Source of the DNA: Nitrosopumilus sp.
Lineage (GTDB): Archaea > Thermoproteota > Nitrososphaeria > Nitrososphaerales > Nitrosopumilaceae
Direction: 5' to 3'
DNA: 64,000 nucleotides
Assembly: GCA_965207445.1 (NCBI GenBank)
Contig: CBDBLX010000002.1
Location: forward strand, 992,001 to 1,056,000
Under the pieces are notes generated by a model, which saw only the letters and a program-made list of their open reading frames with translations, was not told the origin of the DNA and did not search any database. Both the position numbers and the translations under genes were made by a program. Shown piece by piece: positions 1 to 64,000 of the stretch (positions are counted from its first letter, which is position 1; every line of letters begins with the position of its first letter).

Positions 1-796
1 CGATCTGAGCAAGGAACCGATGCAGTGCGGCTTTGAGCGTGCATGGACTGCCGCCTTGTTTGCATTGCATCTGGTAAACATTTTTGACGTCCAGTACACG
101 TGGACCGGAGCCCTGGCGCTAGCTCACAGATGGGCTTTTCAATAAGAATGCCCAAGGCCAATCCACCACAAGTCTGCCAGTCCATTAGAAGAACTGCATT
201 ATGTACACGACACAATACGCGCCATCATGGCGCACGCCCGCGCCGGCTATGAGATGTTCTGCATGGATGCCGCTGCAATCACAAACTCGCCGTATGTCGC
301 GCGCGGACTACATCTCCGAGGAGGCTCTGAGACTGTAAAGGTCAACTTTTCAAAAATGAGCATGAAAATGCTGGGTGCACTCGGGGCCGACACGTGCCAC
401 CTGCACTTTTGCGACAGTGCGAATACTGTAAACGTCATAAAACTGTTGGAGATGCTCCGAGAAAAGTACGGCAAGGTATTTGTCATATGTGACAATGCAT
501 CTGCGCACAAGTCCAAAGACATCAAGCAGTATCTGGAACAGACAAGAGGACAAGTTGCACTATGGTACTTGCCGCCATACACGCCTCAGCACAATCCCAT
601 AGAGATCCAATGGCGCGAGATAAAGCGCGCACTAGCAGGCAGATACTACAAAGGTGGTTTTCCAGAGATTCAAAAGTCCATACTACACATGATGGAAAAA
701 GGCGAGGTGGGTACAGTCAGGCTGCTAGAGTACATGCGCAATGCCATACAGGACGCAAAGAACAACGCGCCAATACCAGAACTCCGGGCTGCATGA
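1..796 (+). pseudogene. IS630-family transposase, 5'-truncated by the window edge and frameshifted
   Basis: ORF 227-796 has DDE_3-type motifs (MDAA; ICDNASAHKS; LPPYTPQHNPIEIQW). The upstream HTH linker (MGFSIRMP / PRPIHHKS) is split across frames, with an in-frame TAA at 143-145. Confidence 0.85.
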
Positions 797-1030
797 ACTA
801 CATATTACGCGAACTAGGAGGTCCGGGTGAGGCTGTGCGACGCACAGATCGCACTATGATCAGGACGGTTGCGCACATACCCTTTGCCACGCCTGAATAC
901 ACGGCTGGCATGGCCATGTCCATGGAAAAATCATGGATCCGGTGTGAATTACCTCACAGGTCCTGCTTGATTTCCTAATATATGATTACAAGAATGTCTA
1001 AAAACTATCGGAACTTTAATGAAACCACTA

Positions 1031-1384
1031 TGGCCTACGGTTAGCTTGTTGAGATTGTGATATCTGCATTCAAGAGAAAGATGGAGAATATCTACCAAGA
1101 GATCAAATTAAAGATCCGCACCTATAACACAATGTTGCAAATTGGCAAGGAGGTGAAATCATAATTCTAACAACAACATAAACATAAACAACTATTTGCG
1201 CGTATAATTACGCACCAGATGCAAATAGCGTCCTAGTGCCGGATCAACATGTTTGATTTTTGAAGGTGTAAGGCTTCAAATCCGGTCATTGTGGCTTGCG
1301 CTCTTACACGTGTCACTGAAAGCCTGCCGAGTCATATTGCAACGGTGTCGTCCTACAGGATACGTATCGAATTGTACAACACGC
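1031..1384 (+). pseudogene. Remnant of the 3' end of an IS5-like transposase
   Basis: Translates to YGLR*LVEIVISAFKRKM...QEIKLKIRTYNTML, resembling the Y..R...E....K helix of IS5-like DDE enzymes. Candidate end motifs are AATTACGCACCA (1206-1217, same core as the IR of the 2624-4297 IS) and TTGTACAACACGC (to 1384). Confidence 0.5.
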
Positions 1385-1569
1385 TAATTTATTGTGATTA
1401 ATTACAATAGATGTTTCTTGTTTGTGATGTGGCAGTAAAATAACGTGACTGTACTGTCAATTAATGTAAGGCGCCATACACAGAATAATACTAATAACAA
1501 TAATTGGTCATACCATTGTATCGTACACCTATTATAGTATTATCAAGTATTTTTTAATATTCAAACCAA

Positions 1570-1863
1570 TTAATTACTATTTGTTTTAACTAGTTTCCTA
1601 AGTTCTGTAACTGCCAACTGGAAAATTGATTCATCATCGAGCGGTATGCATGGTATGTTATTTTCTTGACATGCTTTTATATTCTGTCTGTCTCTAGTTA
1701 AAAAGATCATTTTATTTGTTTGTGCATAACTAATTACAGAAAAATCTGTATGCATGCTATTTCCAGCATCATTGAGTTTTCTAACACTTTGTGCATCAAA
1801 TCCTAATTTTTGAAGTTTTATATCCCACCCATCAGAGTGCTCGTCTACAAGAATCTTCACCAT
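1570..1863 (-). CDS. DUF5615-family PIN-like protein
   Basis: N-terminal KILVDE, a central D (HTDFSVISYA) and IFLTRD are typical of DUF5615/Mut7-C-like PIN domains. Confidence 0.75.
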   Translation of the reverse strand: MVKILVDEHSDGWDIKLQKLGFDAQSVRKLNDAGNSMHTDFSVISYAQTNKMIFLTRDRQNIKACQENNIPCIPLDDESIFQLAVTELRKLVKTNSN

Positions 1864-2075
1864 GTTAAATATTATATGTGCTTCTTTATTATTGTACCTA
1901 AAATCAAATTTATTATGATTATATAATTAAAAGTCTGTAAATATTATGATATATGTAGTTGATAACTTTGATTCTTGTTATGTAACTTGTGATGGAATTT
2001 TCTATTGCAAATATTATTAAATCAAAAAATAATACACTAGTGTTTTGTAAAAAATATGCAATATTTGTTAATTCT

Positions 2076-2453
2076 TTATATTGCATTTGTGATCTCTTTG
2101 ACCTTTTCAACAATCTTGATTTTTTTGTTGATTGGCATGTCACGTTCAATGGTAAAGTATATTGTATTTCGACTTGTATACACAACCATCTGAGATACTT
2201 TTTCACGTTCAACGTGAACATATGTGACCTTGCCGAGAGTTCTGTCAAATTCTTTACGCATCTTTCTTCTTTGAGCTACTTGTTGACAAAAGTGTTCTTC
2301 TTCTCTTTGAGATTTAAGATTGGTCTTACCTGTCTTCATTATGGCTTCGCGTATCTTGCCTTGAAGGTTAATAATGGCTGCAAAACGCATTTTAGAATCC
2401 AGATTGAGGATCTTATTTACTATTTCAATAAGATCAACTTTATTGGAACTCAT
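2076..2453 (-). CDS. Thaumarchaeal roadblock/profilin-fold-like protein (DUF6659-like)
   Basis: Pattern ILNLDSKMRFAAIINLQG...RRKMRKEFDRTLGKV; paralogous to 32277-32651. Confidence 0.7.
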   Translation of the reverse strand: MSSNKVDLIEIVNKILNLDSKMRFAAIINLQGKIREAIMKTGKTNLKSQREEEHFCQQVAQRRKMRKEFDRTLGKVTYVHVEREKVSQMVVYTSRNTIYFTIERDMPINKKIKIVEKVKEITNAI

Positions 2454-2623
2454 TATATTTACAATATTTAGGACTCATATAAGCTATCGTGCTTTTACTC
2501 AATATTCGTTTTGATATTTAACTGAATATATAATATATTCTATAGTTTTGCTATATGATATGAAAATTTGGTTGTAACATATGTATTGTTAATTTAATGT
2601 CATTTTAATTTATAGTATGAATA

Positions 2624-4297
2624 GAGGTTGGTGCGTAATTGACATTTGGCCTGCCTGTGACCCGTCTGTGAACTTGGTTTATTGCACATTCAATCTACAA
2701 AAGACTGGAATCTATCTATAGTGCGTTTCGTTTTTGAATATGCATGTGTGTTTTGGCAGACATGGATTATAGAATATGAAACGTGCAAGTGTGATAGCAG
2801 TCACTATCATTGGTATGATGGAATTTTTTGCCCTTTTTCATGAGCGCAGATAAATCTGTTCAGGACGTTGATATTCCATGCAATTGATAGTATTTTACCA
2901 AATCGCTTTCTGTTTTTGGCCAGACGCATACGACAGTGCAGCCTGTGATTCTTTGTCTCTTCTGCTCCAAATATTGCCTCGATAAGTGCGCGTTGTTTGT
3001 ATGCATCTTGGTCAAAGATCTCTGCTGCCTTTTTTCTGCTTGGTTTGCCACGGTTTGTATGACCTGCGCCATCTGTGTGATTGCGTTGCTTTATGTTTGG
3101 TTTCATGTTTGCATTGAATATTGTCTCGCAATTTTGATCCGAGTCGTATCCCTTGTCTCCGTTGAATAAGCGTTCTTCAATCTGTGTATAGTTTTTTGTG
3201 AGAAAGCTGACCATATATGGAAGCATTGACGTGTCACTCACATTGCTTGGAGTTGTGTATGATGCAAGTATGATCTGGTGTCCTGTTATCGCAGTAATGT
3301 GATATTTTAGGTACATCTTGATGCGTGTAGGCTCAAAGTCTTGTAGTACATGATTAGGTCTTTCTTGTTTTTCGTACCTGTCAGTCTCTACCCCACTACT
3401 GTCTATCCCAATTGGAGCTGTAGGTTCTTGTTTTACGTCTTGTTTACCGCTCTCAAAATCCTCGGATCCGTGCGTAAGTATGGTCTCTTTACCTTTTATC
3501 GGTACCGGATCTGTCCCCGATTTTTTAAGTTCAGTTAGACACATATTGGCAGTATATGCCAAAATAGAATCAAGCCAGTCGAGATCAATTGTTTGCATAT
3601 GTTTGGTTACCCAACTATAATCAGGCTTCGGCTCGTCAACCCATTCATCATGCATATGTCCAAGCTCATTTACCACGTCACGAAAAGGAATATTTTTTGC
3701 AACTTTTAAAAGACACAAAAAATCCATCTTGTCACGAGAATGTACCGGCTTGCATCCTCTATTTGTTTTCTTTTCCTTGCACGGATGTGGGTTTTTTCGT
3801 ATCGCCGACAGCAAGGTCTTGCGCATAAAATCCGGCTCAGATTTGCGTGCCTGTTCGTAATACTGCCAATAACCTTCGCGTCGCTTGTGCTGCTCTGTCA
3901 CTATACGGTCTGCCTCCATAATCTGTTCTTATTTGAGACCCGCCCACTAAATTTACACAAACAACAAGCAGGCGCCACATTCATCACAAACCATGCATTG
4001 TAATGGGCGACATTCTGTGTAGTATAGCATGTTGTGGTAACCCACCATATGTCGTCGTTCCACCACACTTCACAAACGATACGTTGATAACATTGGCTAG
4101 TCAACGTTGTTTAGCATCCCCTTTGTTATTATCACAATTATTCAATTGGGATGCCCCTATAAGTAACTTTTGGTATGCGCGCATATACTTTTATATATGA
4201 GCTTATTAAATATATATACATAAAACTCTGGCGATATTTGCAGATGGCTTTGCAAGTACGATGCAGGTGGCGATTTGATGAATTACGCACCAACCAC
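2624..4297 (-). mobile_element. IS4/IS5-superfamily insertion sequence, copy 1 (1,674 bp)
   Basis: 17-bp terminal IRs with one mismatch (GAGGTTGGTGCGTAATT ... AATTACGCACCAACCAC) and a 9-bp TSD GTATGAATA (2615-2623 / 4298-4306). Apparently identical to 30083-31756. Confidence 0.95.
2807..3919 (-). CDS. DDE transposase (DDE_Tnp_1-like, IS4/IS5 superfamily)
   Basis: Motifs IGIDSSG, KYH, GDKGYDS and YKQRALIEAIFG. Confidence 0.9.
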   Translation of the reverse strand: MEADRIVTEQHKRREGYWQYYEQARKSEPDFMRKTLLSAIRKNPHPCKEKKTNRGCKPVHSRDKMDFLCLLKVAKNIPFRDVVNELGHMHDEWVDEPKPDYSWVTKHMQTIDLDWLDSILAYTANMCLTELKKSGTDPVPIKGKETILTHGSEDFESGKQDVKQEPTAPIGIDSSGVETDRYEKQERPNHVLQDFEPTRIKMYLKYHITAITGHQIILASYTTPSNVSDTSMLPYMVSFLTKNYTQIEERLFNGDKGYDSDQNCETIFNANMKPNIKQRNHTDGAGHTNRGKPSRKKAAEIFDQDAYKQRALIEAIFGAEETKNHRLHCRMRLAKNRKRFGKILSIAWNINVLNRFICAHEKGQKIPSYQ

Positions 4298-4340
4298 GTA
4301 TGAATATGAGATTAATAACGCTTAATGTGTTATCTAAAGT

Positions 4341-4550
4341 GTGATACTCTCAGTATTTATCATATTAATCGGTCTTACTATGTTTGTGTCTGGTTTGGTG
4401 GTGTTTTACTCTATTGAGATGGGGCAGTTTGAGCCTGTATCTAGATTTATCAAAAATACTGGAATATTCATTGGGTTAACTGGGATAGGAGCAGTTATGG
4501 TTGGTATACTTTTGTTATTAATAGACAAAAGTGAGCCGATCAAAGACTAG
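4341..4550 (+). CDS. Small two-TM membrane protein
   Basis: Two hydrophobic helices. The start codon is uncertain and lies close to the IS end. Confidence 0.55.
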   Translation: MILSVFIILIGLTMFVSGLVVFYSIEMGQFEPVSRFIKNTGIFIGLTGIGAVMVGILLLLIDKSEPIKD

Positions 4551-4622
4551 TATTATTTGGTAAAATATAGTTTGATCAATATTGTCACAACTATTAATTG
4601 TATAATCTATGGTATTGATAAC

Positions 4623-5096
4623 ATGGATGCTAACAAAGCATGGCTTGGCGCATTATACCTCAAAGATGAGGGTGGATATGATATTGTTCTAAAAGCACTA
4701 GAACACTATAAAAGACGATTAAAAACTATAGGAAAAAGTCCAGAATTGCAAGGTGCTGCTGCAATGTTTTCTGTCGTATTACGCCAACAGGCAGTCAAAA
4801 TAATCCCAGAGATTGATGTAGTATGTGACAAAATATGTAATAGCTTGGCTTGTAATGATTATACTCTAGTCAGTAAGATTGTAGATGATATGCCACTTGT
4901 CAAAAAAGCGCTTTTATGTTACAAATCAGATATACAAAAAGCTCGTGATACAAAACATGAATATTTTATAAAACTGATACATCATCACAATGACAAAAAA
5001 TCATCTACAGAGGATTCACAATCATCAGAAACAACATCTGATACACTGGACATGATTGAATCTGCAATACTTAAACTTGATGCATCTGAGACATGA
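4623..5096 (+). CDS. Hypothetical protein
   Basis: ORF 4557-5096 with likely start MDANKAWLG at 4623; ordinary globular composition and a His/Ser/Thr-rich C-terminal segment. Confidence 0.65.
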   Translation: MDANKAWLGALYLKDEGGYDIVLKALEHYKRRLKTIGKSPELQGAAAMFSVVLRQQAVKIIPEIDVVCDKICNSLACNDYTLVSKIVDDMPLVKKALLCYKSDIQKARDTKHEYFIKLIHHHNDKKSSTEDSQSSETTSDTLDMIESAILKLDASET

Positions 5097-5108
5097 TTAT
5101 AATATTCG

Positions 5109-5348
5109 TTAACGTGCACTGATTCCTTGCAGATACCAATCCACATACGGCTTTAGTGCAGCGCACTTTATTCTTCGCTCTTGTTCGTCGTTCTCACCTT
5201 CAATGGCGTCTATCTTTTTTTGCAGATACAAAGATGTGTGCTTGCTCTTTAAAAAGGGACGTATGTGATTTAACACCATCACTATATCTTTTGTCGATAC
5301 GTGCTCAAAGTCGTTGCTTATACGTTTGGCATCCATCTCTAGTGTCAC
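5109..5348 (-). CDS. Small hypothetical protein
   Basis: 79-aa helical-looking ORF ending LKPYVDWYLQG, convergent with the preceding gene. Confidence 0.6.
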   Translation of the reverse strand: MTLEMDAKRISNDFEHVSTKDIVMVLNHIRPFLKSKHTSLYLQKKIDAIEGENDEQERRIKCAALKPYVDWYLQGISAR

Positions 5349-5397
5349 ATGTCAAATCGGCTTGCACTCTTTATTATTTCTTGCATTGTGTTGATAT

Positions 5398-5478
5398 GTA
5401 ACCGTTTAACTCCTGTGTCTGTTTTAGACGTTAGATGATGAATCTGTGCCTAAATTTGGGAAGAGGTTGAACGGTTAC
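5398..5478. mobile_element. 81-bp MITE with IS66-type GTAAC ends (family M1)
   Basis: Ends GTAACCGTTTAAC ... GTTGAACGGTTAC; flanks TGTTGATAT / TGTTAATAT look like a 9-bp TSD with one mismatch. An inverted homolog lies at 39343-39422. Confidence 0.8.
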
Positions 5479-5571
5479 TGTTAATATGATATACACATGA
5501 AAAATTTTCTACCAATTTTTTACTAAAAATAATCACAATAAAATAATTTATCTATACAGTTATCATAAACG

Positions 5572-5679
5572 TAGTGTTTCAAATAAAGAATAAAAAATTC
5601 CATAGACAAACATCAATGGCTCAGGAACAATAAATGAAGATAAAAACCGAAAAATTTTGGTTCATTGTTTTAATTACTA
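5572..5679. repeat. Dispersed ~110-bp MITE-like repeat (family M3), copy 1
   Basis: Shares AGTGTTTCAAATAAAGAAT.AAAAATTCCATAG...GTT.TAAT.ACTA with 37551-37664; weak TAGT..ACTA terminal IR. Confidence 0.65.
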
Positions 5680-5755
5680 GTAGCTTGTTCTAGTCGAATA
5701 ATGTTTATACTCTAATATCTGACTATCTTACAGATCTTAGACTGGTGAACTTGAA

Positions 5756-6244
5756 ATGAATACTGATTTTACAAAATTTAAAGACAAATTATTTAAAATT
5801 CGACAACTTGCATACAACACATACGATATCCAACATCCTATGATCAAAGGACAGTTGCGCATAATTGCCGTTCCTGGGAATTTTGTTCAAATGGCTAGGG
5901 CAAATACTGAGGATGGTATTCCTCAGATTGGCGTAGGGACGCAAAATGTTATAGGATTTAGCAACATGGGCAAGAAACTAAAACCGATCAACTCTAATAT
6001 ATCGCCAGATCAACTCTCTTCTACTGACAAAGAAGATATTACAAGATATGTTGAGAATGAACACGAACCTTGGAACGAATTCTTACTAGAGGATAACCTA
6101 CTAGTAAGACTAAAAACTGTATTGACCAAAGTCACGTGGGTGAAACCATCTGTCAACATTCAAGGAGACCCGCTTCTTTGGGTTCGTACTAGTATCAATG
6201 TGGACGTATCTAAATCTAAAATTGGTGAATCTGGACTGGTATAA
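5756..6244 (+). CDS. Hypothetical protein
   Basis: 162-aa ORF whose C-terminal EPWNEFLLEDNLLVRLKTVLTKV...GDP segment looks like a conserved domain; function unknown. Confidence 0.65.
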   Translation: MNTDFTKFKDKLFKIRQLAYNTYDIQHPMIKGQLRIIAVPGNFVQMARANTEDGIPQIGVGTQNVIGFSNMGKKLKPINSNISPDQLSSTDKEDITRYVENEHEPWNEFLLEDNLLVRLKTVLTKVTWVKPSVNIQGDPLLWVRTSINVDVSKSKIGESGLV

Positions 6245-6313
6245 AAGACACGTGTATGACATTTACAATAATCATTATTTACACGACAATAACGAGTACA
6301 TCAGACACCAACA

Positions 6314-6598
6314 TTAATCCTCTTGTAATGTTGCATCGTCATTACTCCATGTAACTCGAAACTTACCTGTGACTCGTAGTACATCCACTGTACCTCCTTT
6401 TTTGAATATTAGGCGGTATGGCTTGTGTGATGTGTCTTCAATGTCAAGGGGCACATCGTCTGTTCTTGCTCGAAATTTGACTGGATCATTTGAGACTTGC
6501 TCCCACTGTGCAGAGTCAAAATCCATGTATAGTTTGGTGTACAACAATCCCATGATGTGTCGTATGTGCACCTGTATAAATAATGAGTTGATAGGCAC
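6314..6598 (-). CDS. Small hypothetical protein (start may be the internal MDFDSAQW)
   Basis: Beta-rich ~70-aa core, co-oriented downstream of EF-2. Confidence 0.6.
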   Translation of the reverse strand: MPINSLFIQVHIRHIMGLLYTKLYMDFDSAQWEQVSNDPVKFRARTDDVPLDIEDTSHKPYRLIFKKGGTVDVLRVTGKFRVTWSNDDATLQED

Positions 6599-7025
6599 GT
6601 CATTGCAAATTTAATTAATATATAATTATATGGATATATTAATAAAGTTTTTATCTAGTGATATATATGACAAAATAAATGGATATTTTTCTCAAAAAAT
6701 TACACAGAAACTCACTATTATTTTTTTTAATTTGTCTATTCAAATGAATTTACCAAATATCGAGTTTTATAAAATGTTCATTGTTGATTAGATATTATCT
6801 TTGGGGTCTATATTACAATCTGTGATTTCGTTGTGAATATTATTACTCATTTGAATTTTTGCTCAAATAAATTAAATTTTATTTATATAATTATTTTATT
6901 TTATAACCATTCAACTCACATACCTACGTCATACGTTAGGCGGTGAATCCGTACATAAATTTGGTAAGGGGTTTTAATTTTTTTATTGTAAAATAAGATT
7001 AACGTGAAAATGAAATATGTGTATA

Positions 7026-9218
7026 TCATTCTTTGTCGATAAACTCATTTGCTTGTGGTGGATTCGGTGACAGTCCTTTGCGCTTTCTGATATCACTTAT
7101 TGCAGATTCTAAAAGCGACTTTGGAACCTCACTCCATTCTTTAAATGATGTATTCCATGTTGCCCTACCTGCTGTCTGACCTCTCATCTCTTCTGATAGT
7201 GTAAATGTCTCTGATGCCGGTATCTCGCCTGTGACTATACTTGATGCGCCCATTTGTGACATGTCCAAAACCTTGCCGCGTTTACCTGACAGTACTGTTG
7301 CTACATTCCCAACTAAATCCGTAGGTACGCGGACCTCTATTGCAAGCATGGGCTCTAGTACTATTGTCCCTGCAGTTAACAGCGCTCCCATACATGCCCT
7401 TCTTGATGCCGGACCTAGTTGTGACAGTCCCCGATGGGCAGTATCTTCGTGTGGAACAAAATGTGTAAATGTAAATTTACAATCCCTCATCTGCTCACGA
7501 CATAATGGACCTTCTTTCATAACCTCTTCAAATCCAGAGTTGATAGAGTCTGTAGACTCTTGGACAAACTGTACACCTTTGGTCCCATTTATCATTACAT
7601 TTCCGCGTGAGTCAAGACGCATAATTCTCTTGATCGTATCTGTATCCCACCCTGCACCCTTTAGCAGATCTGAGACTGTCTTTTTATCCTTCATATCACT
7701 GATCTCACCTGTTCTGAGCATATTTGCAATCTCTGGTTCTAGTGGTTCTACTTTCATGAATATCTTGTTGTGTCTGTTCGGTGACTTTGCCATTACGGGC
7801 TCACACGTTGAGCGTACAGTCTCCCTATAGTTTATCAGAGGCTCTGATGTTATTATCTCTAGTTTTGCATCTTGTATTCTATGGGTTGCAACATCTAAAT
7901 GCAACACCCCCATACCTGCCACAATAGTCTCTCCACTCTCTTCATCTATCTTTACTACTAAATTCGGATCTTCTATAGTTAGTTGTTTTAGCACTTCAAC
8001 TAACTTTGGCAAGTCTTTTGGGTGCTTTGGCTCTATTGCAACTTGAACCACTGGTTCTGATACGTACTTTACCCCTTCAAAAACTGGCATGTCTTTTATC
8101 ATTGATATTGTGTTTCCTGCCCTTGCATCTGTCAGTCCTAGTAGCGCAGGTATATTACCTGCTCCTAGTTCTCCTACTTGCTCACGTTGATTTCCCATGA
8201 AAAAGTTTACAGATTGAATGCGTCCTTGGCGCTTTTCATCAATTATGTGTATTGTTTGCCCATCACGAACGGTACCTGAAAATAGTCTTCCAATGGCAAC
8301 AGGACCTGCAGCGGGATCAAGTACCATGTTGACGATCATCATTATGGTGGGTCCTTCATCACTACACTCTAAAAGAGCTTTTCCTACATCAGAGTCCAAG
8401 TCACCTTTCCATATCTGTGGTATACGATACTTTACTGCCTCGTGCGGTGCCGGATGGTGTTTAACTACCATTCCCAATACTGCATCTGCAAGCGGCGCTT
8501 TTTCAACTAACTCTGCTACTTTTTCACCTTCGTATGCATCTATTACATCTTTGAATGTTATTCCGCGCTCTTTCATCATATCAATGTTAATTGCCCATCG
8601 ATCTTTTGCAGAACCAAACGTCACACTAGCGTCTTGAATTGAGACCTTCCATTTGTCACGATACTCTGCTTCTGCATATGTGTCGATCAATCGATTAAAG
8701 TTTGACACTACATCAGCTAACTGTTGTTGCATCTTTTCAGGTGTAAGTCGAAGTTCTTTTATCAAACGGTCTACTTTATTTATGAACAGTACTGGTCGCA
8801 CTCTCTCCTCTAATGCCATGCGTGTTACAGTCTCTGTTTGAGTCATTATGCCCTCAACAGCGTCACACACTACAACTGCACCATCAATTGCTCTTAGACT
8901 CCTGATCACTCTACCACTAAAATCAACATGACCTGGTGTGTCGATCATATTTATGACGTATTCTTTGCCCCCTTGTGAAAAATGTAGTGTGACGTTTGCT
9001 TGATATATGGTAATTCCCCTTTGCTGTTCTTCTTTATCAAAGTCCATTGCAAGTGCCTTACCTGCTGCTGAAGGTGCAATAATCCCAGAGTATGCCAACA
9101 GACTGTCACTCATCGTAGTCTTGCCATGATCCACATGTGCAATAACTCCAAAGTTGCGTATTTGGTCCTTGTTTTTGATGATCTTCAAAACCTCGCCTGT
9201 TGACTTGAATTTTACCAT
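7026..9218 (-). CDS. fusA: Translation elongation factor aEF-2
   Basis: GTPase motifs AHVDHGKTT, RGITI, DTPGHVDF and NKVD; diphthamide loop HEDTAHRG. The ORF track starts at 9233; MVKFKST at 9218 is the more likely start. Confidence 0.98.
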   Translation of the reverse strand: MVKFKSTGEVLKIIKNKDQIRNFGVIAHVDHGKTTMSDSLLAYSGIIAPSAAGKALAMDFDKEEQQRGITIYQANVTLHFSQGGKEYVINMIDTPGHVDFSGRVIRSLRAIDGAVVVCDAVEGIMTQTETVTRMALEERVRPVLFINKVDRLIKELRLTPEKMQQQLADVVSNFNRLIDTYAEAEYRDKWKVSIQDASVTFGSAKDRWAINIDMMKERGITFKDVIDAYEGEKVAELVEKAPLADAVLGMVVKHHPAPHEAVKYRIPQIWKGDLDSDVGKALLECSDEGPTIMMIVNMVLDPAAGPVAIGRLFSGTVRDGQTIHIIDEKRQGRIQSVNFFMGNQREQVGELGAGNIPALLGLTDARAGNTISMIKDMPVFEGVKYVSEPVVQVAIEPKHPKDLPKLVEVLKQLTIEDPNLVVKIDEESGETIVAGMGVLHLDVATHRIQDAKLEIITSEPLINYRETVRSTCEPVMAKSPNRHNKIFMKVEPLEPEIANMLRTGEISDMKDKKTVSDLLKGAGWDTDTIKRIMRLDSRGNVMINGTKGVQFVQESTDSINSGFEEVMKEGPLCREQMRDCKFTFTHFVPHEDTAHRGLSQLGPASRRACMGALLTAGTIVLEPMLAIEVRVPTDLVGNVATVLSGKRGKVLDMSQMGASSIVTGEIPASETFTLSEEMRGQTAGRATWNTSFKEWSEVPKSLLESAISDIRKRKGLSPNPPQANEFIDKE

Positions 9219-9352
9219 GTTGGCAACGCTCAAATTTTAGCTTTTAAATCTTGGCTTGTTTAATCAATTGATTATATAAAAAACAAAATCCAATTTTTCT
9301 GATTTTGATACAATCCACTGATTTTTATTACAATTGATGAATTTTCATATCA

Positions 9353-10195
9353 ATGCAAATAACTGTGGGACATACACCTGATGCTGATGATGCGTTTATG
9401 TTTTATGGTATGCTATCTGGAAAAATTCCATCACCTGGATTTGAGATTGCACATGTGGTAGAGGATATAGAAGCACTCAACTGCAAGGCACTGTCCCCTA
9501 GTCTTGATGTGACTGCAGTGTCTGCGCATGCGTGCGCATTTATACCTGGATATACGATACTTCGAAGTGGTGGGAGTTTTGGATTAGGGTATGGTCCAAT
9601 AGTCACTACTAAAATGGAAAATAGTCAGATAAGCATTAATGATCTAAGTGATGCTACCATTGCCATACCTGGAAAGATGACGTCGGCATTTTTGTTACTG
9701 CAGCTTGTCATTGGTAAATTTAAATATGTAGAGATGAACTTTGCACAGATACCTGATGCTGTGCGTTTGGGCAAGGTGGATGCTGGGCTAGTAATTCATG
9801 AGACACAGCTCTCATACACTAATGAAGGAATTGCAAAGATTTTTGATGTGGGACGATGGTGGCATGATACTACTGGCGGTCTTCCTGTTCCATTGGGTGT
9901 TAATGTGATTAAAAGCGACCTTGGGGAACAAACAATTACAAAGTTTGATAGATATTTGCGAGATTCTATACAGTATGGTCTTGATAATGATAATGATGCT
10001 ATTGACTATGCAATGAAATATGCTAGAGGAAAACCAAAGGACATGATAAACAAATTTGTTCACATGTATGTTAACAAGTCAACTGTAAACATGGGTGATG
10101 CAGGTGAAAAAGCTATAAACTTGATGTTTAATATGGCGTCTCAGCGTAACCTATTGGAAAAACCATTTGTTGCAAAGATTGCTCCAAAACTTTGA
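9353..10195 (+). CDS. mqnD: 1,4-dihydroxy-6-naphthoate synthase (MqnD, futalosine pathway)
   Basis: Motifs GHTPDADDAFMFY, SGGSFGLGYGP, AGLVIHE and GLPVPLG. Confidence 0.9.
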   Translation: MQITVGHTPDADDAFMFYGMLSGKIPSPGFEIAHVVEDIEALNCKALSPSLDVTAVSAHACAFIPGYTILRSGGSFGLGYGPIVTTKMENSQISINDLSDATIAIPGKMTSAFLLLQLVIGKFKYVEMNFAQIPDAVRLGKVDAGLVIHETQLSYTNEGIAKIFDVGRWWHDTTGGLPVPLGVNVIKSDLGEQTITKFDRYLRDSIQYGLDNDNDAIDYAMKYARGKPKDMINKFVHMYVNKSTVNMGDAGEKAINLMFNMASQRNLLEKPFVAKIAPKL

Positions 10196-11034
10196 TTAAA
10201 TTTTATAATTATTTAAAATGATTATACTCTATAATAAAGTGTTACTATAATGTATGATCATTTATATGAATTGATAGGTTAAATGATGAGTGTTGCTTGT
10301 GGGTTGTTGCTTGTGGGTTGTTGGTGTATGATAAACTTGCATGATTTCACATCTAAAAAATTTGTGTGAATCAAGGTGTGAACCAACCTATTTTGGCATA
10401 ATAACAAGATCATATATTTTTAAGATGTATCATCAGACGGTGGGCCAATGATTTTACACAACTCCTCCCAGACATTTAGTCCACGCAGCTTCCACGTCTC
10501 AACACAACTAAATATTACACAGAGATTTTCTGCTCCCTTGTCACTCTTCAACTGTAGATGATTGTTCCTCTGACCTATTACAGGTTTCATTGACTGTTCT
10601 CCAAGATTTGTGGTATAGTAGACAAATGGATACAAAACAAATGTAAAAAGTTCGGGCGCTGCATTTTTTAGTGTGGTGCCAAACTTTTTCATTATCTCAT
10701 ATCTGCTTTTTTTGTATCTAGATATTATACCACACAACCATTTTTGAAGTTTTGTAACATATGAACGCCTACTCTTTAAAGAGCGGTCGCCACGAGTCCA
10801 TTTGCGCAACGCGATAAATTTTTTGTTCAACTCATTGTACAGATTGGTAGCAGATTCAAGTTCACTACGATTTGAAATAGTTCTACTCTCCCGCACAATG
10901 TGTTGTGTGTAGCGCTGTTTTATGTGATTTGAGAATACAGTACCATACCCGCGATATCCATCTCGACTTATTGCACCAATACAGTTTTCGGCCTGTACTA
11001 TGAGATCTGTTGCACTACGATTCTGAGAGTGCAT

Positions 11035-11143
11035 ACTGATATGATTAAAGATCCGATATTTTGATTGATATTCATCTCGAAGTTGAGTACATATTATGAA
11101 TACAAAATATTAGAAAACTATCGGATCTTTAATGAAACTATTA
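11035..11143. mobile_element. 109-bp MITE nested in the IS66-B transposase (family M4)
   Basis: Absent from the sister copy near 22597; flanked by TGCAT direct repeats; 15-bp perfect subterminal IR ATTAAAGATCCGATA (11044-11058) / TATCGGATCTTTAAT (11119-11133). Confidence 0.85.
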
Positions 11144-11744
11144 TGCATGTACGCTACAGTGTCATCGTTTCTAACTGCCATTATCCATCTTTTGGGCTCA
11201 CCTTTGTATTCGGTCTCATCCATGATTACTGACTGTGATTTTTCTAATTCTGCCATGAAACCATCTCTTATGGGTTTTAGCATTGCAGTTTGACGGTCGT
11301 ATATATTACGAATTGTCGTATCAGAAACGTCTAGTTTGTACAGATTCTTTAAATCTTCTGAAACCATTTTAGGAGTCTTTCTGTGCGTGGATTGATATGT
11401 TACATAGCGAATTACAGAGTAATCGAACTGACCGTTTGGTGGAAGGTTATTTTTAGCTTGAAATTTTGCACCACAGTCAAGACAATTGTACTGGGCAGTT
11501 TTGTGTAGCGTTACAGTGTGAGGAACAAATTCATGTATAGAAACTATTGTCCGTTTTTATCCTTGTGGAGGTCTTGTATGTTGTTTTTACCACCACTCTG
11601 GGCAACATGTAGCAGCATGTCTCTTTTTTTCTGTTGCTTTGAATATGTGAGTACCACCATTATGCCCTAAAACACCACTTCGTTTGTTGGGTTTAGCCTT
11701 GTCTGTCTTTGCACCATTAGTGTTGTTTTTGTTTTGTGCAGATG

Positions 11745-11787
11745 TTTTTGATTTATTATTTTTTGATTTATTATTTTTTGATTTATT
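11745..11787. repeat. 15-bp tandem repeat (TTTTTGATTTATTAT, ~2.9 units) in the IS66-B pseudogene
   Basis: Direct reading of the sequence. Confidence 0.8.
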
Positions 11788-12271
11788 TGGATGTATGGCG
11801 CCCTGCTTTGATGATGGTGTATGGGCATTCTCATAATAGTTGAGCTTTGCCTCATAATTTTGTATGGTTGTATCTTTTTTTTTGACTTTGTTTTTTTATA
11901 GCAGTGTTATTCTTTTCTAGGTTTAAGTTATCTTCTTCTAATGTATTGACACGGCGCTTTAATGTATTTATAATATGATCTTTTTTCTTTAGCTCTTTAT
12001 ACTTACTATCTATTTTTGTTCAAGTTGCTGAATTTTCTTTTCATATTTTATTTTTAATTGAATATATACATAATCTGCTTTGTCTGATCTTTTTTGACTC
12101 ATGGTGTTGGTAAAAACCTTTGATCATATATGTGTATTTATTATTTCCAATGATTTAGATAGATTGATTTAAATATGAAAAATATCATAGTAAACCTAAA
12201 AATCTAAATTATTTTATTTATTCATATTCAAATTTTAAATGAATATATCAATCAGGGAGGTTGGTTCACAC

Positions 12272-12510
12272 GATATATTTAGTCCGAGATCGTCGAATCG
12301 TTTTCGTAAAACTTTATAATTTACTTGTCCTAACTCATATTGATGTTTTAGTACCTCATTTTTCATATAATACCAGAGATACTAGAATATTCCCATATAT
12401 TACACTTTCTATTTGATCTGATCAAATATGATCGTCAACGTTCAACGACATTGCGGATTATTCAAACAAAATCATATAAAACACATTGCGAACTAATGAC
12501 ATAGGCACAC
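12272..12510 (-). mobile_element. 5' end remnant of an ISH3-like element
   Basis: Reverse-complement homolog of ~58440-58667 (shares TCGTCGAATCGTTTTCGTAAAACTTTATAATTTACTTGTCCTAA); truncated exactly at the IS66-B IR. Confidence 0.75.
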
Positions 12511-12658
12511 TCGTATCGTTCATGAGCGTGCTGGTCTGAGGTGGGAAGGGGTTGAATGGTTACGTATTATGCGATAATGTGGTATATATGGATATCGTAA
12601 TAATGTATAACATCCCAATCTTTAAAAACAGTGTCATCTGACACGATAACACTACATC

Positions 12659-12901
12659 ATGACATTGAGTATCAAGATTGCAAGGGGCAAAGAATACCTG
12701 TACTTTCAGGCTGGCAAGGAGTCACTGTATATCTGCCCCAAGGACAACCCTTCAAAAGCAAAGATGGAGAACTTGACTAGGGCGCTTGAGCACACCAAGG
12801 AGAGGATGAATCACTATGCTACGTCGTACGAAGAACTTCTCCAGTTACTACCGCCCAAAGAGCGCAAACAGTATGCCACAAAATGGGTTGTGTCATCATG
12901 A
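12659..12901 (+). CDS. Small basic putative DNA-binding protein, first gene of the defence operon
   Basis: MTLSIKIARGKEYLY motif followed by a helical C-terminus. Its stop overlaps the next start (ATGA, 12898-12901). Confidence 0.65.
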   Translation: MTLSIKIARGKEYLYFQAGKESLYICPKDNPSKAKMENLTRALEHTKERMNHYATSYEELLQLLPPKERKQYATKWVVSS

Positions 12902-15900
12902 GTGGAGATCTTGTTCCGAACAAACATGTGAATATTTCCACACAGATATTGGACAATCAAAGTAACAACGTGGTGGATTACCTGTCCTCGCATCTTTCTG
13001 ACTCGACCACATTTAGAGTCGTGTCTGCATACTTTACCATACAGGGTTACGATCTCCTGGCAGACAAGCTAGACTCACTCCAGGATGTCAAGTTCCTATT
13101 CGGTGATCCTGATTCGTTGGATGATCTGGATCCGGATAAAAATGAAGACAAACGTTTCGAAATTCGAGAAACAGGACTTCACCCTTTGCATTCTTTAAAA
13201 CAAAAACCCTTGGCAAAACGATGCCATGATTGGTTATCCAAAGAATCGGTGCAGGTTCGCTCCATGGTTCATACCAATCTCCTGCACGGTAAGATGTACC
13301 TTACAGAATCTCCTACGGGAATGGCAGGTATCGTTGGAAGTTCAAACTTTACTAAGCGCGGACTTGGATCTGGTGATCTACCAAATATTGAGATCAATCT
13401 TGCAAGCAATAATTCTGATACAATAGTGCAATTACAAACGTGGTTTGATCACTTATGGAACGATCAAGAGAAAACAAAAAACGTGAAACCGGATGTGCTG
13501 GATGCATTAAAAAGGGTAGGATCTGACTACTCTCCTGAGATCATATATTACAAAACCCTCTACGAGTTATTTAAACAAGAGATAGATGATCGAAATACAC
13601 GGGATAAAACACTCAAATCCACATCCATTACAGAAAGCCAGATCTGGAATAAACTATATGCGTTTCAACAAGACGGGGTTCGTAACGTCATATCAAAACT
13701 CCAAAAACACAACGGTTGTATACTTGCTGATAATGTTGGCCTTGGTAAAACGTATACGGCGCTAGCAGTCATCAAGTATTTTGAGCAGCGCAATGAGCGT
13801 GTTTTAGTATTATGTCCACGTAAATTACACGAAAACTGGTCACTATATCAGGCGATCAACAATCATAAACAAAATCCGTTTCCCGAAGATCGATTTTCAT
13901 ATACGTTGTTGGCACACACGGATCTATCGCGTGAATCTGGCAAATCTGGTAGTGTGGACCTGGCTAATTTCAACTGGAGTAATTATGACCTTATCGTAAT
14001 TGACGAGTCACATAATTTTCGCAACAAGGCCGGCAGCAGGTATAACAAACTGCTTGATGACGCCTTCAAAACTGGCATTAACACAAAAGTCTTGATGCTC
14101 TCTGCCACACCAGTCAACACCGATCTAAGCGATCTTCATAATCAAATATCATTAATGACTGGAGGAAAGGATAATCACTTCAATGAAACACTTGATATTG
14201 GCAATATCTCCAATGTCATGATTGCTGCCAAAAAAACTTTCAACGCTTGGGCTTCTGAACTTGACAATACGGGTAACAGAAACAAAGACACACTTTTGGA
14301 CAAGTTAGATTCGGATCTCTTTAGACTTCTAAATGCAACATCCATTGCACGCTCTCGCAAGCACATAAAGCAGTTCTATGCTGATGAACTTACTCGAATT
14401 GGGGCCTTTCCAAACAGGGACAAACCTGACAATAGATCTCCTAAAACAGATTTGAGTGAAAAACTGTCTTATGAAGAACTCGCAGAGAACATAAATGACT
14501 TTCATCTGTCATTGTACAAACCCAGCCACTACCTAATTAACAAGGAAAAGATTGACGATCTGGAAGAAAAAAGAAAAAAGCAGCACTTTAACCAACTTGA
14601 CAGCGAAAAGTTTCTGATAGGCATGATGAGAACCAATTTCCTCAAACGGCTTGAGAGCTCTGCTCATTCGTTGACATTGACCTTGAATCGTACTATCTGC
14701 AAGATGGACATACTTTTGGACAAAATCGACAGAGGTGTCAAGATCTCTGATAGTGATATTCAACCTGATGATATTGACGATGAGAATGATGATTTTATTA
14801 TCAGTAGGGAACACATCTCCTATCGCTTCGATGAGCTTGACTTGGTGCAATGGAAACAAGATCTTAAACGAGATAGGCGTGTACTGTCCAACGTGTTGCG
14901 TCAAGTTGAAACAGTTACTCCTGATCGGGATGGAAAATTGGTAGCAATCATGGGCGACATTCAAAGCAAAGTGCAAAATCTAACATATAACAAAGACGGA
15001 AAACCGAATAAAAAAATATTGGTATTTACCACCTTTAAGGATACTGCCAAATACCTGTACAAGGAGCTTGAAGGACTCTCAACTAAACTAAACATCAAAA
15101 TGGCTATGGTATCTGGAGATGAAACGCACACTCAAGTTGGGAAAAATAACTTTAATGAGATATTAAGTAATTTTGCACCTGTTGCACATAGTCGTTCAAA
15201 CAACGAAATGCCTGAAATTGATCTCCTTATTGCAACTGACTGTCTTTCAGAGGGACAGAATCTGCAAGATTGCGACACTGTCTTAAATTATGACATACAT
15301 TGGAATCCAGTGAGGTTAATACAGCGTTTTGGCCGCATTGATCGCATTGGTAGTAGAAACTCTCTTGTACGTATGATAAACTACTGGCCTACTAAAGATA
15401 TGGATGTCTACCTTAGGCTAGGACCCAGAGTTTCTTCGCGCATGGCAATGGTGGATATCACTGCAACCGGTGACTATGATCCACTTGATGACTCACATGA
15501 GGGGCAAGGGACGACTCGCAACTTTCGAGATGCTCAACTCTTACATCTCATGGATGAGATTATAGACTTGGATGATGATAGTAACGAAATTGGTTTAGGG
15601 GACTTTATAATCGAGGATTTTCTTGCCCAGTTGATGCATTACTTGGAGAAGAACCGAGCTCGATTGGAACAAATGCCGCGGGGTGTTTATGCAGTCACAA
15701 AACGTGACACACAAACTAAGACAGGCGTAATATTCTTTCTAAATCAACGTAATGCCGGATCAAAACAGAATCGGCATGTGGCTAGTCCCGTACACCCGTA
15801 TTATTTTGTGTACTTGTATAATGATGGCACCATACGCTATGGATGTTCCAGCGCCAAGCAAATCTTGACACTGTTTCAAACTCTATCAGTAGGGCGGACT

Positions 15901-16137
15901 GAACCCATTCAAGATCTTTGTGATGCTTTTGACAATTCTATTGAACATGGCAAAAACATGGAGCAGTACAATAAGTTACTCGATATCGTAATATCTCACA
16001 TTCGGCAATCTAACAAAAGCAGGCAAAGTCGAGGACTTGGACTAAATGGATCTGCAGACTTTGTTGTACCAAAACTGTCGGAATCCCCCAGAAGTGCCTT
16101 GGACTTTGAACTAATTACATGGCTTGTAATTGTGTGA
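12898..16137 (+). CDS. PLD (HKD)-family nuclease fused to a SNF2-type SF2 helicase
   Basis: PLD motif LHGKMYL...GIVGSSNFT. Helicase motifs LADNVGLGKT, IDESHNFRN, LSATP, LVFTTFKDTA, IATDCLSEGQNLQ and NYDIHWNPVRLIQRFGRIDR. Confidence 0.92.
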   Translation: MSGDLVPNKHVNISTQILDNQSNNVVDYLSSHLSDSTTFRVVSAYFTIQGYDLLADKLDSLQDVKFLFGDPDSLDDLDPDKNEDKRFEIRETGLHPLHSLKQKPLAKRCHDWLSKESVQVRSMVHTNLLHGKMYLTESPTGMAGIVGSSNFTKRGLGSGDLPNIEINLASNNSDTIVQLQTWFDHLWNDQEKTKNVKPDVLDALKRVGSDYSPEIIYYKTLYELFKQEIDDRNTRDKTLKSTSITESQIWNKLYAFQQDGVRNVISKLQKHNGCILADNVGLGKTYTALAVIKYFEQRNERVLVLCPRKLHENWSLYQAINNHKQNPFPEDRFSYTLLAHTDLSRESGKSGSVDLANFNWSNYDLIVIDESHNFRNKAGSRYNKLLDDAFKTGINTKVLMLSATPVNTDLSDLHNQISLMTGGKDNHFNETLDIGNISNVMIAAKKTFNAWASELDNTGNRNKDTLLDKLDSDLFRLLNATSIARSRKHIKQFYADELTRIGAFPNRDKPDNRSPKTDLSEKLSYEELAENINDFHLSLYKPSHYLINKEKIDDLEEKRKKQHFNQLDSEKFLIGMMRTNFLKRLESSAHSLTLTLNRTICKMDILLDKIDRGVKISDSDIQPDDIDDENDDFIISREHISYRFDELDLVQWKQDLKRDRRVLSNVLRQVETVTPDRDGKLVAIMGDIQSKVQNLTYNKDGKPNKKILVFTTFKDTAKYLYKELEGLSTKLNIKMAMVSGDETHTQVGKNNFNEILSNFAPVAHSRSNNEMPEIDLLIATDCLSEGQNLQDCDTVLNYDIHWNPVRLIQRFGRIDRIGSRNSLVRMINYWPTKDMDVYLRLGPRVSSRMAMVDITATGDYDPLDDSHEGQGTTRNFRDAQLLHLMDEIIDLDDDSNEIGLGDFIIEDFLAQLMHYLEKNRARLEQMPRGVYAVTKRDTQTKTGVIFFLNQRNAGSKQNRHVASPVHPYYFVYLYNDGTIRYGCSSAKQILTLFQTLSVGRTEPIQDLCDAFDNSIEHGKNMEQYNKLLDIVISHIRQSNKSRQSRGLGLNGSADFVVPKLSESPRSALDFELITWLVIV

Positions 16138-18205
16138 GGTGGGTTGATTTGATGACCGATAACAAAACCCGTATTCGGCAATCATTATTATCCCTTTCCG
16201 TAGGTGATTTTGGACATCGAGTAACTGAGCTATTGAATACATTGGGATACAAAAGTGATCGCATAGTCCATGACCGATTTGTCAGCGCATTGGAATTTAT
16301 TAATGAATACAGCGCAGATCAACCAACACAGTATGAAGAATTATTTCTTTTAGAAGTTAAATCCGTACGTGTACTATTTCAACTGACTGATGCTGAAATT
16401 GATGTGGAGCAAACTAAATTGCTTAATGAAAACATCTTTGATTCGGGAAAAACAAAAAGCTTTGTATTTGTTGCCGTTCAGTTGACATCTCACAAATATG
16501 CACGGGGCCAGTATGCATCATTTACTAGAGAAATAAACAAGCGATTTAACATGCCGGTGGTTGTACTGTTTAAGACACTTGGTGATCTTTATACTATATC
16601 TTTTGTACATCGACGTGAAAATCTACGTGATCAAACTCGTCATGTTCTAGGACCCATTTCTTTAATTCGTGAAATTAAAGCTAAAGATCCCAACCGCGCA
16701 CACATTGACATACTTGAGGCCTTGATGATGGATGCGCGTCTCAAGTGGATGGATGATAATGACAAGCAAAAAAATTTTGATGGTCTGCTAAAATCCTGGT
16801 TGAGTGCACTTGATGTTGAAGAACTCAACAAGAGGTTTTATTGTGACTTGTTTGAATGGTTCTTGCATGCAGTCAATCACAGTAAACTTCCAAAGTCAAA
16901 TATAAAATCTTTAAAACCTGAAGAGCATACACTTCGTCTCATTACTAGACTACTTTTCATATGGTTCATCAAACAGAAAGGATTGGTTGCTGATGACTTA
17001 TTTAACGAAAACAGAATTCGAACATTGTTAAAAAATTATGATAGTAAAGATGGTGACTCATACTATCGTGTAATTCTACAAAATTTGTTTTTTGCTACAC
17101 TTAATACAAAAATCAGTGATCGTAATTTTAATGATAGTCCCAACGATGCATTATCTTATCATTTTAAAAATGAAATGGAAGATCCTAAAGCTCTTCAAAC
17201 TCTGTTTAACAAAACTCCTTTTATCAACGGCGGATTATTTGATTGCTTAGATGATGATTCCGATCTTGTTGATTATTTTGTAACTGATCCTGAAAAGAGA
17301 AGTGTTTATTCCATCCCAAATTTTCTCTTCTTTAATTCTGGTGTGGGGGGATACAAAATGGCAAAAAACCACAACAAAAATTCCATACCGGGTTTATTTA
17401 CAATATTCGGTAAATATCATTTTACTGTTGAAGAGAACACTCCTCTGGAACAGGAAGTTGCACTTGATCCAGAACTAATTGGTAAAGTTTTTGAAAATTT
17501 ACTTGCTGCATATAATCCTGAAACACGTGAAACTGTACGAAATCAAACTGGATCTTACTATACTCCTAGAAAAATTGTTGATTATATGGTGGATGAATCA
17601 TTATGCACAGTTCTTACAGATAAGGTAACAAAACTAATGGAAAAAAATACCGTAAACGCATCTATGAAATTATCTGAGAAACAAATCACTGTGTTAGGTG
17701 ACAAAATACGTGCGCTGTTGGGTTATTCGTTTAATGTAACTAATTCGAAATTAAATAATTTAGAATGTAAACATATTGTTCACGTTATTTCTAAAATTAA
17801 AATAATTGATCCTGCCGTGGGTTCTGGTGCATTTCCAATGGCCGTATTGAACAAATTGACACTTATCTTGAACCGTGTTGATCCTGATAATGTATTGTGG
17901 GAACGATTACAACGCGATATGACTAAGGAGCGAATCAAAGATGTCTTTGAATACGAAGATGAAAAACTACGTGAGACTCAATTAAAACATATCAACACCG
18001 TTTTTGAAAAATATCGAAATAATTTTGGACGCAAACTTTGTTTAATTCAAAATAATATTTATGGAGTAGACATTCAACCCATTGCTATTCAAATAGCTAA
18101 ACTCAGATTTTTTATATCGTTAGCAATTGAGCAAGACCCAACTGCAAATCCCAGTACTAATTATGGTATACATCCACTACCAAATTTGGAAACAAGATTT
18201 GTCGC

Positions 18206-20334
18206 GTAACAGTTCAACCCCTATTTTGTAAGTAGGCATACAGATACAGCAATAGCGATCACCGATCATTATTGTGATCGAATTTACGTAAATCTAAATG
18301 ATAAACACGATGATATGTGAGAAAGTGCCCAAAATGTTGAAAACACGTTTGATTATTTTTTGCATCTAGGCAGGAAATTACTCAGCTAATTGATCTGTGG
18401 TCAGCTTTTGACATTGCGGGGTGTTAAATACATAGTTTTTTACTTACCATTGATACCAAAATGGTAAGTAGAAAACTTAATGATATTGTATTGCAAAAAC
18501 AGTATTTAGACTATTTTAATCACAATAATGAAAATTTACATAATTGTGTACAGTGTGTGCTCAAACACAGTTGTGCGGTGAGTAGCAAAATCATCAGAGG
18601 TGGTGTGTTGCAATGATCTCAGAGATGACCACACTGCGCAAAGAAATTCATACATTGCACTCACAGTTGGATTCTGCAAATGATACGATACGCAACAATT
18701 CTGCTGAATTAGAGAAGAGTCATCTAGAGACGGCTACTGCGCGAGCAGAGATTGCGGTATTAGAAGAGAAATACTCCAAAATGTCTGCCAAAAACAAGCA
18801 GCTTGAGGATACAATAAAGCAACAGCAACAGCAACACAATTGCAGTCAGGAATGCATAGTTTTGAGAGAAGAGAATGTACAACTAAAACAACAACTCCAA
18901 CAAAAAACCAGACAACACCACCGTGTTGATAATGCCCACACACCTCCCTCTGCAGGAAGCGACTCACAAAATAAACTCAAAAATTACAGACGCGAACATG
19001 CAGAACGCTGTTACTTGGAATATGGAATAGTTATGGAAGCCATTACTAATTCTGACAATTATGTACTCGAAAATGTAATTGCACATGAAACCAACGACAA
19101 AGCGGTTAGAAAAGGAGTCAGTCTAATCCTGTATGGGTTAGAAGATAAGACAAAAGGAAAAAAATGGAATGAAGGTGAGGGAGAGGAGAAAACAACCATA
19201 TATGATATGGACGTCACAGAGGAAATTGACTATACAGTAGACAAATGCCCCGAATGTGGTGCAGATGTAGATGTTAAACACGAATGCAAGATGGTAATAG
19301 ACACTCCAAAAATAGTCAAAGCCACAAAAAAACGGATTAAATCATCAAAAGGCAAGTGCAAAAACAACCACAAAATAAACACCATGCCCAAAGGATATAC
19401 CAAAGGCTCAATGTTTGGCCCCAATCTCATGACCATGATCGTATTCATGTTCTTTACAACACTCAGTCTAAACTCCATATCACACATGCTAACGCTAGTC
19501 GGCGTTCCAAAGGTCTCAAAGGTGACCATAATGAACGCTCTTACAGCAGTAGCAAGAGAAAAGTTTGCAGCAACTGCAAAACAGATCTCAAAAAATCTTG
19601 CAAAAACAAGATATTTGATGGGTGATGAAACGCCAGTCAAAATAGGCATAAAACGTGGCTATGCGTGGGTGTTCATAGGCGAATATGGCATCAGTTTTGT
19701 CATTACTCGCTCACGTGGTGCGGCTGTATTAGATATACACTGTCCGTTATTTGACATTCCAATCGTGGTGGATGGATACGCCGCATACAACAAATTCAAA
19801 ACCAAACAGCGCTGCTGGGCGCATGTTTTGCGCGATGCCGAACTGCTGGCAGCCATGCAAGGCGGCAATCTCGTAGAATTACACCAAAAACTCCAACACA
19901 TATTTCACGAGGCCAAACAGCTACCCCCAGACACCACAGATCAACAACTGCAAGACAACTGGATAGATCCCGTCATGGCAATTGCAGGCACATATACAGA
20001 ACTGGGATACTCGTTTGGTGGTAAACTACTCAATGCGGCGCCAGACCTGTTTACATTTGTCAAATATCCGGGCATGCCACCTACCAACAACAAATCCGAA
20101 CGAACACTTCGACGCGTCGTGATTCACAAAAAGATTCGTCAGATGTTTCGCAGTACAACAGGAATGGAGGTTTATGGTATATTGATGTCATGTATGATGA
20201 CGTGGTATGATCAGGACAAGGATCTTGTAAAGAACATCTATGACACCATCATGGCAAGCTAAATCATTCACCAAACTTCATCGCATAGCGGTAGATGTGT
20301 GTTGAGGTGTACAGGTAGGGGGTTTAACTGTTAC
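18206..20334 (+). mobile_element. Intact single-ORF IS66-family element (type A), 2,129 bp
   Basis: IR GTAACAGTTCAACCCC / GGGGTTTAACTGTTAC; perfect 9-bp TSD ATTTGTCGC (18197-18205 / 20335-20343). Confidence 0.96.
18613..20262 (+). CDS. IS66-family transposase
   Basis: N-terminal coiled coil, TPPS, CPECG zinc finger, GSMFGPNL, MGDETP, VVDGYAAY, QRCWAHVLR and PPTNNKSERTLR. Confidence 0.95.
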   Translation: MISEMTTLRKEIHTLHSQLDSANDTIRNNSAELEKSHLETATARAEIAVLEEKYSKMSAKNKQLEDTIKQQQQQHNCSQECIVLREENVQLKQQLQQKTRQHHRVDNAHTPPSAGSDSQNKLKNYRREHAERCYLEYGIVMEAITNSDNYVLENVIAHETNDKAVRKGVSLILYGLEDKTKGKKWNEGEGEEKTTIYDMDVTEEIDYTVDKCPECGADVDVKHECKMVIDTPKIVKATKKRIKSSKGKCKNNHKINTMPKGYTKGSMFGPNLMTMIVFMFFTTLSLNSISHMLTLVGVPKVSKVTIMNALTAVAREKFAATAKQISKNLAKTRYLMGDETPVKIGIKRGYAWVFIGEYGISFVITRSRGAAVLDIHCPLFDIPIVVDGYAAYNKFKTKQRCWAHVLRDAELLAAMQGGNLVELHQKLQHIFHEAKQLPPDTTDQQLQDNWIDPVMAIAGTYTELGYSFGGKLLNAAPDLFTFVKYPGMPPTNNKSERTLRRVVIHKKIRQMFRSTTGMEVYGILMSCMMTWYDQDKDLVKNIYDTIMAS

Positions 20335-21942
20335 ATTTGTCGCAGCAGATACACTTATACCTCTCACCAATTTTCAAAAATACACTCAAGAAACACTCGG
20401 TCAAACTGACGAAATAAAAAAATTAGAAAAACTTCTTCTAAATAACCGTGAACAATATTTTCATGCCAACACTAGTGAATTGAAATTAAAATATAAAAAA
20501 TGTGATATGGAGTTACGTGAGAATCTTATATCTGTCTTAACTTCTGAAAATAAAAAAACAGGATATTTAGAAAAAATTATTCAATGGAATCCCTACAATC
20601 AAAATGAAACTGCAAATTGGTTTGATATTAAATATATGTTCGGAACACATGATGGATTTGATTTGGTGATTGGCAATCCACCATACATATCACTTACAAG
20701 TGAAAATGGTAAGTTGAGGCAACGTTATAGTCATATAAATTATCAAACATTTTCTAGCCGCGGTGACATATATCAATTGTTTTTTGAATGTGGTTGTAAT
20801 ATGCTCACTCATGATGGAATATTGACCTTTATTACATCGAACAGTTGGCTAAAAACCGAATATGGTAAGCGCACGCGTGCATTTTTTCCAAAATATTATA
20901 CCCCATTGTGGTTAATTGAATTAGGAAAAGATGTATTTGAAAGTGCAATTGTTGATTCGTGTATATTTTCTTTATCTGCGAGATCTATGGATGCGTCTGT
21001 ATCGTTTAAGGCTGTGGATCTCGATACTCAAATTGATTATATTTCTAACTTAACAGTTTGGAAGCGAATTCTTATTCTTGGTGATTCTCCGTGGTGTATA
21101 TTATCTGATCCTGAGCAACGTATCGTAAACAAAATTTGCTCTAAAGGAACCCCATTGAATGCTTGGAACGTAACTGCTAACATGGGCATTGTCACAGGCC
21201 ATAATGATGCGTTCATTATTAACACAGAAATAAAAAATAAATTAATTCAATCCGATTCAAAATCTATTAATATTTTAAAACCCATGTTACGTGGCAAGGA
21301 TATTGATCGTTTTTCTCCAAAATGGAAAGATCTTTGGTTAATTGACACCCATAATGGTTATGATGACGTTGACTCAGTAGATGTTAAAAAGTATCCAGCT
21401 ATTATGGAACATTTTAAACAAAAACATTTGTATCCTAAATTAAAAAAACGATCTGATCAAGGAAAAACTGTGTATAATTTGCGTGATTGTGCATATCATG
21501 AAAAATTTAAAAGTGAAAAACTGTTTTGGGCCGATATGACATCTATGGGCCGATTTGCTTATTCTGATACGGAAACCTATTGTAACAGTAAAGGTTACAT
21601 AATGGTTGGAGAGTCTTTAAAGTATCTGTGTGCAGTTCTTAACAGTATGTTGATTGCATGGTACATACAAAACACCGCCGCTACTACTGGTATGGGACTT
21701 ACAGAATGGACGGTTGTGACGGTTAAACGCATACCAATTCCAAAAATCTCAATCGAGTTACAACGTCCATTTGTATCACTAGTTGATAAAATTATTAAAA
21801 TAAAGTCTACCAATCCTGATGCAGACACACGCGAATATGAGAACCAAATAGATCTATTGGTCTATAAATTATATCAATTATCTGATGATGAAATTAATAT
21901 TGTTGATCATGATTTTTTAAATAAAAAATGATTGTGCAATAA

Positions 21943-22859
21943 GTGTGAACCAACCTATTTTGGCATAATAACAAGATCATATATCTTTAAGATGTATCAT
22001 CAGACAGTGGGCCAATGGTTTTACACAACTCCTCCCAGACATTTAGTCCACGCAGCTTCCACGTCTCAACACAACTAAATATTACCCAGAGATTTTCTGC
22101 CCCCTTACCACTCTTTAACTGCAGATGACTGTTCCTCTGACCTATTACAGGTTTCATTGACTGTTCTCCAATATTTGTGGTAGAGTAGACAAATGGATAC
22201 AAAATAAATGTAAAAAGTTCGGGCGCTGTGTTTTCTAGTGTGGTGCCAAACTTTTTCATTATTTCATATCTGCTTTTTTTGTATCTAGATATTATACCAC
22301 ACAACCATTTTTGAAGTTTTGTAACATATGAACGCCTACTCTTTAAAGAGCGGTCGCCACGAGTCCATTTGCGCAACGCGATAAATTTTTTGTTCAACTC
22401 ATTGTACAGATTGGTAGCAGATTTAAGTTCACTACGATTTGAAATAGTTCTACTCTCCCGCACAATGTGTTGTGTGCAGCGCTGTTTTGTGTGATTTGGG
22501 AATACAGTATCATATCTGCGGTATTCATCTCGACTTATTGTACCAATACAGTTTTTGGCCTGTGCTATGAGATCTGTTGCACTACGATTCTGAGCGTGCA
22601 TGTACGCTATGGTGTCATCGTTTCTAACTGCCATTATCCATCTTTTGGGCTCGCCTTTGTATTCGGTCTCATCCATGATTACTGACTGTGATTTTTCTAA
22701 TTCTGCCATGAAACCGTATCTTATGGGTTTTAGCAGTATGGTTTGACGGTCGCATATATTACGAATTGCCGTATCAGAAACGTCTAGTTTGTACAGATTC
22801 TTTAAACCTTCTGAAATCATTTTAGGAGTCTTTCTGTGAGAGAGTTGATATGTTACATA
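21943..22859 (-). mobile_element. IS66-B, 5'-truncated copy 2 (transposase fragment 21987-22877)
   Basis: Starts with the same IR GTGTGAACCAACCT, closely matches 10376-11406, and lacks the 109-bp MITE. Confidence 0.9.
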
Positions 22860-22908
22860 CTGAGTGAGCGGAGCCATACTTTACATCTATTATATTATAA
22901 ATTGTAAT

Positions 22909-23730
22909 TTATTCTGCAGAAAGATCCCAATAATTTGCATCTTCTTGAACTTTGATATCCCTCAAAGTATCTGATTTCCATTCTCTAAAAGAGTTTGAAT
23001 ACATGCCAATATCAGTAAAACCTGCATGTTTGAGTGCATAATATACGAGTCCTGACAATGTACCTGCAGAACCACAATACGTGATGATTTGTATGGATTT
23101 GTCTGTTATAATATCTCGGTTCTTAAACAAGCGGTTTAATTCATCAGGAGTACGCAAAATTTTACCTTTTTCCATATCTCGGAACATGGTAGATGGCATG
23201 TTAATGGCGCCAGGTATATGACCTGAAAGAAAATTCAGTCGTGGGCGGGCATCTATTAAAATTGCACTGCCATCTTTGGATGCAGACTCTACATCGTCAA
23301 TCTTTGTAAGTGACTCTTTGTGTTTTTTTAATTTAAATTCAGTCGGTGGCAGTGTATGTGAGTTTGTTGTAGCCTTTACATCATTTTGATCTGACTTCCA
23401 TGCTTCAAAGTCTTGGTCAAGTAAGGTTGCATGTCCACCAACAGATTCAAGTGCCATTGCACCACGTGATGCAACTGCACCATTTATGCCATCATAAAAT
23501 ATACATAATGTGTCAGACGATATACCAGCGTCACCGAACACTTTACACAGTGCCATATCTGTATCTGCCTCTAGTATCTTTTGTAGTGGTAGATTTATCG
23601 ATTCAGGTATATGTTCTAAATTGTATTCACGTGTGGTACGTGTATCAATTATTACGTGGTTATGGTGTTGTGTTAATTCTCCAAAAGATATTACAACTTG
23701 TGTGATTTTTGATGTTTGTTGCTTTGACAC
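22909..23730 (-). CDS. Tandem-rhodanese sulfurtransferase
   Basis: Two rhodanese domains (IIDTR..EHIPESIN; LIDAR..GHIPGAIN) with active-site loop ITYCGSAG. Confidence 0.9.
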   Translation of the reverse strand: MSKQQTSKITQVVISFGELTQHHNHVIIDTRTTREYNLEHIPESINLPLQKILEADTDMALCKVFGDAGISSDTLCIFYDGINGAVASRGAMALESVGGHATLLDQDFEAWKSDQNDVKATTNSHTLPPTEFKLKKHKESLTKIDDVESASKDGSAILIDARPRLNFLSGHIPGAINMPSTMFRDMEKGKILRTPDELNRLFKNRDIITDKSIQIITYCGSAGTLSGLVYYALKHAGFTDIGMYSNSFREWKSDTLRDIKVQEDANYWDLSAE

Positions 23731-23961
23731 AGAGTAAAAATATTTAGTGTTTAATATAAAGGTGTGTGCTTAAATATTGATGCATGTAAAAATATATATT
23801 TTTATAAATACTCATAATTAATTTGATAATAATGTGCACATGTACATACTAGTTGCATTTTAATCATAATTAATCAGATATTAATTTCTTAATATTGTGT
23901 GATGTGACAGCAAAAATTATGTGCAAATGCCATCTAATACAAAAACACCATGTAACATTAT

Positions 23962-24303
23962 ATGTATGAAATACTCAACTATATCGTGGCATTTTTAATT
24001 GACAAAAAGATATTGTGCGGTGGCGTTGCAATGTTGGCAGTTGGGATTGCACTCTCTGCGTCGTTCACTGCATCTATGCCAATAGGGCAAGCAGGAATGA
24101 CTGAAGATGAAGCACTAGAGTTGATAATGGCTCAACAAGAACTAGAAGATTACAGTATACTTGCAGGTATATTGATTGCAATAGGATTCATGTTAATATT
24201 GATAAGTTTTGGTGCTAGAAGAAAGAAGAGTGGTGGTAATAAAAAAAGACAGAACACCACTGATCTTGGTTCTGAAGATGCAAATAATACATATCGCGCC
24301 TAA
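23962..24303 (+). CDS. Small two-TM membrane protein
   Basis: Two hydrophobic segments followed by a basic tail (FGARRKK). Confidence 0.65.
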   Translation: MYEILNYIVAFLIDKKILCGGVAMLAVGIALSASFTASMPIGQAGMTEDEALELIMAQQELEDYSILAGILIAIGFMLILISFGARRKKSGGNKKRQNTTDLGSEDANNTYRA

Positions 24304-24458
24304 ATTGTTGACTCAATACATGATTTATCGATGAGTTTTATTTTTAATGGTGTTTGGCTCTCTTGCAAACGCAGTTGATCGGTGTTTATGTGAACTTTTT
24401 ATCTGAATTTGGTGTTTGAGGCTGGGAAAGTGTAAGTTTTTAGTACTTTATTGCATGA

Positions 24459-24908
24459 CTATGATGATAGTTTGAAATAGAGATAGCTAGAGTTGGTATC
24501 AAAAAAAACAAGGTAATACGTAACTATTTGGACCTTGAAAAAGTTCATATTGATAAATAATTTCATGCCTAGGTAATGCCTAATAACCTCAATACGTGGC
24601 TCATACGTGGATGGAGTCCCGTCAATGTATGTGACCTCTGTTCTTGAGTCAAATTTGACAGTGGTATCGTTTAGATACGTAAGTGTGGCGGCGCTGTTTG
24701 GATATGTGATCTTGGTGTCTAGAAAACCTACATTAGAGTATGTCACCGTGGCGTCGTTGTATGTGATTGTCGTCACTTTGTTTTTCTGATATGCTACTTT
24801 ATCAAGAAATATCATGGTGCCTGCAAAACTTATTGTGTTGGTCGTCTGTCCGCTATATGCCTGATATGGGTTTCCCTGTACTGCATGTCCATCAGTTTGC
24901 GTGAGATT
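24459..24908 (-). pseudogene. Possible fragment of a beta-repeat surface-protein gene
   Basis: The frame is open from ~24908 with recurring (I/V/L)TY-x-(D/N) units. There is no clear start, and an AT-rich IR element lies immediately upstream. Confidence 0.35.
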
Positions 24909-25007
24909 AATTTAATTGAAAATAACAAATTACGACTACTGCAAATCCAATTAAATTGAGACTCTAACATACATACATACATACATGTGTAAATCATACC
25001 TCAGGCA

Positions 25008-25313
25008 ATGATACATGCAGATATCAGCATATATCCAATTGCCACAAAAACGACTAGTGTTAGTTTCTATATTGCAAAGGCCATAGAATCAATACAAAAT
25101 ATTGAAAAGATCAATTTCACTCTTCATTCAATGGGAACGACACTAGAGTCTAAAGATATGAGCTCTATATATGAGGCCATAACAAACATGACACAAACAG
25201 TTCATAATTTGGGAGTGTCTAGAGTATGTACAGTAATAAAGATAGATTCTAGGCTTGACAAAGATCACCCTGCACAACAAAAGATCGAATCTGTCAAAAA
25301 ACACATAATGTAA
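25008..25313 (+). CDS. MTH1187-family thiamine-binding protein
   Basis: Motifs ADISIYPI, HSMGTTLE and RVCTVIKIDSRLDK. Confidence 0.88.
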   Translation: MIHADISIYPIATKTTSVSFYIAKAIESIQNIEKINFTLHSMGTTLESKDMSSIYEAITNMTQTVHNLGVSRVCTVIKIDSRLDKDHPAQQKIESVKKHIM

Positions 25314-25469
25314 AAACCATAACATCTTCATTTATTTTTTGTTTATAATTTGATTTGATTATTTGCTTTACCAAACATACAACTCGTATGAATGCAACAT
25401 CAATGATTAAAGAATTCGTTAATTACATGTATATTTTTTGTATTGCATGTAATCAAAGCATTTTGTCCC

Positions 25470-26591
25470 TCACACTAACCTACGCAATGTCTTGAAATGC
25501 GTGTCTCTTTGTATTGGTATTCTATTAACTTCGTGCACCATATCTGCAAGCTCATCTATTGATGATGATGTTGGTTTACCTGCTGCACGATAAACCTCTT
25601 CTGAGAATGCAGTTCCTACTAGATCATTTCCTCCATTACACAATGCCACTTGTGCAAGCTTGCGACCATATGCGACCCAGTATACTGATATGTTATTGAG
25701 AAATCCTGCAAGCATTAATCTTGAGACTGCAATAACACGCAGATCATACAATGATGAGCATTCACTATTTACTTGGTTTTTTTGTTCTAGTTCTGTATTA
25801 TCTAGACTAAACTTTAATGGTATTAATGTCAAAAACCCGCCTGTCTCTTTTTGAAGATCTCGGATTTTGATCAGATGATCAATTATGTGCTTTGGTTGCT
25901 CTATATGTCCATACAACATGGTAACATTACTTTTAATTCCTAAATTGTGGGCTTTACGTATCACATCAATCCACTCTTGACCTGTGCATTTACCCCGCCC
26001 AATTTTGGGACGTATCTCTGGATGAAATAATTCTGCCCCGCCGCCTGGCATAGAGTCAAGACCTGCACTCTTTAATCTTGATAATATCTCAGAAACAGAG
26101 TTCTTTGTCAGCTTTGACAAATAAAATATCTCAGCTGCTGTAAGTGCTTTGATATTGAGATCTGGATGCTTTTCTTTTATGATTTGCATCATATCCTCGT
26201 AATATTCTAACTTCAAGTCTGGATGAAATCCTCCTACTATGTGTACTTCAGTTGCGCCCATCTCTTTTGCAACTCTGACTCGTTTTTCAATCTCAACTGG
26301 TGTTAGCGTATATGCATCTTCATCTCCCTTTTTACGATAAAATGCACACATTTGACAGCTAGCGGCACAGACGTTTGTATAGTTCATATAATATGATGCA
26401 ACAAATGACACTGTATCACCTACGTGGGTTTTTCTTGATGCATTGGCTGCAGCTCCTAGCACATGTATATTATCCATATTCATCAGTTCAAGTCCATCAC
26501 TATGAGTTAACTCTTCACCAGACATGGCGCGCTCTAATACTTCAGAGTGTCCTACAAGCTGCTCTAGCATGTTTGTGATGTTCTTGTACAT
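25470..26591 (-). CDS. CofH/MqnC/MqnE-family radical SAM protein, probably aminofutalosine synthase MqnE
   Basis: CAASCQMC cluster motif, EVHIVGG, SMPGGGAE and TMLYGHIE; mqnD is in the same window. Confidence 0.82.
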   Translation of the reverse strand: MYKNITNMLEQLVGHSEVLERAMSGEELTHSDGLELMNMDNIHVLGAAANASRKTHVGDTVSFVASYYMNYTNVCAASCQMCAFYRKKGDEDAYTLTPVEIEKRVRVAKEMGATEVHIVGGFHPDLKLEYYEDMMQIIKEKHPDLNIKALTAAEIFYLSKLTKNSVSEILSRLKSAGLDSMPGGGAELFHPEIRPKIGRGKCTGQEWIDVIRKAHNLGIKSNVTMLYGHIEQPKHIIDHLIKIRDLQKETGGFLTLIPLKFSLDNTELEQKNQVNSECSSLYDLRVIAVSRLMLAGFLNNISVYWVAYGRKLAQVALCNGGNDLVGTAFSEEVYRAAGKPTSSSIDELADMVHEVNRIPIQRDTHFKTLRRLV

Positions 26592-26873
26592 GATATATTC
26601 TTTGAGTAACTATGCGTGATTACTGAACACTCTACTCAAATCACACCTGAGCAAACTACTATCTAAAGCAGTTTTAATATCACAACCAAAACAAAAATCC
26701 ATGTACTTGGCACAAGATGTCTATACATAATCTGTGTACCTTTAGCAGTCTGCAAACAAAGTTTACTTTCAAATAGATTATTCAAGTGAACTAATATACA
26801 AGAATACTCAAATGGCTACGCCAACAAAGTGGTAATCATACTAGCCAGATGAATTAAGAGTTAATCTAAAATT

Positions 26874-29870
26874 ATGGGGCAAATATTGTTGTTTTGTATG
26901 ATTCATTATGCATCTTTGTTTTTTGTGTTCGCTATGGTTATTGTCTTGGCTCCGTCACTTGTGTATGCTGACACATTTGAAAATGCGGACTTTACAATCA
27001 AGCACCCTGATGGCTGGAGCGCAATAAAACCTGATCTCTGGAACTCTACACACAGTGTGACATTTGCACCTAGTAGTACAAAAACAACGACCACTGCAAC
27101 AATACTTGATACTTTCATAACAGTATCTCTTTATGATACATATTTTGCTGCAAATATGCCAGGTGACACACAAACTATAACAATTGAGCAGATAGATTTG
27201 GATGTGATAAATACGATCGCACATGATGCTGAACAAAGATGTCGAATGAACCTTGATGGACATTGTTGGGGATTTAAACTACTTGACTCAAAGATCATAA
27301 CTATATCTCATGAGCGAGCGGCACAAATTGATTTTAGTGCACATATGAATAATGCTGATGTATTGGTGCGAATTATTGTACTGCCATCTGATTCGGGAAT
27401 CTGGGTGGTAAAAGGTATGTCTGTTATCCATGATGATGACTTTGTTGTTGCGCAACCTGTAATAGATGCCACTTCTACATTTAACCTCATTAAATTTAAC
27501 ACTGTCACAAAACCCAACATATTGCAAAAACCTGTGCAATGGGAACCTGATGATCCGGATTTAGTATTGCAAAAGACAATACAAATCAACATGATAATGG
27601 TGGGTCAAAAATGGTCGCCACTTGATACGGCTCGCATACTAGAAGAGATGCCATCGTATCATGATCCTGTGTTTACAACTATTGGTGACAGGGTAGGTGT
27701 CAGGTACCACTATGACTATAACTTTGTCTCTGATGTGGATAATACTGAGGAAATATTGCGTATTATGGATGAGAATTCAAAAAAACATCCGATACTAGGT
27801 AGTGGAATTATTGAGGATTATATGTTCTGGCATGCTGCATGGCTTGAGCGTCATCCTCATTTACAAGACAAAAAGTATCGTCTAGTAGATGCTTTGGCAG
27901 TTGAAGAATATCTACAAGATGTCATAATAGGATCAAATCCAGATCTTGTTCTTGATGGCTCTTTTACTGCCAACTTTGTCTTTTTGAATATTGAACCTAC
28001 TGAAACTAAACACATACAAAATTATTACATATCAACCACTGATAGGGCTACAGACAAGAATGTAGATTATGTGGGATTGATGGGATTTGGTAGTAGTACT
28101 AGCAATACGTTCTTTTTTGATATGTGGGCTCTTCCATGGGAAGACCAAGTTCTAGATGATTTCTTTTATCTTCCGTCATATATGGAAAATCTACATGATT
28201 GTCACGAGCCAAACTGTATTGCAAAGATAGTATCTACTCACACTGATTCTGCCATATACCATATACTGACACCGTCATTTTTGTATCCTGTTGAGTTTTT
28301 TGACAGTTACTTTTTGGATGTGTTATTGTATTTGACACCTGGTGGTAGGATTACAGTCACACACTCTGTTCTGGATGATTTTATGAATCAAGATGAATTA
28401 GTACGTGAGATGGAGTATCTGTATCCATTTGCAAAATGGGATATTAGTTTGTCAGTTGAACGCAAGGATTTGCGCGGAATGTCCTATGAGTTTAAGACAC
28501 AGTTTGAGAACCTCAAACGTGAGCGAATTGTATACGGTGACCAAACTATAGTAAATGCATATCTCAACTCTAGTAAGATAACGCCATACTTGATCGAGTG
28601 GGCTCAGCAGCGACAACACGATAGATTGTCTGTTGTATCAAATGACACTTGGACTGTACCTATGCTCATTGTTGTGGATAATACAGATGCTGAAGTATTA
28701 TTGGATAATGGGGCGATAGGTATTGCATCGGGTATGCCTGATGATGAGTCTCTGCCGTGTTGTGCACTTGCAGTGACGGATGCAACTGATGTTTGGGAGA
28801 ATAGAATAGGACTTGATAATCTTATGTTGCATGAACTAGGTCATGTTATGGGACTACACCATCCATTTTTATCATTCAAATATAGTGAGCCTACGCCGAA
28901 CTTTTACTTTAATTGGTATTCGAGTCCTATGACGTACTCTTTTCCAGATGGCTGGATTGCATGTGGATTGTTGTATTATTGGTTTTACGCAAGCCCATGC
29001 GGCAATGCTGCTGCATCCTTTACTGTGTTTGAGCGAGAGCGACTCAGCGATGTTCGAGTCGTATCTTTGTTGCAAAAGATAGGTGTAGAGTCCGAGGATT
29101 TATCAGAGGATGTCGCTGCGGTGATTCAATCCAACGTCACTGAGATAAAAAAGACATTTGCATCTGGTGATACACTATCGGAGACAGGGGCGTTACACAC
29201 TGCACTTGAGTTGTATGATGCTGTCAAGTATGCCGTGATCAGTGGCAACACTACTGCTATTATTACTACTGCTGTTGATGTTGATGATAATGATGATGTT
29301 ATGGTTGATGATGTTATGGTTGATGATGTGTTGCCTGATATGGCAGTTGAAATAGAATCGGGTGTTTTTGCGCATGATGGTGATGATGGAGATGCATTGA
29401 TGACAAATGAAACATCAAAAGACAATAGCACTTTTAGTGATGTGCCTGTAGGCTCTAAAACACCATTACTTGATGATCATAATAATGATGTGTCCTCAGA
29501 TGATGCAACTAGTATAGATGATATGATTAATTCTACTGATAATAACTCTACAACTAGCAATCTCATTACAGATACCCCTACACATACACCTAAACAAGAT
29601 GTTATTCCTGCATGGGTCAAGAACAGTGCTGGGTGGTGGGCAGATGGACTAATAGATGACTTGGAGTTTATCTCAAGTATAGAGTATATGATAGAACACG
29701 ATATCATAATTGTAGATGTCTCTAATGCTGTACGAACTGATGATGCGCAACAGAAACTTCCTGCATGGGTCAAGAACAGTGCTGGGTGGTGGGCAGATGG
29801 ATTGCTTGCGGATAATGAATTTGTTGAAAGTATAAAATATATGATCTCTGTAGGTATAATTCAAGTGTAA
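26874..29870 (+). CDS. Secreted/surface metzincin-like metalloprotease with an acidic linker and two C-terminal 'PAWVKNSAGWWADG' repeats
   Basis: Signal peptide (...PSLVYA/DT), PsbP-like N-terminus (FTIKHPDGW), HELGHVMGLHH (HEXXHXXGXXH), Met-turn-like SSPMTY and an Asp-rich linker. Confidence 0.85.
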   Translation: MGQILLFCMIHYASLFFVFAMVIVLAPSLVYADTFENADFTIKHPDGWSAIKPDLWNSTHSVTFAPSSTKTTTTATILDTFITVSLYDTYFAANMPGDTQTITIEQIDLDVINTIAHDAEQRCRMNLDGHCWGFKLLDSKIITISHERAAQIDFSAHMNNADVLVRIIVLPSDSGIWVVKGMSVIHDDDFVVAQPVIDATSTFNLIKFNTVTKPNILQKPVQWEPDDPDLVLQKTIQINMIMVGQKWSPLDTARILEEMPSYHDPVFTTIGDRVGVRYHYDYNFVSDVDNTEEILRIMDENSKKHPILGSGIIEDYMFWHAAWLERHPHLQDKKYRLVDALAVEEYLQDVIIGSNPDLVLDGSFTANFVFLNIEPTETKHIQNYYISTTDRATDKNVDYVGLMGFGSSTSNTFFFDMWALPWEDQVLDDFFYLPSYMENLHDCHEPNCIAKIVSTHTDSAIYHILTPSFLYPVEFFDSYFLDVLLYLTPGGRITVTHSVLDDFMNQDELVREMEYLYPFAKWDISLSVERKDLRGMSYEFKTQFENLKRERIVYGDQTIVNAYLNSSKITPYLIEWAQQRQHDRLSVVSNDTWTVPMLIVVDNTDAEVLLDNGAIGIASGMPDDESLPCCALAVTDATDVWENRIGLDNLMLHELGHVMGLHHPFLSFKYSEPTPNFYFNWYSSPMTYSFPDGWIACGLLYYWFYASPCGNAAASFTVFERERLSDVRVVSLLQKIGVESEDLSEDVAAVIQSNVTEIKKTFASGDTLSETGALHTALELYDAVKYAVISGNTTAIITTAVDVDDNDDVMVDDVMVDDVLPDMAVEIESGVFAHDGDDGDALMTNETSKDNSTFSDVPVGSKTPLLDDHNNDVSSDDATSIDDMINSTDNNSTTSNLITDTPTHTPKQDVIPAWVKNSAGWWADGLIDDLEFISSIEYMIEHDIIIVDVSNAVRTDDAQQKLPAWVKNSAGWWADGLLADNEFVESIKYMISVGIIQV

Positions 29871-30082
29871 ATGTTACTATTGTTACTGCTGCTGTTATTG
29901 TTGTTGTTGTCACTAACGTGTATATTATTATGTATAATACCTATATGTATATTCATCCAATTAAAGTCACTAGTATAAAATATGATTACCTTGTAATTTG
30001 AATGTGATGTATTGGTGATAATAAGTGGTGGTTAAAACTATGATTCAAAAGTTTTTGGTCTTTTATTTATTGTTCTTGATCT

Positions 30083-31756
30083 GAGGTTGGTGCGTAATTG
30101 ACATTTGGCCTGCCTGTGACCCGTCTGTGAACTTGGTTTATTGCACATTCAATCTACAAAAGACTGGAATCTATCTATAGTGCGTTTCGTTTTTGAATAT
30201 GCATGTGTGTTTTGGCAGACATGGATTATAGAATATGAAACGTGCAAGTGTGATAGCAGTCACTATCATTGGTATGATGGAATTTTTTGCCCTTTTTCAT
30301 GAGCGCAGATAAATCTGTTCAGGACGTTGATATTCCATGCAATTGATAGTATTTTACCAAATCGCTTTCTGTTTTTGGCCAGACGCATACGACAGTGCAG
30401 CCTGTGATTCTTTGTCTCTTCTGCTCCAAATATTGCCTCGATAAGTGCGCGTTGTTTGTATGCATCTTGGTCAAAGATCTCTGCTGCCTTTTTTCTGCTT
30501 GGTTTGCCACGGTTTGTATGACCTGCGCCATCTGTGTGATTGCGTTGCTTTATGTTTGGTTTCATGTTTGCATTGAATATTGTCTCGCAATTTTGATCCG
30601 AGTCGTATCCCTTGTCTCCGTTGAATAAGCGTTCTTCAATCTGTGTATAGTTTTTTGTGAGAAAGCTGACCATATATGGAAGCATTGACGTGTCACTCAC
30701 ATTGCTTGGAGTTGTGTATGATGCAAGTATGATCTGGTGTCCTGTTATCGCAGTAATGTGATATTTTAGGTACATCTTGATGCGTGTAGGCTCAAAGTCT
30801 TGTAGTACATGATTAGGTCTTTCTTGTTTTTCGTACCTGTCAGTCTCTACCCCACTACTGTCTATCCCAATTGGAGCTGTAGGTTCTTGTTTTACGTCTT
30901 GTTTACCGCTCTCAAAATCCTCGGATCCGTGCGTAAGTATGGTCTCTTTACCTTTTATCGGTACCGGATCTGTCCCCGATTTTTTAAGTTCAGTTAGACA
31001 CATATTGGCAGTATATGCCAAAATAGAATCAAGCCAGTCGAGATCAATTGTTTGCATATGTTTGGTTACCCAACTATAATCAGGCTTCGGCTCGTCAACC
31101 CATTCATCATGCATATGTCCAAGCTCATTTACCACGTCACGAAAAGGAATATTTTTTGCAACTTTTAAAAGACACAAAAAATCCATCTTGTCACGAGAAT
31201 GTACCGGCTTGCATCCTCTATTTGTTTTCTTTTCCTTGCACGGATGTGGGTTTTTTCGTATCGCCGACAGCAAGGTCTTGCGCATAAAATCCGGCTCAGA
31301 TTTGCGTGCCTGTTCGTAATACTGCCAATAACCTTCGCGTCGCTTGTGCTGCTCTGTCACTATACGGTCTGCCTCCATAATCTGTTCTTATTTGAGACCC
31401 GCCCACTAAATTTACACAAACAACAAGCAGGCGCCACATTCATCACAAACCATGCATTGTAATGGGCGACATTCTGTGTAGTATAGCATGTTGTGGTAAC
31501 CCACCATATGTCGTCGTTCCACCACACTTCACAAACGATACGTTGATAACATTGGCTAGTCAACGTTGTTTAGCATCCCCTTTGTTATTATCACAATTAT
31601 TCAATTGGGATGCCCCTATAAGTAACTTTTGGTATGCGCGCATATACTTTTATATATGAGCTTATTAAATATATATACATAAAACTCTGGCGATATTTGC
31701 AGATGGCTTTGCAAGTACGATGCAGGTGGCGATTTGATGAATTACGCACCAACCAC
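30083..31756 (-). mobile_element. IS4/IS5-superfamily insertion sequence, copy 2 (1,674 bp)
   Basis: Same ends and length as copy 1, with its own 9-bp TSD TCTTGATCT (30074-30082 / 31757-31765). Confidence 0.95.
30266..31378 (-). CDS. DDE transposase, identical to 2807-3919
   Basis: Identical 370-aa translation. Confidence 0.9.
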   Translation of the reverse strand: MEADRIVTEQHKRREGYWQYYEQARKSEPDFMRKTLLSAIRKNPHPCKEKKTNRGCKPVHSRDKMDFLCLLKVAKNIPFRDVVNELGHMHDEWVDEPKPDYSWVTKHMQTIDLDWLDSILAYTANMCLTELKKSGTDPVPIKGKETILTHGSEDFESGKQDVKQEPTAPIGIDSSGVETDRYEKQERPNHVLQDFEPTRIKMYLKYHITAITGHQIILASYTTPSNVSDTSMLPYMVSFLTKNYTQIEERLFNGDKGYDSDQNCETIFNANMKPNIKQRNHTDGAGHTNRGKPSRKKAAEIFDQDAYKQRALIEAIFGAEETKNHRLHCRMRLAKNRKRFGKILSIAWNINVLNRFICAHEKGQKIPSYQ

Positions 31757-31891
31757 TCTTGATCTATCGATGTTTGTATATGGAATTTTCGATTCTTTAT
31801 TTGAAACACTATGGGTATGTATTGATTGAATACTATCTATCACATAACTAGTTACTAAAAAGATAATTGGCCCCATGTACTATGTATTGTA

Positions 31892-32065
31892 ATGGTTCTT
31901 CCACTTGTAGATGAAGACAAGCCTAAATGTTATCTTTGTTATGCCATATTTGATGACATTGAAGGCCTCAGAGAACATCAACGCACAGTGCACAAAGAGA
32001 TCTTTGACTTTGTTGAAAAGATACCTCCTCGAGAACCTGCCCCTGGTGATGTGACTGTGTTTTAA
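31892..32065 (+). CDS. 57-aa C2H2 zinc-finger protein (not in the ORF track)
   Basis: Hand translation MVLPLVDEDKPKCYLCYAIFDDIEGLREHQRTVHKEIFDFVEKIPPREPAPGDVTVF* has C-x2-C-x12-H-x4-H with the canonical F and L. Confidence 0.8.
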   Translation: MVLPLVDEDKPKCYLCYAIFDDIEGLREHQRTVHKEIFDFVEKIPPREPAPGDVTVF

Positions 32066-32276
32066 CACTGATGGGTATATTGTATTACACATCATGAAAA
32101 ATCATATGTGGCGAGTTATATAAATAATCATATTTATTTATATATATTTTAAAAAAGTTATTACACTATGATTTTTTAGATTTTTGGCGTAATCACTAAT
32201 TTCACATTTAGATAAATTGGTCATTTATGTTGTCCTAACGGTTAAAGGATATATGTAAGAGGCAAAAATACTAGAC

Positions 32277-32651
32277 ATGTCTACTGATAAAATATACGAT
32301 TATTCATTGATGTGTAAGTCCATTATGGATATTGACCCTCAGATACGTTTTGTAGGTGTGATAAATGAACGTGGCCGACTAGTTGCAGGAGGTATGCGTG
32401 AAAACGTAGAACCACTTGAGAATGAAAAAGATGATGAGATGATGTTTATGGAACTTGCCTTGCGTGTTAAGATGCGTCGCGACTTTGATTCTCAGTTTGG
32501 TGTGGTAAAGTTTGCGCTTGCATTAAGAGAACGAATACTTGCAATCAGCATATTACTAAATGAAGATATTTTGTATGTGGTTGCAGAGCCCGAAGCAGAT
32601 TATGGAATTCTTCCAAAAAAAATTCTAGAAATTATTGATGCACAACATTAA
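32277..32651 (+). CDS. Thaumarchaeal roadblock/profilin-fold-like protein (DUF6659-like)
   Basis: IRFVGVINERGRLVAGG...ELALRVKMRRDFD pattern. Confidence 0.8.
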   Translation: MSTDKIYDYSLMCKSIMDIDPQIRFVGVINERGRLVAGGMRENVEPLENEKDDEMMFMELALRVKMRRDFDSQFGVVKFALALRERILAISILLNEDILYVVAEPEADYGILPKKILEIIDAQH

Positions 32652-32993
32652 CACAATGTGTGTTCTATTGTGACATGTGCAACTGAGATCATTTTAATCA
32701 TTACTTTAACAAATGATCTTACTTTTACATTGTACTGATCATTTTTATACTATGCATTGTTCGTACGTGAGATGTCATTATTTAAAAAGCAAAAATTAGA
32801 TGCACTCGAATCCGTCATAATAAACTGATTTATGCCTTGACTGTGTGTTTTTAATATATTCATTAATAATTATTAGTTTTTATCTGTGGTTTGTCTGTGT
32901 TGATTATTTGTGATATCAAAAAATGTAAGGTATAAAATTGATCATATGTATACAAAATATATAAAAAGTATTTTTAATATCAGTATATTACTA

Positions 32994-33407
32994 CTAGGCC
33001 GGTGTAAATCCTTGGTAACCACTTGTCTGCTCTGCTTTGTCTGTAAAGTTTGGCTCAAACAATGATATGAGATAGTCATCTGGATCACGTATGACTGCAT
33101 TTTTACCTGCATCTTTCTCTATGATATCTCTGTGTATCGTGACGCCTTTTGTGCGTAGTTCTTCCACTGCAGACTTTAGATCACCTACTAAAAATCCAAT
33201 TGTGATTCCATTCTCAATTGAACTTCCTATGTGTGTTGCAGTCAGAGATGCAGGATGCAGACTCAACAATGCTCCAGAAACTCCGAGGTCTATCCATGCA
33301 CGTCTTTGATTCTTTATTGGCAGTCCTATGATCTCGTGATAGAATTCAAGTGATTTGTCGATGTCTTTTACTGCTAGTATGACGTTTCCAACTCGTTTAA
33401 TATTCAT
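32994..33407 (-). CDS. VOC/glyoxalase-family protein
   Basis: VILAVKDIDKSLEFY...IRDPDDYLISL; likely start MNIKRV at 33407. Confidence 0.88.
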   Translation of the reverse strand: MNIKRVGNVILAVKDIDKSLEFYHEIIGLPIKNQRRAWIDLGVSGALLSLHPASLTATHIGSSIENGITIGFLVGDLKSAVEELRTKGVTIHRDIIEKDAGKNAVIRDPDDYLISLFEPNFTDKAEQTSGYQGFTPA

Positions 33408-33723
33408 GTGTATACTGTGTGATAAGCTCTTTAAATCCATTTTGATTTGATGTTAATTATGTGGGGTCCCAAAACAAGTTCACCCCTATATCCAAATAAT
33501 TTGTGAGCATGAGGTGTGTTATTATCATCACCATATGTTGAGGTACCAACATTATTTTATTTTTGACTCTTTTGTGTTTTTTCTGATAATCTATTCTACT
33601 ATGAACTGATCCGGCTTATCCACAATTCTAAATTTCTGATTTCTGATATAACGCCACCGGGGGCTTTTGTGTCGATGCGTACGACGCGTATTGTATTTGT
33701 TTGTGATTCGCACATTTTCATTT

Positions 33724-33870
33724 GTGTGAATCAAACTCATTGGACACAATAATGAAATCACATACTTGTATTTGGTTACACTTGCTTGCATATCGAGTAT
33801 CGCGCATGTGATACATTTGGCTAGGAGTTATTTTTGAATAATCATATCAGTCATGGATGTTGATTTGCAC
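33724..33870. mobile_element. ~147-bp MITE with IS66-B-type ends (family M2), copy 1
   Basis: Ends GTGTGAATCAA ... TTGATTTGCAC; internal AATAATGAAATCACATA and ATCAGTCAT shared with copies at 36797 and 55975. Confidence 0.75.
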
Positions 33871-33919
33871 GCTTTTGAGACTAGTCAATGATACTATGAT
33901 GATTATGATACTATGATGA

Positions 33920-35035
33920 TTATGATGTTAGATTTGATACAATATCTGTGAACTTTTCAGAAGCGATCGGTTCTATATTCATAATCTTTACATTTTCACT
34001 TACATGCTCTGGGGTTTTTTGTCCAACTAGTGGTGCTAGTACTCCGGGTGCAGATCGTATGAACTGTAATGCACGTAGTGATGGAATCAAGTCTTCAAAT
34101 TCTGGCATGGTTCCCTGTTGTAGTAGCCTTCCTTGCATAAACGGCACGCTTGTAAATATGCCTATTCCAAGTGTGGATGCTGCTTGTAGTATGGACATTG
34201 ATTTGTCCTGTACTGTCTGATGTTTTGATAATAGAGCTTGGTCATAGTACATATTAAATGGTAACTGTACAAATTTAAACCCATTATTCTTACCTCCGAT
34301 CTCACGCGCCATATTCACTATTGTTTCAAGTGACAAATATTGAGGATTACCCTTGTCTACTCTAAAGCACTCCCATGTTGCCATTCCATAGTATCTGATC
34401 GTGCCCCTTGTACGCTTTTCTTCATACATTCTGATTACCTTTTCTAATTTCTCCATAAACTGTTCATGCGATACATCTTTCATCTGACCCTCTACTGCGT
34501 TGTGCAGATATACTAGATCAATACATTCAACGTTTAGATTTTTGAGACTGCGATCTATCTGATCTGAGAGATACTCTGGTGTCATACAGTGATACGATGA
34601 TGTAATGTCATCTGGTTTTATTATCTGGGTATCTGTATACTCTTGTTTTACATACTCCCAAAAACCCATATTCACATCTGCATCATTTGTGACATAACCT
34701 CCCTTTGTACATACAAAGAGTTGCTCGCGTATTGTGGGGTCATCTTGACTCAATTCGTTTATTGCTCTTCCAACTGAGCGTTCTGCCTTTTGAGATCTAT
34801 AATTTATCGCAGTATCTATAACATTAATTCCTGCATGAATGGATTTGACTACTGCATCTTTGACCATCTCATCTGTCTTATCATCTGCATCCCCTAGGTA
34901 CGTTCCAATACCCACGTTTGATAATGTTAGTTCTTCAAATGTCTTGTAATTGGTATTTAGCGCTGTTGATTGCTGTGCAAACTTTTTTGTACCCTCTGGT
35001 GTGGCATGTCCGGTTATCATACGAATACTCGTCAC
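33920..35035 (-). CDS. Aldo/keto reductase
   Basis: GIGTYLG, IDTAINY, VCTKGGY, DLVYLHN and VQLPFN. Confidence 0.92.
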   Translation of the reverse strand: MTSIRMITGHATPEGTKKFAQQSTALNTNYKTFEELTLSNVGIGTYLGDADDKTDEMVKDAVVKSIHAGINVIDTAINYRSQKAERSVGRAINELSQDDPTIREQLFVCTKGGYVTNDADVNMGFWEYVKQEYTDTQIIKPDDITSSYHCMTPEYLSDQIDRSLKNLNVECIDLVYLHNAVEGQMKDVSHEQFMEKLEKVIRMYEEKRTRGTIRYYGMATWECFRVDKGNPQYLSLETIVNMAREIGGKNNGFKFVQLPFNMYYDQALLSKHQTVQDKSMSILQAASTLGIGIFTSVPFMQGRLLQQGTMPEFEDLIPSLRALQFIRSAPGVLAPLVGQKTPEHVSENVKIMNIEPIASEKFTDIVSNLTS

Positions 35036-35205
35036 TTGATAAATTTATAATTTTATCATAATGCTTGTAACTCTCCACATTACACTTTATGCACAAACTT
35101 TACCATTTGTGATACAAAATGGTGATTGAACGGCTAATTAGGATATCTTCAACATGCGACTGCTTGTCGTTCATACAATATAAAGAGTAAAATGTACATA
35201 TTATG

Positions 35206-36114
35206 TTAATTTGGTATTATATCAAATGTTGCCACAAGCACTCCAACTATAAGCAGCACACCTGTTATGCGGCTAAATAATAACACTTTTGACAAGTGTG
35301 GTAATAGTATGTCAGTTGTGCTTGTGTGATGTTTAAACAACCCTCTACCTGCAAGTACAGCCAATGGAATTGTTGCAAGGGTTATCAGTATTGTAAGTGG
35401 TAGCGCACCCATCACGACACTTGTGATGATTGCTGCATATGTCACACCTGGAAACACCCAAAACATGCGCGCTGCGCGCCTTTTTCCAAGTACAATGACT
35501 AGTGTGCGACGTCCTTTTGACTTGTCTGCTGTATAGTCTGGAAATGATGCTACAAATAACACAAGTGATGATAGTGTGCCTATTGCAATGCTTGCAAGTG
35601 TGGCATCTATACTAAATTCTCCATATTGGATGTAAAATGACCCCAACACTATCATACTGCCCTTTACTGCCACAAAAAACTCACCTAGTCCAGAATTGAC
35701 TATCTTTGTAGAGTAAAAGTAAATTGACAATATTGCAAATCCAAGTATTGCTGCTATAATTACTCCATGTGTTACAACAAAGTACATTCCTATGGCGCCA
35801 CCAATCAAAAGTGATCCGAGCCCTGCTCTGTACACTGAAGACGGCTTTAGTAGTCCTTCTGGGAGAACCCCTGTCCCTCCACTTATCTTGGTTCTATCTG
35901 TGATCGTGTCTATTCCACGTTTATAGTCCCAATAGTCATTGAGCAGGTCCACACTTACATGTAGTGCTATTACTCCTGCAAGTGTTAATACTGCATCAAA
36001 AATATCTAGTGTGCCTGTGTGTCTTGATGATATTGCAAATGCTACTATAACTGCAATTACAGATGCGAGTAAAAAACGAACTCGTATTACACGCAACCAT
36101 ACTGATATGGACAT
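35206..36114 (-). CDS. menA: MenA/UBIAD1-type prenyltransferase
   Basis: Asp-rich motifs NDYWDYKRGID and PDYTADKSKGRRT; multiple TM helices. Confidence 0.8.
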   Translation of the reverse strand: MSISVWLRVIRVRFLLASVIAVIVAFAISSRHTGTLDIFDAVLTLAGVIALHVSVDLLNDYWDYKRGIDTITDRTKISGGTGVLPEGLLKPSSVYRAGLGSLLIGGAIGMYFVVTHGVIIAAILGFAILSIYFYSTKIVNSGLGEFFVAVKGSMIVLGSFYIQYGEFSIDATLASIAIGTLSSLVLFVASFPDYTADKSKGRRTLVIVLGKRRAARMFWVFPGVTYAAIITSVVMGALPLTILITLATIPLAVLAGRGLFKHHTSTTDILLPHLSKVLLFSRITGVLLIVGVLVATFDIIPN

Positions 36115-36275
36115 GATAATGATGATGTATAATACATAATAATATTTCTACCATTTGTGTCAAATGACAGCATCAATATCTGTATAATTTTTAGATCTAT
36201 CAATTACATTTGATATAATTATAAATGAAAAAGTAATTTTACACAAAGTACGTATTTTAATACCAATGAGTATAA

Positions 36276-36719
36276 TCATACCAGTGACTCGTCGTTTACC
36301 TCAATTGGCTTTCTACCCATAAAACCATTGTCCATATCATGCCAGAACTTTATCTCCGTTTCTCCAAACTTCCAGCACAACCATACGTCTTTATCAAACC
36401 GCTTTGAGGGAAAGTCAACTAGTCCCTCATCAAGTCCTTTAAGTGAGACGCCCATTGACTCTATTAATTCAATTGTATGATATAGTCTAGTGACAGCTGA
36501 GTTTAATTTTTGTTTCAACTCTATGTATGTTTTCAGTGGGTTGAGATGTCTATTGTCACTGTATGTTTCGCTTTGAGCAATACTTGCATCTGTCATTATT
36601 ACCTGAATTCTTTTCTCTATCATTGTAATTTCGTTGCGTATCTCAAGTGCTTTTTTAAATTTTTCATTGATCTCTGGCAGTGTTGCATTTGCCTCTGAAA
36701 TGGTAAAATATTTGAACAT
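36276..36719 (-). CDS. DUF2203-family protein
   Basis: YFTISEANATLP ... GLVDFP ... WLCWKFGE ... WH ... GFMGRKP. Confidence 0.9.
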   Translation of the reverse strand: MFKYFTISEANATLPEINEKFKKALEIRNEITMIEKRIQVIMTDASIAQSETYSDNRHLNPLKTYIELKQKLNSAVTRLYHTIELIESMGVSLKGLDEGLVDFPSKRFDKDVWLCWKFGETEIKFWHDMDNGFMGRKPIEVNDESLV

Positions 36720-36796
36720 GTTTAATGTTGAATTTGCGGTGTTAAAAATCTTGTATCGTATGTGTATTAGTTTTAAACTACTGTAGGTTGTATTAC

Positions 36797-36942
36797 ATGT
36801 GAACCAAGATCTTTGGATGCAATAATGAAATCACATACATGTATTGGTCACATTTCTGTTTGTATATTGAGTATCGTACATGTGGTGCATCTGCATGAGT
36901 AATTTTTGAATGATTACATCAGTCATAAAGATTGATTCACAC
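36797..36942. mobile_element. MITE family M2, copy 2
   Basis: Ends ATGTGAACCAAG ... TTGATTCACAC; homologous to the 33724 and 55975 copies. Confidence 0.75.
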
Positions 36943-37228
36943 TATATTAAATCATATTTTTTGATTTGTTTAATATATGGTGAATTATTCTTTACAAATG
37001 ATATTTTACAACACTGGAATTGAAAAATCAAATTGTTGAAAACTACATGTGTCGTTCTAATTATAATCTGTCTATTTAATATTACATGTATAAATATGAT
37101 GTAATTTCTTATCTCTATATTTTCAATTACTGCCCATCATCATCATCACCATATAATATTACTTGAACAACATGTGGTTTTTATAAAAATAAAGTGATAT
37201 TAATATGGCACATATTTTTATCATTATT

Positions 37229-37504
37229 ATGCAAAAAATAAAGTGCTCACACATACTAGTTGAAAAACAGACTCAGGCACTCTCTGTTCTTGAGCGACTC
37301 GAATCTGGTGAAAAATTTGGCAAGATTGCAAAAGAGGTCTCAATTGATACTCCAAGTGCAAAACGAGATGGGAATCTAGGATATTTTACACGTGGCAAGA
37401 TGGTAAAAAAGTTCGAAGATGTAGCATTTGCTTTACAAGTAGGACAAATATCAGAACCAGTAAAGACTGAATATGGGTATCATATTATAAAACGAACATC
37501 ATAA
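37229..37504 (+). CDS. Parvulin-type peptidyl-prolyl cis-trans isomerase
   Basis: IKCSHILV, DGNLGYF..GKMVKKFE and PVKTEYGYHIIK; single domain. Confidence 0.95.
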   Translation: MQKIKCSHILVEKQTQALSVLERLESGEKFGKIAKEVSIDTPSAKRDGNLGYFTRGKMVKKFEDVAFALQVGQISEPVKTEYGYHIIKRTS

Positions 37505-37550
37505 ATGGACATTACGCATTGATTACACATTTGATCAAATTTCAATGCAA

Positions 37551-37664
37551 CAGTGTTTCAAATAAAGAATCAAAAATTCCATAGTAGACAAACATTGATG
37601 GATCAAGAACAACAAATGTATACATGAAAGATCAAAATATTTAGAATTACTGTTCTAATCACTA
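37551..37664. repeat. Dispersed repeat family M3, copy 2
   Basis: Homologous to 5572-5679. Confidence 0.65.
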
Positions 37665-37702
37665 AACACATGCACCATACAGTCACATTCTTTGATCACA
37701 TA

Positions 37703-39295
37703 TTACATAAACGAGTCAAGTTTTGCACTTTTTTGTTGTTCACTAGCATCTTCACTACTTGCTACATCATCATAACTGTCATTGCTGATACCCTCATTAT
37801 CGGTGTCATCTCCTCGATTTATCTCCAAAAGATCTGACATTGTACCACCCATCGACTTTGCAGTCTTTATCTTTCTCTTTCCTATCCAATAATATGCCTC
37901 ATCTATGGTCCCTTTTGCAATCAATACTATCAACCTGCCGTCTGCTTTGCGTCCTGTTCTTCCTCGACGCTGAACATATCTAATGGAACTTGGAACGTTG
38001 TCATAAAATATTACATGATTTACCTCTGCAATGTCTAATCCTTCTTCTCCTACTCTAGTTGCTACCATTATGCGAAACTCGTCGTCTCTAAAACGTCTTA
38101 CAGTATCGACTTGCTCTTTTTGTTTTAGACCTGTCTTACCTGCCTTACCTATCAATTTACCTGATTTGATTCCTATATTGTCTAGTGTCTCACATATCAT
38201 ATCAACAGAGTCCCTATAACTAGTAAATATCAAGACCTTGCCACTTATTCCTTTGATCAGCTCTACGAGCTTTGAAATTTTAGGATGTTCTTTACCATTT
38301 TGTTGCATATGTTGTGCAAGTGAGACTGCTTGTGTAAAGTTCGGGTCGACTTCAAATAACTCCCTTATACCTACACCTTTTTTGGCACGTGCGCGTTGGC
38401 AGAACTTTAAAAATGGTGCAACACCGTGCGCCTCTAGTATACTTTGTGCATAATGTATCCTGATTGCTGTAAATAGTGGTGTTGCCGCAGCTCGCTTGTG
38501 ATCTAGTACGTAATCTCGTAACCGCAACAAGCTTGAAAGAGATGGATTATCATCCACACTTATTTTGTAACTGCGCATTATATCACATCTAAGTTTCAAA
38601 GCATTATGCAAAAGATTTTGTATTTTTTTGAGTTCTGGTGTTAAATCTACTCTGAACCACTCTGTCTCTGTTTTCTGTATATATGGTATGACATCAGGAC
38701 TTGACTCGCTGCGCTCTGCAACACTTGCAATGTATAGCCTTGATATTATCTCAGTTGCCTTTTCAATGTCACTTGGAAGCGTTGCTGTCATTCCTAGTAT
38801 GCGCGGTGACGTCGCCTCTAGCGCACTTGCTATTGCAGAGTATGCGTAATCACCTGTTGTACGATGTGCCTCATCAAATATCACCAATCCAAACATATCT
38901 GGAGTTATTATTTCACGACTCAAATCATTTTTAGTAATCTCTGGTGTTGCACATATTACACTTGCATTCCATAATCTTTTACGTGCAGATATGGAATCCC
39001 CACCAGTCACTAGTGATATGTCATCTATTGTAAGTGCATTTTGTAAAAATGTGTAATGCTGATTTACAAGTACACGTGTGGGTGCTAAAAATAACACTGC
39101 ACCAAATGACACATCCTCTGTTATGTTTGTCATATGTGATGCAATCACTTGTAGCGCAATTGCAGTTTTACCTAGACCTGTTGGAAGTACTATTATGCAG
39201 TTCTCTTTTGATGCTTGTGCTGCCATATCTGTCTGATATTTTCTATACTCTATGGTATTTTTGGCCACATACTTCATCTCGACGTATGATACCAT
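37703..39295 (-). CDS. Hef/FANCM-like DEAH helicase without a nuclease domain
   Basis: IEYRKYQ, LPTGLGKT, DEAH, MTAT, EEGLDI and QRRGRTGR; ends in an acidic tail. Confidence 0.9.
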   Translation of the reverse strand: MVSYVEMKYVAKNTIEYRKYQTDMAAQASKENCIIVLPTGLGKTAIALQVIASHMTNITEDVSFGAVLFLAPTRVLVNQHYTFLQNALTIDDISLVTGGDSISARKRLWNASVICATPEITKNDLSREIITPDMFGLVIFDEAHRTTGDYAYSAIASALEATSPRILGMTATLPSDIEKATEIISRLYIASVAERSESSPDVIPYIQKTETEWFRVDLTPELKKIQNLLHNALKLRCDIMRSYKISVDDNPSLSSLLRLRDYVLDHKRAAATPLFTAIRIHYAQSILEAHGVAPFLKFCQRARAKKGVGIRELFEVDPNFTQAVSLAQHMQQNGKEHPKISKLVELIKGISGKVLIFTSYRDSVDMICETLDNIGIKSGKLIGKAGKTGLKQKEQVDTVRRFRDDEFRIMVATRVGEEGLDIAEVNHVIFYDNVPSSIRYVQRRGRTGRKADGRLIVLIAKGTIDEAYYWIGKRKIKTAKSMGGTMSDLLEINRGDDTDNEGISNDSYDDVASSEDASEQQKSAKLDSFM

Positions 39296-39342
39296 GACAG
39301 GAAATTTTTGATGGTAGTTTTATCTTTTATGATTATGTTTTG

Positions 39343-39422
39343 GCAACTGTTTGTTCATCTCCCAAATTTAGGCACAGATTTATCGCCTCACGTATGGCAC
39401 AAACGGGAGGTTGAGCGGTTAC
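39343..39422. mobile_element. MITE family M1, copy 2 (inverted relative to 5398-5478)
   Basis: Shares CCCAAATTTAGGCACAGATT with the reverse complement of copy 1; ends GGTTGAGCGGTTAC. Confidence 0.75.
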
Positions 39423-39589
39423 AGTGATTGTTCATGACGTTGAGTGTCAAATATGATGTATAATTTGTACAAAATTCAAATTATCAATTTAATGATCGAA
39501 AAATAAAATAATCTAATGTATGGTGAGCTTTATGACAAATCTGCTTTTTGTTGCGTTATACATAAAACCCCACTTATCATACACTATTC

Positions 39590-40108
39590 ATGTCTAAGCA
39601 TTTTGAAAGACCTAGTTGGGATGAATATTTTATGCTACAAGCAGAGCTTGCAAAACTACGCTCAAATTGCATCACACGTAAAGTGGGGGCTGTAATTGTA
39701 AGGAATCACCGTCAGATTGCAACAGGCTATAACGGAACACCGCCTGGAATTAAAAATTGCTACGAAGGTGGTTGTGAGAGATGTATGCGACGCATGAAAA
39801 ATGAGATACCCTCGGGTGCTTGTCTGGACAAATGTATGTGCAATCATGCAGAGGCAAATGCAATAATGCATTGTGCCCTACTGGGTATAGAGACATTATC
39901 TGCAAAAGATACTACATTATACACAACTTATGTGCCGTGTTTAGAGTGCACTAAAATGGCAATTACAGTAGGAATTAGGAGATTTGTGTGTCTTGCTGAT
40001 TATACTCAGGATGCCAGTCACCTGACACGTGAGGCATCTGTTGTAGTAGAAAAGATGGATCGCTCTTTACTTTTAAAATGGATAAAAGAACTTGCCTCAC
40101 CCATATAG
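39590..40108 (+). CDS. dCMP deaminase
   Basis: RPSWDEYFM, TGYNG, HAEANA and PCLEC. Confidence 0.93.
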   Translation: MSKHFERPSWDEYFMLQAELAKLRSNCITRKVGAVIVRNHRQIATGYNGTPPGIKNCYEGGCERCMRRMKNEIPSGACLDKCMCNHAEANAIMHCALLGIETLSAKDTTLYTTYVPCLECTKMAITVGIRRFVCLADYTQDASHLTREASVVVEKMDRSLLLKWIKELASPI

Positions 40109-40145
40109 TTTCTAAGCTTATAACTGTCTCATCACAACGATATAT

Positions 40146-42719
40146 GTGAGAGTAGACCTAGGTGAGTCAAAGAACCCTGATAATATGCCCGTATCTATGC
40201 TGGTATCTGCTGTATATGATGGTGCGGCAAAAAAGGCACTGTTAAAGTTTTATGATCCTGACTCTAAGCTATTATATCTGTGGTGGGATGAAACTGCGCA
40301 CAAGCCATATTGTTATTCTAAACTGACACCTAATGAACTCGGATTTATAGAGTCACGAAAAGATGTATTTGAAGTCAAACAGGTAAAAAAACATAGTCTT
40401 ATTGATGATGCATCATGTACACTAACAAAAATTACCACATTTGATCCACTCTCAATTGGTGGTAAATCATACGGAGACAACTCTGAGCGTAGTATACGTG
40501 ATATAATTGACACGTGGGAGTCTGATATTAAATATTATGAGACATATGTCTATGACCGACAGATGATTGTCGGCAGGTATTACAAGGTCGAATCTGGCAT
40601 CCTGTCACCTGTTAACGTTGAGATATCCGATGAAGTCAACTTGGCACTAAAGAGTCTGCTATGGGATCATGTGGACAGTGAGAGTATGGTGGATGCTGAT
40701 GAGTTTCGTAAATGCATCTCTGACTGGGCCGAACTGCTCAATCAACCAATCCCTCAGATAAAACGACTCAGTGTAGATATAGAGGTAGAGTCGCCTAGTG
40801 GAAGACTACCTGATGCAAAAGTTGCAGACAACATCATAACTGCAGTGGGATTTGCAGGATCTAATGGTTTTGGAACCGTTCTAGTTCTAAAGACCAAAGA
40901 TACACCGCAAGGAGTAAACGAACTTGATCCTACAACAATTAATGTAAAATTTTACGAGCCTGATTGTGAGGTACAGATGATAAAAGATGCATTTGAAATT
41001 ATAAGTTCATACCCATTTGTACTCACATACAATGGAGATGACTTTGATCTGCCATATCTGTATAATAGAGCCGAGCGTCTTGGTATCAAAAAAGATGATA
41101 ATCCATTATACATGATGAAAGATGCTGCATCTCTTAAACAAGGTGTGCATATAGATCTCTACAAAACAATGTCAAATAGATCATTTCAGATATATGCATT
41201 TGGTTTCAAATACACTGACTTTTCACTAAATAGTGTCTCAAAGGCATTGTTGGGAAAAGAGAAGATTGATTATGGGTTAAAGTTTGATGAAATGACATTA
41301 TACCAGACTGCCAATTATTGCTATCATGATGCATTACTCACATATGAGTTGACTAGTTTTAATGGTGATATATTGATGAATCTGCTTGTCATCATATCCC
41401 GGATAGGCCGCATGCCAATTGATGATATTGCAAGGCTTGGTGTATCACAATGGATCAGGAGTTTGTTATACTATGAACACCGTATACGTGACTGTATTAT
41501 ACCGCGTAAAGACGAGCTTGCAAAACGTACTGAAGATGTCACGTCTGATGCTGTAATCAAAGACAAAAAGTATAGGGGTGGGTTGGTAGTTGAGCCTCAA
41601 AGTGGTGTTCACTTTAATGTAGTTGTGATGGACTTTGCAAGTCTATACCCGAGTATCATAAAGGTACGTAACTTGTCATATGAGACTGTTAGGTGCACTC
41701 ATGAAGAATGTAAAAAAAATGTCATTCCACAAACAAAACATTGGTCCTGCTCAAAACAAAATGGTATTACATCTATGATAATTGGCTCGTTGCGTGACTT
41801 GCGTGTCAATTATTACAAAAGCCTCTCAAAAAAAGAGACTCTGAGTGATGATCAACGTCAACAATACACTGCAGTCAGTCAAGCACTCAAAGTCATACTG
41901 AATGCAAGCTATGGTGTGATGGGAGCTGAAATATTCCCGTTGTACTTTTTACCTGCTGCTGAGGCCACCACTGCAATTGGCAGACATACTATACTAGAGA
42001 CCATAAAAAAGTGCAAAGAACGTAGCATTGATGTGTTGTATGGGGATACTGATTCACTGTTTATCAAAAATCCTACCAAAGATCAAATTACATATATCAT
42101 TAATCAGGCAAAAGCCGATCATGGCGTTGACTTGGAGATTGACAAAGAGTATCGATATTGTGTTTTGAGTAATAGAAAGAAGAACTATTTGGGGGTCTCA
42201 AAATCAGGCAAGGTGGATGTAAAGGGGCTTACTGGTAAAAAGTCACACACACCGCCATTTATCAAGAAACTATTTGCAGATGTGATTGGTGTTTTATCTA
42301 CTGTTAAAAACCCTGAAGAGTTTGAGCATGCAAAAAATGAAATCTCTATAATGATTAGAAAATATGGTGAGCAGGTTCAAAATTTAGAGATACCACTTGA
42401 GGATATGGCATTTAGTATGATGCTCAGCAAGTCTCCTGCAGAGTACATTAAAACGCAGCCTCAGCACATACGTGCTGCAAGACAACTTGAAGGCATAAAG
42501 GAGTTGAAACGTGGGGACAGGGTCTATTTTTTAAAAACTATTGGAAAACCTGGTGTGAGGCCACTTGAGATAGCACGAAAAAGTGAGATTGATATTACCA
42601 AATATATGGAATTTTTAGAGTCGACACTTGAGCAAGTCACTTCTACTATGGATTTGGACTTTGATGCTATATTAAAAAAACCAAAACAAGTTGGATTGGA
42701 TCAGTTCTTTTGGGGCTGA
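40146..42719 (+). CDS. polB: Family B DNA polymerase (PolB1)
   Basis: Exonuclease motifs DIE, YNGDDFD and YCYHD; polymerase motifs DFASLYPS, KVILNASYG, YGDTDS and KKNY. No intein. Confidence 0.97.
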   Translation: MRVDLGESKNPDNMPVSMLVSAVYDGAAKKALLKFYDPDSKLLYLWWDETAHKPYCYSKLTPNELGFIESRKDVFEVKQVKKHSLIDDASCTLTKITTFDPLSIGGKSYGDNSERSIRDIIDTWESDIKYYETYVYDRQMIVGRYYKVESGILSPVNVEISDEVNLALKSLLWDHVDSESMVDADEFRKCISDWAELLNQPIPQIKRLSVDIEVESPSGRLPDAKVADNIITAVGFAGSNGFGTVLVLKTKDTPQGVNELDPTTINVKFYEPDCEVQMIKDAFEIISSYPFVLTYNGDDFDLPYLYNRAERLGIKKDDNPLYMMKDAASLKQGVHIDLYKTMSNRSFQIYAFGFKYTDFSLNSVSKALLGKEKIDYGLKFDEMTLYQTANYCYHDALLTYELTSFNGDILMNLLVIISRIGRMPIDDIARLGVSQWIRSLLYYEHRIRDCIIPRKDELAKRTEDVTSDAVIKDKKYRGGLVVEPQSGVHFNVVVMDFASLYPSIIKVRNLSYETVRCTHEECKKNVIPQTKHWSCSKQNGITSMIIGSLRDLRVNYYKSLSKKETLSDDQRQQYTAVSQALKVILNASYGVMGAEIFPLYFLPAAEATTAIGRHTILETIKKCKERSIDVLYGDTDSLFIKNPTKDQITYIINQAKADHGVDLEIDKEYRYCVLSNRKKNYLGVSKSGKVDVKGLTGKKSHTPPFIKKLFADVIGVLSTVKNPEEFEHAKNEISIMIRKYGEQVQNLEIPLEDMAFSMMLSKSPAEYIKTQPQHIRAARQLEGIKELKRGDRVYFLKTIGKPGVRPLEIARKSEIDITKYMEFLESTLEQVTSTMDLDFDAILKKPKQVGLDQFFWG

Positions 42720-42723
42720 GTAT

Positions 42724-43023
42724 ATGGTTGAGCACCATTTTTTTGTTGACAGCTTTATACTGCATATAATTGGAATTTTGGCAGGTATTTTTATCCTTGC
42801 TGGGTGGGCCGAGCAGATATACAAAGGGTACAAGACAAAGCATCTGCAAGATGTCTCAACATATTTGATTATATTTATAGGAGCTGGTGCTGCTTTGTGG
42901 ACCATATATGGTGTATTTTTAAATGATGTATTTATTATTGGAACTAATGTGGCAGCTATTGTATTGATGGGTATAGTTTTAGCTATGCAAAAGAAATATG
43001 CAAACCAATCTAATAATATGTGA
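42724..43023 (+). CDS. SemiSWEET/PQ-loop-family small transporter
   Basis: Three TM helices with WAEQIYKGYKTK...DVS and LWTIYG. Confidence 0.8.
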   Translation: MVEHHFFVDSFILHIIGILAGIFILAGWAEQIYKGYKTKHLQDVSTYLIIFIGAGAALWTIYGVFLNDVFIIGTNVAAIVLMGIVLAMQKKYANQSNNM

Positions 43024-43083
43024 TGTTTGGTTTTATAATTGTGTGTGTTGTATATGATGTGTATTGTTAATATATATATATTT

Positions 43084-43170
43084 TAATATATATGTTATTA
43101 ATATATATGTTATTAATATGTATGTTATTAATGTGTATGTTATTAATGTGTATTTTAATATGTATGTTAT
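43084..43170. repeat. AT-rich 15-bp minisatellite (TAATRTRTATGTTAT)
   Basis: Four contiguous units at 43084-43143 plus degenerate units. Confidence 0.8.
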
Positions 43171-43559
43171 TATTTTTTAATATATTTTTTAAATACTCTC
43201 ATAGTTAAAATTATATGAAAAACACACTGGATAAAATCGATAATGTGCGATATAATTCAACAAAAATACAAAACAGATTATGTATGAAAATGAATATTTA
43301 AATATGTGATACATCTTGTAATCAGAAATGAACGCGTCCTGTAGATTTTATACTCTTGTGATATGTACATCCAATTGTATTGTTTGGAACACTCATTATG
43401 TTTACATACTGATCTATGACTTGTTTAAGTTGAACTATATTCACAGTAAATCATTTCTGGTTCGTTTGAGTGCCAATTTTCATAAAAACTCATATAAATT
43501 AATTACAAGTGTATCATATATCATACATATTAAATAACAGTTGATTTGAATTAAAAAAG

Positions 43560-44252
43560 TTGTTTGTCATAAATTGTAAAAACTATCCCCAAATCTCAAC
43601 TATACCTAGACTCAAAAGATTGATTACATCTGCTGCAAAATCATCTGCTAAATATGACATTATGATCGGTATTGCGCCTCCTACACATCTACTGAGCACT
43701 GCAACATCATATATCAAAGATGAAAAATTTGATACTAGTAAAATACTTGTTTTGTCTCAACACGTTGATTGTCATGATGCAGGTAGCACCACTGGATATG
43801 TGATCGCAGAATTGTTAAAAAATATAGGTGTTGCAGGTTGCATTGTCAATCACAGCGAGCATCGTATCAAGCCTAGTGAGATAAAATGTGTGATTGACAA
43901 ACTCTCAAAATTACGCCTGCTCTCTGTGTTATGTGTTCGCAACATTAGAGAAGCAAAGACGTATGCTACTCAGATCCGTCCTGATTATGTGGCAATTGAG
44001 CCTCCTGAGCTCATAGGATCTGGCATGGCAGTATCTACACATAGACCAGAATTGATATCGCGTGCTGCAGATGCAATACGTGGCTCTACATCACAATTGT
44101 TGTGCGGTGCTGGAATCATATCTGGAACTGATGTTGCAAAGGCAATCGAACTGGGCTCAAATGGAATATTGGTTGCAAGTGGCATAATTAAAAAAGATAC
44201 AAAATGGAGCAGTGCTATATCTGATCTTGCAAAACCTCTTGCCAACTACTAG
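43560..44252 (+). CDS. tpiA: Archaeal-type triosephosphate isomerase
   Basis: INCKNY, NHSEHR, AIEPPELIGSG, LCGAGI and GILVASG. Confidence 0.95.
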   Translation: MFVINCKNYPQISTIPRLKRLITSAAKSSAKYDIMIGIAPPTHLLSTATSYIKDEKFDTSKILVLSQHVDCHDAGSTTGYVIAELLKNIGVAGCIVNHSEHRIKPSEIKCVIDKLSKLRLLSVLCVRNIREAKTYATQIRPDYVAIEPPELIGSGMAVSTHRPELISRAADAIRGSTSQLLCGAGIISGTDVAKAIELGSNGILVASGIIKKDTKWSSAISDLAKPLANY

Positions 44253-44498
44253 TAGAGATCATTTTGGATTGAGTAATACACGAATTACCAAGAGTGCAAA
44301 CTGATTACCCTTGTATTAAAAAACAAGATCCAATTTTAGATCTCATATCAACTGTTTTTGTGTTATCTTTGTTTGTATTGGTGCAAGCCCATTGAGAACA
44401 CACAGTCAACTAGTACCAAGAGTCATGGCTTGCACAAAACACCTGCAAACCAATTATAATCTAGAACACTTTGAGATAGATATACACATCTAGTCTTA

Positions 44499-44603
44499 AG
44501 TGAGAGTCTACATGCAGTGCCATTTACAACAGCGCATAGTTGGATAAAGCAATGTACTGGGGGATAGATTGAGTGAGAGTCTACATACGGTGCCATTTAC
44601 AAC
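44499..44603. repeat. Two 32-bp direct repeats separated by 41 bp, upstream of ppdK
   Basis: AGTGAGAGTCTACAT(G/A)C(A/G)GTGCCATTTACAAC at 44499-44530 and 44572-44603 (30/32 identical). Confidence 0.85.
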
Positions 44604-44658
44604 TTTAGATTCGTATGGCAATTGGTTTAATACACCCTTCATAGACGTATTCATTACA

Positions 44659-47355
44659 ATGAATAAAGAGATATATGCATTTGAAGAAGGTAGCGGGCAG
44701 GATCGTAAACTGTTAGGTGGCAAAGGTGCTGGCCTATGTGAGATGACTTCACTACGCCTTCCAGTTCCTCCAGGATTTACGATAACAACCAAAGTGTGTG
44801 ATGAATATTATAAAAATGGGAGAACATTACCAAATGGCCTTTTAGATAATGTAAAAAAACACATTACAAAGATGGGAAAAAAAACTGGCAAAACTTGGGG
44901 CTCTTCTGAGAATCCATTACTTGTATCTGTTAGGTCCGGAGCTGCAATATCGATGCCTGGTATGATGGATACCATACTTAATCTAGGACTTAATGATAAC
45001 ACTGTCAAAGGATTGGCGCAAAAGAGCTCTAATCCTAGATTTGCATGGGACTCGTACAGGCGGTTTGTTCAGTTATTTGGCAAGGTTGTGTTTGGAATTG
45101 ATGACAAGTTGTTTGATGATGTGATGGATGCAAAAAAGAGATCCCTGAATGCAAAAAATGACTCTGATCTGGATACAGAGTCATTACAACAACTAACCGC
45201 ATCATTCAAAGATATATGTGCAAAAGAGGGGCATAAATTCCCTACTGATCCTACTGTACAGCTAAAACTTGCAATAACTGCTGTCTTTGATAGCTGGATG
45301 GGTGAGCGAGCAAAAGTATATCGTGCAAAAAACCATATCACAAAAGATGTGGCAGCAGGTACTGCTGTCAATGTGGTTGCAATGGTGTTTGGAAATATGG
45401 GTGATGACAGTGCTACTGGCGTTGTGTTTACACGAAATCCTGGTGATGGGTCTAGGCAAATTTATGGTGACTATTTGAAAAATGCACAAGGTGAAGATGT
45501 GGTTGCAGGTGTCAGGACTGGAAAACATGTAGATGAGATGAAAAAAGAGATGCCAAAGTCATACGAGCAACTTGTAAAGACGTGTAATATGCTAGAGCGT
45601 CATTTCAGAGAGCCTCAAGATATAGAATTTACAATAGAGCAAGGGAAATTTTACCTGTTGCAAACACGTAATGCCAAAATGAATGCAACGAGTATGGTAC
45701 GTACATCAATTGAGATGGTAAATGAAAGGATGATAAACAAAGAAAAAGCCATCACTAGATTAAACGCAGAGCAGTTAGAACAACTATTACATGATATGAT
45801 TGACCCAACTGAGATGAAAAAGTACGATGAGGTTGCAAAAGGTATTGCCGCATCTCCTGGGGCTGCAAGTGGGGCTGCAATATTTGATGTTAAGCAAGCC
45901 ACTGAAATGGGAAAGGACGGACAAGATGTCATATTGGTTCGAGAAGAGACAAAGCCTGAGGATGTTCCTGCATTCTTTGAGTCACTAGGAATACTAACTA
46001 GCCGCGGTGGCAAATCGTCTCATGCTGCAGTAGTTGCACGGGGGATGGGCAAACCTTGCATCGTTGGATGCTCTAATCTCAAAATTACTGACAACTATTG
46101 CGTCACTGCTAGTGGCACAAAGATATCAAAAGGTGATATCATAACAATTGATGGTAGTACTGGTGCTGTATACAAGGGTGCAATACCTACAATAAAACCA
46201 AAGATAACTGCTGAGTTTAGACAGATTCTCAATTGGGCAACAAAAGCAAAACGACTTGGTATTCGTGCCAATGCCGATACACCCGAAGCTGCAAAACGAG
46301 CACGCGAGTATGGTGCAAATGGTATTGGGTTGTGTAGAACAGAGCGCATGTTCAATCAAAGTGATCGATTAAGCTTGTTTGTTGATATGATAATGGAAAA
46401 AGATACAACGCAGCGTGAAATACTGTTAAAGAAACTCGGACGACTTCAAAAAAGTGACTTTGTCAAGATACTTCAAGTCATGCAAGGATATCCAGTCACT
46501 ATACGATTATTGGACCCTCCACTGCACGAATTTTTACCAGATCCACAAAAACAAGAAGTAGATCTACGCAAATTAACAAATGCACAAAAACGTGACAAGT
46601 CCATAAAAAATGATGATATAGAACATGCACGTGCCAAACTTGAGCGTGCAAAGGAACTAGCAGAGGTCAATCCGATGATGGGTCATCGTGGTGTACGTGT
46701 TGGTGTGACGTATCCTGAGATATATCGCATGCAGATTCGCGCTGTATTTGAGGCACTTGCCGTATTGACCAAAAAAGGAATAAAAGCACATCCGCAGATC
46801 ATGATACCTCAAATTAGTAGCATTGATGAGTTGAATCACATCAAAGCGATATATGACGATGTAAAGCGGCAGGTACAAAAGGAAAATAATAATATCAAAC
46901 TAAAGGTAAACTTTGGTACCATGATCGAAGTAGTTCGAGCTGCTTTGACTGCTGACCAACTTGCCAACACCGCTGAGTTCTTTAGTTTTGGTACTAATGA
47001 CTTGACTCAGGGAACATTTAGTTTTAGCAGAGAAGATGTAGAAGGCAAGTTTATTCCAGAGTATCTTGACAAGGGACTGTTGGAGCAAAATCCATTTCAG
47101 TCAATTGATGAGTTTGGTGTGGGCCGATTGATGAGACATGCAATATCACTTGGTCGTCAAAAATCTAAAAACTTGGAAGTTGGTATATGTGGTGAGCATG
47201 GCGGTGACCCACAGTCTGTAATCTTTTGTCATAATGAGCACTTGAACTATGTTAGTGCATCTCCGCACCGTATCCCCATTGCAATTGTAGCTGCTGCGCA
47301 GGCAACTATTACACAAAAACACAATGTACATCATAAAACAAAATCAAAAAAGTAA
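44659..47355 (+). CDS. ppdK: Pyruvate, phosphate dikinase
   Basis: LLGGKGAGL, SVRSGAAISMPGMMDT, the phospho-His motif SSHAAVVAR, GLCRTE, FSFGTNDL and GICGEHGG. Likely start MNKEIY. Confidence 0.97.
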   Translation: MNKEIYAFEEGSGQDRKLLGGKGAGLCEMTSLRLPVPPGFTITTKVCDEYYKNGRTLPNGLLDNVKKHITKMGKKTGKTWGSSENPLLVSVRSGAAISMPGMMDTILNLGLNDNTVKGLAQKSSNPRFAWDSYRRFVQLFGKVVFGIDDKLFDDVMDAKKRSLNAKNDSDLDTESLQQLTASFKDICAKEGHKFPTDPTVQLKLAITAVFDSWMGERAKVYRAKNHITKDVAAGTAVNVVAMVFGNMGDDSATGVVFTRNPGDGSRQIYGDYLKNAQGEDVVAGVRTGKHVDEMKKEMPKSYEQLVKTCNMLERHFREPQDIEFTIEQGKFYLLQTRNAKMNATSMVRTSIEMVNERMINKEKAITRLNAEQLEQLLHDMIDPTEMKKYDEVAKGIAASPGAASGAAIFDVKQATEMGKDGQDVILVREETKPEDVPAFFESLGILTSRGGKSSHAAVVARGMGKPCIVGCSNLKITDNYCVTASGTKISKGDIITIDGSTGAVYKGAIPTIKPKITAEFRQILNWATKAKRLGIRANADTPEAAKRAREYGANGIGLCRTERMFNQSDRLSLFVDMIMEKDTTQREILLKKLGRLQKSDFVKILQVMQGYPVTIRLLDPPLHEFLPDPQKQEVDLRKLTNAQKRDKSIKNDDIEHARAKLERAKELAEVNPMMGHRGVRVGVTYPEIYRMQIRAVFEALAVLTKKGIKAHPQIMIPQISSIDELNHIKAIYDDVKRQVQKENNNIKLKVNFGTMIEVVRAALTADQLANTAEFFSFGTNDLTQGTFSFSREDVEGKFIPEYLDKGLLEQNPFQSIDEFGVGRLMRHAISLGRQKSKNLEVGICGEHGGDPQSVIFCHNEHLNYVSASPHRIPIAIVAAAQATITQKHNVHHKTKSKK

Positions 47356-47669
47356 ATACTATTATTTTTTGTTAACTGTTTGTTTGAATAATATATGATG
47401 ATGTAATTAATATGATTATATATTATAAGATGTATTATATGATATATGACTTAATATATTATACAATATAATATATTATATAATATATTATGTAATATAT
47501 TGTGTAAATTATATGTTTATAAACAAAACATTTGACATTTGTTCTAACATTTGATTATATCTACAACAATTTGGTGTTAAAACACATCAGAGCGCGCATT
47601 ACTATTGAATAATATACTAAAACTATTTTTCACATAAACAAACAATAGACACCTGTAATTTGTAAATTC

Positions 47670-48230
47670 ATGCTACCTAGAATAGAGTCTATCAAGCAGA
47701 TGCGACAAAAAATTTCGATCACACAAAAGAAACTTGCAGATATGACCGGTGTTAGCACATCTATGATAAATCAGATAGAATCAGGCCGAACAAAGCCTAG
47801 TTATGATACTGCAAGAAAGATATTTGATGCGTTGGCAAAACTAGAGGGACAGACATATTCTAGTTGTGCAGGTGACTTTTGTAGTTTTGATATTATAATG
47901 CTTGAGCCGACAGACACCCTTCATGAGGCAGTAAAGACTATGCATCACCATTCTATTAGTCAAATTCCAATATTTGAACATAAAACAAATGTAGTAGGAC
48001 TCATTACAGAAGACGGTATTGTAAAACATCTCTCAGATGTAGGTGAGTCTGGACTCAAAAAGGCAAAAATATCTGAAAAGATGGATTCTCCACCTCCTAT
48101 CGTTGATTACAAAACCCCTGCAAACGTACTTGTTCCTTTGATCAGATATTCAAAGTGTATACTTGTCTCAAAAGAATCGAGAATAGTTGGTATAATTACT
48201 GCTTCAGATACACTCAAGATTATGGAGTGA
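47670..48230 (+). CDS. Cro/C1-type HTH plus CBS-pair transcriptional regulator
   Basis: ITQKKLA..GVSTSMINQIESG..PSY followed by two CBS domains. Confidence 0.92.
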   Translation: MLPRIESIKQMRQKISITQKKLADMTGVSTSMINQIESGRTKPSYDTARKIFDALAKLEGQTYSSCAGDFCSFDIIMLEPTDTLHEAVKTMHHHSISQIPIFEHKTNVVGLITEDGIVKHLSDVGESGLKKAKISEKMDSPPPIVDYKTPANVLVPLIRYSKCILVSKESRIVGIITASDTLKIME

Positions 48231-48239
48231 TGACAAGCA

Positions 48240-48570
48240 GTTATGGTTAGTGAAAGATATGTTTATTCTTTTGCTAACATCCCTTAGGATCGGCATACTG
48301 TGAACATGCAGGAATTAAATTTTCCCCAATATGAGGTCGGACTTGTTTGTCTTTTTTACGGCTTGTTATGATATACAGTATACGTGACAGTTTATGTTTT
48401 TACTTGCGTGACTGCATCAAGATCATCTCTGGCAAATCGTAACCATTTCAGTGCCTCTTCCCATGCACATTTGATCGTTCATATAACATTTAATCTCTTT
48501 AAAAACTACATAAATCACAATGCCAATTATGTGTAGTTTTCTATCTACCTCATCAGGAATTCGATGATAT
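48240..48570 (-). pseudogene. Decayed MNT-HEPN toxin-antitoxin remnant
   Basis: Minus strand reads WEEALKWLRFARDDLDAV...*QAVKKTNK (HEPN N-terminal pattern) with stops and frameshifts. It is preceded by PDEVDRKLHIIGIVIYVVFKE, which resembles an MNT C-terminus. Confidence 0.5.
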
Positions 48571-48615
48571 CTTTACTTGTGGATATATAATCTAACATAT
48601 ATCGTGTTGCCATTT

Positions 48616-49023
48616 TCACTCTGGATGCTCGCACAGTTCTGTCAGCACACCATATAATGACTTTGGATGTATGAACGTGACTTTGGTTCCTTCGGAACCA
48701 TCCCTTACATCGCCTAAAAATCTCACATCAGCATCTGTCTTCATTCTACTCACCTCATCATGTATATCCGGTGTTGCTAGTGCCATGTGGTGCAATCCTG
48801 GTCCTCTCGTGTCTAGGAATTTTTTAATCGGACTAGTGTCCCTTGTAGGTTGCATCAACTCTATTCTTCCATTATCCATGCGAATTATTGCTACTTTGAC
48901 ACCTTCTGATTCTACTGTTTCATATTCTACTGTCTTTGCGCCGAGAGCCTTTTTGTATACTTGGGCCGCTGCCTCTACATCATTTACTGCAATTGCTATA
49001 TGATCTATTTTCATCATTGTCAT
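48616..49023 (-). CDS. mce: Methylmalonyl-CoA epimerase
   Basis: IDHIAIAV, IELMQP, GLHHMA and FIHPKS..GVLTEL. Confidence 0.95.
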   Translation of the reverse strand: MTMMKIDHIAIAVNDVEAAAQVYKKALGAKTVEYETVESEGVKVAIIRMDNGRIELMQPTRDTSPIKKFLDTRGPGLHHMALATPDIHDEVSRMKTDADVRFLGDVRDGSEGTKVTFIHPKSLYGVLTELCEHPE

Positions 49024-49028
49024 ATTTA

Positions 49029-50654
49029 TTAGAACACCTCCTTTGGCTCATATTTGCCAAATACGTCTCTAAACACATTACTTATCTCACCTGTTGTTGC
49101 ATATGCTTTTGCCGCATTGATGATATGTGGCATCAGATTCTCATCTGGTTTTGTCGCAGCTATATCTGATAACCTTACTAGTGCCTTTGAGCACTTGTTT
49201 GCATCTCGTGATGCACGTAATTCTTTTAGTGCCTTTTTTTGCTGTCGTTCTACTTTGTTTCCTATTCGAAGTAGTTTTGGTTGTTTTTCATCTACATCCT
49301 GATACTTGTTGACTCCGACTATTATTCTCTGCAAATCATCTGTCTCTTTTTTAAGTCTGTATGCGTTTTGTCTTATCTCTGATTGGAAGAATCCTCGCTC
49401 AATTGCCTTTACAGAGCCTCCCATCTTCCGTATCTTTTTGAGATACCGCCATACATCATCTTCCATTTTGGAACACAAGTCTTCTAAATAGTGTGAGCCT
49501 CCCATCGGGTCAACTGTTTTTGTAATACCTGACTCATGTGCCATTATCTGCTGTGTACGTAATGCAATCTTGGCAGACTCTTGTGTTGGAAGCGCTAGTG
49601 CTTCGTCACGTGAGTTTGTATGCAGAGATTGTGTACCTCCTAGTACTGCTGCCATTGTCTGAATCGCAACTCGGACTATGTTGTTGTCTGGTTGCTGTGC
49701 AGTCAATGATTCTCCGCTTGTCTGGGTGTGAAATTTCAATTGCATTGATTTTGGATTCTTTGCATGAAACATCTCCCGTAGTATGCGTGCATATACTGTA
49801 CGTGCCACTCGAAACTTTGCTATTTCTTCGAAAAACTCTATTGTACAACAGAAAAAGAATGAAAGTCTGGGTGCAAAATCATCTATACGTAATCCGCGCT
49901 CAATGCATGTCTCAATATATGCAATCGCATTTGCAAGTGTAAATGCCACCTCTTGTGTAGCGGTACATCCTGCCTCTCTCATGTGATATCCTGATATTGA
50001 TACTGGATACCATGATGGTACCTCTTTTGCACAGTATGCGATCATGTCGCCGATTAGCCGCATGGATGGTGCCGGTGGATAAATGTAGGTGTTTCTTGCA
50101 ATGTATTCTTTTAATATGTCATTTTGAGTGGTACCTCGAAGCTGTGCAGGTGTGAATCCTTGTGATTGACCTACTGTAATATAATATGCTAGTAGTGTGG
50201 ATGCTGTAGAGTTTATCGTCATTGATGTGCTGACCTTGCCAAGTGGAATGCCATCGAATGCTTGATGCATATCTTTGATTGATGTAATTGATACTCCAAC
50301 CTTACCAACTTCACCTTCTGCTTGTGGTGCATCAGAGTCATACCCTATCTGAGTTGGCAAGTCAAAGGCCATGCTGAGTCCTGTCTGTCCCTTTTCAAGC
50401 ATAAACTTGAAACGCTCATTTGTAAGTTTGGCATCTCCGAACCCAGAGTACTGTCGCATAGTCCAGAATCTATCACGGTACATTCCTTCATGTATGCCAC
50501 GTGTGAATGGATATTTACCTGCGTCTGGTACTGTATATTTTTTTGTATTATTGTGTTTGTATATGCGCTTTACCTCAAAATTAGAATCAGTGAATATCTC
50601 TTTTTTTTGCGTCTTGTCATCACTTGCATTTTTGGATACCATTGTATGTGCCAC
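49029..50654 (-). CDS. Methylmalonyl-CoA mutase, large (substrate-binding) subunit
   Basis: YPFTRG, WTMRQYSGF, QNDILKEY, SISGYH and QSLHTNS.DEA; no B12-binding domain. Confidence 0.96.
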   Translation of the reverse strand: MAHTMVSKNASDDKTQKKEIFTDSNFEVKRIYKHNNTKKYTVPDAGKYPFTRGIHEGMYRDRFWTMRQYSGFGDAKLTNERFKFMLEKGQTGLSMAFDLPTQIGYDSDAPQAEGEVGKVGVSITSIKDMHQAFDGIPLGKVSTSMTINSTASTLLAYYITVGQSQGFTPAQLRGTTQNDILKEYIARNTYIYPPAPSMRLIGDMIAYCAKEVPSWYPVSISGYHMREAGCTATQEVAFTLANAIAYIETCIERGLRIDDFAPRLSFFFCCTIEFFEEIAKFRVARTVYARILREMFHAKNPKSMQLKFHTQTSGESLTAQQPDNNIVRVAIQTMAAVLGGTQSLHTNSRDEALALPTQESAKIALRTQQIMAHESGITKTVDPMGGSHYLEDLCSKMEDDVWRYLKKIRKMGGSVKAIERGFFQSEIRQNAYRLKKETDDLQRIIVGVNKYQDVDEKQPKLLRIGNKVERQQKKALKELRASRDANKCSKALVRLSDIAATKPDENLMPHIINAAKAYATTGEISNVFRDVFGKYEPKEVF

Positions 50655-50876
50655 ATATCACATATTTAAAAATCTAAAAAATGACACGATTAATCATGTT
50701 TTGTGCTACTTGAGTGCACTGGATATGAATTTTTAAAAGATCGTGTTTAGGTGTTGTTTTTTGTTATTATGATAAACAGGCCGTTTGAATAGTTGATGGT
50801 CATTGACATTTAATTATTGGGTGATTTTTTTGGGATTACATACACTAGTATACTTCTCTGCGCGCGGTGATTGATA

Positions 50877-51316
50877 TGACTGACATCATCATACTCCTTT
50901 TTGTTTTTGCATTCGTGATCGCAGCGCTTGCGGTGATCATGTTCAAACAGAACCAAAAGATCGAGCGCGCAAACGCAGATAAACACCAAGCCCTTGTAGC
51001 ACAACGGCAACAATATGAAACAAAACACAAGCAAGCATTAAAGGCACAACGAAGCATCACGAAAGGACAGATAACAGAACACATGTTGCCTGTCATGAAA
51101 GAATTCCGCGACAAGCACAACTTGAATGACGCGCGCTTTGTGGGCAAACCCATAGACTACATAGTATTTGATGGGCTGGCGGATGGCACAGATGTAACGG
51201 TTACGTTTGTAGAGTGCAAGACAGGCAAGTCACAACTGAACGCGAACGAAAGGTCCGTACGGGATGCGATCGACAACAAGCGCGTAAAGTGGGAAATCAT
51301 ACGCATAGACGGCTAG
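50877..51316 (+). CDS. Membrane-anchored Holliday-junction-resolvase-like endonuclease (Endonuc_Holl type)
   Basis: N-terminal TM helix and coiled coil, then GQITEHMLP, RFVGKPIDYIVFDG and FVECKTG (PD-(D/E)XK). Confidence 0.85.
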
Positions 51317-51877
51317 CAACAGACACACTCTCTCTCTTTTTTTGATCAGTATATTTATCGATATAATCCCCTTTTTTCAGGTTTTATTACTTTGATTGTT
51401 GATGTATTTTCTGGACTGGCATATTGTTATTGTGGGCATCTTTTTAAAATGTTGAACTAAAAACAAGTATCTTTGTTATGGTGTTTGCGTGTGTGTGTAC
51501 AATGAGATAACATATTTAGAAAAATTATGTGATCTATACGATCTATGTCAACAAAGTTACTGATTAAATACAAAGTGTATGGTGATGGTAAATGGAAAAT
51601 ATTCATTGGCAACAATACATGTTTAACATATTGGGTCGAGATGATGATCAACTGTCAATTCCTTGTTATGTGACTGTGTTTGTATAATACAGATATTATT
51701 GGTATTGTCATCATATGTATTTCTGAACTATCTGTGGTAGTGAGAAAGGAAAAAAGACAAAAGGAGAAGAAAAGTAAAAATAAAGCCTATACGAGGAAGC
51801 GTCCAAATTACCAACAATTATGACAATAATTTTTTTACATCATAACTTCTTTTTACCTGATATTACATACTGTAACC

Positions 51878-52321
51878 ATGGATAAGACGATTGAAAAATA
51901 TGGTGCCATGTTTGTATTAGATACAAATGTTGTAATTCGTGCCTGTGAAGACAAAGCTTTTGCGCAGCATGTCAGGGCGTGTATGGGAGCAAACACATCT
52001 GAGATTGTAATAAACTCCAAAGTAGAGTCAGAACTGATGCGAAATGGACTTTCTATGGACATTGTACCTGTAATACTAAAAGCCAATCTTAATGTTGATG
52101 ATATACAATATCGCGTTATATCTGATAAAGAACATAATGGTGCCAAATGGCTTGAGCAGAGACATAAAACATTGCATCGAGGTGACAGTGACATTTTGGC
52201 ATTTGCACATACTCACGGGTTTGTGCTACTCACATGCGATACGGGGTTGATAAAAGCAGCACGTGATGTGGGGGTAAAATGCATCAACCCTGATACTAGA
52301 AAACGTCACAAGTCTCTTTAA
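51878..52321 (+). CDS. PIN-domain protein (VapC-like)
   Basis: FVLDTNVVI, VESEL, GDSDILAFA and LLTCD. Confidence 0.85.
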   Translation: MDKTIEKYGAMFVLDTNVVIRACEDKAFAQHVRACMGANTSEIVINSKVESELMRNGLSMDIVPVILKANLNVDDIQYRVISDKEHNGAKWLEQRHKTLHRGDSDILAFAHTHGFVLLTCDTGLIKAARDVGVKCINPDTRKRHKSL

Positions 52322-52438
52322 GATTATCTAAATTCAAAATTATGAATTTGATATAATCATATGTTATGTAATGTCCATTTAAAGACACACTGTTTATTTT
52401 TACCAATTATAACATATCAATAATGCATTTGTCGCAGA

Positions 52439-53449
52439 TTATTTTAACAGAGATTTTGTTATATAATCACTTACATTAAATGGATTGGACTTACACAACA
52501 CAAGCCTGTCTATGTATTTTTGAACCGATTTATCAGAGCCAAACATTTCATCGAGTTTTATACGTGCATTTGAGATTACCATATCATACACTTCTGATTT
52601 TAGTCGCAGACGTCTCTTTGATTCTGTGTATTGTTCTTTTGATTTTACATCTTTTGCTATTTTCATGAGTGTCTTTGCAAATTTTGTTATAGTGGTGTTT
52701 TGTTTTATTGATGTTTTTAGTACGATTTTAGATGTAGTGTTGTTATGTGATTGTGTAGTGCTATTGTTTTTAGAATGTGTGCTTTTTTTATTTGCATCAT
52801 TTTGTATGTCTATCTGCTCTGCTACAAAGTCACGAATTGCATCATATAATTTATCTGCTCCTGTCAAATCTGACTTGTTGACCACATAGATGTCACCAAT
52901 TTCTGTCAGTCCTGCTTTTATTGCTTGTATACTGTCCCCTGTATGGGGGTTGAACACTACAGTTGTAATGTCTACAATCTTTGATATGTCTACTTCTGTC
53001 TGTCCTGCCCCGACACTTTCGATTATAATTGGATCAAATCCTGCATACTCGAGTATTCGTATACTGTTTCTCAAAGATGCTGATACTGCTCCTGTAGCAC
53101 CTCTTGATGCGATGCTTCTGATGTATGTTCCTGTGTCTGCTGATTCTGTCATTCTGACACGATCCCCTAGTATGGCTCCTCCTGTAATGTGACTGGTTGG
53201 ATCTATTGCTAATACTGCAGGTGTTGTACCCATACGATTCAAAGCTACTACTGTCTTGTTGATCAATGAACTTTTACCTGCGCCTGCCGGACCTGTTATG
53301 CCTATTATTGTAGAATCTGTAGTCTTTGCAAATATTTTTTTGGCTAATTTACGTGCGTCTGTAGGATTGTTCTCAATTATTGTAATTGCTTTTGCAACTG
53401 CTCCGCGTTTGCCTTTTTTAAGATCGTTTAATAGTTTTGTTATATCCAT
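52439..53449 (-). CDS. meaB: Methylmalonyl-CoA mutase-associated GTPase MeaB/ArgK
   Basis: GITGPAGAGKSS, AIDPTS..GGAILGDRVRM, IESVGAGQ and VNKSD. Confidence 0.93.
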   Translation of the reverse strand: MDITKLLNDLKKGKRGAVAKAITIIENNPTDARKLAKKIFAKTTDSTIIGITGPAGAGKSSLINKTVVALNRMGTTPAVLAIDPTSHITGGAILGDRVRMTESADTGTYIRSIASRGATGAVSASLRNSIRILEYAGFDPIIIESVGAGQTEVDISKIVDITTVVFNPHTGDSIQAIKAGLTEIGDIYVVNKSDLTGADKLYDAIRDFVAEQIDIQNDANKKSTHSKNNSTTQSHNNTTSKIVLKTSIKQNTTITKFAKTLMKIAKDVKSKEQYTESKRRLRLKSEVYDMVISNARIKLDEMFGSDKSVQKYIDRLVLCKSNPFNVSDYITKSLLK

Positions 53450-53553
53450 GACATATCATTGCATAGAGTAGAATAAAACTTGTAAGATTACTTGTAATTA
53501 GATGTGTTAGTGTTTTGCACTCTCTCTGCGTGTGTGTATTTAGTTGATGGTTC

Positions 53554-53613
53554 GTTTATGACTGGTATGTTTGTGAATAGTATGTTTCTGAATGGTATGT
53601 TTCTGACTGGTGT
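53554..53613. repeat. Four 15-bp tandem repeats in the divergent meaB/HD intergenic region
   Basis: GTTTATGACTGGTAT, GTTTGTGAATAGTAT, GTTTCTGAATGGTAT, GTTTCTGACTGGTGT. Confidence 0.8.
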
Positions 53614-53670
53614 TGTGTGAGTTGAACAATTTTAATAAAGATATTTGTAAGATGTGCCCATCATATCATC

Positions 53671-54204
53671 ATGACACTTGTGGATGTTGCAAAGACTGCT
53701 GTTGGACTCAAAGACGTAAAGCGCTCTGGATGGATCAAAAGACTATCTATTGCAGACGGTGAATCTGTTGCAGATCATTCCTACTCTACTACTATCATAA
53801 GCATGTTGTTATCTGACAGTTTAAATCTTGACTCGGAGCGTGTGATGAAGATGGCACTCTTGCATGACTTGGCAGAGTCTAAGATTGGCGATATAATTCC
53901 AGGCCAGATATCAGATGCACTAAAGGAGAAAATTGAAACTAGTGCATTCTTTGAGATTGTATCTCTACTACCTGATAATTTAAAGTCTCAATATGTTTCA
54001 ATTTGGCAAGAATTTTGCGCAGGCAAAACTACTGAATCTCAGATAGTAAGACAAGCAGATAAACTTGAAATGTCTCTTCAAGCAGTCACATACAAAAACA
54101 AAGGACTAGCAACTGCAAAAGAGATTGAGATATTCTTAAACGCAACAGACAAAGTGATAACAGATGATACTGCAAGGGACTTTTTTACTAAACTTGTCAA
54201 CTAG
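53671..54204 (+). CDS. HD-domain hydrolase (YfbR/HDDC2-like)
   Basis: KRSGW, ESVADHS, LLHDLAE and ADKLE. Confidence 0.9.
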   Translation: MTLVDVAKTAVGLKDVKRSGWIKRLSIADGESVADHSYSTTIISMLLSDSLNLDSERVMKMALLHDLAESKIGDIIPGQISDALKEKIETSAFFEIVSLLPDNLKSQYVSIWQEFCAGKTTESQIVRQADKLEMSLQAVTYKNKGLATAKEIEIFLNATDKVITDDTARDFFTKLVN

Positions 54205-54327
54205 ATCAAATACAATGTCTCACATCTTTGAATCATTTTTGAGTTAAACGTGTATTGTTATATTGTTTTTAGATTTGATTTACTATCCATTACATAGAAT
54301 TTTAAACTGTTCACGCGTATATGATAC

Positions 54328-54819
54328 ATGGTCTCGCGCGCTCAAGTTCTGATACCCATATCTATTGCAGCCATTATCGTTGGTGTGGCGGGTATATACT
54401 CTATTCCTCAAGAAAGCAAGCTTGAGACTGTAAAGTTTCCAATGGGTATGATAAAGGTAGATGATATCATACTAGAGGTACAAATAGCAGAAACTGAACC
54501 GCAACGTGTACGCGGTTTGATGTTTCAAGAACAAATGCCGTATGATGAGGGCATGATATTTGTGTTCCCTGAGCAGGGTTCGTACTCACTCTGGATGCTT
54601 AATATGCAGTTTGCACTTGATATGATATGGTTCGATGAGTTTGGCAATGTGGTGCACATTGAGACTGATGTACCTCCATGTAAAACGGCATTAGAGATTA
54701 CTACCTGTCAGAGTATTATCCCTGATGGAATGGCCACATATATCTTGGAAGTGACTGCTGGATTTGTCGATATGTATAACATCACACCTGACTCTAAACT
54801 AGAGATAATCTCAATTTAA
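54328..54819 (+). CDS. DUF192-family protein with an N-terminal membrane anchor
   Basis: RGLMFQ..GMIFVF..WMLNMQFALDMIW..YILEV.AG. Confidence 0.9.
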   Translation: MVSRAQVLIPISIAAIIVGVAGIYSIPQESKLETVKFPMGMIKVDDIILEVQIAETEPQRVRGLMFQEQMPYDEGMIFVFPEQGSYSLWMLNMQFALDMIWFDEFGNVVHIETDVPPCKTALEITTCQSIIPDGMATYILEVTAGFVDMYNITPDSKLEIISI

Positions 54820-55378
54820 ATTAACACGTTACATAATTCCTTGACATCTGAGTAAAACAAAATATCATGTATGTATGGCAGACTTGTAGCATAGATACAA
54901 GGCATCTTAGATAACATGTGATTACTTGATTCGTGACAATTCTGACTGAGATGCCATCAATTCCAATTATGTATTTCTGTATCTGTACGCAATTTACAAC
55001 ATACATGGGACTTGCCTGCATCAAATGTCATACAAATTTCTCTGCCCATCAGTAGCATCACATTGTAGGTAAATATCGTATTGTTGATCTCTTGAATTGT
55101 ATTTTGATTTTTTTTTGCCTTGTCCGAATCACAAAGATTATTTTAAGTGCTAATATAACAATCTCCGCAATACACTATGTGCAATGCCTTGGCCCATTTT
55201 TCCCACTTTCTGTGGTTTTTCATATTTGGGTTCAAGGTATTAGAAAAGCTTGTGGTAATTATCTGCAGGGGTGTGACTTTTGGGTAAAGCATTCAGAAAT
55301 TATACAACACATTAATTTAAGGTAATACGTAACTATCTGGACCTGATTTTTTGGATAATTTGAACATTTAATTACACA

Positions 55379-55974
55379 TTAAATGATCTTTTTATGTAAT
55401 GGGTCTGAAATGACTTGAATACTTGACTCTATCTTTGAAATATCTTTAACCAGAATATCTGTCAAGAGATCAAACAAATTTTCATCTTTGTGATTGTACC
55501 TAAACTCGATATACTTGCGATATAATGGGACATGTGTTTTTGGAACACCATGATATGCATACAGAAAATTTTTGGCAAACTCCAAAAACCTTCAATACAG
55601 TTTATGTACACATCATCTCTAACATATTCATCCCTACTATGAGTCACCACTTGATGTGTACTGAGCCCATCAAGTGTGCCGTATGTAGTATGTTCATCTG
55701 CACAGTACAAAGAATCTGACATAGTATGCTTTTCAATTATGGGTCTGAGTGTTTTTTGCTTTCAATTAGGCATAATAAATGTGCAAATTAGTCCATTTTT
55801 AGAATGTGTGCCAAAGACGAGTGTTTTTCCTGCAGCTCCCACACCCCGTTTTCCTTTTCGATTACCTCCAAACATTGCCTCATCCAATTCTACTTTACCA
55901 CCAAAGACGAGTTTTGAAGATGTGTCATATATGGCCTGTCTGAATAACATGAATGTTTGCTCAATGGTACAAAG
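55379..55974 (-). pseudogene. IS1595-family (ISXO2-like) transposase pseudogene
   Basis: Fragments VELDEAMFGG..GKRGVGAAGKTLVFG, INCIEGFWS and YHGV..HVPLY...EFRYN in different frames; the 5' end abuts the M2 MITE. Confidence 0.85.
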
Positions 55975-56123
55975 GTATGAACCAAGCTCTTTGAATACAA
56001 TAATAAAATCACATATCTGTATTTGGTTATATCCTTACTTGAATATAGAATTCTGCATTTGTGCGATGCTTGACTCGGTACTATTTTTTAATGACCATAT
56101 CAGTCATAGAGCTTGGTTCACAC
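55975..56123. mobile_element. MITE family M2, copy 3 (149 bp)
   Basis: 16-bp IR with one mismatch: GTATGAACCAAGCTCT / AGAGCTTGGTTCACAC. Confidence 0.8.
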
Positions 56124-56366
56124 GAATTTTCTTTTCATATTTTATTTTTAATTGAATACATGCATCATCTGCTTTGTCTGGTCTTTTTTGACTCATGGTG
56201 TTGGTAAAGAGCTTTGATCATATATGTGTATTTATTGTTTCCACTGATTTAGATAGATTAATTTAAGTATAAAAAAATATTATCGTAAAACCTCAAAATC
56301 TAAATTATTTTATTTATTCATATTCAAATTTTAAATGAATATATCCGTCAGGAAGGTTGGTTCAGA
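56124..56366 (-). mobile_element. IS66-B 5'-end fragment (copy 3)
   Basis: Closely matches ~12030-12269, including the AGGTTGGTTCA end. Confidence 0.85.
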
Positions 56367-56371
56367 TGATT

Positions 56372-56377
56372 TTTATA
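56372..56377 (+). promoter_or_regulatory. Candidate archaeal TATA box for the GC-rich surface-protein gene
   Basis: TTTATA lies 22-27 bp upstream of the ATG at 56399, matching leaderless spacing. Confidence 0.4.
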
Positions 56378-56398
56378 GTACGTTGGAGTCGCAGTTGT

Positions 56399-58367
56399 AT
56401 GACTATTTCATTAATTAGACAGCTGCGCGTCAAGCAGAGATCTGTTCCCTCTCAATCCCCCCCCCTCTCACACCCCACTCCATCATTCTAACGCGCAACA
56501 TCACCTTTTTACAATAATAACGCCTCTTTTACTTGCCGGAATTATAATCACAATAGTTGCAGCCGTTCCGGCAGCTGACTGGGCCGGCGCCGGCCACGGT
56601 TATGCCGTCCCCCCAATCCCCGACGACCTGAACAGGGCGGCCGTCACGTTCAACTCGCCCTCGGGCGGTGGCACCCTGATAGGGACCGTGACGCTCGAGC
56701 GCCCCGCCACCAAGCAGATGAAGTTCGCAGCCGAGATACGCGAGTGTGTTGTGGACCTGGGCAACGTCGGCAATATCCCACTCCGGTCGGCTAACATGTG
56801 CGGCAGCGACGCGCGCGCCAGCCTGGACCCCAACGACGCGGGGCGCGACTTTTCGCGCAACGTAATCTGGACGGACTCCACCAAGAGCACCGTAGCATAC
56901 TACTATATCCCGACGTACAGGACGATAACCATAGAGAAGGGCCAACAGACCGCCGACGCTACGTGGCAGACGCACAACGACGGCACGTCAAACACGCAGT
57001 CGTTCACGGTGGCGGTCACGCCCCTCACCGGGGGCCCCGTGTACGCACACCACTGGGTGGATCCGGCGAGGCCGCCGGCCGGGACGTTCATGTCCCAGCA
57101 CCACTGGAAGGCGCAGATAAACCCCCCGGTGGTGACTGTCGGCGCAAGTGGTTCCACCAACGTCGTGGAGGGCACCGAGCTCCAAGTACGATTCACCGCA
57201 GCCCCGGCTGCGAACCCGGCGATTCAATTAACCTTCTCCATCTCGGAGACCGGGGACGTTATACACTCTAGCATTGAGGGCATCCGAACCAATATGATCG
57301 AGAGCGGTCTTACCTATAGAATTACGACCCAAGGCGACAGCACCGACGAGGTCGACAGCACCGTCACGGTATCGCTGCGCGCGGGGGACGGCTACACCGT
57401 GGGCAGCCCGTCCAGCGTCACCTTCACCGTCCGCGACAACGACCCAGGCCCACTGGGCAGCGGCAGCCCCCAGCCCCCCACTACCGTCTCGATAGGCATA
57501 GCGGGCGGCGGCGCAGAGGGCGACCCCGTCTCGTTCGGCATCGGCGCGTCCCCCGCGCCCCTGTCGCCTTTGCCAGTCAACGTCACCCTTTCGGGCGCCG
57601 GGAACGTACTCAACGCCTCTGACGCGGGCTGGCGCATCGTGGAGATCCCGCCGATCGGCTCGTATACATTGGAGGTTCCGACCATAGATGACGGCGTCAT
57701 AGACGTCAACAATGTTACGCTCACGATAAACCCAGGCGCCGGCTACACGCCGGGCCAATTTGCAAGCTGGACCGTGGACGTCCAGGACGCCGGGACGACG
57801 TCAAGCCTGATGCAGCCGCCCGTGTACGACAAGCTCACCCAGGCTCAGAATCTGACGGCAGTCGCCATAGACCCAGCGCTGGTCGCCAACGTGACCGCGA
57901 TGGCGTCCCAGGTGCAGCACGGCGCAGACCATGTGGACAGGTGGAACCGCGTTCTAGCTGCCTTTGGTGAGATTGACCACTCAAACCCGATGACCGCAGC
58001 AGAGGCCCGCGACAACGCCGAGAAATACAGCAGCCCGCTGTGGCCAAAGATTGCAGACGTGCTGACATTGCTAGATGCGGCGGCAGCAGAACAAGACGGG
58101 CCGCAGACGCCGCCGGACGTACCGACTGAGCCGGACGCGCCGCCCGCCATAGACCCTGCGCTGATCAACAACGTCAGGGAGCTGGCGGCACAGACGCAGC
58201 ACGGCGATGCGCACGTCGACCGCTGGAACCGCGTGCTGGCCGCATTCGGCGAGATTACCCACGACAACCCGATGACCGCAGCAGAGGCGCAAACCAATGC
58301 AGAAAAGTACAGCAGCCCACTATGGCCGCAGATTGCAAAAGTACTAACGCAGCTTGAGTCAAGGTAG
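56399..58367 (+). CDS. GC-rich secreted/surface protein with Calx-beta/Ig-like domains and two C-terminal helical repeats; frameshifted at a C9 tract as given
   Basis: The frame of ORF 56688-58367 is open back to 56415 and includes a signal-peptide h-region (LFTIITPLLLAGIIITIVAAVP). The ATG at 56399 joins it only with C8 or C11 at 56457-56465. Calx-beta-like segments (DSTDEVDSTVTVSL..GDGYTVG...TVRDND) and two ~71-aa repeats follow. Confidence 0.8.
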
Positions 58368-58377
58368 GTGTTAACCT

Positions 58378-59247
58378 CGTGCCTAGATTTTCACCATTTG
58401 TGTGATTTTTTTTGCCCCACCTGTTCCAAATGCTACAAGTCAGTATTTCGCAATGTGTTTTATATGATTTTATTTGAATAATATGCAATCTCGTTAAACA
58501 TTGATGATCATACTTGATCAAATTAAATAGAAAATACAATATATGGGGATATTCTAATACCTTTCATCATATATGAAAAATTAGGTACCAAAACATCAAT
58601 ATGAATTAGGACAAGTAAATTATAAAGTTTTACGAAAACGATTCGACGATCTCAGACTAAACATATCAACCAGATATAACAGCAAGTATGGTGTGAATGA
58701 TTATCTTGGTACACTTGCAACCATATCGTTCAATAACATGTGTGTAAATGCAGCAACGCACAAAAGAAAACGTAATGAGGCTAACTATTTTAGAAAAAGC
58801 GAGCGCATAAGCATCCCATCTGAAAATACTGTGCTCAAATGCCTAAAGAGTACAGATCTAGAGCAAGTAAAACAATGGGGTGACGAGAACGTCAAATGTT
58901 TAACAATGCCAGAAAATACAACATGCTCAAAAAAGGCCAAGCACTATTGCAATTGATGACTGGATGGGAATATTATGGCAAGGCACTCAAACCTGAGATG
59001 CTAAAAACAAAGCACAAAAATGGCACCGCGATTTCATTCGTTTATGACACAGCACAAGTGGGAAATCAAGCAGAACATACCTTTGTTTACACTTTACTTA
59101 CATTGATATCTAGAACTCAGTCGATTTAGTGACCTGTGATTGCATTTTGGGCAAACTTGCCCTCATGCCCATCTTTTCTTGAGAAAAATGCCTTACTTTT
59201 TGTCAAATTATTTACTAAGATTTTTGGATGGTTGTTAGGCACTACCT
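58378..59247 (+). pseudogene. Internally deleted ISH3-family element (transposase remnants 58693-59129)
   Basis: IPSENTVL and WEYYGK...KHKNGT...VYDT resemble ISH3-type transposases. GTGCCTA / TAGGCAC cores lie at the ends, and a 5' homolog is at 12272-12510. Confidence 0.65.
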
Positions 59248-59351
59248 AGGCGTGAAATTATTTATCAATATGTGCTCTTTCAAGGTCCAAATAGTTACGT
59301 TTACCTAATTTAAATGCAAAACGTATTATCTTTGATTTTTAAAACTACCAT

Positions 59352-60083
59352 ATGAGAAAGATATTACTTTTACCTCTGTTTCTTGGCATTGCTGCTGCAA
59401 TAACGTTTGCCGGATTATTAATCACTGATTCAAATTTTACAACACATGATGATGATGATGCATTGTCTGTCACCCAACCATTGAGTGTACCTTTTGATGA
59501 TGTGGCACAAAAATCTGAGTTGGAAATACCTCCTGCTATATTTACATATTATGATACTGAGAGTGTGTCTGATTCCTTGATGGCATATGGACTACTTTTG
59601 TCTGTACCTGTACCTGTAACAGATCATACAATATCAAAGTATTGTACATATTATAATGGCACATCTGAGAAATTTGAGTCTGTTTCGTACTGTACGACAA
59701 GTGGAATTTCAGACAAGAATGGTATTACTGTTGGAAATTTTAACTTAGGTGGCGATATATCAAATCCTGTAGTATCAATTACTGTATTGGACCCTGTACT
59801 GTCTATTGAGACTGGACACACGATGCCTGCTATGATCTTTGCAGGTGTGATAGAGGGACTTGTATGTGACTGTTGGGCTGAAAAGAAACCTGGCGGATTT
59901 ACATCTGTATTGGAGTGGATGAGTAAATCAGAGTCGATACTAGTTGAAAATCCTGATAAAACATCACTAAAGTCTACTATAGGTGGTCTTGCAGATGGTG
60001 TTACGGTTACACTAGAAGCCACTGCACTATCTAATGGATATCAATGGTCGCTAGTCATATTACAACAGCAACCCCCATCATAA
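59352..60083 (+). CDS. Membrane-anchored/secreted Cys-containing hypothetical protein
   Basis: N-terminal signal/TM segment; YC..YC and LVCDCW..PGGF motifs. Confidence 0.7.
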   Translation: MRKILLLPLFLGIAAAITFAGLLITDSNFTTHDDDDALSVTQPLSVPFDDVAQKSELEIPPAIFTYYDTESVSDSLMAYGLLLSVPVPVTDHTISKYCTYYNGTSEKFESVSYCTTSGISDKNGITVGNFNLGGDISNPVVSITVLDPVLSIETGHTMPAMIFAGVIEGLVCDCWAEKKPGGFTSVLEWMSKSESILVENPDKTSLKSTIGGLADGVTVTLEATALSNGYQWSLVILQQQPPS

Positions 60084-60220
60084 CCCCCATCATAATAATG
60101 CAATAATGTGCACAATTACATTCATATATGATTCTAACTATATTGATCCTGTTAATACTTGAAACATATCACTCATATGGTAACCACTAGATTATTATCC
60201 AATCATTCATTGCATAAATA

Positions 60221-61048
60221 ATGGAAAAGATAAAACAAAAATCTCGTGTACTGTTGTATTACAATCGCTCAAAAAAGTGGCTCGTTACAATAAAAAAAGG
60301 TGAACAACTACATACTCACATTGGTGTACTGTCTCATGATGATGCCATTGGAAAAGAGTATGGCATGCGAATTACAACAAACAAGTCAAAATATGTCTAT
60401 TTGATAAAACCTACTTTGTATGACCATGTTATGAAACTACAACATGGTACACAGATCATCTATCCAAAAGAATTGGGATACATTGTGGCACGCGCCGGTA
60501 TTGGAAGTGGCCAAAAGATACTAGAGATTGGGACTGGAAGCGGTTCACTAACATCTTTTGTGGCAAATATTGTGAGGCCTCGTGGACATGTGTACTCGTT
60601 TGATGTAAATGATGACTTTTTAAAAATTGCACAAAAAAACATAGATCGTGCTGGTGTTGATAAATACGTGACATTGCACAATCTTGATGTAAAAAAACTT
60701 GACTTTGATGAAACTGATCCATGCTGTGATAATGATGACTCGATGCCTGTTTGTGATGCAGATTTGGCCATAATTGATTTGGGTGATCCATGGACTGTAT
60801 TGCCTCAAGTACGAAAAATGCTAAAGGGAAGTGGTTCTTTATTTGCTATATGTCCGACTATGAATCAGTTGGAAAAATTGACAGAAGCTCTAGTTGAAAA
60901 TGAGTTTACTGATATAGAGTCTACTGAGCAAATAATAAGAAACATTGATGCACGAGTTGGCAAGACACGTCACTCTTTTGATGGGATTGGACACACCACA
61001 TACTTGTGTTTTGCACGTAAAGTATTTTTTGAAAAAAATACGTTGTGA
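60221..61048 (+). CDS. trmI: tRNA (adenine-N1)-methyltransferase
   Basis: TQIIYPKE, LEIGTGSGSLT, DLGDPW, PTMNQ and GHTTYL. Confidence 0.93.
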   Translation: MEKIKQKSRVLLYYNRSKKWLVTIKKGEQLHTHIGVLSHDDAIGKEYGMRITTNKSKYVYLIKPTLYDHVMKLQHGTQIIYPKELGYIVARAGIGSGQKILEIGTGSGSLTSFVANIVRPRGHVYSFDVNDDFLKIAQKNIDRAGVDKYVTLHNLDVKKLDFDETDPCCDNDDSMPVCDADLAIIDLGDPWTVLPQVRKMLKGSGSLFAICPTMNQLEKLTEALVENEFTDIESTEQIIRNIDARVGKTRHSFDGIGHTTYLCFARKVFFEKNTL

Positions 61049-61190
61049 TGACCACTCAACTTTATGTGTATACTAGTTAAAAACTAGATAATCTTTTCGT
61101 GATTTTTCGATTTTATTACTGGCGCTCTTATCTCAATTATTAAGTATCTATGAGATATCCCAAGACGTAATAACGGGACTGGTCAAAAAA

Positions 61191-61915
61191 TTGGCCAAAA
61201 AAGATGACAAGATTGCAGAACAACAGCAGATCATTGAGAGTATGGAGAGTGAGTTGAGGGTATACAAGGATAGGGTGAACTATGGTGATGATGATGGTGT
61301 GTGTGAAAAGATAATGATGCTGACAGTGGAGCAGAAGAAAAAAAAGAACTCGGGCAAAAAAAGACCCGGCGTGAATACCGACGCGCCGTGGTCGTGTATG
61401 AGGCGCAAAAAATTGGCTTGATCCCAAGACGGTTGCAGCAGAGACGCAAAAAAAGAAGAAGAAAGCCGGGGGCCCAGAAGGACCACAGAGGTGCGTCGCG
61501 CAGGGGAAAAGTTGACAAGACTGTACACATCTAATCCGGATTATGCGACGGGTGTGAAATATTTGATGGGATAAGAGTCAAGACCATTCGCAAGCGCATA
61601 ATTGACTTGGGCAAACCTAGGCGAACCACAAGTGAAGTGATGTATGTTAAGAATGAGGCTGTGTCCGGAATGCCTCATCCATGTCATCCCGCACGCAGAT
61701 GACATACATGGTACGTCATTTGGGCCGAGCTTGCGCGCACAAATCCACACATACCGGGACGGACATGCAACAGACGACATCCATAGTCCAGTTTCGTCCC
61801 CTACAGGCATAATTGACCAATACGGCTGGCAGGGTTGTCGCCACATGGGTATGAATTTGACCTGATCTGATACCATTTGAGACAATACCAACTCCTCGTA
61901 ACGTTTAACCGTTAC
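61191..61915 (+). pseudogene. IS66-family transposase remnant ending in a GTTAC-type end
   Basis: Coiled-coil start, RKPGAQKDHRG, CDGC, CPEC and GTSFGPSLRAQI in broken frames; GTAACGTTTAACCGTTAC at 61898-61915. Confidence 0.75.
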
Positions 61916-61932
61916 TATACCCACCGTCACAC

Positions 61933-62409
61933 ATGACAGATCCGCGCCTGGCAAGATTCATCCAGTTCCTAGAGGATGAGAACTTGGTAAAATTTGACAT
62001 AGACGGAGAAGGAGAGCGCCAGTTTGAGAACCGGTTCCTGATTCAAAAGTATGTGTTTCTGGCCCAGAAATTCGGGCTTGACCTGCCGTATGACTATGAC
62101 ATTTACACGTGCGGGCCCTACTCCAGTGCCCTTACTAAAACTTACTACAGCATGGCAAGAAACGGGAATGTGTACATGCTGGCCGACAACTCGTCCTTGG
62201 GGGCGTCGTTTGACGCGGAGGGATTCCTCAAGGCAATACGCGACAAGGACAAGCTCTGGCTAAGGGCTGCCACCACCCTGATCAGCTGTGGCAAGCGTTA
62301 CAAAGATCGCGGGGATCTGGTTGAGATTACCAAGTACATAGAAGACGACGAGGAGGACATGCACGTCTCAAAAACATTGTCAGATCTGGAAGCATTACGT
62401 ATTTTGTAA
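61933..62409 (+). CDS. YwgA/SocA(Panacea)-like winged-helix protein, putative antitoxin
   Basis: RFLIQKYVFLAQ...YDYDIYTCGPYSSAL matches the R..LQK..Y...Y..GPYS..L signature; GC higher than flanks. Confidence 0.75.
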   Translation: MTDPRLARFIQFLEDENLVKFDIDGEGERQFENRFLIQKYVFLAQKFGLDLPYDYDIYTCGPYSSALTKTYYSMARNGNVYMLADNSSLGASFDAEGFLKAIRDKDKLWLRAATTLISCGKRYKDRGDLVEITKYIEDDEEDMHVSKTLSDLEALRIL

Positions 62410-62633
62410 GTCGTCCCGGATTTAGTCGGGTATTTCTGGATACACACTCAAACAGAGCGCTCTCGTATTTCTTGATCTTCAGGTTCTCCAGCATGTCGTT
62501 GTCGCGGGTAAAAAAGAACTTGGAGTCGGGATCGGCCAGCACCTCTGACAGAATCATCGCATCGTTCGGTGTCAGTCGATCATCAAGTTCATGTATGTCC
62601 GGCATTATACGCGGCGTATTCATGCGGGTACTC
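62406..62633 (-). pseudogene. C-terminal fragment of a PIN-domain protein
   Basis: LTPNDAMILSEVLADPDSKFFFTRDNDML resembles the PIN D..I....T.D motifs. The 5' side is cut at an IS66-like end (GGGTGAACGGTTAC, to 62647). Confidence 0.55.
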
Positions 62634-62704
62634 GGGTGAACGGTTACTTTTAAAAAACAACACTTGATGGACAAAAATTTATTATTCTCTGATGTGGCTA
62701 GTAT

Positions 62705-63766
62705 ATGGAATCGCATAATAGTAATGTTCTAGTAGATGATAATGATACTTTGTCACCTTTGAATGCATCATACGTCAATGATAAAACCATGGCAGATTTT
62801 TTACCTGCACGACATACATCATCACGAAAAGGGCAAAACGGTAAAGTGTTAGTTGTCGGTGGCAGTAACATATACCATGGCGCACCTATACTCTCGTCAC
62901 TTGCTGCCCTCAGATTTTGTGCAGATTTGGTGTACACTGCAGTACCAAAGATGAATGCTGTTGCTACTAGGGCAATATCATCTGACTTGATCGTACTCCC
63001 AATGGTAGATGCAAAGTTAACTAGGGGCTCTGTTGCAAAATTACTTGGCATGGTATCAAAACACACTTCTACTACCATACATCATAATCCTACCTCATCA
63101 AATCATACTAGCAATGATATGCAAGTTCAAACAAACTCCAATCATTCAACTTTAAACAACGCACAAACCAAATCTACACCACATGGCAGTCTTGATTCTG
63201 CTGCAATTGGAATGGGACTTGCAATCCAAGATCGTACTGCATTAATACGACTAGTAGACTCCCTTGTAAAATCTGATGTTCGTCTGGTCTTGGATGCATC
63301 TGCATTGGTCCCTGAGATCAAAAACACAATTAAAAATACACGTACAATAGTGACTCCTCATGCTGGTGAATTCCTACACCTGTTTGGCCATACCGTACCG
63401 CCAATCTCATCTAATATACAAGAAAGAATAGACATTGTCAGGGATCACGCATTGGATATGGGCATTACCATAATACTAAAGGGCTCAATTGATATAATAT
63501 CTGATGGCAAGATTACCTACTTGTGTGATGCAGGAACACCTGGAATGACCACTGGTGGAACAGGCGATGTTTTAACAGGTATTGCAGCAGGTGCTCTTGC
63601 AATATGTGATGATTCACTAAAAGCAGCAACCGTTGCAGCATATGTGAATGGCAAAGCAGGTGAGATTGTCTCCAAATCTTATAGTTATCATATGATTGCA
63701 AGTGATTTAATTGATGCAATACCTGTGGCACTCTCAGGTTTTGATCGCGTGACTACAAAAAAGTAA
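62705..63766 (+). CDS. nnrD: ADP-dependent NAD(P)H-hydrate dehydratase
   Basis: RKGQNGKVLVVGGS..YHGAP, VLDA, TPHAGEF, ILKG and GGTGDVLTG. Confidence 0.92.
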   Translation: MESHNSNVLVDDNDTLSPLNASYVNDKTMADFLPARHTSSRKGQNGKVLVVGGSNIYHGAPILSSLAALRFCADLVYTAVPKMNAVATRAISSDLIVLPMVDAKLTRGSVAKLLGMVSKHTSTTIHHNPTSSNHTSNDMQVQTNSNHSTLNNAQTKSTPHGSLDSAAIGMGLAIQDRTALIRLVDSLVKSDVRLVLDASALVPEIKNTIKNTRTIVTPHAGEFLHLFGHTVPPISSNIQERIDIVRDHALDMGITIILKGSIDIISDGKITYLCDAGTPGMTTGGTGDVLTGIAAGALAICDDSLKAATVAAYVNGKAGEIVSKSYSYHMIASDLIDAIPVALSGFDRVTTKK

Positions 63767-63804
63767 TGCACAGTATAATAAGTCATCTGAATATACACTG
63801 TGTT

Positions 63805-64000
63805 GTGAAACGACAAAAAATAATTAACAAACAGACTAGTAAAGATGATCCAATTAATGCGATAATTAGGCGCGTATCTAAAGGCACTGATGAGATGATA
63901 TCAAACCTACAGCAATTGATCAGAGAACCTAGCGTATCTGCAAAAGGGCAAGGTCTAGAGAGCTGTGCCAAAACCCTATCTGATATGTTAATTGGTGCTG
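63805..64000 (+). CDS. M20/ArgE-DapE-family metallopeptidase, 5' part (runs off the window)
   Basis: Hand translation ...EMISNLQQLIREPSVSAKGQGLESCA resembles M20 N-termini; the start codon is uncertain. Confidence 0.7.
   Translation, partial: MKRQKIINKQTSKDDPINAIIRRVSKGTDEMISNLQQLIREPSVSAKGQGLESCAKTLSDMLIGA

Follow-up and report, generated by a model that had tools for sequence, protein, structure and literature searches.

A 64,000-nt stretch of a Nitrosopumilus sp. genome (hereafter, the window) carries one copy of a widespread two-gene module. One gene encodes a PLD nuclease domain fused to a SNF2 ATPase (PLD-SNF2), and the other encodes a methyltransferase (MTase) with a DUF4391-like front domain. 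We consider it reasonably probable that the module is an ATP-dependent restriction–modification (R-M) system in which the MTase reads and methylates a site and the DUF4391-like domain recruits PLD-SNF2 to cut. This reading builds on direct observations of gene anatomy, of co-occurrence, of DUF4391 homology and of the catalytic residues kept or lost, alongside an equally direct view of a break caused by an insertion sequence (IS). Because the insertion splits the MTase gene, the window copy of the module is probably dead.

The two large genes and their spacings were verified in the sequence. An 80-aa open reading frame (ORF; 12659..12901, + strand) is joined by an ATGA overlap (12898–12901) to the intact PLD(HKD)-SNF2 gene (12898..16137, +; 1079 aa), which is followed after a 14-bp gap by the MTase start codon at 16152. 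The initial annotation had described three linked, co-oriented genes forming an operon; the coordinates, overlap and gap stand, but the MTase gene is not one continuous ORF and the operon is not a working one. An IS66-family element (18206..20334, +; 2129 bp) separates a 5′ piece of 684 codons (16152..18205, +), covering the DUF4391-like N-terminal domain (residues about 1–225), a helical region and motif I, from a 3′ piece of 528 codons (20344..21931, +) covering NPPY, a TaqI_C-type target recognition domain and C-terminal helices. When the element and one target duplicate were left out, an open frame of 1213 aa ran from the ATG at 16152. The NPPY MTase of about 1213 aa with a C-terminal specificity domain proposed earlier is therefore recovered once the IS is removed, and is split as the locus stands. 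The earlier title was silent on the interruption; its text spoke of reconstituted proteins. Motif I (residue 553) lies in the first piece and NPPY with the TaqI_C domain in the second, so the cut divides the catalytic domain.

The insert encodes a 549-aa transposase (18613–20262; PF03050, E 2e-29) and was assigned to the IS66 family on a score of 184.8 bits against NF033517 (cut-off 180), terminal inverted repeats and a 9-bp target duplication (18197–18205 and 20335–20343); the duplication made by IS66 elements is usually 8 bp. Four more full-length copies in the genome are 96–99% identical, and the insertion is therefore taken as recent. Alleles were checked in assembled contigs from four runs of one sample: contigs entered the IS at either end and none of the joints listed would restore the MTase gene, with the limit that contigs drop rare variants. 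A joint bypassing 10376–22889 was present in all four runs. The left flank holds a second IS66-type element (10376..12271, −), broken up by a repeat of about 118 bp (11030–11148) and adjoined by a multicopy repeat of about 230 bp (12272–12502). A truncated copy of this second element, in the same orientation, forms the right flank (21943..22859, −).

PLD-SNF2 comprises a PLD domain (residues about 14–200), an ATPase (about 250–840) and, at the C terminus, an alpha/beta domain (about 870–1079), with Pfam matches to PLDc_2, SNF2-rel_dom and Helicase_C. As initially annotated, it combines a single HKD-type PLD motif (H130-x-K132, G147-S-S-N150, N163-x-E165) with a complete SNF2 ATPase whose catalytic motifs are present. 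The C-terminal domain was modelled with a pLDDT of 81.8, and the sole match of a VIA search with it was a generic helical hairpin. Sequence searches turned up no closely related solved structure for PLD-SNF2 or the MTase. Decay of the gene was considered and rejected: the protein deviates at five of 228 conserved columns, compared with six to eight in its five closest relatives, and the S279N change in Walker A is common to three other homologues. The best profile was PADLOC C3a139 (349 bits), an ‘HKD+Snf2’ family defined as a CRISPR type III neighbour (PMC6546367). The window locus is not a CRISPR type III context, and a CRISPR-accessory role inferred from the label was rejected.

The 3′ piece of the MTase matched Eco57I (E 2e-25) and TaqI_C (E 8e-14). 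The recognition domain is more variable than the rest of the protein, being 40–79% identical to those of four intact close homologues versus 69–78% for the N-terminal domain. The latter aligned to DUF4391 in hhalign (probability 96.5, E 8e-10, 173 columns) and gave a predicted model with a pLDDT of 92.6. The best structural match of this model, to the endonuclease region of the Type IIG enzyme DrdV, was weak (7lo5 residues 2–143, Z 5.9, rmsd 4.0, 122 aligned); that for BpuSI had Z 4.3, and a Foldseek search of the PDB returned nothing at E 0.001. Values such as Z 5.9 also occur for common arrangements. With the register assigned from the predicted model, acid-acid-Lys occupied the D..(D/E)xK positions in four of 47 sequences and the window protein has R73/Q110/T112 there; some homologues retain an ExK-like motif. 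Judged from this model, the N-terminal domain is probably a restriction-endonuclease fold that is inactive. Outside the MTase, the domain also occurs by itself, as DUF4391, and in fusions with sigma-70 regions. A PF14335 search of the same genome gave no match anywhere, the controls being equally silent, and no link between the sigma-70 fusion and AbiR was found in plasmids.

A neighbourhood survey of PLD-SNF2 homologues bore out the pairing of the two large genes. A DUF4391-like domain accompanied PLD-SNF2 in 77 of the 80 loci kept, across many bacterial phyla. It was of the MTase N-terminal type, as in the window, in 63 loci, and a stand-alone gene, nearly always ahead of Type III Mod/Res, in 14; the remaining three lacked such a partner. 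More distant PLD-SNF2 relatives (about 30% identity) were paired with MTases whose N-termini matched neither profile (5/5 tested). The PLD motif was intact in all 56 full-length proteins outside the Type III context. It was lost in 12/12 Type-III-linked proteins, which form one clade, so that the anticorrelation counts as a single event, and in 4/4 more. In this branch the PLD domain was still detectable (14/14 tested) and the ATPase motifs were invariant. Five of 66 other loci resemble the window in seeming to have an intact nuclease gene beside a split MTase, though some may be assembly errors.

Most of the subfamily is found in bacteria, and catalogues already list it (PADLOC C3a139; PMC9881135 Table 3), so the archaeal novelty first attached to the locus is not supported. 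Identity and nearest neighbours suggest that PLD-SNF2 was transferred from bacteria. In quick trees of 51 of the 115 rows, neither the fused-type proteins as one clade (p-AU 0.63) nor a grouping of the window protein with distant archaeal paralogues (p-AU 0.52) was rejected; given the former, the trees do not show the Type III branch to be nested.

The pair had been likened to a minimal DISARM system. In the defence islands of class 1 DISARM and ARMADA, too, a gene for a large adenine MTase neighbours one for a SNF2-type helicase, and in DISARM this MTase is N6-adenine specific, although the DrmMI match is weak (E 1e-11). Unlike both, the pair has no adjoining YprA/DrmA-B helicase, and unlike in DISARM, where the PLD is separate (DrmC), the PLD is fused to the ATPase, which scores 140 bits against DrmD (cut-off 610). 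The reported absence of DrmA/DrmB held at the window locus and in PADLOC searches at E 1e-20 of 133 neighbours encoded on the same strand at 66 loci and no shorter than 300 aa. The only PF09369 (DUF1998) match in the genome, at C2:2.14 Mb, is 1.1 Mb from the pair.

Rather than DISARM, MtsC/MtsD of MANTIS are the closer functional analogue, and by that analogy the pair resembles MANTIS without MtsA/B. MANTIS, formerly Gao_RL, is described in the available excerpts as a Type-2 BREX-related system, MtsA–D (10.64898/2026.09.23.753747, PMC12839542). Its effector likewise fuses an N-terminal HKD/PLD to an SF2/SNF2 (Swi2/Snf2) ATPase, an N6-adenine MTase supplies specificity (predicted here), and MTase loss is tolerated. 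Further traits of MANTIS are hemimethylation and restriction that depends on inverted sites. The differences lie in the missing DUF499 ATPase (MtsA) and DUF3780 (MtsB) and in the MTase, which carries a DUF4391-like front domain and is of the Eco57I/TaqI_C NPPY type, not a DPPY MtsC. No gene for a DUF499 AAA+ ATPase or DUF3780 lies between the flanking IS elements, and a genome profile search, made with PF04465 only, gave a single match, a 234-aa frame at C2:664 kb. PLD-SNF2 scored 158 bits, against a cut-off of 1100, with NF042964, which we take to be a model of an MtsD-like protein.

Type IIG enzymes (DrdV, BpuSI, Eco57I, Cj0031) share the order of restriction-endonuclease-like fold, helical region, gamma MTase and recognition domain, the last two in a single chain in the intact homologues P0123 and P0125 and IS-split in the window. 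The MTases of the pair depart from them in a front-domain triad that lacks conservation and in the almost constant presence of a gene for a motor-nuclease partner. The pair does not belong to DISARM or MANTIS and is probably not a classic Type IIG system. Neither is it Type ISP, in which nuclease, helicase, MTase and target recognition domain form one polypeptide, as opposed to two genes at the window and homologous loci, nor Type III, whose beta-class Mod and Res with C-terminal PD-(D/E)xK occur only in the 14-locus variant. That variant, an operon of plasmids and Bacillota (e.g., NC_014131.1), has a PLD-like SNF2 of the same family (36–40% identity) and a homologous DUF4391; it differs in that DUF4391 stands alone and the SNF2 protein lacks the PLD motif, with Res probably acting as the nuclease. 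No characterisation of its SNF2/DUF4391 genes was found in the literature searched. The pair itself has been noted in print (Milman 2023), and a ‘Type II R-M CDS (Cj0031-like)’ is listed, uncharacterised, beside PLD (cd09178) and SNF helicase CDS (PMC9881135 Table 3), an entry with the same two-gene architecture that we liken by description only.

In the mechanism we propose, the MTase and its recognition domain would mark self, probably on one strand. The N-terminal domain, at the position of the Type IIG nuclease, would have lost its triad and become a docking module. PLD-SNF2 would dimerise to form one PLD active site, be loaded at unmethylated sites, move along DNA with ATP and cut, as proposed for MtsD of MANTIS. 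The earlier suggestion that the MTase recognises and the PLD-helicase cleaves fits the residue patterns of the N-terminal triad and the PLD motif. In the window, the IS would part the docking domain from the recognition domain, so the motor could not be targeted and the intact nuclease gene would be harmless. In the available excerpt of the MANTIS report, MTase gene deletion was non-toxic and a binding-competent dead MTase was toxic; cleavage or binding by MtsD was undetectable in vitro (10.64898/2026.09.23.753747). Silencing, instead of missing targeting, could also account for the tolerated split, given the repeats 120 bp upstream of the candidate promoter. No phage, plasmid, methylation or cleavage test of the pair was found in the literature searched. 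More tentatively, DUF4391 may descend from a dead Type IIG nuclease and act as a plug-and-socket domain that connects one PLD-SNF2 motor to different DNA readers.

A BREX/DISARM-like exclusion system, with the MTase marking self, the SNF2 motor blocking phage replication and the PLD as back-up to a function not obligatorily involving cleavage, would accommodate the weak profile similarity of PLD-SNF2 to DrmD and BrxHII and the Type-III-linked branch, where the PLD is dispensable and the ATPase motifs are not altered. We regard it as unlikely, given that the PLD motif is kept wherever a Type III Res partner is lacking and that searches of the 133 neighbours found no BREX/DISARM core gene. Autonomous action of PLD-SNF2, as a modification-dependent nuclease of the SauUSI kind or a toxic effector of the AbiR kind with the MTase protecting the host or travelling along, seems quite unlikely to us. 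According to an excerpt of PMC13064643, AbiR pairs a SauUSI-like nuclease with a Snf2 subunit and is toxic when its methylase is missing, and the C-terminal domain of PLD-SNF2, to which no fold was assigned, could read DNA; against this, the nuclease gene is intact next to a split MTase, and linkage tracks the DUF4391-like domain and not one MTase type.

We give little credence to the view that the MTase is a usual Type IIG enzyme whose N-terminal nuclease is active, PLD-SNF2 being an accessory neighbour. The best PADLOC score of the MTase is indeed REase_MTase_IIG, its N-terminal fold is similar to the nuclease domains of DrdV and BpuSI, and acidic residues are common at two assigned catalytic positions. 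The IIG matches, however, span the MTase and recognition parts and miss the N-terminal domain, the full triad is rare and lacking in the window protein, and the same domain occurs alone and on sigma-70 regions. Partial function of the locus, with separately expressed MTase pieces or a motor serving another system of the genome, is very improbable: a 483-codon ORF spans the 3′ piece and PLD-SNF2 has no excess decay, but the cut splits the catalytic domain and the recent insertion explains the lack of decay.

The module consists of two genes and not three, as the small gene, although physically coupled to PLD-SNF2, belongs elsewhere. It had no match in Pfam, PADLOC, NCBIfam or PHROG. Four copies occur in the genome, each ahead of a different R-M cargo, and its homologues in other, related genomes also precede varied R-M cargo and, at 16 of 19 loci, are arranged head-to-head with an integrase-like gene. 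Judged by these contexts, it belongs to an integrase module carried by integrated elements and is linked to the cargo by translational coupling, and a role as dedicated regulator of the pair was rejected. The divergent integrase is absent beside the window’s copy, and no tRNA or integrase remnant was found within the window. Pfam did not recognise the integrase-like family; NCBIfam gave weak XerA-type matches for 9/11 members (best E 8e-5), PHROG matched 1/5, and a profile search of solved structures returned repeat-driven chance matches only. A TATA-like A/T run about 38 bp 5′ of the small gene, kept in all four genomic copies, and a 6-2-6 inverted repeat (12631–12644) form a candidate promoter and operator (12621..12644, +). 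The upstream region of about 97 bp is 83.5% identical to that of the C2:469k copy; a sigma-70 promoter scan, a model ill-suited to archaea, stayed at chance level. An integrated element likely brought the cassette in as its cargo, with the small leader gene supplying the promoter.

If the model holds, thousands of genes automatically annotated as ‘Type IIG’ and ‘helicase-related protein’ would represent one unnamed defence class and the simplest form of the MANTIS logic, in which an MTase aims a motor-nuclease, without the extra ATPase. DUF4391 would gain a function, and many Type III operons would carry a second, nuclease-dead motor. Should the plug-and-socket reading be true, fusion to a gamma MTase and recognition domain would define a separate, minimal class of two-gene ATP-dependent R-M, stand-alone DUF4391 would add a nuclease-dead SNF2 motor to Type III Mod/Res to give an unrecognised four-gene subtype with two motors, and the sigma-70 fusion could tie the motor to transcription. 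With its MTase split, the window copy lends itself poorly to tests; its value is that of a natural knock-out, one that agrees with MTase-dependent targeting, and it exemplifies R-M cargo moving via integrase-linked elements in the Nitrosopumilaceae.

The arrangement of the initial annotation was found in the sequence: an 80-aa ORF (12659-12901), an ATGA overlap, a 1,079-aa gene (12898-16137) and a 14-bp gap to the ATG of the adenine methyltransferase (MTase) gene at 16152. The second gene does encode a PLD-SNF2 fusion (Pfam matches to PLDc_2, SNF2-rel_dom and Helicase_C); its top PADLOC model was C3a139, "HKD+Snf2" (349 bits), with DrmD far lower (115 bits). The third gene had been described as a 1,213-aa MTase, a frame that exists once an IS66-family element is left out and not as a continuous gene. 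This element (18206-20334; 2,129 bp, 9-bp target duplication) splits the gene between motif I and NPPY. The insertion is probably recent, since four further full-length copies in the genome are 96-99% identical. Intact MTase homologues of 1,201-1,208 aa exist (70-78% identity). The two-gene module is real and widespread; this genome carries it in broken form. New here are a Type-III-linked branch that has lost the PLD motif, a different assignment for the small gene, and the knock-out by the IS.

In a protein search, all 7,999 of 7,999 candidates scored E 1e-30 or better. A scan of species genomes confirmed at least 590 stretches (590 of the 591 listed), and the best 80 were kept for locus analysis. 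Co-occurrence held in the neighbourhoods of PLD-SNF2 homologues, as a DUF4391-like domain was present in 77 of the best 80 loci. In 63 it was of the type forming the MTase N-terminus, with some loci cut by contig ends and one counted locus (L044) carrying the domain fused solely to sigma-70 regions. It stood alone in 14, an ORF with a Mod-like motif following in 13 of these; Mod and Res were confirmed by Pfam in both loci tested. Three loci (L023, L029, L061) had no DUF4391-like domain. Among the 66 non-Type-III loci, both genes were whole in 37, the motor was whole and the MTase broken in five, and the reverse applied in two; in the remaining 22, contig ends cut the locus, both genes were broken or no MTase match was present. 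PLD-SNF2 relatives (E 1e-50) were encoded on 120 plasmids of a plasmid collection. Two of these plasmids were inspected and had the DUF4391/Type III form, and the fused N-terminal domain was matched in just one plasmid.

The HxK..GSxN..NxE motif was kept in 56 of 68 full-length PLD-SNF2 proteins, and the 12 without it were exactly the Type-III-linked ones. It was also missing from four further Type-III-linked sequences, two of them gene fragments and two plasmid proteins; the PLD domain was still detected in all 14 proteins tested. Judged by motif content, the PLD is catalytically intact where a Res partner is missing and dead where Res is present. The 12 motif-less proteins form one clade and thus represent one evolutionary event; a clade test supported no direction of loss or gain (p-AU 0.63).

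Profile alignment of 47 MTase N-terminal domains with 13 DUF4391 proteins gave a probability of 96.5 (E 8e-10, 173 columns). In structural comparison the predicted model of the domain (pLDDT 92.6) came closest to DrdV, a Type IIG enzyme, in its endonuclease region, a weak match (Z 5.9, rmsd 4.0, 122 aligned); BpuSI and Hjc scored lower. By its residues, a PD-(D/E)XK site in this domain is probably inactive: with D..(D/E)xK positions that are our own assignment, the acid-acid-Lys triad occurs in four of 47 domains, and the window has R, Q and T. Near-invariant residues are F76, Q77, R118, R126, N129, R154, R155 and H184. Across four close homologues the recognition domain varies more, with 40-79% identity versus 69-78% for the N-terminal domain. 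Fusions of the DUF4391-like domain to sigma-70 regions lie beside PLD-SNF2 or MTase genes in three loci (L018:13252-14652, L044:3735-6194, L082:16863-18455). The recognition-domain region recurs near the MTase at L018:21246-21935, L022:19719-21351 and L012:19692-22670; some of these extra copies are on the other strand, and one is fused to TIR/TPR. They suggest that specificity is switched by inversion, a process reported in PMC9881135.

We propose that the MTase recognition domain likely recognises and methylates a DNA site, and that the probably dead nuclease-fold front domain would dock PLD-SNF2. The PLD-SNF2 protein may then dimerise to build a single PLD site, move along the DNA and cut it. 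The IS would part the docking domain from the recognition domain, which fits the tolerance of an intact nuclease gene; silencing would fit too. The proposed mechanism has an analogue in MANTIS, for which a PLD-SF2 dimer (MtsD), specificity that tracks the MtsC recognition domain and a non-toxic mtsC deletion are reported, with cleavage that was not reconstituted (10.64898/2026.09.23.753747). AbiR is a counter-example, described as toxic without its methylase (PMC13064643).

Table 3 of PMC9881135 lists, without tests, Cj0031-like Type II restriction-modification genes beside PLD(cd09178)-SNF genes, and C3a139 is listed in PMC6546367. For Type-2 BR systems, which contain DUF499 and DUF3780, HKD-Swi2/Snf2 effectors are described (PMC12839542). 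The pair is not described in the accessible parts of 10.1101/2025.09.15.676423, PMC10853773, 10.64898/2025.12.08.692795, PMC7784981 and PMC11232893. The full-text literature searched, with few subscription papers, held no characterisation of the pair, so a named description may exist; DUF4391 is mentioned in just three papers there.

The absence of DrmA and DrmB extends to the homologous loci: neither they nor BREX core genes were found among the 133 neighbours that lie on the same strand and reach 300 aa (PADLOC, E 1e-20). At that threshold 34 of the 133 matched PADLOC, a raw count with no background control; the hits are a mix of CBASS, Gabija, Qat, AbiE and PDC models plus a single metabolic gene. 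In L045, L049, L050, L060, L063, L085 and other loci, DUF1016/YhcG or Schlafen-AlbA genes often sit between the PLD-SNF2 and MTase genes, and the MTase often has an SMC-like ABC ATPase gene downstream.

The small gene had been called a coupled regulator. The coupling stands in the ATGA overlap; the gene itself is reassigned to an integrase module. Of its three paralogues in this genome, one precedes an HsdS gene, one a Type III Res/Mod pair and one a DUF5655 gene with a second MTase/PLD-SNF2 pair; 13 of 151 family genomes contain the gene. Among 20 loci taken from other genomes, 19 had a match to it. In 16 of the 19 it is head-to-head with a gene of ~430 aa or what remains of that gene, which weakly matched XerA-type tyrosine recombinases in nine of 11 cases. 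A tRNA gene was present in nine of the 20. Atlas neighbours were DUF6788 and DUF1678 clusters (0.82-0.83), a lead only. We read the small gene as an integrase-module gene whose promoter serves the cargo. Small integrase helper proteins are described for SNJ2 (PMC8371274), and integrated elements with restriction-modification cargo for Thaumarchaeota (PMC6563490). In this archaeal family, positions 469088 and 988222 of the same contig and the related loci L123-L142 mark a group of integrated elements linked to tRNA genes. These elements combine a divergent integrase that Pfam recognises poorly, a head-to-head gene of 75-80 aa and varying cargo (Type I, Type III, IIG, BR-like, Vsr, PLD-SNF2).

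On either side of the cassette lies a copy of a second IS66-type element (10376-12271 and 21943-22859), both copies pointing the same way. Short multicopy repeats at 11030-11148 (~118 bp) and 12272-12502 (~230 bp), with up to 68 and 39 overlapping BLAST hits genome-wide, are probably MITEs. In assembled contigs of four runs from a single sample, the cassette was present and difference-free, and contigs ran into the IS from either side; no joint restoring the MTase was listed among these contigs, which drop rare variants. A joint from 10375 to 22890, known by these end points and skipping the cassette and flanking IS copies (10376-22889), occurred in four of four runs, so a cassette-free arrangement coexists in the sample, at a share of cells that contig depth does not give. 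A left-flank contig differed from the window at six positions, indicating coexisting strains.

PLD-SNF2 matches were found in 22 of 300 other family genomes, all at only 28-33% identity. The nearest named relatives of the window protein, among the matches listed, were 50-58% identical and came from Chloroflexota, Poribacteria, Latescibacterota and Spongiisociaceae, groups known as sponge symbionts. By these identities the gene was likely transferred from such bacteria; a clade test did not support transfer (p-AU 0.52). A second, apparently uninterrupted cassette lies elsewhere on the contig (G000:C2:2389837-2398227; L088:6838-15228), in the order small-gene paralogue, 300-aa DUF5655 gene, 1,344-aa IIG/DrmMI-like MTase and 1,068-aa PLD-SNF2. 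Its MTase N-terminus had no match to the DUF4391-like profiles; its PLD-SNF2, ~30% identical to the window protein, has an intact PLD motif. This second cassette is a better candidate than the window copy for a working archaeal system.
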